Below are positions 1 through 27,135 of a DNA stretch of 27,135 nt, piece after piece. A program made the translations under genes and the position numbers. Every line of letters starts with the position of its first letter. The stretch's first letter is position 1. The stretch spans positions 1-27,135 of the forward strand of contig JAWLEP010000037.1 of NCBI GenBank assembly GCA_041686025.1, in the 5' to 3' direction. The notes under the pieces are model-generated. The model ran no database searches, was not told the DNA's origin, and saw nothing but the letters and a program-made list of their open reading frames with translations. Origin of the DNA: Candidatus Fermentibacteraceae bacterium. Lineage in GTDB: Bacteria > Fermentibacterota > Fermentibacteria > Fermentibacterales > JCC-6.

Positions 1-581
1 GCGAGCATGCAGGCCGGAACGCGAGTGAACGCTGAGCAGGCCTCGAAAATTGTAATGCGGAGGCCGACCTGCCCTACAGCCAGGGAAGGCTGCCACTACG
101 GTGTAGGAGAGCAACGAGAGCAGCCGTCAGCTCCGCCGGGGTAGTGACGTCTGCATGTATGCGCAGGGAGAGGCAGGCAACACGGGAAGCCCCATTGGGT
201 GGCGCTTGCCGCCAACAGACGGCCCGTGAGGGCAGGGTCTGGCCCGATGTGGTGGCGGGCGGGCCCGTAGTACCGCAGAGGCCGGGTAACTCCGGTGGAG
301 GGCAGGGGCCTGGGCTCGGTGCGAGTGCATGAAGTGGCGAGAGCGAGGGGATTGGCCTTGAGCCTATCAACCCCGGACAGCGTTCAGAAGCTGCAGAGGG
401 CGCTACACGTCCGGAAGGCGTGATGCACCGCGCGAAAGCCGGATGCGGGAGAACCGCCCGTCCGGTTTGATGAGCGGGATGTGGAGACGGAGCAAGGCCT
501 GGCTATTGAGGCACCGGCAGACGAAAGGGTCGGCAAACAGATAGGCCATTCCTAAACCACCGCGCCACATCTCGACTCTAC
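1..581 (+). mobile_element. Group II intron, IIB-like (not IIC), ORF-less; 5' end lies upstream of the window
   Basis: Domain V AAGCCGGATGCGG-GAGAA-CCGC-CC-GTCCGGTTT at 436-468 with AGC triad at 437-439. Long domain VI: GAG-CGGGATGTGG 472-484 pairs with CCACATCTCG-A-CTC 565-578, bulged A575, terminal AC at 580-581. Domain III-like GTAGTACC...GGTAACTCCGGTGGAGGG at about 267-302. Id3 hairpin GCCGA-CCTG-loop-CAGG-GAAGGC at 63-90. Confidence 0.93.
358..423 (+). pseudogene. 21-aa remnant of the intron-encoded reverse transcriptase/maturase (internal deletion)
   Basis: TTG-start MSLSTPDSVQKLQRALHVRKA* lies between domain III and domain V. It resembles group II IEP N-termini (MSLxTPxxVQKLQxALH). 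No RT motifs remain. Confidence 0.75.
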
Positions 582-642
582 CGGAATTGCTGCCTGCTTA
601 GGAGCTGAGTCTATCGCAATCCGCTAAGCCTTAGTGTTATCA
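582..642 (+). other. attC site, right part (left arm interrupted by the intron)
   Basis: CGGAATTGC 582-590 pairs with GCAATCCG 616-623. L' CTAAGCC 624-630. R' core GTTATCA 636-642 is the exact reverse complement of TGATAAC 1247-1253 at the end of the next cassette. Confidence 0.82.
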
Positions 643-664
643 CTAAGAATGAAATACGCACCAC

Positions 665-693
665 TTGCATTCGCATGTAATCTCATATATGCT
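665..693 (+). promoter_or_regulatory. Putative sigma70 promoter of the first TA cassette
   Basis: TTGCAT 665-670, 17-bp spacer, TATGCT 688-693. Overlapped by CATATATG/CTATATG short repeats that could be the antitoxin operator. Confidence 0.55.
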
Positions 694-728
694 ATATGCA
701 CAGGAATGCATGCGCAAAGGAGAAGGAT

Positions 729-968
729 ATGACTAAGACCATTACTCTCAGGCTCAATGAGGAACGTTATCTGCGTTTTCGAAAACTCGCGGAAGAAGAT
801 AATCGGCCACTGTCAAATTTCATTGAAACCGCTGTTCTGCGATACATAGAAAACCAGGGATATGCAGACGAGTTTGAGATGTCTGAGATCAGAGGGAATA
901 AAGATCTTAACGAAAGTCTCCGTCGCGGTTTGAAGGATGCTGAAACCGGAAAAGGTAAATTTGCCTGA
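729..968 (+). CDS. Ribbon-helix-helix (CopG/RelB-like) antitoxin
   Basis: MTKTITLRLNEE...RPLSNFIETAV RHH pattern, acidic C-terminus, RBS AGAAGGA before ATG729, overlaps the toxin start. Confidence 0.8.
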   Translation: MTKTITLRLNEERYLRFRKLAEEDNRPLSNFIETAVLRYIENQGYADEFEMSEIRGNKDLNESLRRGLKDAETGKGKFA

Positions 969-1245
969 TTTCAGAATATTCCAAACAGATGAGTATCTGA
1001 AGAAAATGAGCAAGCTACCGGCTAATGAAGCTGAATTCCTCGAAAAGAAACTCAGGGAATATGTGTTTCCCCAGCTTCTGGTTGAGCCATTCTATGGAAA
1101 AAACATCAAGAAACTGAGAAAATATACGCCAACGACTTGGCGATATAGAATTGGGAAGTACAGATTATTCTATATTATAAATCCCAACGAAAAGATCATT
1201 TATCTATTAACCATGGATTTGCGGAAGGACGCATACAGAAATTAG
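961..1245 (+). CDS. RelE/ParE superfamily toxin
   Basis: Basic 94-aa protein with IKKL...WRYRIGKYRLFY...RKDAYR. TTG start overlaps the antitoxin stop. Confidence 0.88.
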   Translation: MPDFRIFQTDEYLKKMSKLPANEAEFLEKKLREYVFPQLLVEPFYGKNIKKLRKYTPTTWRYRIGKYRLFYIINPNEKIIYLLTMDLRKDAYRN

Positions 1246-1246
1246 T

Positions 1247-1324
1247 TGATAACAACTAAATGCAGCAGAGCTGCGCGAGATAACATGTTTGGGTAACGCA
1301 GCCTGCTGATTTAGAGTGTTAGGA
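1247..1324 (+). other. attC site (canonical)
   Basis: R'' TGATAAC; L'' AAAT-G-CAGCAG-A-GCTGCG pairs with CGCAGC-CTGCTG-ATTT, leaving extra-helical bases; R' GTTAGGA 1318-1324. Lies directly between a stop codon and the next RBS/ATG. Confidence 0.9.
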
Positions 1325-1329
1325 GAGAA

Positions 1330-2034
1330 ATGGAGAGGTTAGGCAAAAGCCTATCAGAGCTACAAATCCCTGATGATCTGCTTGCCCAGTGGCAACGCAT
1401 GGTTGACACCATGGCAGAACTAGCCAGCATCCCCGCAGGCTTGATCATGCGTATTAGGCAGGAAGATATCGAAGTATATGTTGCCAGCGCTACTAAAGAA
1501 ACCCCCTACCATACCGGTGATAGAGAGCATCTGCCGGGCTCCGGGTTGTACTGTGAAACAGTTATCAGCACCAGAGAGCCATTGCTGGTTCCGGATGCTT
1601 TGGCTGACCCGCATTGGAAGAACAATCCCGACGTCAAGCTGGGCATGATTTCATATCTGGGGTTCCCCATACTCTACCCGGATAACACCCCTTTTGGAAC
1701 CCTTTGCATTCTAGACAATAAGGCCAATGCATACAACGACACGATTTACAACATGCTTGACAATTTTCGCCAGCTTATTCAGCAGCATCTCGCCCTTCTC
1801 TACATGAATGCACAGCTCGGCGAGAAAAACACTGACCTCATGGCGTATCTTGGCGAGCTCCAATCACTACGCGGCCTCATCCCTATATGCGCCCGATGCA
1901 AGAAGATCAAGGATTCTCACGGGTATTGGAACGCTGTTGAAAAGTATCTGGTCAACCATCCGGAAGCCGACTTCACTCATAGCTACTGTCCAGAGTGCTA
2001 CGAAGAAATGCTAGAGGATATTGAAGACTCCTGA
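1330..2034 (+). CDS. GAF-domain protein with C-terminal Cys-rich (CxxC...CxxC) tail
   Basis: GLYCETVI...LLVPDALADPHW...SYLGFPI...FGTLCILD GAF motifs; tail LRGLIPICARCKKIKD...FTHSYCPEC. Confidence 0.85.
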   Translation: MERLGKSLSELQIPDDLLAQWQRMVDTMAELASIPAGLIMRIRQEDIEVYVASATKETPYHTGDREHLPGSGLYCETVISTREPLLVPDALADPHWKNNPDVKLGMISYLGFPILYPDNTPFGTLCILDNKANAYNDTIYNMLDNFRQLIQQHLALLYMNAQLGEKNTDLMAYLGELQSLRGLIPICARCKKIKDSHGYWNAVEKYLVNHPEADFTHSYCPECYEEMLEDIEDS

Positions 2035-2088
2035 CAACACGGGAACCTTATTGAAAATTGCTCCAAATTTCTAGAGATTATGTCAGGC
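2029..2088 (+). other. Degenerate attC site
   Basis: TCCTGAC contains the stop codon and has one mismatch to the complement of the cassette-start GTTAGGA. Ends in GTCAGGC 2082-2088. Weak internal stem GAAAATTG/CAAATTTC. Confidence 0.55.
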
Positions 2089-2102
2089 GTTTGCCGATAA
2101 GA

Positions 2103-2139
2103 TTGACAGGCATATCATGCCGTACGATATTGCGTACGG
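2103..2139 (+). promoter_or_regulatory. yefM-yoeB promoter and operator palindrome
   Basis: TTGACA 2103-2108. Inverted repeat CCGTACG-ATATTG-CGTACGG 2120-2139, resembling GTAC-core YefM/Phd operators. Confidence 0.65.
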
Positions 2140-2152
2140 GAGGTGGTACAGT

Positions 2153-2395
2153 ATGACCAACATTACTGCAACAGAAGCCCGAAAGCGACTCTACAAGCTT
2201 CTCGATGAAGTTGCTGAGTCCCATGAGCCTGTTCAGATAGCAGGAAAAAGGAACTCCGCAGTGCTGATCAGTGAAGACGATTGGAGATCAATTCGGGAGA
2301 CTCTCTATCTCACGAGCATTCCTGGAATGAGAGAGTCAATCAAGAAGGGCATGGAAACGCCAGTCGAAGAATGCGAGGAGGAGCTTGACTGGTGA
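2153..2395 (+). CDS. yefM: Phd/YefM family antitoxin
   Basis: TATEARKRLYKLLDEVAESHEPVQI...AVLISEDDW...ETLYLTSIPGMRESI; RBS GGAGG upstream of ATG2153. Confidence 0.92.
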   Translation: MTNITATEARKRLYKLLDEVAESHEPVQIAGKRNSAVLISEDDWRSIRETLYLTSIPGMRESIKKGMETPVEECEEELDW

Positions 2396-2655
2396 GTTGG
2401 CAACTTGTTTATACAAGACAAGCTAAGAAGGATTCTGAGAAGCTGGCAGGCTCAGGACTAGAGGAAAGGGCAGAAGAAAGATTGGAGAGGATTAAGGAAG
2501 ACCCATTCGAAACGCCTCCCCCTCTTGAGAAACTGGTAGGAGACCTTGCAGGCGCTTGTTCCAGGCGAATAAGCATTCAGCACAGGTTAGTGTATCAAGT
2601 GCTGGAAGAGAAGCATACGGTCAAGGTCTTACGGATGTGGACTCACTGTGGATAG
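2392..2655 (+). CDS. yoeB: Txe/YoeB family toxin (possibly attenuated)
   Basis: EKLVGDLAGACSRRISIQHRLVYQV...LRMWTH; GTGA overlap with yefM. Ends THCG rather than the usual THY. Confidence 0.88.
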   Translation: MSWQLVYTRQAKKDSEKLAGSGLEERAEERLERIKEDPFETPPPLEKLVGDLAGACSRRISIQHRLVYQVLEEKHTVKVLRMWTHCG

Positions 2656-2656
2656 G

Positions 2657-2737
2657 GGTGAACAGCTGCATGCAACGGCCGCGGGACCAGCTGACTGTGC
2701 GAGGGAGTTCCCGGGCTGCTTATGCAGAGCGTTAGAC
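2657..2737 (+). other. attC site
   Basis: GGTGAAC; CTGCAT-G-CAACGGCC-G-CGGGA pairs imperfectly with TCCCG-GGCTGCTT-ATGCAG; R' GTTAGAC 2731-2737. Confidence 0.8.
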
Positions 2738-2768
2738 AGGGTACGCTTAATGGAAGATAGGTGGTGAG

Positions 2769-3905
2769 ATGCGACTCCATGAATTTATCTTGACGCACCG
2801 TGAGCAGATCCTCATCGAATGGGAGACGTTTGCGGGCACCTGTGCGCCGGCGAGTAACACCATGGACGTGGAGGCACTTCGCGATCACGCGAAAGAGATG
2901 CTCATGGTGATCGCTGCTGATCTCAAGACTGACGAAGGCGATTTCCAGCGGTCGGAGAAGTCGAAGGGGCGTGCGCCGGATACCGACGAATCCGGTTTGA
3001 CGCCAGCCGAAAAGCATGGATCGGGACGGGCCGCGAGTGGGTTTACCGTGTTGCAGATCGTGGCTGAGTACCGTGCCCTTCGGGCCAGTGTGCTCCGACT
3101 GTGGACAAGGGAGTGCGGTGAGCTGAGATCCGCCGACATCGAGGACTTGACGCGATTCAACGAGGCTGTTGATCAGTTGCTCGCGGAATCCGTGGGGGAG
3201 TTCACCGAAGAGGTCGAGAACGCAAAGGAGATGTTTCTCGGCATCCTCGGGCACGACCTTCGCAATCCGCTGGGAGCGATCTACACCTCGGCCAAGTTGA
3301 TGCACGACAGCAAAGAGGTGAAGGAGCCGCACCGGACCCTCACATTGCGGATCACCGAATGCGCGATGCGAGCGACGCAGTTGGTCGGTGACCTGTTGGA
3401 CTTCACCCGGAGCCGCCTCGGCGGCGGCATACCGATCGATCGGGCGGAGATCAACCTGCGAAAGGTTGTGAATGACGTGGTCGACGAGATCATGGCCGCC
3501 CACCCCGAGCAGAAGGTCGAGGTAGAGACGGGCGAAGAACAGATCGGTCATTGGGACGCAGCGCGTATCAGCCAAGCCCTCACTAATCTGGTGGGCAATG
3601 CGGTCGAGCATGCTCCCCCGGGGACTACGGTAAGGGTCGAGCTTGGCGGCGATGAGAAGGATGTCGCGATCATGATCCACAACCGCGGCACCGCCATTCC
3701 AGCGGATCAGATGGACGGTATCTTCAACCCGATGAAGCTCAGCGCGGCGTCCCAGAAGCCCTCGGCTGAGGGTCCAACCGGAAGCCTCGGCCTGGGGCTC
3801 TACATCGCCGAGCGCATCGTGCATGCACACGGCGGGCGGATTGAAGTGGAGTCTTCAAAGGCCCGGGGGACCACCTTCACCGTTCACCTCCCCCGCGGCG
3901 ACTGA
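2769..3905 (+). CDS. Soluble sensor histidine kinase (RsbRD_N-like N-terminus, HisKA, HATPase_c)
   Basis: H-box LGHDLRNPL, N-box NLVGNAVEH, G-box SLGLGLYIAERIVHAHGG; N-terminal HGSGRAASGF...IVAEYRALR; no transmembrane segment. Confidence 0.92.
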   Translation: MRLHEFILTHREQILIEWETFAGTCAPASNTMDVEALRDHAKEMLMVIAADLKTDEGDFQRSEKSKGRAPDTDESGLTPAEKHGSGRAASGFTVLQIVAEYRALRASVLRLWTRECGELRSADIEDLTRFNEAVDQLLAESVGEFTEEVENAKEMFLGILGHDLRNPLGAIYTSAKLMHDSKEVKEPHRTLTLRITECAMRATQLVGDLLDFTRSRLGGGIPIDRAEINLRKVVNDVVDEIMAAHPEQKVEVETGEEQIGHWDAARISQALTNLVGNAVEHAPPGTTVRVELGGDEKDVAIMIHNRGTAIPADQMDGIFNPMKLSAASQKPSAEGPTGSLGLGLYIAERIVHAHGGRIEVESSKARGTTFTVHLPRGD

Positions 3906-3916
3906 GGCGGAAGGGT

Positions 3917-3990
3917 ATCTGGACGGCAAGCGCCGCGCCGGCTCGGTCTTCGGCCGCCCGCCGGGGCAGCTGACTGGCACGATGTCAGGC
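3917..3990 (+). other. Degenerate attC site
   Basis: ATCTGGAC (loosely like GTCTAAC, the complement of the cassette-start GTTAGAC), GC-rich imperfect hairpin, GTCAGGC 3984-3990; intergenic. Confidence 0.45.
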
Positions 3991-4026
3991 AGAAGGCACA
4001 TGCGGAATGCCCGTAGGGGCGGGCTT

Positions 4027-4578
4027 ATGGCGAGACTCAATGTTCATGGAGTAACGCTTGAGTGCTTGCAGGGTGATATTGCACATCAGCCTGATATGGA
4101 AGCCATCGTGAACGCAGCGAATGCGGAGCTGCGCATTGGTGGCGGGGTAGCCGGCGCCATTCATAGGGCTGCGGGCCCAGGCCTGGAGAGGGAATGTCGC
4201 CCGCTGGCTCCCATCCGTCCCGGTCAAGCGGTGATCACCGATGCGCACAATCTACCCAATCGGCATGTGATCCACTGCCTCGGCCCGGTTTTCGGAGCAG
4301 ACGAGCCTTCTGAAGAATTGCTGGCTTCATGCTATCGAAACGCGCTCCGCCTGGCAGAGCGGAACAAGATCGCTTCCATAGCCTTTCCGGCCATCTCGAC
4401 AGGTGCCTTTGGCTACCCGATGGAACCGGCGGCGAGGGTGGCATTCAAGACGGTGATAGATGCGTTGCCGCGGTTGTCATCGGTCAAGCATATTCGGTTC
4501 GTCCTGTTCCGTGATGCGGATGTACTTGTCCATGACGAAGTTATTGAGGAGTTGGTCGGATCGGATGATGCCGAATAA
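4027..4578 (+). CDS. Macrodomain protein (YmdB/MacroD-like ADP-ribose hydrolase or O-acetyl-ADP-ribose deacetylase)
   Basis: GDI...IVNAAN...GGGVAGAIHRAAG...VIHCLGP...AFPAISTGAFGYP. Confidence 0.93.
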   Translation: MARLNVHGVTLECLQGDIAHQPDMEAIVNAANAELRIGGGVAGAIHRAAGPGLERECRPLAPIRPGQAVITDAHNLPNRHVIHCLGPVFGADEPSEELLASCYRNALRLAERNKIASIAFPAISTGAFGYPMEPAARVAFKTVIDALPRLSSVKHIRFVLFRDADVLVHDEVIEELVGSDDAE

Positions 4579-4607
4579 TCCCGTTCGATACACCGAGATG
4601 TCTGCAC

Positions 4608-4899
4608 GTGAGTAGGGGATCGGATTTCCAGTGGGACGAGAAGAAGGACAAGAAGAACCAGAAGAACCAGAAGAAACACGGGAGTATCCTTCGCTTTGGC
4701 TCAACTGGCCTTTCTCGATCCCTACAGGATAATCCTGGAAGACCTATCGCCTAGCAAACAAGAGAAGCGGTACTATTGCATAGGCCGGGTGGCAGAGGGA
4801 ATGCTGACTGTGCGTTTCACATACAGAAACAGGCAGATCAGGATTTTCGGCGCAGGGTACTGGCGAAAGGCCAAGAAGATCTATGAACAGGAAAATTGA
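4608..4899 (+). pseudogene. brnT: BrnT family toxin, frameshifted
   Basis: The first frame gives FQWDEKKDKKNQKNQKKH. After one extra G in GGG 4680-4682 the next frame continues GVSFALAQLAFLDP...EKRYYCIG...LTVRFTYR...IRIFGAGYWRK. Confidence 0.85.
4653..4670 (+). repeat. 9-bp tandem duplication AAGAACCAG x2 inside brnT
   Basis: Directly visible; gives KNQKNQ. Confidence 0.85.
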
Positions 4900-5113
4900 A
4901 TACACGGACGAACCTATGGGCAAGGTCAGGAAGGTTGATGACTTCCTTCCTTCTCCGAAGGAATTGGCCCTAGAGGACGACACAATCAAGATCACCATCT
5001 CGCTCACCAGGCGAAGCGTTGAGTTCTTCAAGAAAGAGGCAGCACTGCATGATACCCAATACCAGAAGATGATCCGCAATCTTCTGGACGAGTATGCAGT
5101 CCACCACAAATAG
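4883..5113 (+). CDS. BrnA-like/CopG-type antitoxin
   Basis: DFLPSPKELA...KITISLTRRSVEFFK...YQKMIRNLLDEY; overlaps the brnT end. Confidence 0.85.
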   Translation: MNRKIEYTDEPMGKVRKVDDFLPSPKELALEDDTIKITISLTRRSVEFFKKEAALHDTQYQKMIRNLLDEYAVHHK

Positions 5114-5118
5114 AGGGG

Positions 5119-5198
5119 CCGTAACAACCGCATGAACTAAGCGCGGGGCAGCTGAGTGTGCGATAGCAGTATCTGCGCTGTCACGCGGAGTGTCAGGG
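5119..5198 (+). other. attC site with GTC core
   Basis: CCGTAAC; CCGCATGAAC..AGCGCGG pairs with CTGCGCT-GTCACGCGG; same AGT spacer as the other sites; R' GTCAGGG 5192-5198. Confidence 0.75.
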
Positions 5199-5216
5199 AT
5201 GCCAGAAGGAGAACAA

Positions 5217-6905
5217 ATGCTAGGCATAACTATGTTGATTTCTTCTGTTCTTACAGCGACGAGTGTTACAATAGCTGAACCTGTCGACGGAGAAACCTAC
5301 GACGGAGACTGGCTGCCGCTTAAGGTAATTGTTGAAAACGAAAACACTGTGCCGGATTCTGTACATTACACCCTCAATAGTGGAACTGTCACGCAGATTC
5401 CCAGGCTGAATACAGACTGGGATACGTACATGAGAGACAACAGCCGTAGAGGGAGCACCGAAGCCCCCGGACCTCTCACATCGGATGTCCTGTGGACTGC
5501 AAACGTTACCGGGACATATCACGAGTTCATCTCTCCAATAATCGTCGATGGCAGGCTATACCATGCCTCAGAAGATCAGGAAACTGCCTTCTGCCTTGAT
5601 GCTGCCACAGGCGAGATTCTCTGGAGCTTTCCCGGATTGGGTGACCCAATAGATGATGCTCTCGCATACGATAATGGCTACGTCTATGTTGCCTCGGATT
5701 CAGTCTGGTGTCTTGATGCTCTAACTGGTGAAAAAGTCTGGTCATACCTGGGACATGAGGACCATGTAATGGCGGGACCGCCGGCAATCAGAGGCGGAAT
5801 TCTCTACTCTGAGGAGTGGAAGCAGAACACGAGCTATATAACTGCCCTGAACAGTGCTACAGGAGCATTTATCTGGGAGAAATACCTTCCAACAAGAACG
5901 GCAAGCACCCTTACTGTGACGGATGACCTTGTTCTAGTACCAACAGCTAATGGGCCTCTATATGCTCTCTCCAGAGCAGATGGTGAAATCGTCTGGGAGT
6001 ATGAGAACTGCTCATACGGATTCTGGGATACTTCTCCCGTCGTTGTCGATGAAACCGTATTCATTGGAGGATTCGACGGGGTTAACTCGCTTGATCTCTC
6101 AAGCGGGTCTCCCAACTGGAAAACCGATATCGGAGGCAGAGTCGAGTGTACTCCCTGCTACTATGAAGGAAACCTATACGTTGGAGCAGCCTTTCCGGAA
6201 GCCGAAAAAAAGACCGTCTGTCTTGATTCCGAGACGGGTTCCGTGGTCTGGCAGTCTGAGGGAGGGTTGCATGCGTCCATGGGGGCCGCAGGCGGATATT
6301 TATACTGGGGGGATACCTGGGATGGCACTATCAACTGCACCGATGCCTCAAGTGGTGAATTGGTCTGGAGCTATCCTACGAACAGCAGCATCTGCGGGAT
6401 TGTATCATCACCGGCAATAGTAGATGGTGTAATGTTCATTGCAGCGACTGACTCATGTCTATACGCCTTTGGCGCAGGCTTCAAGTACACTTATCGAGAA
6501 GACTTCTTCTATGCCGACATCGGTGATAACGAGCTCATTGTCACATCCTGGGATGGTGGCGAATCTGTTGCCGCCGATACAATCAACTTCACTGTAACAG
6601 AGACAGGAACAGCCCTAGAACCCTCCAGGCAGTTGAGTTTATCGGCAAGTCCCAATCCTCTCACGCGCAGTACTGCATCGATCAGCTTTGATCTTGCTGA
6701 ACCCGGTCTGGTTTCTCTGAAGGTGTTTGATCTTGCGGGAAGGACCGTTGTCCATCTTATTGACCAGGAGATGGTTCAGGGAGAGCACTCAGTTCAGTGG
6801 AACGGGCAAGATCAATATGGAGAGGAGGTTTCTGCTGGCCTTTACCTCTGCAGGATGGAGGCAGACGGAGTTACGGAGACAACCGGACTGTGTCTATTGA
6901 AATGA
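5217..6905 (+). CDS. PQQ-like (BamB-type repeat) beta-propeller protein with Ig-like segments and C-terminal FlgD-Ig/T9SS-like sorting domain
   Basis: Repeated CLDAxTGExxW motifs; tail SPNP...ISFDL...VSLKVFDLAGRTV...GEHSVQWNG...SAGLYLCRM; hydrophobic N-terminus; RBS AGGAG before ATG5217. Confidence 0.88.
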   Translation: MLGITMLISSVLTATSVTIAEPVDGETYDGDWLPLKVIVENENTVPDSVHYTLNSGTVTQIPRLNTDWDTYMRDNSRRGSTEAPGPLTSDVLWTANVTGTYHEFISPIIVDGRLYHASEDQETAFCLDAATGEILWSFPGLGDPIDDALAYDNGYVYVASDSVWCLDALTGEKVWSYLGHEDHVMAGPPAIRGGILYSEEWKQNTSYITALNSATGAFIWEKYLPTRTASTLTVTDDLVLVPTANGPLYALSRADGEIVWEYENCSYGFWDTSPVVVDETVFIGGFDGVNSLDLSSGSPNWKTDIGGRVECTPCYYEGNLYVGAAFPEAEKKTVCLDSETGSVVWQSEGGLHASMGAAGGYLYWGDTWDGTINCTDASSGELVWSYPTNSSICGIVSSPAIVDGVMFIAATDSCLYAFGAGFKYTYREDFFYADIGDNELIVTSWDGGESVAADTINFTVTETGTALEPSRQLSLSASPNPLTRSTASISFDLAEPGLVSLKVFDLAGRTVVHLIDQEMVQGEHSVQWNGQDQYGEEVSAGLYLCRMEADGVTETTGLCLLK

Positions 6906-6910
6906 GGGCC

Positions 6911-6992
6911 ATATAGCAACTGCATGTATCAGGCGCAGAGGCAGCTGGACGGTTGAGGGCCGTTCCCGCGCTGGCTGTGCAGAGTGTCGGAA
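6911..6992 (+). other. Degenerate attC site with GTC core
   Basis: ATATAGC-AA-CTGCATGTATCAGGCGC pairs imperfectly with GCGCTGGCTGTGCAG, then AGT-GTCGGAA. Same layout as the sites at 2657 and 5119. Confidence 0.65.
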
Positions 6993-7056
6993 GAAACAGT
7001 TGTCAGGCGCTTCAGGGGAAAAGAACCCTGCCCGTGTCGACTCTCGGAGGGAGTCA

Positions 7057-9504
7057 ATGAAGAGCAATATCACGAGATCAGTGCTAGTACCGCTCCTGGT
7101 GGCGATGAGTGTATCGGCTGCGGACCAGTGGCAATCCCCTCCCGAGGACCTGCTTTCGGTGCTTCACGCACCCCGGCTGCCCATGGTGTGGGACGCACCG
7201 ACGGGGGAGTACCTGCTGCTGGCCGATCCGGTGGGCTACCCGCCCCTGAGCGGGCTTGCCGCTCCCATGCACAAGCTGGCCGGTATCCGCGTGGACCCCC
7301 GTCTGAACCACCATCACGGCACTCACGGGGGACTATCTCCCCGTTTGGTTGAGGTGGAGGATGGGGAGGTCACTGCGCTCGACCTGCCTGCAGACGCCGA
7401 GGTCTACTCCGCTGACTATGCCGCCGACGGCGGGCGGTTCGCGCTTACCGTACGAGAATCGGATCACATGGGGCTATGGGTGGGGTCGAGGGACGGCGAT
7501 CTCATGGAGATCCAGGATGTGGCCCTCAACTCCCTGATGGGCGATGCGGTGCGGTGGCTGCCCGACCAGGAGCGCCTGCTGGTGCTCCGGGTTCCGCCGG
7601 AGAGGGGGCCGGTGCCGGAGGCGCCGGCGATTCCGGCGGGACCGGAGGTCTCGGTTGCCGCCGGGGCCTCGGCGCGCTCCACCTACGAGGCCCGCGATCT
7701 GCTGCAGTCGGCATACCACGATTCGCTTTTCGAATACTACTGCAAGTCCGAGCCGGTGGTGGTCGATCCTGGCCGGGGCAGCGTGGAAGTGATCGGTGAG
7801 GCGGCCCACTACTACAACGTGGAGCCATCCCCCGACGGGGAGTACATACTGGCCGAGCGGGTGGTGGAGCCGTGGTCCCACGAGGTAGTCTGGTGGAGGT
7901 TCGCCAGGGAGATAGAGGTCTGGACCGCCGACGGGGAGCCGGTTGCCACAGTGGCCTCCCTGCCCCTGGCGGACGAGGTTCCGCCGCATGGGGCGCCCAC
8001 CGGGCCCCGCTCGGTGCAGTGGCGGAGCACCGCCCCACATGAGCTGTACTGGGTCGAGGCCCTGGACGGCGGCGACCCCATGGCGGAGGTGCCCCACCGG
8101 GACCGGCTGATGCGGCTTGACGCCCCCTTTGCCGGAGAGCCCGAGGAGGTCTGGCGCGCAGAGCACAGGATCTTCGGGTGGCTCTGGGCCGGAGAGGACG
8201 ACATCCTGATGCTCCGCGTGTACGAGCGGATGCGGCGGCGGTTTTATGCGTGGCTGCTGGATGTAGAGCAGAACACCGCCCGCCTGTGGTACGACCGCGA
8301 CATTGGTGACCGCTACGGGGACCCGGGCCGCCCGGTGATGCGCCAGCTGCCCAACGGACAGTGGGTTATGCGCCAGAGGGGGGACGCGGTCTACTTCAGC
8401 GGAAACGGCGCCACCGAGAGCGGGGACAGGCCCTTCCTGGACCTGCGGCACATGGAGACCGGAGAGAGCAGGCGGCTGTTCCGCTGCCGGCCGAACCGAT
8501 ACGAGCGCTTCATGGCTTTCGCCGGCGAGGACGACAGCTTCGTGATTCGCTCGGAGTCTCCCGAGGATGTGCCCAACTACTACCTGGCCACGCTGGGCGG
8601 GGCGGTCGATGCGCCGGAGGGGGAGGCCACCAGGGCCCTGACCATGGAGCCCATCACCGACTTCGAGGACCCCGCTCCCCGACTGCGGGAGATCACCAGG
8701 CGCATAGTCCGCTACCGGCGCGACGACGGCGTGCCGCTGAGCTTTCTGCTCTACCTGCCCCCGGGCTACGAGGAGGGCACCCCGCTGCCCACCGTAGTCA
8801 GCGCCTACCCCCTGGAGTACTCCAGCGCAGAGACCGCCGGGCAGGTGAGAGGCTCCTCCAGGCGCTTCCTGCGCATCCGCGGCGCTTCCCCCCTCTTCTT
8901 CCTGCTGCGGGGCTACGCGGTGCTGGCCAACACTTCGATGCCCATGATAGGCGACCCCGAGACCACCTACGACACCTTCGTGCCCCAGCTGGTGGCCGAT
9001 GCCGAGGCGGCTGTGGCCAAGGCGGTGGATATGGGGGTGGCCGACCCCGGGCGGATTGGCGTCATCGGACACAGCCACGGAGGGCTAATGGTGGCCGACC
9101 TGCTGGCGCATACCGATCTCTTCGCCGCCGGAATAGCCAGAAGCGGCTCCTACAACAAGACCAACCAGCCCTTCGGTTTTCAGTCCGAGCGCCGTTCTCT
9201 CTTCGAGGCGAGGGATGTCTACATCCAGGTATCCCCGCTGTTCTTCGCCCACCGGATCGACGAGCCGATACTGATCGTGCACGGAGCCGAAGACTCCAAT
9301 CCCGGCACCCGCACCTTCCAGTCGGAGATCTTCTTCGAGGCTGTACGGGGGGCGGGAGGTACGGCCCGACTGGTCCTTCTGCCCCACGAGGACCACGGCT
9401 ACCGGGCCCGGGAGAGCGTGGAGCACCTGCTTTGGGAGCAGCTGCGGTGGTTCGACCTTCACGTGAAGGGAGCGGAAGGGCAATCGTCGGAGGGGATTGA
9501 ATGA
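7057..9504 (+). CDS. Secreted S9 family serine peptidase (glutamyl endopeptidase-like)
   Basis: Signal peptide MKSNITRSVLVPLLVAMSVSAA; GHSHGG nucleophile; ARSGSYNKTNQPFGFQSE; HGAEDSNPGT; HEDHGY. Confidence 0.92.
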   Translation: MKSNITRSVLVPLLVAMSVSAADQWQSPPEDLLSVLHAPRLPMVWDAPTGEYLLLADPVGYPPLSGLAAPMHKLAGIRVDPRLNHHHGTHGGLSPRLVEVEDGEVTALDLPADAEVYSADYAADGGRFALTVRESDHMGLWVGSRDGDLMEIQDVALNSLMGDAVRWLPDQERLLVLRVPPERGPVPEAPAIPAGPEVSVAAGASARSTYEARDLLQSAYHDSLFEYYCKSEPVVVDPGRGSVEVIGEAAHYYNVEPSPDGEYILAERVVEPWSHEVVWWRFAREIEVWTADGEPVATVASLPLADEVPPHGAPTGPRSVQWRSTAPHELYWVEALDGGDPMAEVPHRDRLMRLDAPFAGEPEEVWRAEHRIFGWLWAGEDDILMLRVYERMRRRFYAWLLDVEQNTARLWYDRDIGDRYGDPGRPVMRQLPNGQWVMRQRGDAVYFSGNGATESGDRPFLDLRHMETGESRRLFRCRPNRYERFMAFAGEDDSFVIRSESPEDVPNYYLATLGGAVDAPEGEATRALTMEPITDFEDPAPRLREITRRIVRYRRDDGVPLSFLLYLPPGYEEGTPLPTVVSAYPLEYSSAETAGQVRGSSRRFLRIRGASPLFFLLRGYAVLANTSMPMIGDPETTYDTFVPQLVADAEAAVAKAVDMGVADPGRIGVIGHSHGGLMVADLLAHTDLFAAGIARSGSYNKTNQPFGFQSERRSLFEARDVYIQVSPLFFAHRIDEPILIVHGAEDSNPGTRTFQSEIFFEAVRGAGGTARLVLLPHEDHGYRARESVEHLLWEQLRWFDLHVKGAEGQSSEGIE

Positions 9505-9533
9505 GCCCGTCAGGGAGCTGTGAGCATATTCCT

Positions 9534-9600
9534 CGGCAGCATTCGATTCGCAGCATGACGGCCGGGGTCGGCGGTGCGCCGCTGGCTTGCAGCATCAACC
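9534..9600 (+). other. Possible attC relic
   Basis: Intergenic imperfect hairpin CAGC..GGC/GCC-GCTG, ending just before the next RBS. Core sites not conserved. Confidence 0.25.
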
Positions 9601-9610
9601 GGGAGGATGG

Positions 9611-10009
9611 ATGAGCTACTTCCGGATACTGTGTTTCGGATGGGCCGGCCTGGGGATCTGCAGCAGGATCGGCATGGCCCTGCTGGGAAGGAGATGGGCC
9701 GCCTGGGAGACCCGGAAGGCCTATTCGAAGAAGAGACCCGCCTGGGTGGTGGCAGTCGGCGTGCTGGGGCTTCTGCTGATAGCCTACACCTGGTACCGGG
9801 TATTCACCGATGCCGTTGCCTACGACTGGGTGATTGCCGTGCTGCTGTCTCTCACCGGGGTGAAGGCCCTGATGTTCCTCTTCCGCTACCACCGGTTCCG
9901 GGAGTTCGTGGTACAGGTGATGGCCGACCGCACCAGGATGCGGAAGATCAACGTTGCGGTGGTGGCCTTCTCGATTCTTCTGGTGGCCATGGGCATATTC
10001 GTCTACTAG
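9611..10009 (+). CDS. Hypothetical membrane protein (about 4 TM segments)
   Basis: Four hydrophobic segments; GGGAGG RBS before ATG9611. Confidence 0.75.
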   Translation: MSYFRILCFGWAGLGICSRIGMALLGRRWAAWETRKAYSKKRPAWVVAVGVLGLLLIAYTWYRVFTDAVAYDWVIAVLLSLTGVKALMFLFRYHRFREFVVQVMADRTRMRKINVAVVAFSILLVAMGIFVY

Positions 10010-10077
10010 CCTCGTTGGGCGATGCCGGCAGGCCCATCTGAGCAGGCGCTGCCCGGCGGTTCCCGGGGCATTCGGGA
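10004..10077 (+). other. Possible attC relic
   Basis: Stop codon within TACTAGC; hairpin GGG-CGAT-GCCGG-CAG / CTG-C-CCGGC-GGTT-CCC; ends ATTCGGG. Confidence 0.3.
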
Positions 10078-10108
10078 CCTGACCGCAAGCGAAAGGAGGC
10101 TTCAGGAA

Positions 10109-10849
10109 GTGCGGGAAAACAGCAGCTGGGAGCGGTTCTTCGACCGGCACGCTCCGGTCTACGATGAGAACACCTTCACCCAGAACACCTCCGCGGAGGT
10201 GGACTTCCTCGCAGAGGAGCTCGGCGTCTCCCCCGGCGACTCCATACTCGACGTGGGGTGCGGCACCGGCCGCCACGCAGTCGAGCTGGCCCGCCGGGGC
10301 TTTCGGGTGACGGGCCTGGACCTGTCGGCCGGGATGCTGGAGAGGGCCCGGGAGGCCGCCCGGGCAGCCGGTGTGCAGGTGCAGTGGATCAGGGCAGACG
10401 CCGCCGACTTCTCCCTTCCTAAGGGGTTCGATGCCGCCGTGTGCCTTTGCGAAGGGGCTTTCGGGCTGCTGGGCGAGGCGGACGACCCCATCGGCCAGCC
10501 GCTGTCGATACTGCGAAACATCGAAGAGAGCCTGAGACCCGGGGCCAGGTTCGTACTCACCGCCCCGAACGGGGCCGCCATGCTCCGGCGGTACGGGAAG
10601 CAGGACATCGCCGAGGGCCGCTTCGACCCCCACACCATGGTGGAGTCTTCCAGAATGTCGCCGGGGGAGGGGCTGCCGGAGCTTGCCGTCCGGGAGCGCG
10701 GCTTCGTCCCCACCGAGCTTGCGCTGATGTGCCGGATTGCGGGGATGTCGGTGCTCAGCATCTGGGGCGGCACGGCAGGGGGATGGGAGAGAAAGCCCCT
10801 GGACCCCGACGAGATAGAGGTCATGGTGGTGGCCAGAAAGCCACAGTGA
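10109..10849 (+). CDS. Class I SAM-dependent methyltransferase
   Basis: ILDVGCGTGRHA...VTGLDLSAGML...FDAAVCLCEGAFG; AAGGAGG RBS before GTG10109. Confidence 0.92.
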   Translation: MRENSSWERFFDRHAPVYDENTFTQNTSAEVDFLAEELGVSPGDSILDVGCGTGRHAVELARRGFRVTGLDLSAGMLERAREAARAAGVQVQWIRADAADFSLPKGFDAAVCLCEGAFGLLGEADDPIGQPLSILRNIEESLRPGARFVLTAPNGAAMLRRYGKQDIAEGRFDPHTMVESSRMSPGEGLPELAVRERGFVPTELALMCRIAGMSVLSIWGGTAGGWERKPLDPDEIEVMVVARKPQ

Positions 10850-10945
10850 CGCAGGACCCATCTGAGGCCCGCATGGGTAGCGATGGGGGGGCGGTTCGGT
10901 TATTAGTGCAGCTGCTGCAGCTTTGGAGGGGAGCGGCGTGAGAAC

Positions 10946-11656
10946 ATGACACAGCTGGCGGAAGTCCTGGTCTTCTCGTGGATCGCGGGCGCAGCCTCGT
11001 TTTTCGGCGGAGCGCTGGCCAGGCTGGAGGGCAGCGCCGAGACCGTGGGCAAGCAGCGGCTGGTCCACGGGGTGGTTGCCTTCGGGGGAGGAGTGCTGGT
11101 GGCCGCGGTGGCCTTCGCCCTGGCTCCCGTGGGGATGGCGAACCTCCCTCCGGCAGGCCTGGCCGCCGCCTTCTGCCTGGGCGGCGTCGCCTTCTGCGTC
11201 CTGGACGCCCTCATCGCCAGGCGGGGGGGCAGCAGGGCGCAGTTCATGGCCATGCTGATGGACTTCGTTCCCGAGGCGATTGCCCTGGGCGCCCTCTTCG
11301 GCCATGACCACAGGGCCGGCATACTGCTGGCGCTGTTCATCGGCGCCCAGAACCTGCCGGAGGGATTCAACGCCTACCGCGAGAGCGTGGCGAACCGTGT
11401 GGGGCCGCGAGCCGCTCTGATCACGCTGCTGTCGGTGAGCCTGCTGGGGCCGGCGGCCGGATGCATGGGCTTTCTGTTCCTGCAGGACCTCCCGGTGCTG
11501 ACGGCGTTCATCATGTCTTTTGCCGCCGGCGGGATCCTCTACCTTATCTTCCAGGACATCGCCCCGCAGTCCAGGTTTGCCAGGCACTGGACCCCGCCCC
11601 TGGGAGCGGTGCTGGGCTTCGTGGTGGGTATGGTGGGCAAGCAGGTGCTGGGATGA
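10946..11656 (+). CDS. ZIP (GufA/ZupT-like) divalent metal transporter
   Basis: AFGGGVL, DFVPEAIALG, QNLPEG, SFAAGGILYLIFQDIAP; multiple TM segments. Confidence 0.88.
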   Translation: MTQLAEVLVFSWIAGAASFFGGALARLEGSAETVGKQRLVHGVVAFGGGVLVAAVAFALAPVGMANLPPAGLAAAFCLGGVAFCVLDALIARRGGSRAQFMAMLMDFVPEAIALGALFGHDHRAGILLALFIGAQNLPEGFNAYRESVANRVGPRAALITLLSVSLLGPAAGCMGFLFLQDLPVLTAFIMSFAAGGILYLIFQDIAPQSRFARHWTPPLGAVLGFVVGMVGKQVLG

Positions 11657-11708
11657 TCCCGGGCCGGGAGAATGCCGCCGACTGGGAGGTCGGTATCGCC
11701 GCGCAGGG

Positions 11709-11760
11709 CGTGGCTGCAGGCCCGCCGGACCCGGAGATGCGCCGGAGGGCCTGCGTCGTG
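11709..11760 (+). repeat. Intergenic GC hairpin (attC relic or terminator-like)
   Basis: GCAGGCCC-G-CCGG ... CCGG-A-GGGCCTGC. Confidence 0.35.
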
Positions 11761-11801
11761 GAGGGGAGGGACTAGGGGAAATGGCGCCGGGAGGGGATGG
11801 A

Positions 11802-12791
11802 ATGTACAGCCGGACCGTCTGCTTGCTAATGCTGGCGGTTGCCCTGCCGTGCCTGGTGAGCTACGAGGTGTACTACGGCTTCGGCACCAACTACACCGCC
11901 GACGTCTTCCACGAGGAGGGCTTCCGGGAGCAGTACGAGTCCGGCGTGTACCGGTACCGCATCCTCGGCCGGCACCTCCTTCTGGGTACCCATTCGCTGA
12001 TGGAGTCGGACCTCTTCGTCTCCCGGCTGATGCGGGAGCACCTGCCGGAGCCTCCTGCGGGGGCTCTGGCCCTGGACGACAGGACCGATCCCGTCTTCTA
12101 CGCCTCCTACTTCCTACTCAACACCTTCTTTCTCATGCTGTGCGGCATCCTCATGTACCTGATACTCGCCGGCAGCCCCATCGCCGAAAAGACACTCAAG
12201 CTGCTGGCGGCGATCCTGCTGATCGGGCTGACGCAGTACGTAGTATGCCCGTACGACACCCTGTCGTATGCGCTCGTGCTTCTGACATTCCTGCTGATAC
12301 GGCGGCAGCCGAAGTACGGACTGGCGATGATCCTCCTGGCCCTGGCGGCCAGTACGCTGGCCCGGGAGACGGCGGTGCTGGCCATACCCTTCTTCATCGC
12401 CCACAACTGGGACGGGATCTCGGCCCGCAGGCCCCGCCAGCTGCGGCATCTGGCCCTGATGGCGGCCGTATTCGCAGCCACCTATCTGCTCCTCCGGGTC
12501 CTCCTGGGCTTTGACAGCGCGCTGTGGCAGAACGTGCGCCTTCTGGAGAACATCACCTCAACGAGGTCGATGGCCGGGTTCCTGGCGCTTCCCGTGGTGG
12601 CATACCCGCTGACGGCGGTATCCGGCAGCCGCAGGAAGAGCCTGGTGTTCCTGGTGGCCTGCCTGCCCTACTGGCTGGCCATGCTGGTGGTAGCCGAGAC
12701 CTGGGAGACCAGGCTTTGGGTGCCCGTCTGGCTGGGCCTTCTGAGCATGGCTCCGGCGGCGGGAGGGGCCGGGGGAAGGCAATCTGCATGA
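11802..12791 (+). CDS. Polytopic membrane protein, possibly GT-C-like
   Basis: Many TM segments; YRYRIL, PYDTLS, LARET and ETRLWVP motifs. The GT-C assignment is tentative. Confidence 0.7.
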   Translation: MYSRTVCLLMLAVALPCLVSYEVYYGFGTNYTADVFHEEGFREQYESGVYRYRILGRHLLLGTHSLMESDLFVSRLMREHLPEPPAGALALDDRTDPVFYASYFLLNTFFLMLCGILMYLILAGSPIAEKTLKLLAAILLIGLTQYVVCPYDTLSYALVLLTFLLIRRQPKYGLAMILLALAASTLARETAVLAIPFFIAHNWDGISARRPRQLRHLALMAAVFAATYLLLRVLLGFDSALWQNVRLLENITSTRSMAGFLALPVVAYPLTAVSGSRRKSLVFLVACLPYWLAMLVVAETWETRLWVPVWLGLLSMAPAAGGAGGRQSA

Positions 12792-13021
12792 AACGAACGG
12801 GCGCTGCGAAAATCGGAGCCGGCCTGTGGACGGGGGCCTGCGAGTTTCCGCGCAACGAGCTGCTGCTCAAGGACTACTGGATCGACACCTCTTCCGGTCT
12901 GGGCCTGGCCTTTCCCTTCGAGCCGGTCAACGGCGCTCTGTGGGCCGTACGGAGCATCCCGCCTGCCGGCTCCAGCCCCCGCAGGGTGACGGTACCCGCA
13001 GCGCGCGATGGGGAGCTTTGA
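12788..13021 (+). CDS. Small hypothetical protein or gene fragment (77 aa)
   Basis: ATGA overlap with the upstream gene and TTGA overlap with the downstream gene; no recognised motif. Confidence 0.4.
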   Translation: MKRTGAAKIGAGLWTGACEFPRNELLLKDYWIDTSSGLGLAFPFEPVNGALWAVRSIPPAGSSPRRVTVPAARDGEL

Positions 13022-13422
13022 TTCCCGACCGGGTGGCCATACGCGGCCTTCAGCCCAGCCAGCTCTACATCAGCAGGGACAAGCTCCTGGCCGTGGAGGC
13101 CGCCTACTCCGCAGACGGGCCGGAGGAGCGGCTGCCGGTGTGGGAATGGAACTCCATGCTGGTCCTCACCGACGGGCATACCCGGGCCCTGGCGGCCTTT
13201 CTGCGGGGGGAGGAGGACCTTCCGGTGTACGAGGATACCGACGAGCTGGACTGGGATGCGTACAGGATCTGCGTGGGCTGGTGTCTGGAGGAGGGGATAG
13301 GGTCGGTGGCCGACCTGCAGGACCGCGTCATACCCGCCGGGAGATACGAGGAGCTCTGGCTGGCAAGGTGCCAGAGGATGCACCACCGGCTTGCCGGGAT
13401 GAGGCGGGGGCGGAAGAGATAG
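13018..13422 (+). CDS. Small ParB/Srx-fold-like protein
   Basis: LQPSQLYIS...LPV...LVLTDGHTRALAA motif; GGGGAG RBS before TTG13018. Confidence 0.7.
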   Translation: MIPDRVAIRGLQPSQLYISRDKLLAVEAAYSADGPEERLPVWEWNSMLVLTDGHTRALAAFLRGEEDLPVYEDTDELDWDAYRICVGWCLEEGIGSVADLQDRVIPAGRYEELWLARCQRMHHRLAGMRRGRKR

Positions 13423-13444
13423 CCGACATAACGGACATGGAGGG

Positions 13445-14929
13445 ATGAGCATGGGCGAGGAGAGGAAGAACAGCCGGGACAACGGCGGCGAGGGCAAGAG
13501 GGAGGAGGAGAAGAAGCTCCGGCTCCCGGGTCTGGAGCCGGTGGAGCGGCAGCACGAGATGGACCTGGACGGCGGGAGGCTCTCCTACAGGTCGAGGGCG
13601 GGGGTGATTCCCCTCAGGGACGACGAGGGGGAGACCAGGGCGGAGGTGTACTTCACCGCCTACCTGCGGGAGGGAGTGGATGACCGGTCCCGGCGGCCCC
13701 TGACCTTTGCCTTCAACGGGGGGCCGGGCTCCTCATCCATTTGGCTGCACATGGGCGCCCTGGGTCCGCAGCGGGTGGCCATGGAGCCGGAGGGGTGGAT
13801 GCCCGCGCCGCCGTACCGGGCCGTCCCCAATCCTGCCACCTGGCTGGCCTTCACCGATTTGGTTTTCGTTGATCCGGTGGGAACCGGTTTCAGCAGGGCG
13901 GCAAAGGAGAAGGGCTACAAGGACTTCCTGGGCTTTCAGGGCGACATCGAGTCGGTGGGGGAGTTCATCAGGCTCTACCTGTCGCGGTACTCCCGCTGGT
14001 CCTCGCCCCTGTTCCTGGCCGGGGAGAGCTACGGGACCACCAGGGCCGCCGGGCTGGCCCGCCACCTCTTCGACTACGGCGTGGGATTCAGCGGCCTGGT
14101 GCTGATATCCACGGCCCTGGACCTGCGGCCCATCTTCTTCGGGGGGAGCGACGACCTGCCCTTCCAGCTCTTCCTTCCCACATACACCGCCACCGCCTGG
14201 TACCACGGGAAGCTGGATGAAGAGCTGCAGAAGCGGGAGCTGCCGGAGCTGCTTGCGGAGGTGGAGGAGTGGGCCGAGAGCGAGCTCACCGTGGCCCTGA
14301 TGAAGGGCGACCGCCTGGAGGAGACCGAGCGCCGCAGGGTGGCGGAGCGGATGGCCCGGTACACGGGTCTTGCCCCGGAGTACATAGCCGGAAGCAACCT
14401 GCGGGTGCACAGCAACCGCTTCCGCAAGGAGCTCCTGCGCGGCGAGAGGCGCAGCGTGGGCCGCCTGGACTCCCGCTTCCGGGGAATCGAGCAGATGGAG
14501 GTCACGGAGTGGCCGGAGTTCGACCCCTCCATGACGGCCATAGCTCCCCCGTACACCTCGGTGTTCAACAACTACCTGCGGGGCGAGCTGGGGGTGGACA
14601 CCGACATGGAGTACCAGGTCTGGCTGAAGGAGGACCTCCGCAAGAAGTGGGAGTGGGAGAAGGGCCAGCTGCCGGCCACCGGCGACCGGCTGCGGCAGGC
14701 CATGGCCGCAAACCCGCACATGAAGGTGATGGTGGCCCAGGGCCGCTACGACCTGGCCACCCCCCAGCTGGCCACGAAGTACATGCTGTCCCACATGGGG
14801 CTGGACCCGGAGGTCCGGAAAAACCTGCATACGAGGTACTACCCGGCCGGGCACATGTTCTATCTGGACGAGGAGTCGCTGGCGGCCTTCGGCGGGGACG
14901 TCGGGGAGTTCGTGGCCGATGCGCTCTGA
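13445..14929 (+). CDS. S10 family serine carboxypeptidase
   Basis: FNGGPGSSS, FVDPVGTGFS, GESYG, YDLATP, AGHMFY. Confidence 0.95.
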   Translation: MSMGEERKNSRDNGGEGKREEEKKLRLPGLEPVERQHEMDLDGGRLSYRSRAGVIPLRDDEGETRAEVYFTAYLREGVDDRSRRPLTFAFNGGPGSSSIWLHMGALGPQRVAMEPEGWMPAPPYRAVPNPATWLAFTDLVFVDPVGTGFSRAAKEKGYKDFLGFQGDIESVGEFIRLYLSRYSRWSSPLFLAGESYGTTRAAGLARHLFDYGVGFSGLVLISTALDLRPIFFGGSDDLPFQLFLPTYTATAWYHGKLDEELQKRELPELLAEVEEWAESELTVALMKGDRLEETERRRVAERMARYTGLAPEYIAGSNLRVHSNRFRKELLRGERRSVGRLDSRFRGIEQMEVTEWPEFDPSMTAIAPPYTSVFNNYLRGELGVDTDMEYQVWLKEDLRKKWEWEKGQLPATGDRLRQAMAANPHMKVMVAQGRYDLATPQLATKYMLSHMGLDPEVRKNLHTRYYPAGHMFYLDEESLAAFGGDVGEFVADAL

Positions 14930-14941
14930 CGGCGAAAGGGA

Positions 14942-14973
14942 GCGCGGCGGCCCGGTCTCCCGGGACGCCGCGC
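14942..14973. terminator. Hairpin between convergent genes
   Basis: GCGCGGCG-G-CCCGG-TCTC-CCGGG-A-CGCCGCGC; no U-tract. Confidence 0.5.
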
Positions 14974-14995
14974 CCCATCCTGCGGCGGCTGCGTA

Positions 14996-17422
14996 TCAGT
15001 AGGGCTGCAGGCTCACGTGCACCTGCACGGCTCCGCCCCCCTCCGGCGGAGCCGGTATCGTGAGGCCCTCCATCACCGAGAGCAGTGCCTCCTCCAGCCC
15101 TGGGGAGTCGAGGCCTGTTACCACGGATGCCTGCTGCACGGTGCCGTCGTCTGCGAACACCAGCTCGAAGACGATCCTGCCGGCCGGGTACTCCCCCGGC
15201 TCGCTTTCGGCGGCCAGGTATTCGTAGTAGGCCTCCTCCAGCCCGTCGCGCAGCTGCCGGACCGCTCCCCGCATCTCCGAGGGCAGAAGCCCCAGGGTGG
15301 GGGAGGCCGCGATCAGGCCGGCGGATACGCTCTCCAGTGTGGCCTTGGGAGGCTCGGAGCTGTAACCGTAACCGTCGTAGTACTCGGCCTCCTCCACGGC
15401 GAAGTCGGCGGACACCGACTGGGAGTGACCACCTCTGCCCGCGGGAGCGGCCGAGGGAGCCCGCGACATCCGTACCGCCCCGGTGAGGCCCGCGCCCTCT
15501 CCGCCCGTTCCGAAGACGCCCTGGTAGCTTACCCCCTCGGGCATGTTTACCGGGACCTCCACGGTGACCGGGCGGCCCTCGGCGTCAACGCGGACCTCCT
15601 CGCTCACCGCCACGAACGCCGTGTACTGGCTCATGATCTGGTAGTCCAGTGCGGTGTCGGTTATCTGCTGGACCAGCTCTTCGCGCCCGTCGCCTCCGGC
15701 GTTGTACATGGTCCGGTTGAGCTCGTGGATCCGCTTGCGGGCCCAGAGGTTCTGGATGACGTCGTGGTCCTCCTCCTCGGCGGGCAGATCCACGTCCATG
15801 GTCTGGCTCCAGCTCTCCCCGGCTATGGTCCCGCTCACCGTCACCTCGCCGCTTCCGGCGTCTCCGTAGCGGCCCACCACCACCAGGGGCTGGCCGGCGT
15901 AGAGGTCGGGGATCCTCTCGGGGTAGACGTCCATCACGTCCAGGCCGCCCCAGTCTATGTCGATTCCCACCAGGTAGGGGTCGTTGATCTTGCCGTAGAT
16001 GGAAGACACCGCCTCGGATGGGTCCTCGCCCAGGCCCACGTAGTAGGCGTGGCCGCGGCCCTCCTCGGCCAGGCCCTCGATGAGGTAGCGGTTGGGGGAG
16101 GAGCCTACGCCCACGCTGAACAGGCGGGTGCGGTCGCCCATGGTCTCCCGCAGCTCTCCCATTATCTGGGCCTCGTTGCCTATGTAGCCGTCGGTGAGGA
16201 AGATGACGAACCGCATCCTCTCCGGGTCCTCGGGATAGCCCACTGCGGCCCTGATGCCCTCGATCATCATCGTGCCGCCGCTCCCGGAGAGGGAGTTGAT
16301 GTAGCGGATGCCCTGCTCCACGTTATCCTCTGTGTTCTCCAGCGGATGTCTGGCCATCCCGGAAGCGGTCTCGCTGAAGCGGATGATCTGGAAGGAGTCG
16401 TCGGGGTTCATCCCCGAGACGAACTGCCGGACCGTCTCCTTGGCCACCTCCATGGGCTGGCCGCTCATGGACCCCGAGCAGTCCACCACGAAGAACATCT
16501 CCTTGGGCGTGATCTCGTCCACAGGCACGTCGGCGTCGGGCTGAAGGACCATCATGAAATGCCCGCCCAGGTCGCCGTTGTGGGCCAGGACGCCGGTCTG
16601 GATGCTCTCCCCGGCGGTCCTGTAGCGGAGGACGAAGTCGCGGTTGGGAATCTCGTCGGCCTGGGCCAGCTCCACGTATGCGGTGCCGGCCAGCCTGAAC
16701 CTCTTGACCTCGTGGTTCAGGGACTCGATGTCCAGGACGTTCACCCCGGGGTCGACCTTCACCGAAAGGTCTATGTCGTAGCCGGCCCTGGTGCCCTCGG
16801 GGACAACCGGGGGGGTAATGCGGTCGGCGTCCGGGACCTCGTCGGTGGGCTCGGCCCAGCCCCTGTCGCCATCTCCGGCGGGGGTTCCCGGAATGAACCT
16901 GGGGCCCACCACCATGGGGAAGACCAGCTCGTACTCGCCCTCGTCGTACTCCACCGGCGCCACGTAGCTTATCTCCACCGTGATGCTGTCGCCGGGGAGG
17001 ATGTTGCCCACGCTCTGGGTGAAGATGTTGGGCCGCTCCTGCTCCAGGAGGCTGGCGGTCTGTCCCGACTCCAGGGCCTCCTCGTAGATCTGGCGGGCCA
17101 GGTCCCTCTGGTGTATCTCGCCGTGGACCAGCCGGTCGCCTATCCACATGTCCATGCGGTCCACCGCCCCGCTCTGGGGCAGCGGGAAGACGTAGACCGC
17201 CTCGATGGGCTCGTCCATGGGGTTGCCGTAGACCTGGCGGACGGTGGCCCTCTGCAGGTTGCCGCTGACCCTTATCTCCACGGAGGTGTGCTCCAGGGGG
17301 AGGTCGCCGATGACGCCCTCCTCGCCCAGCACCTGCATGCGGGCGAACTCCCCGTCCCCTTCCTCGGCAACGGCCGCCGTCATTGCGGCGGCCAACAGTA
17401 CCACCAATGCTGCCCTCAGCAT
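14996..17422 (-). CDS. Exported VIT + von Willebrand A domain protein with TonB-C/AgmX-like C-terminal domain
   Basis: Signal peptide MLRAALVVLLAAAMTAAVA; VIT PLEHTSV...EAVYVFPLP...LLEQERPNIFT; MIDAS DCSGSMSG and FLTDG. Start moved to ATG17422; the upstream part of the 1353-aa ORF is spurious. Confidence 0.92.
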   Translation of the reverse strand: MLRAALVVLLAAAMTAAVAEEGDGEFARMQVLGEEGVIGDLPLEHTSVEIRVSGNLQRATVRQVYGNPMDEPIEAVYVFPLPQSGAVDRMDMWIGDRLVHGEIHQRDLARQIYEEALESGQTASLLEQERPNIFTQSVGNILPGDSITVEISYVAPVEYDEGEYELVFPMVVGPRFIPGTPAGDGDRGWAEPTDEVPDADRITPPVVPEGTRAGYDIDLSVKVDPGVNVLDIESLNHEVKRFRLAGTAYVELAQADEIPNRDFVLRYRTAGESIQTGVLAHNGDLGGHFMMVLQPDADVPVDEITPKEMFFVVDCSGSMSGQPMEVAKETVRQFVSGMNPDDSFQIIRFSETASGMARHPLENTEDNVEQGIRYINSLSGSGGTMMIEGIRAAVGYPEDPERMRFVIFLTDGYIGNEAQIMGELRETMGDRTRLFSVGVGSSPNRYLIEGLAEEGRGHAYYVGLGEDPSEAVSSIYGKINDPYLVGIDIDWGGLDVMDVYPERIPDLYAGQPLVVVGRYGDAGSGEVTVSGTIAGESWSQTMDVDLPAEEEDHDVIQNLWARKRIHELNRTMYNAGGDGREELVQQITDTALDYQIMSQYTAFVAVSEEVRVDAEGRPVTVEVPVNMPEGVSYQGVFGTGGEGAGLTGAVRMSRAPSAAPAGRGGHSQSVSADFAVEEAEYYDGYGYSSEPPKATLESVSAGLIAASPTLGLLPSEMRGAVRQLRDGLEEAYYEYLAAESEPGEYPAGRIVFELVFADDGTVQQASVVTGLDSPGLEEALLSVMEGLTIPAPPEGGGAVQVHVSLQPY

Positions 17423-17549
17423 TTTTGCTCCCTTCGTTGCGGAGTTCCTTCGACCGTACATGTCTGATATTCGGCGAAGGTGCCATCTATTCCATGCCGG
17501 CAGGTGGAAGAGCCGGCGGAGCCGGGCTGACAGGGAGGAGTAGGCGGCA

Positions 17550-17850
17550 ATGGAGTACCCGGACCCGAAAGCGCAAGCGCTGATGTTCAGCGAGGCCCTC
17601 GGCCGCGCCGACCCGGAAGCTCTCGGGAACCTGATGACCGGGGACCACTCCCTGCTGTGCTGCGGCAGCGTCGACGCCTCGGGGCGTGACGCCAGCCTTG
17701 CGGCCTGGCGCGGCTTCTTCGAGGCCTGCCCCGGGTACAGCAACGTCATGGCAGTGGCGGTGTCCGACGGGGCCTGGTAGCCATGGCCGGCAGCAGCGAG
17801 TGCCCCCGGGAGCCGGAGCTGGAGGGGCCGGCCCGCTGTCCGAGTGACGG
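17550..17850 (+). pseudogene. SnoaL/NTF2-like protein, frameshifted and truncated
   Basis: LMTGDH...GRDASLAAWRGFFEACPGYSN, then a frame change at GGGG 17769-17772 continuing LVAMAGSSECPREPELEGPA. End approximate. Confidence 0.55.
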
Positions 17851-17916
17851 GTATGGCGGGACACTCCCGAGAACCGCCACCTCCTGGGACTGCCCGTCCC
17901 GGACTGAGTCCGGAGG

Positions 17917-19278
17917 TCAGAGCTCCAGCCGGCAGGAGCCGGAGGTCCATCCGGACAGTCCGCCCAGCACCACGCCCAGGTTGTCGTGCCCCCGTCGGGC
18001 CAGCCAGGACGCCGCGGCCATGGAGCGCATCCCCGACCCGCAGAAAATCAGGACCAGCCTGTCGCCGGGAATCTCGTCCGCCCTCTCCGGCAGCATGGTA
18101 AGATGGATGTTCAGGGCGTCGGGGATGCTTCCCGCCGACTCCCTCTCCCCGTCGCTGCGGACGTCCAGGACCTGCAGGTCCTCGCCGGCGTCCAGCTTCC
18201 CGCACAGCTGCTGCACCGTGATGGTGTCTATGGAGGCGCTGTCCCTGCCGGAGGTGTGCCAGGAGAGCATGCCGCCGGCCAGCGTCCCCGCGAAACGGTC
18301 GTAGCCCAGCCGCACCAGGATGCGGACCGCGTCGGAGGGGTCCTCCTCCTCCGTCACCAGCAGTATCGGCCGGTCGTAGGGAAGGATCCACCCGGCGAAG
18401 CTGGCCAGGCCCCCCTTCCATATGGACTGCGCGCCCGGCACGTGGGCAGAGCCGAAGCCCAGCTCCATCCTGGTGTCCAGGACGAAGGCGCCCTCGGCGG
18501 CCTCCTCGAACTCCGCCGGGGAGAGGGCGGGCGGCAGGGGGAGGGGCTCCGCCGAGGGGGCGCCCTGGAGATTCAGCCTCTCCATCTCCCGGAAGTAGGG
18601 GGGACGCTCCAGCTCCACAGCGGCGGCGTTGATGAAGGCGTCGCGCTCGGTGTACCGCAGCATGGGGTTGTGCTCCCGCTCCAGGCCCATGGTGGTCCAC
18701 AGCCTCTCGGAGATCCCCGAGCCGCACACCGACCCCGAGCCGTGGGCGGGGCAGGCGATGACCCCGTCGCCCAGGGGCAGCAGCCGGCCGAAGATGGAGT
18801 CGTAGAGCATGCCGGCCATGTCCCCGGCCCTGTCCATGCCCATCAGATCGGTTCTGCCCACGTCGCCGGCGAACAGGGCGTCGCCGGTGAAGCAGATCCA
18901 GGGGTTTCCGTCGGGATCTCGGACCAGGTAGCTCATGGAGCCCGGGGTGTGACCAGGGGTGAAGATGGCCTCGATCTCGAAGTCGCCCACCTTCCAGGTC
19001 TGCCCGTCTTCGGCCGTGTTCCCGTATGCGTACTCCAGCTCGGCGTCGGCGTGCCATACCCGGGCGCCGGCGGCTGCGGCCAGCGCGGTGGAGCCGATGA
19101 TGTAGTCCTCGTTGCGGTGGGTCTCCAGCACGTGCTCGATCCTCATTCCCGCCCGCCGGGCGATGTCCACGTAGACCCCGAAGTCACGGCGGGGGTCCAC
19201 AACCGCCGCCGTGGACCCCGAGCCCAGAATGTACGACCAGTGGGCCAGTCCCTCTGACTCTATCCTCTGAAAGATCAA
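17917..19278 (-). CDS. MBL-fold hydrolase fused to two rhodanese domains (CstB/persulfide dioxygenase-like)
   Basis: VVDPRRD, ETHRNEDY, TPGHTP, FTGDALFAGDVGRTD, PAHGSGSVCG, LDVRS, FCGSGMRS; likely TTG start at 19278. Confidence 0.9.
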   Translation of the reverse strand: MIFQRIESEGLAHWSYILGSGSTAAVVDPRRDFGVYVDIARRAGMRIEHVLETHRNEDYIIGSTALAAAAGARVWHADAELEYAYGNTAEDGQTWKVGDFEIEAIFTPGHTPGSMSYLVRDPDGNPWICFTGDALFAGDVGRTDLMGMDRAGDMAGMLYDSIFGRLLPLGDGVIACPAHGSGSVCGSGISERLWTTMGLEREHNPMLRYTERDAFINAAAVELERPPYFREMERLNLQGAPSAEPLPLPPALSPAEFEEAAEGAFVLDTRMELGFGSAHVPGAQSIWKGGLASFAGWILPYDRPILLVTEEEDPSDAVRILVRLGYDRFAGTLAGGMLSWHTSGRDSASIDTITVQQLCGKLDAGEDLQVLDVRSDGERESAGSIPDALNIHLTMLPERADEIPGDRLVLIFCGSGMRSMAAASWLARRGHDNLGVVLGGLSGWTSGSCRLEL

Positions 19279-19463
19279 TGCTCTCTCCTTCCCGGGGCCC
19301 AGCGGGCCCTGCGTATCATGTCTGCATCGAGAAACTGCGCAGAACCGCCAGCCGGCGCAATGGAGCCCCCCCTCAGCGCTGCATGGTCGCATCCTCCACG
19401 CCTTGGTGTCCGGCTAGGGGATGTCCCGATGTGGGAGCATCCGCTCCGGGGCCGATATTGAAG

Positions 19464-20225
19464 ATGGACGCTTCACCGGACCGAATCTGCCGAAGGGAGG
19501 GCAACCTGATAAGGATCGGGACTTCCGGCTGGCACTACGACCACTGGGCGGGTGAGGTCTACCCCGAGGACATCGGGAAGCAGGACATGCTGGAATACTA
19601 CAGCGACCTCTTCGGTACGGTGGAGATCAACAACTCCTTCTACGGAATGCCGTCGGAGAAGACCCTGGCCCGCTGGCGGGACTCCGTTCCCAACGGCTTC
19701 GTCTTCGCCATCAAGGCCAGCAGGTACATCACCCACATGAAGAAGCTGAAAGACCCGGAGGGCCCGGTAGGACGCTTTCTGGAGCGGGCGGACGTGCTGG
19801 ACTTCAGGCTGGGCCCCGTTCTGTTCCAGCTGCCGCCGCGATGGCGGTGCAACCCCCGGCGGCTCTCGGACTTCCTCGACGCGCTGCCGCAGGGCTACCG
19901 GTACGCCATGGAGTTCCGGGACGAGAGCTGGTTCTGCGACGAGGTGTACTCCCAGCTGGCCGACCGCGGGGTGGCGTTCTGCATCTACCACCTGGCGGGA
20001 AGGCAGTCGCCGAAGGAGGTCACGGCGGACTTCGTCTACATCCGCCTGCACGGCCCCGGGCAGGCCTACCAGGGGTCCTACTCCGACCGGGACCTGCAGG
20101 GCTGGGCCGGCGCCATCTCGGCGTGGGACGGCCCGGACAGGGACGTCTACTGCTACTTCGACAACGACCAGCGGGGCTACGCCGCCCGCGACGCCATGCG
20201 ACTGAAGGACATGCTGGAGGGCTGA
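19464..20225 (+). CDS. DUF72 (YecE-like) TIM-barrel protein
   Basis: IGTSGWHY, TVEINNSFY, KASRYITH, LFQLPP, MEFRDESW, YIRLHG, YFDND. Start uncertain (ATG19464, or CTG19506 after GGGAGG). Confidence 0.92.
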   Translation: MDASPDRICRREGNLIRIGTSGWHYDHWAGEVYPEDIGKQDMLEYYSDLFGTVEINNSFYGMPSEKTLARWRDSVPNGFVFAIKASRYITHMKKLKDPEGPVGRFLERADVLDFRLGPVLFQLPPRWRCNPRRLSDFLDALPQGYRYAMEFRDESWFCDEVYSQLADRGVAFCIYHLAGRQSPKEVTADFVYIRLHGPGQAYQGSYSDRDLQGWAGAISAWDGPDRDVYCYFDNDQRGYAARDAMRLKDMLEG

Positions 20226-20226
20226 C

Positions 20227-21948
20227 ATGCCGGTGCACAACAGGGACGTGGCCAGGGTATTCGAGACCATAGCCGACCTGCTGGACATAAAGGGGGGCAA
20301 CACCTTCCGGATAAGGGCCTACCGCAACGCCGCCCGGACGGTGGACTCCCTCACCAGGGAGGTGGCCGACATGCTGGAGGAGGGGGAGGACCTCTCGGAG
20401 CTGTCGGACATAGGCGAGGACCTGGCCGGCAAGATCGAGACCATCGTGGAGACCGGCACCCACCCGATGCTTTCCGAGCTGAAGGAGGAGGTCCCGGAGA
20501 GCCTGCAGGAGCTGCTCCGGGTCTCGGGGCTGGGGCCGCGGGGAGTGCAGACCATTCACGAGGAGCTGGGGGTCACCGACCTCGACGGCCTGCGCAAGGC
20601 CGCCGAGCAGGGCTCGATAGCCGAGCTTTCGGGCTTCGGCGAGAAGACCCAGGCCAGGATCCTGGAGGAGGTGGAGAGCATCACCTCCGAGGAGGAGAGG
20701 ACACTGCTGGCCGAGGCCGTGAAGATCGCCGACGGGGTGGTGGAGCACATGCGCTCCCACGACGGGGTGAAGAAGGCGTGCGCCGCCGGAAGCCTGCGCC
20801 GCCGCAGGGAGACGGTGGGTGACCTGGACGTGCTGGTCTCCTGTCGGGAGGACGCCGACGTGATGGACCACTTCCTGGAGTTCGAGGACATAGACGAGGT
20901 GCTGGCCCGGGGGGACACCAAGACCACCGTCATCCTCCGGTCGGGGCTGCAGGTGGACCTCCGGGTGGTGCCCCACGCCGCCTACGGGGCGGCCCTGGTC
21001 TACTTCACCGGCTCCAAGCGGCACAACATCCGGCTGCGCAAGCGGGGCCGGGACCGGGACCTGAAGGTGAACGAGTACGGCGTGCACAGCGGCCGCGAGA
21101 AGGTGGCGGGAAAGACCGAGGAGGAGGTCTACGAGGCCCTGGACCTGCCCTGGATAGCCCCCGAGCTGCGGGAGGACCGGGGGGAGATCGAGGCCGCCGA
21201 GAAGGGCGGGCTCCCCGAGCTGGTGGAGCTCGACGACATCCGGGGAGACCTCCACGTCCACACCAGGAGGACGGACGGCCACCAGACCATCCGGGAGATG
21301 GCGGAGGCCGCCCGGGACCTGGGGTACGGGTACCTGGCCATAACCGAGCACTCCAAGAGGGTCACGGTGGCCGGCGGCCTGGACGCCGACGAGCTGGCCG
21401 CACACATAGGCGACATCGAGGAGGCCGACGGGGAGGTGGAGGGGATCAGGATCCTCAGCGGCGTGGAGGTGGACATACTCGACGACGGAAGCCTGGACCT
21501 CCCCGACGACGTCCTGCAGAGGCTGGACGTGGTGGTGGCCTCCGTCCACTACAGGTTCGACCTTTCCCGCGACGACCAGACCGAGCGCGTGCTCCGGGCC
21601 CTGGACAATCCACACCTCAACGTCCTCGGCCACCCCACCGGCCGCAAGCTGGGCCAGCGCGACCCCTACCAGATAGACCTGGAGCGGATCATGGAGGCCG
21701 CCGCCGAGAGGGGATGCTTCCTGGAGCTGAACGCCTATCCGGACAGGCTGGACCTTACCGACCTGGCCTGCGTGAGGGCCCGGGAGAAGGGGGCGAAGGT
21801 GGTAATCAGCACCGACGCCCACCGCAGCAGCCACCTGGAGTACATGCGCTTCGGAGTGGGACAGGCCCGCCGCGGCTGGCTGTCCGCCGCCGACGTGGTA
21901 AACACCAGACCCGCCGATGAGCTTCTCGAGATGATGGAGAGGGACTGA
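20227..21948 (+). CDS. polX: DNA polymerase X with PHP domain
   Basis: AYRNAA, GLGPR and GFGEK HhH motifs, AGSLRRRRETVGDLD, QVDLR, YFTGS; PHP DLHVHT..DG, HPTGR, STDAH. Confidence 0.97.
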   Translation: MPVHNRDVARVFETIADLLDIKGGNTFRIRAYRNAARTVDSLTREVADMLEEGEDLSELSDIGEDLAGKIETIVETGTHPMLSELKEEVPESLQELLRVSGLGPRGVQTIHEELGVTDLDGLRKAAEQGSIAELSGFGEKTQARILEEVESITSEEERTLLAEAVKIADGVVEHMRSHDGVKKACAAGSLRRRRETVGDLDVLVSCREDADVMDHFLEFEDIDEVLARGDTKTTVILRSGLQVDLRVVPHAAYGAALVYFTGSKRHNIRLRKRGRDRDLKVNEYGVHSGREKVAGKTEEEVYEALDLPWIAPELREDRGEIEAAEKGGLPELVELDDIRGDLHVHTRRTDGHQTIREMAEAARDLGYGYLAITEHSKRVTVAGGLDADELAAHIGDIEEADGEVEGIRILSGVEVDILDDGSLDLPDDVLQRLDVVVASVHYRFDLSRDDQTERVLRALDNPHLNVLGHPTGRKLGQRDPYQIDLERIMEAAAERGCFLELNAYPDRLDLTDLACVRAREKGAKVVISTDAHRSSHLEYMRFGVGQARRGWLSAADVVNTRPADELLEMMERD

Positions 21949-21949
21949 G

Positions 21950-24010
21950 GTGGACTTCAGGCACAACCCGAAGACCGACTTTCGCGACCCCGAAGACCTG
22001 TCGAAGGACGAGGCGGCCGAGCAGGTGGAGGCGCTCCGGGAGGGCATAGAGTACCACGACTACCTCTACTACGTGAAGTCCGACCCGGAGGTCTCCGACG
22101 CCACCTACGACAGGCTGTTCTCCCGGCTGCAGGAGCTGGAGGAGGCCTTCCCCGACCTGGACTCCCCCAACTCGCCCACGAAGAGGGTGGGAGCGCCGCC
22201 GGCGGACGAGCTGGAAAGGCGGGAGCACACCAGGGTGATGCTCAGCCTGGACGCGGTGATGGAGCGCGACGAGGTGCGGGAGTTCCACCGAAGGGTCCGC
22301 GAGAAGGTGGGCCGCAGCGAGAACATGTACACCCTGGAGCCCAAGTTCGACGGCCTTTCGGTGGAGGTGGTCTACCGCGACGGTGAGCTGGACTGCGGAA
22401 CCACCAGGGGCGACGGACGCACCGGGGAGGACATCACCCGCAACCTGCGTACCATAGGCGCTCTGCCGCTGCGGCTGCGCAGGGAGGCCGACCCGCCATC
22501 GTTCCTTGCGGTCCGCGGAGAGGTGATCATGCCCCGGGAGGGGTTTCAGGAGCTGAACCGGGAGCGGGTGGAGCGCGGCGAGGACGCCTTCGCCAACCCC
22601 CGCAACGCCGCCGCCGGGATCGTCCGCCAGCTGGACCCCTCGAAGGTGGCCGACAAGCCCCTGACCATTTTCTTCTACGAGATCCTGGAGGTGGAGGGCG
22701 CCGACCCGGACAGCCACTGGGACACGCTGAAGCGCTTCGGGGAGTGGGGACTGCAGACCAGCGGCCACAACCGCAGGGGATCCACTCTTGAAGACCTCGC
22801 AGGCTTCCACTCCCGGATGTCGGGGAGCCGGGACGACCTGGGCTTCGAGATCGACGGCGTGGTGATCAAGCTGGACGACTACGGGGCCCGGGAGGAGATG
22901 GGCACCAGGCAGAGGTCGCCCCGCTGGGCAGTGGCCTGGAAGTTCGAGCCCAAGAAGGAGGTGACCCGCCTCCGCGACATAGTGGTCCAGGTGGGCCGGA
23001 CCGGCAAGCTCACTCCGGTGGCGCTGCTGGACCCGGTGGACGTGGGAGGGGTCACCGTCAGCCGGGCCACCCTCCACAACGCGGGGGAGGTGGAGCGCAA
23101 GGACGCAAGACCGGGCGACAAGGTGCGGGTGAAGCGGGCGGGCGACGTGATACCCGAGGTGGTGGAGCGCATCAGGGAGCCGGGACGCGAACGCGCCGAG
23201 CCCTTCGAGATGCCCGGGGAGTGCCCGGTGTGCGGGTCGGAGGTCTTCCGGGAGGGCGCCTACCACTACTGCCCCGGAGGCCTCTCCTGCCGGGCGCAGC
23301 TGAAGGGGAGCCTGGTCCACTACGCCTCCCGGGAGGCCATGGACATCGACCACCTGGGCGAGGAGACGGCAAAGGCCCTCATCGAGAGGGAGATGGTGGA
23401 GGACATAGCCGACCTCTACGGCCTGAAGACGGAGCAGCTGGAGGAGCTGGAGGGGTTCGCCGAGCGGTCCGCCAGCCAGCTGCACGACGCCATACAGTCC
23501 GCAAAGTCCCCCCGGCTGGACCGCTTCCTCTACGCCCTGGGGATAAGGCACGTGGGCCGGCACGTGGCCGGAGTCCTGGCCGGGGAGCTGGGCGACCTGG
23601 ACAGCGTACGGAAAGCATCGGCGGACAGGCTTCGGGAGATAGACGAGATCGGCCCCGAGATCGCCGACAGCATCGCCGGGTTCTTCGGTGACGGGAAGAA
23701 CACGGAGGTCCTGGACCGCCTCCTGGACGCCGGCGTGGAGCCCCGGCCGGTGAAGGGCGGCTCTGAAGGCCCCCTGGAGGGGGTGAGCGTCGTATTCACC
23801 GGCGGCCTGGAGGGCTGCACCCGTTCGAAGGCCCGGAGGAGGGTGGAGGACCTGGGCGGACGGGTCACCGACAGCGTCAGCTCCAACACCGACTACCTGG
23901 TGGTGGGCGATGACCCCGGAAGCAAGCTGGAGGACGCCAGAGATGAGGGTTCTGTGGAGATACTGGACGAGGAGGGCTTCGAAGATCTCCTGAAGGACGG
24001 TGGCAGTTGA
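21950..24010 (+). CDS. ligA: NAD+-dependent DNA ligase
   Basis: YHDYLYY, EPKFDG, TRGDGRTGEDIT, VRGEV, NPRNAAAG, IDGVVIK, PRWAVAWKF, C4 zinc finger, HhH repeats, BRCT. Confidence 0.97.
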   Translation: MDFRHNPKTDFRDPEDLSKDEAAEQVEALREGIEYHDYLYYVKSDPEVSDATYDRLFSRLQELEEAFPDLDSPNSPTKRVGAPPADELERREHTRVMLSLDAVMERDEVREFHRRVREKVGRSENMYTLEPKFDGLSVEVVYRDGELDCGTTRGDGRTGEDITRNLRTIGALPLRLRREADPPSFLAVRGEVIMPREGFQELNRERVERGEDAFANPRNAAAGIVRQLDPSKVADKPLTIFFYEILEVEGADPDSHWDTLKRFGEWGLQTSGHNRRGSTLEDLAGFHSRMSGSRDDLGFEIDGVVIKLDDYGAREEMGTRQRSPRWAVAWKFEPKKEVTRLRDIVVQVGRTGKLTPVALLDPVDVGGVTVSRATLHNAGEVERKDARPGDKVRVKRAGDVIPEVVERIREPGRERAEPFEMPGECPVCGSEVFREGAYHYCPGGLSCRAQLKGSLVHYASREAMDIDHLGEETAKALIEREMVEDIADLYGLKTEQLEELEGFAERSASQLHDAIQSAKSPRLDRFLYALGIRHVGRHVAGVLAGELGDLDSVRKASADRLREIDEIGPEIADSIAGFFGDGKNTEVLDRLLDAGVEPRPVKGGSEGPLEGVSVVFTGGLEGCTRSKARRRVEDLGGRVTDSVSSNTDYLVVGDDPGSKLEDARDEGSVEILDEEGFEDLLKDGGS

Positions 24011-24735
24011 GGCTCACCTTTGCCGGCACCCGGGGGTACATAGAGCCCAGGAGCAGGCTGCACCGGATGCACGCCTCCCTGGTGGTCTCCTACTACGGAA
24101 GAAGGGTGATGGTGGACTGCGGAGAGACCTGGCTGGGAAGGATCGACGAGGTGGATCCCGACTCGATGGTGCTCACCCACGCCCATCCCGACCACGCCTT
24201 CGGCCTTCGGGACGGGGCCCCCTGCCCGGTGTTCGCCACCGCGGACACCTGGGAGAAGGAGGACCTGGCCGGGTTCGGCATCGAAGACAGAAGGACGCTG
24301 ACCTCGCGAGAACGTCGGGAGATAGAGGGGATCAGCTTCGAGGCTTTCGAGGTGGAGCATTCAACCAGGGCCCCCGCGGTGGGCTACCGGATCACCGCCG
24401 GGAGGGCATCGGTGTTCTACGCGCCGGACGTGGTCTACATTCCGCAGAGGTCCGAGGCCCTGGGTGGGTGCCGCCTCTACATCGGCGACGGGGCCACCGT
24501 CTCGGGGTCCATGGTGCGCCGCACCGGCGGGGCTCTGATCGGGCACACCCCGGTGCGCACGCAGCTCACCTGGTGCGCGAAGGAAGGGGTGCCCGAGATG
24601 GTGGTGACCCACTGCGGGTCGGACATCGTGGCCGGCGACCAGAGGAAGGTGGCCGCGGAGCTGAGACGGATGGCGGACGAGAGGGGCGTGAAGGTGAGCA
24701 TAGCAAACGACGGAGACCGGCGCGTCCTGCGCTGA
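24007..24735 (+). CDS. MBL-fold metallohydrolase (PhnP/YycJ/RNase Z-like motif order)
   Basis: GTRG, VDCG, THAHPDH, VEHS, YAPD, GHT, VTHCG; TTGA overlap with ligA. Confidence 0.88.
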   Translation: MRLTFAGTRGYIEPRSRLHRMHASLVVSYYGRRVMVDCGETWLGRIDEVDPDSMVLTHAHPDHAFGLRDGAPCPVFATADTWEKEDLAGFGIEDRRTLTSRERREIEGISFEAFEVEHSTRAPAVGYRITAGRASVFYAPDVVYIPQRSEALGGCRLYIGDGATVSGSMVRRTGGALIGHTPVRTQLTWCAKEGVPEMVVTHCGSDIVAGDQRKVAAELRRMADERGVKVSIANDGDRRVLR

Positions 24736-24798
24736 CGCCGGCACTGCAAGCCGGCCAATATGCGTTCGATCGTATGAAGAGAGGAGGCGCATCATAGA

Positions 24799-25083
24799 AT
24801 GAGGGCTGTGTGGAACGGCCAGACCATAGCGCAGAGCGAGGACACCATCGAGGTGGAGGGGAACGCCTACTTCCCCCCCGATGACGTGATGACGGAGTAC
24901 CTGGAGAGGAACGACGAGAAGCAGTACACCTGCCCGAAGAAGGGGGAGGCCCAGTACTGGGACCTGGTGGTGGGAAGAAGGCGCGGGCCGGCGGCGGCCT
25001 GGAGCTACCCCGACCCCGAGCCGGGGTTCGAGGAGATGGCGGGCTACCTGGCCTTCGGAGAGGACGTGGAGGTAATTGGGTAG
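24799..25083 (+). CDS. DUF427 domain protein
   Basis: AVWNGQTIAQS...VEGNAYFPP...TCPKKGEAQYW...AAWSYPDP; GAGGAGG RBS. Confidence 0.9.
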   Translation: MRAVWNGQTIAQSEDTIEVEGNAYFPPDDVMTEYLERNDEKQYTCPKKGEAQYWDLVVGRRRGPAAAWSYPDPEPGFEEMAGYLAFGEDVEVIG

Positions 25084-25090
25084 TTCCCGG

Positions 25091-26296
25091 ATGGAGGCGT
25101 CTGCCGGCAGGCTGATGGATGACTTCGCTCGGCGCACGGGTCTGGAGCCCGGCGCAAGGCCGGTCAGGTACCTGTGGACCGACGCCTTCGCCGTCTGCAA
25201 CCTGGTGGGGCTCTGGCGAAAGACGGGCCGCGACAGGTACCTGGAGCTGGCTTGCACTCTGACCGAACAGGTTCACGAGATTCTGGGACGGCACAGGGAA
25301 GACGACGAACGCAGCGGGCACATAAGCGGCCTCGCAGGCGGGCGGGCCCGGGCCCATCCCACCATCGGCGGGCTTCGCATAGGCAAGCCCCTGCCTGAGA
25401 GAGGGGCCGACGAGCCCCTGGACCACAGGCGGGAGTGGGACCGCGATGGGCAGTATTTCCACTACCTGACGAAGTGGATGCACGCCCTGGACGTCTTATA
25501 CAGGGAGACTGCTGAGGTCAGCTGCATCGTGTGGGCCTCCGAGCTGGCCCTCACGGCGGGACGGGCGTTTCTGAGCAGGGATTCCCGGGGAAGGAGGTCG
25601 ATGAGCTGGAAGATGAGCATTGACCTCTCTCGGGCGCTGGTTCCATCCATGGGGAGCCATGATCCCCTGGATGGATACGTGCGCTGCAGGCTGCTGCTGG
25701 AGAGCCTTCGGCCCCCGGCCGGTCCGAAAGGGGCATACATCCCGGAGCTGGTCGCGGCACTGGAGGATCTGGCCGATTCGTACCTGGGCATTCTCCGGAA
25801 GAGGCCGCTGGCCACCCCCGACCCGTTGGGTCTGGGTGGCCTGCTCTCCGCTGCGGTGCACCTCTACCAGCTGGCAGGCCGGGGGCCCTTCACCGACCGG
25901 GAGCTCCTGGGCCGTCTTCTTCGGGACGCTCTCTCCGGCCTGGAGGTCTGGAAAGGGTCCGGGGCGGCGGGAGCGTCGGCGGACAGCAGGCTTCCCTTCC
26001 GGGAGCTGGGGCTGGCCATCGGGCTGCGGGGGATCTCCCGGATCCTCGATGGAAGTCTGGGGGACGGTCCGGTGTTCGAACGGGAAGGCCACTCCAGTGT
26101 CCTGCTGGGGGAGCTGGGGAAGAGGGCACGTCTGGCCGGGAGGATCACCGCGTTCTGGGCCCGGGAGGCGAACCACGGTCCCACCTGGAGCGAGCACAGG
26201 AACATAAACAGCGTCATGCTGGCCACTGCCATCGATCCCCGGGGATACCTGGTGCTCCCCGAGCCGCGGAAGGGGGCTGCCGCCAATGGCCGATAG
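25091..26296 (+). CDS. Conserved-looking hypothetical protein (RYLWTDAFAV / DRDGQYFHYLTKW motifs), probably alpha-helical
   Basis: Aromatic- and charge-rich motifs (WKMSIDLS, HDPLDG, RLPFRELGLAIG, HRNINSVMLAT). Start ATG25091 or TTG25076. Confidence 0.75.
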   Translation: MEASAGRLMDDFARRTGLEPGARPVRYLWTDAFAVCNLVGLWRKTGRDRYLELACTLTEQVHEILGRHREDDERSGHISGLAGGRARAHPTIGGLRIGKPLPERGADEPLDHRREWDRDGQYFHYLTKWMHALDVLYRETAEVSCIVWASELALTAGRAFLSRDSRGRRSMSWKMSIDLSRALVPSMGSHDPLDGYVRCRLLLESLRPPAGPKGAYIPELVAALEDLADSYLGILRKRPLATPDPLGLGGLLSAAVHLYQLAGRGPFTDRELLGRLLRDALSGLEVWKGSGAAGASADSRLPFRELGLAIGLRGISRILDGSLGDGPVFEREGHSSVLLGELGKRARLAGRITAFWAREANHGPTWSEHRNINSVMLATAIDPRGYLVLPEPRKGAAANGR

Positions 26297-26432
26297 CACG
26301 CCAGGCGCAGGCCCCACGAAGCGCGAGCTGGCCCCGGCGGAGCCAGGGCGGAGGGCCGGTTTGACCCCGGCCGGGGCCCGGCGTATCGTGGGCCGCGACA
26401 GCCTTATCCAGCCACCCTAGACGGGACGCGGG

Positions 26433-27002
26433 ATGGAGATAGCCGTTTCTGTGGGCCTGGGCCTGGGATTGAGCGCCACCTGCGGCTTCCGGGTGTTCGT
26501 GCCCCTCCTGATCACCTCCCTGGCCGCCCACCTGGGATGGATAGAGCCGGGCTCGGGTTTCGAATGGATGGCCCGTCTTCCGGCGGTTGCCGTCTTCGCA
26601 GCCGCCACTCTCTTCGAGGTGGGGGGCTATCTGGTGCCCTGGGTCGACAACCTCCTGGACACGGTGGCCACTCCGGCGGCGGTAGCGGCCGGGATTCTGG
26701 TCATGGCCTCGGTGGCGGTGGGCATGCCGCCGCTTCTGCGGTGGGGCCTGGCAGTGGTTGCCGGAGGGGGTGCGGCGGGCACTGTCCAGGCCGGCACGGT
26801 GCTGCTGCGGGGGGCGTCGTCGGTGACCACGGGGGGTGCTGCGAATCCCGCGGTCTCCGCCGGTGAGACTGCCGCCTCCGTGGCCGGCAGCGCGGTCTCG
26901 CTGCTGCTGCCCGTCCTCGGCGGGCTGCTGGCGCTGGTCCTGGTGGCGGCGGTGGCATGGAGGGTGGGCCGAAAGAGGAGAAGGGCCGCTTCCAGCCCCT
27001 AG
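26433..27002 (+). CDS. DUF4126 family membrane protein
   Basis: GLSATCGFRVFVPLL...PWVDNLLD...SSVTTGGAANP. Confidence 0.85.
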   Translation: MEIAVSVGLGLGLSATCGFRVFVPLLITSLAAHLGWIEPGSGFEWMARLPAVAVFAAATLFEVGGYLVPWVDNLLDTVATPAAVAAGILVMASVAVGMPPLLRWGLAVVAGGGAAGTVQAGTVLLRGASSVTTGGAANPAVSAGETAASVAGSAVSLLLPVLGGLLALVLVAAVAWRVGRKRRRAASSP

Positions 27003-27023
27003 GTCCGGCCCGCGGTCTCCGCT

Positions 27024-27134
27024 CTACTCCGCTCCCATGATCCTCCTGGCGCCGGAGTAGCGGCGGGCGTAGTTGGGGTGGTCTATGGGGGTTATCACCA
27101 CTCCCCGGTCGCGCCAGGACGAGCAGTGTATGAA
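27024..27134 (-). CDS. C-terminal end of an NlpC/P60 (C40) peptidase, truncated by the window edge
   Basis: Minus-strand frame FIHCSSWRDRGVVITPIDHPNYARRYSGARRIMGAE*, matching the FIHxSS...GV...Y..GARR tail. Confidence 0.7.
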   Translation of the reverse strand, partial: FIHCSSWRDRGVVITPIDHPNYARRYSGARRIMGAE

Positions 27135-27135
27135 C

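Follow-up and report, generated by a model that had tools for sequence, protein, structure and literature searches.

The beginning of a contig from a Candidatus Fermentibacteraceae bacterium raises the question of how a group II intron that does not look like those known from integron attC sites came to lie within such a site, and what it reads there. The whole stretch that was analysed, 27,135 nucleotides of contig JAWLEP010000037.1 (assembly GCA_041686025.1), is referred to below as the window. Group II introns of attC sites are described, in the relevant parts of several sources (PMC3001079, PMC7923331, PMC4424553, PMC8876359), as IIC-attC introns, which enter the bottom strand at R''. The intron of the window is of another kind. 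It is probably a non-autonomous intron of class F/g3 (IIB-type) in which EBS1, EBS2 and, it seems, also EBS3 now point to the left arm of a single attC family of the host phylum, an arm that the intron would have reached by retrohoming.

The window begins inside the intron. Positions 1-581 of the forward strand represent the 3' part of an ORF-less group II intron of approximately 722 nt, of which the 5' ~140 nt lie outside the contig (C37 of the window's genome, G000); the copy in the same-genus genome G001 measures 722 nt and differs from that of the window at 40 positions (93% identity, or 7% divergence). The 3' end, CTCTAC with terminal AC, falls at 581, where the initial annotation had placed it, but the 5' end, which it had expected to read GTGYG, is GTACG in the G001 copy. 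The hallmarks of a group II intron are present, in the form of the domain V triad, the bulged A of domain VI, the GUGYG-like start and the AY end, and folding of domains V and VI yields the AGC triad and the bulged A575 with a z of -2.9. The further claim that the ribozyme is not of the IIC type holds, since the triad is AGC instead of CGC and domain VI is 107 nt long. Rfam models match pieces of domain I and of domains V and VI in the window; RF00029 scores 34.9 bits at 434-512, in a range of 34.9-37.4 bits that lies below the gathering score of 40, and RF02003 scores 90.1 bits on the G001 copy. The coordinates of all features are collected in Table 1.

Table 1. Features of the intron, the split attC site and the cassette array, in window coordinates.
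Feature	Position	Strand	Details	Basis
EBS2	50..53	+	UUGU; pairs with exon -14..-11 ACAA, 4/4	register from relatives
Id3 hairpin	68..84	+	stem 68-71/81-84, loop 72-80	
EBS1	74..80	+	CUACAG(C); pairs with (G)CTGTAG, 7/7	register from relatives
Candidate EBS3	144..144	+	G; +1 C (582) would be its partner	deduced from IIB structure
Presumed J2/3 region	257..259	+	GGG	comparison with relatives
Intron ORF remnant	358..423	+	RT0 start LSLSTPDSVQKLQRALHVRKA, then stop	comparison with relatives
Domain V	436..468	+	AGC triad 437-439, CC bulge 458-459	RNA folding, Rfam
Domain VI	472..578	+	long, 107 nt; bulged branch A575	RNA folding
Interrupted attC, right part	582..642	+	+1 C, inner stem and loop	fold, alignment with empty sites
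L' and R' boxes	within 582..642	+	L' 623-629; R' GTTATCA 636-642, crossover G636/T	
Cassette 1	637..1324	+	DUF6290 antitoxin-like gene 696-968, ParE-type toxin gene 937-1245, attC 1247-1324	
Cassette 2	1319..2089	+	GAF-domain gene 1330-2034, degenerate attC ~2030-2089	weak fold, -5.0 kcal/mol
Cassette 3	2090..2737	+	Phd/YefM 2117-2395, YoeB/ParE 2392-2655, attC ~2657-2737; apparent array end	

The class of the intron follows from its RNA and its kin. Class E was considered first and was dropped in favour of class F/g3 after comparison with the RNA and protein of Ni.ha.I1, which Table S2 of PMC3552965 places in g3 and in bacterial F. Over 363 nt the G001 intron RNA shares 67% identity with its Ni.ha.I1 counterpart, and over 75 nt at domain V the identity is 84%; a relative whose RNA is about 70% identical encodes a protein that is 46.7% identical to the Ni.ha.I1 protein. 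The full-length relatives among the matches listed measure 1985-1990 nt (D.a.I1, 1988 nt), and the ORFs of the relatives, about 436 aa long and ending just 5' of domain V, are similar in size to the RT-X proteins given in the same Table S2 (PMC3552965). On these sequence comparisons the intron is assigned to class F/g3. One position sets the window copy apart from its kin. GGA is found in 84 of the 88 distinct relatives among the matches listed, G001 included, at the positions that we take, from the structure of group II introns, to be J2/3, and GGG is found only in the window copy, which may therefore be decaying.

Directly 3' of the intron lies the right part of an attC site, as the initial annotation had proposed, and its R' box is complementary to the TGATAAC in which the next cassette ends (1247-1253). 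With the boundaries of the boxes placed by what we take to be the usual convention, the insertion point lies 12 nt past the AAC of R'' and one base short of the inner end of L''. The intron is thus inside the L'' region and co-oriented with the cassettes, and both of these earlier claims are confirmed by the flanks in G001 and in the public runs X1 and X3 that are described below. When the two exons of the G001 copy are joined, they fold as the bottom strand of a canonical attC (-15.5 kcal/mol) that has an R box, an L box and two extra-helical bases, and in which the R and L pairs have probabilities of 0.88-0.99. The attC of the GAF-domain cassette is degenerate, with a stop TGA in place of TAA in R'' and with GTC as its R'. 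An integron integrase matching TIGR02249 above its cut-off is encoded both in G000, on a contig (C68) separate from that of the array, and in G001 (C6); its predicted frame (430 aa) extends beyond what the profile covers, and each of the two contigs stops at a GTT that precedes intI and is likely to be attI. Farther along the window, at 20227-24010, a PolX-PHP gene and then an NAD-dependent DNA ligase gene lie 3' of a DUF72 gene, as an ordinary repair cluster.

The registers of the exon-binding sites were determined from the relatives, in two groups among the matches listed: those with a 15-nt Id3 type (n = 21, G001 included) and those with a 16-nt type (n = 70). For the 15-nt type, EBS1 forms a mean of 5.19 of 6 pairs at offset 5, compared to at most 2.4 at other offsets, and EBS2 forms a mean of 3.0 of 4 pairs with exon positions -11 to -14, compared to at most 1.8 elsewhere (n = 21, among the matches listed); the 16-nt type shows the same pairing behaviour, shifted by one (n = 70, among the matches listed). 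The alternative register in which EBS1 is UACAGC and the intron starts one base earlier was ruled out by this test. The Id3 stem and loop are those first described, and the original proposal that the target is read by base pairing with EBS1 stands at 7 of 7 pairs; the 4 of 4 pairs of EBS2, overlooked at that stage, fit it as well. The ACAA bound by EBS2 consists of the last two letters of R'' (AC) and two letters of the spacer. Among the matches listed, TAGTG is the commonest form around the candidate EBS3 (65 counts), and the 42 distinct 3' flanks start with C in 29 cases and with T in 8. C73 is likely to be delta.

The 5' exon had to be sought outside the window's genome. The assembly of G000 lacks the DNA upstream of the window's intron, which is single-copy there and stands at the start of its contig. 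Among 41 related genomes a long match to the intron (93%) is present only in G001, and among the 70 genomes of the phylum G000 and G001 are the only carriers. Upstream of the G001 copy lie a BrnT/BrnA-type gene pair and then CCGAAC AAGC GGCTGTAT, and the 5' junction reads AACAAGCGGCTGTAT/GTACG, with T at -1 where a G was predicted. The question of this base was settled by placing on the G001 locus the contigs from four public runs (X1, X3, X7 and X9). X1 and X3, which come from two separate studies, also contain window-type intron alleles and may include a source of the window's genome, have the junction AACAAGCGGCTGTAG/intron with the exon GGCTGTAG, and the -1 base is G in X1 (3 contigs, depth 18.5/18.5) and in X3 (1 contig, 8.56/8.56). 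The upstream exon, predicted from the Id3 loop and, independently, from the attC right arm to resemble CTGTAG, therefore does so in X1 and X3 and, apart from the T at -1, in G001; in all three the intron begins 12 nt past an AAC, which is the arrangement of AAC, a few letters and exon that had been anticipated. The contigs of X9, an RNA run, cover parts of the intron only, with the 5' junction outside their coverage and no spliced joint among them.

Sites of the same kind are also found empty. In G006 and G007, attC sites that lack the intron have the sequence GGCTGTAG/CGGAATTGC, or AACAAGCGGCTGTAG/CGGAATTGC, and align with the right part in the window; the ligated junction CTGTAG/CGGAAT predicted for the spliced exons is what stands in these sister sites. 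X3 record 10 is the same BrnT/BrnA cassette as in G001 but without the intron, in which position 1359 of the G001 locus is joined to 2114 with intervening letters that start G, C.

The attC family to which these sites belong was collected by its right arm alone, which gave 41 matches in 20 of the 70 phylum genomes, compared to 3 for a reversed control. An intact left arm is present in 36 of them and 3 are chance or degenerate matches, leaving 2 of 41 occupied by the intron. The consensus of the family is AACAAnnGGCTGTAG/C, and 21 of the 36 intact sites are perfect targets (EBS1 7/7, EBS2 4/4 and C at +1). The columns read by the EBS elements are nearly invariant, and columns -10, -9 and -16 to -18, which are not read, are variable; the conservation of L'' is partly forced, because the sites were picked on a palindromic right arm, but that of ACAA is not. 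Across 20 genomes of the host family (L158-L226; family f1 only) the conserved AACAAnnGGCTGTAGC ... CAATCnGCTAAGCC stands 3' of many different cassettes. This attC family is multi-copy, and integron shuffling would keep supplying copies of the target. The EBS-derived motif by itself is not over-represented, since it occurs 36 times in 25 of the 70 genomes and its reversed control about 80 times (hand count). Among these 36 motif loci, 30 were inspected: 14 satisfy a strict attC test, a further 2 are members of the attC family described above, and 14 are not attC.

The intron has probably also lost the means to move by itself. An internal deletion of about 1.26 kb has removed most of its ORF, with the ends joined at a GAAGGC repeat, so that domain IV retains 21 RT0 codons fused to the end of the ORF, and this 21-residue remnant resembles the start of the Ni.ha.I1 protein. 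Among the matches listed, 12 of the 40 sized relatives have a similar deletion junction and measure 719-732 nt. ORF-less g3 introns of this size occur in several hosts (L006, L027, L030, L033, L039, L041, L048, L065, L066 and L081), and all join near AGGC(G/A)TGA, a recurrent deletion route. A reverse transcriptase was sought in the G000 and G001 assemblies and was found in neither. Contigs of X3, X7 and X9 that are about 91% identical to the G001 locus diverge from it at 1910-1912, where the deletion starts, and the loose end beyond this point in X9 resembles a continuation of RT0; judged by these contigs, an ORF-bearing sister intron is the likely helper in trans. Simon et al. (2008) reportedly observed ORF-less introns moved in trans, and TeI3 is a comparison case. 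The present intron resembles these in combining an intact ribozyme with a deleted ORF and a likely reliance on the protein of a sister. It differs from such introns in that deletions like its own have arisen repeatedly within the g3 clade, at a short repeat, and in that the target is an integron site.

The initial annotation also proposed a second intron lineage that exploits attC sites. This proposal stands for one re-programmed twig and fails for a broad lineage, because among the 35 distinct two-flank sites of the g3 clade in the matches listed (~51-72% identical over the 5' part) only one, that of G001, is an attC. The relatives were obtained by a motif scan of genome contigs, which gave at least 121 loci with an identity of at most 72% over the 5' part, and the figure of 1 in 35 may be an undercount, since the attC heuristic is strict and recovers, of the 3 attC sites that follow downstream in the window, only 1. 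A TAAC or TAGC placed 12 nt upstream of the intron makes certain relatives look attC-like, but these failed the arm test where both flanks were present. Wider searches yielded no additional close copy. A metagenome search with the EBS2 pattern gave one match, an intron that has another EBS1 and lies where an IS-like element ends. Viral scans had 0, 2 and 12 matches with no intron among them, G078 itself was the only match when 301 genomes around it were searched at the DNA level, and the EBS1 pattern had 0 matches in 401 genomes around G077. Elsewhere in the phylum, short matches to domain V belong to other introns.

Several other insertion habits were observed along the way. A large g3 sub-clade (L006, L017, L022, L032, L060 and many more of L014-L134) inserts behind a AATGTCCGC-like motif, and its EBS2, GGAC or GGTC, co-varies with the exon, GTCC or GACC. 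Tandem g3 introns, one inserted immediately past the 3' terminus of another, occur at L066/L067, L018 and L049, and at L135 (1540-3515) a full-length, frameshifted g3 intron immediately follows an IS3-like transposase gene, at what appears to be the end of the element. Group II introns of another type, with a short domain VI and the ending CGCGAAT, are present in several host-family genomes (L003, L004, L009-L013), often at contig ends; their flanks differ and are not attC-like by eye.

If the intron has been re-programmed as proposed, its arrival would require nothing but ordinary retrohoming with a reverse transcriptase supplied in trans by the ORF-bearing sister. The intron RNA would pair with the top strand and reverse-splice 12 nt past the AAC of R'', and the inserted RNA would then be copied into DNA, a step probably primed at the replication fork because g3 proteins lack an endonuclease; recognition of the attC hairpin would not be needed. 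We infer this mobility from sequence, as we do the splicing, the helper and the effect on recombination. An involvement of the hairpin as the driver of targeting, as in IIC-attC introns, with pairing secondary, has in its favour that the site is palindromic and that Sonbol and Siam speculate, in the part of PMC7923331 concerned, on a role for a top-strand hairpin with UHB.I2. It is nevertheless very improbable given a complete EBS1 and EBS2 that co-vary with the exons across the clade, and a folded attC would presumably hide IBS1, because the insertion point is inside the stem. An assembly artefact at the contig end, suggested by a window that begins inside the intron, is refuted by the same 3' junction, with both flanks, within a 210-kb contig of G001, and by run contigs that bridge the 5' junction (X1 record 5).

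It is harder to separate repeated homing from one chance event in which a g3 intron entered a single attC, was later inherited and spread passively with cassettes, in which case the EBS match would reflect one event and the different contexts would have been produced by recombination between similar attC or intron copies. The contexts themselves come from the run contigs. In X3 record 11 (896 nt) and X7 record 17 (151 nt), similarity to the G001 locus begins at 1346 or 1348, in the left arm, and extends into the intron, and the DNA upstream of this point is unlike BrnA of the BrnT/BrnA cassette; one contig of X1 joins a right arm, unmatched DNA and then the left arm with the start of the intron; and X7 record 22 departs from the reference after the +1 C, which gives another 3' exon. 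The intron would thus have at least two upstream contexts in the runs of three studies, although recombination between like sites could mimic homing. A single event would agree with the non-attC location of 34 of the 35 g3 sites among the matches listed and of about half of the perfect motif matches, with the membership of both genome copies in the same CGGAAT sub-family, and with the divergence of the introns (7%), which lies between those of the cassette coding sequence (8/373) and the 5' part (14/132). It does not explain why three pairings hit conserved columns of a repeated attC family, nor does it readily account for two or more upstream contexts and a further 3' exon in three studies. 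In addition, the T at -1 of the G001 exon is also present in an intron-free attC (L213), which hints that the G001 insertion was separate, and the right arm of the window differs at 5 positions from that of the intron-free G006 site and at 6 from that of the occupied G001 site. Taken with these observations, a single insertion is distinctly unlikely.

The presence of the intron may affect the recombination of its cassette. In a crude equilibrium folding of 800 nt, the predicted pairing of the R box falls from ~0.99 to 0.7 with the intron, and the native L-box pairs, at 0.88-0.99 in the empty site, are no longer the best partners; the model thus favours a lock on recombination. In G001, the intron-bearing BrnT/BrnA cassette (L002, 805-2137) stands alone and is placed precisely at a chromosomal GAT secondary site, starting at GTTCGGAT and ending at G/ATTGAC, and the homologous empty site CTGGATTGAC is present in the window's own genome (contig C59, ~6503-6515). 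Integration at GNT secondary sites is described in the relevant part of PMC3518468. The G001 cassette is evidence against a strict lock. In X1, the intron-bearing BrnT/BrnA cassette follows an attC of the same family; we regard two homings into this cassette as likelier than recombination of a split attC. One may tentatively ask whether the integrase still moves the split cassette, which could be excised and inserted because R'', the spacer and almost the whole of L'' are undisturbed by the intron, which enlarges only the terminal loop. The intron-bearing BrnT/BrnA cassette, present in an array in X1 and alone in G001, would then have travelled together with its intron, and the integron would be the carrier of an attC-homing retroelement of a kind that the attC families of the host draw repeatedly from several intron classes, a reading that we regard as rather doubtful. 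The co-orientation of the intron makes its splicing from array transcripts plausible.

The intron resembles several known systems in part. Like the IIC-attC introns (S.ma.I2; PMC3001079, PMC7923331), it is a group II intron in an attC that separates a cassette gene from most of the site. The IIC-attC introns as described in those parts have an IIC RNA with a CGC triad, lie opposite to the cassettes at R'' (TTGT/T), and combine an EBS1 of 3-4 bp with a hairpin instead of IBS2, whereas the window intron has a class F RNA, occupies the top strand at the inner edge of L'' and pairs through 7 bp of EBS1 and 4 bp of EBS2. It shares the IIB-type RNA, the AGC triad and, through the putative proteins of its relatives, probably the lack of an En domain with Ni.ha.I1 and D.a.I1 (class F/g3; Toro and Martinez-Abarca 2013, PMC3552965), which according to the relevant entries of that paper lie in an IS4 transposase and in non-coding DNA, respectively; here, the ORF is deleted and an attC family is what the EBS elements address. 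Cassette arrays are also known to contain introns other than IIC, namely UHB.I2 and H.ha.F1/F2 (Sonbol and Siam 2021, PMC7923331). UHB.I2 is co-oriented like the window intron and has toxin-antitoxin cassettes, BrnT/A among them, nearby, but it is a CL1/IIB1 intron immediately after the attC, and H.ha.F1/F2 are 5'-truncated class E fragments; the relevant parts of PMC7923331 claim neither an L'' insertion nor an EBS match to an attC family for any of them. One top-strand IIC intron, with a class C ribozyme, in Enterobacter cloacae is cited in the same source. No description of an L'' insertion, or of a class F intron in an attC, was found in the literature covered, mostly open-access papers.

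The targeting of attC sites has been tied, in reviews and papers, to introns of class C and to their recognition of a bottom-strand hairpin in the DNA; here, a base-pairing intron appears to have been re-aimed at the conserved left arm of a host-specific attC family. What appears to be new is the class F intron, co-oriented and inserted in L''; a co-oriented CL1 intron after an attC was already known. Programs that find attC sites miss those that are split by such introns. The target is unusual and renewable, and the lineage observed is small. Because empty and filled alleles are both available, the lock that a 720-nt insert may place on a cassette, and the restoration of array transcripts that splicing would bring about, are testable.
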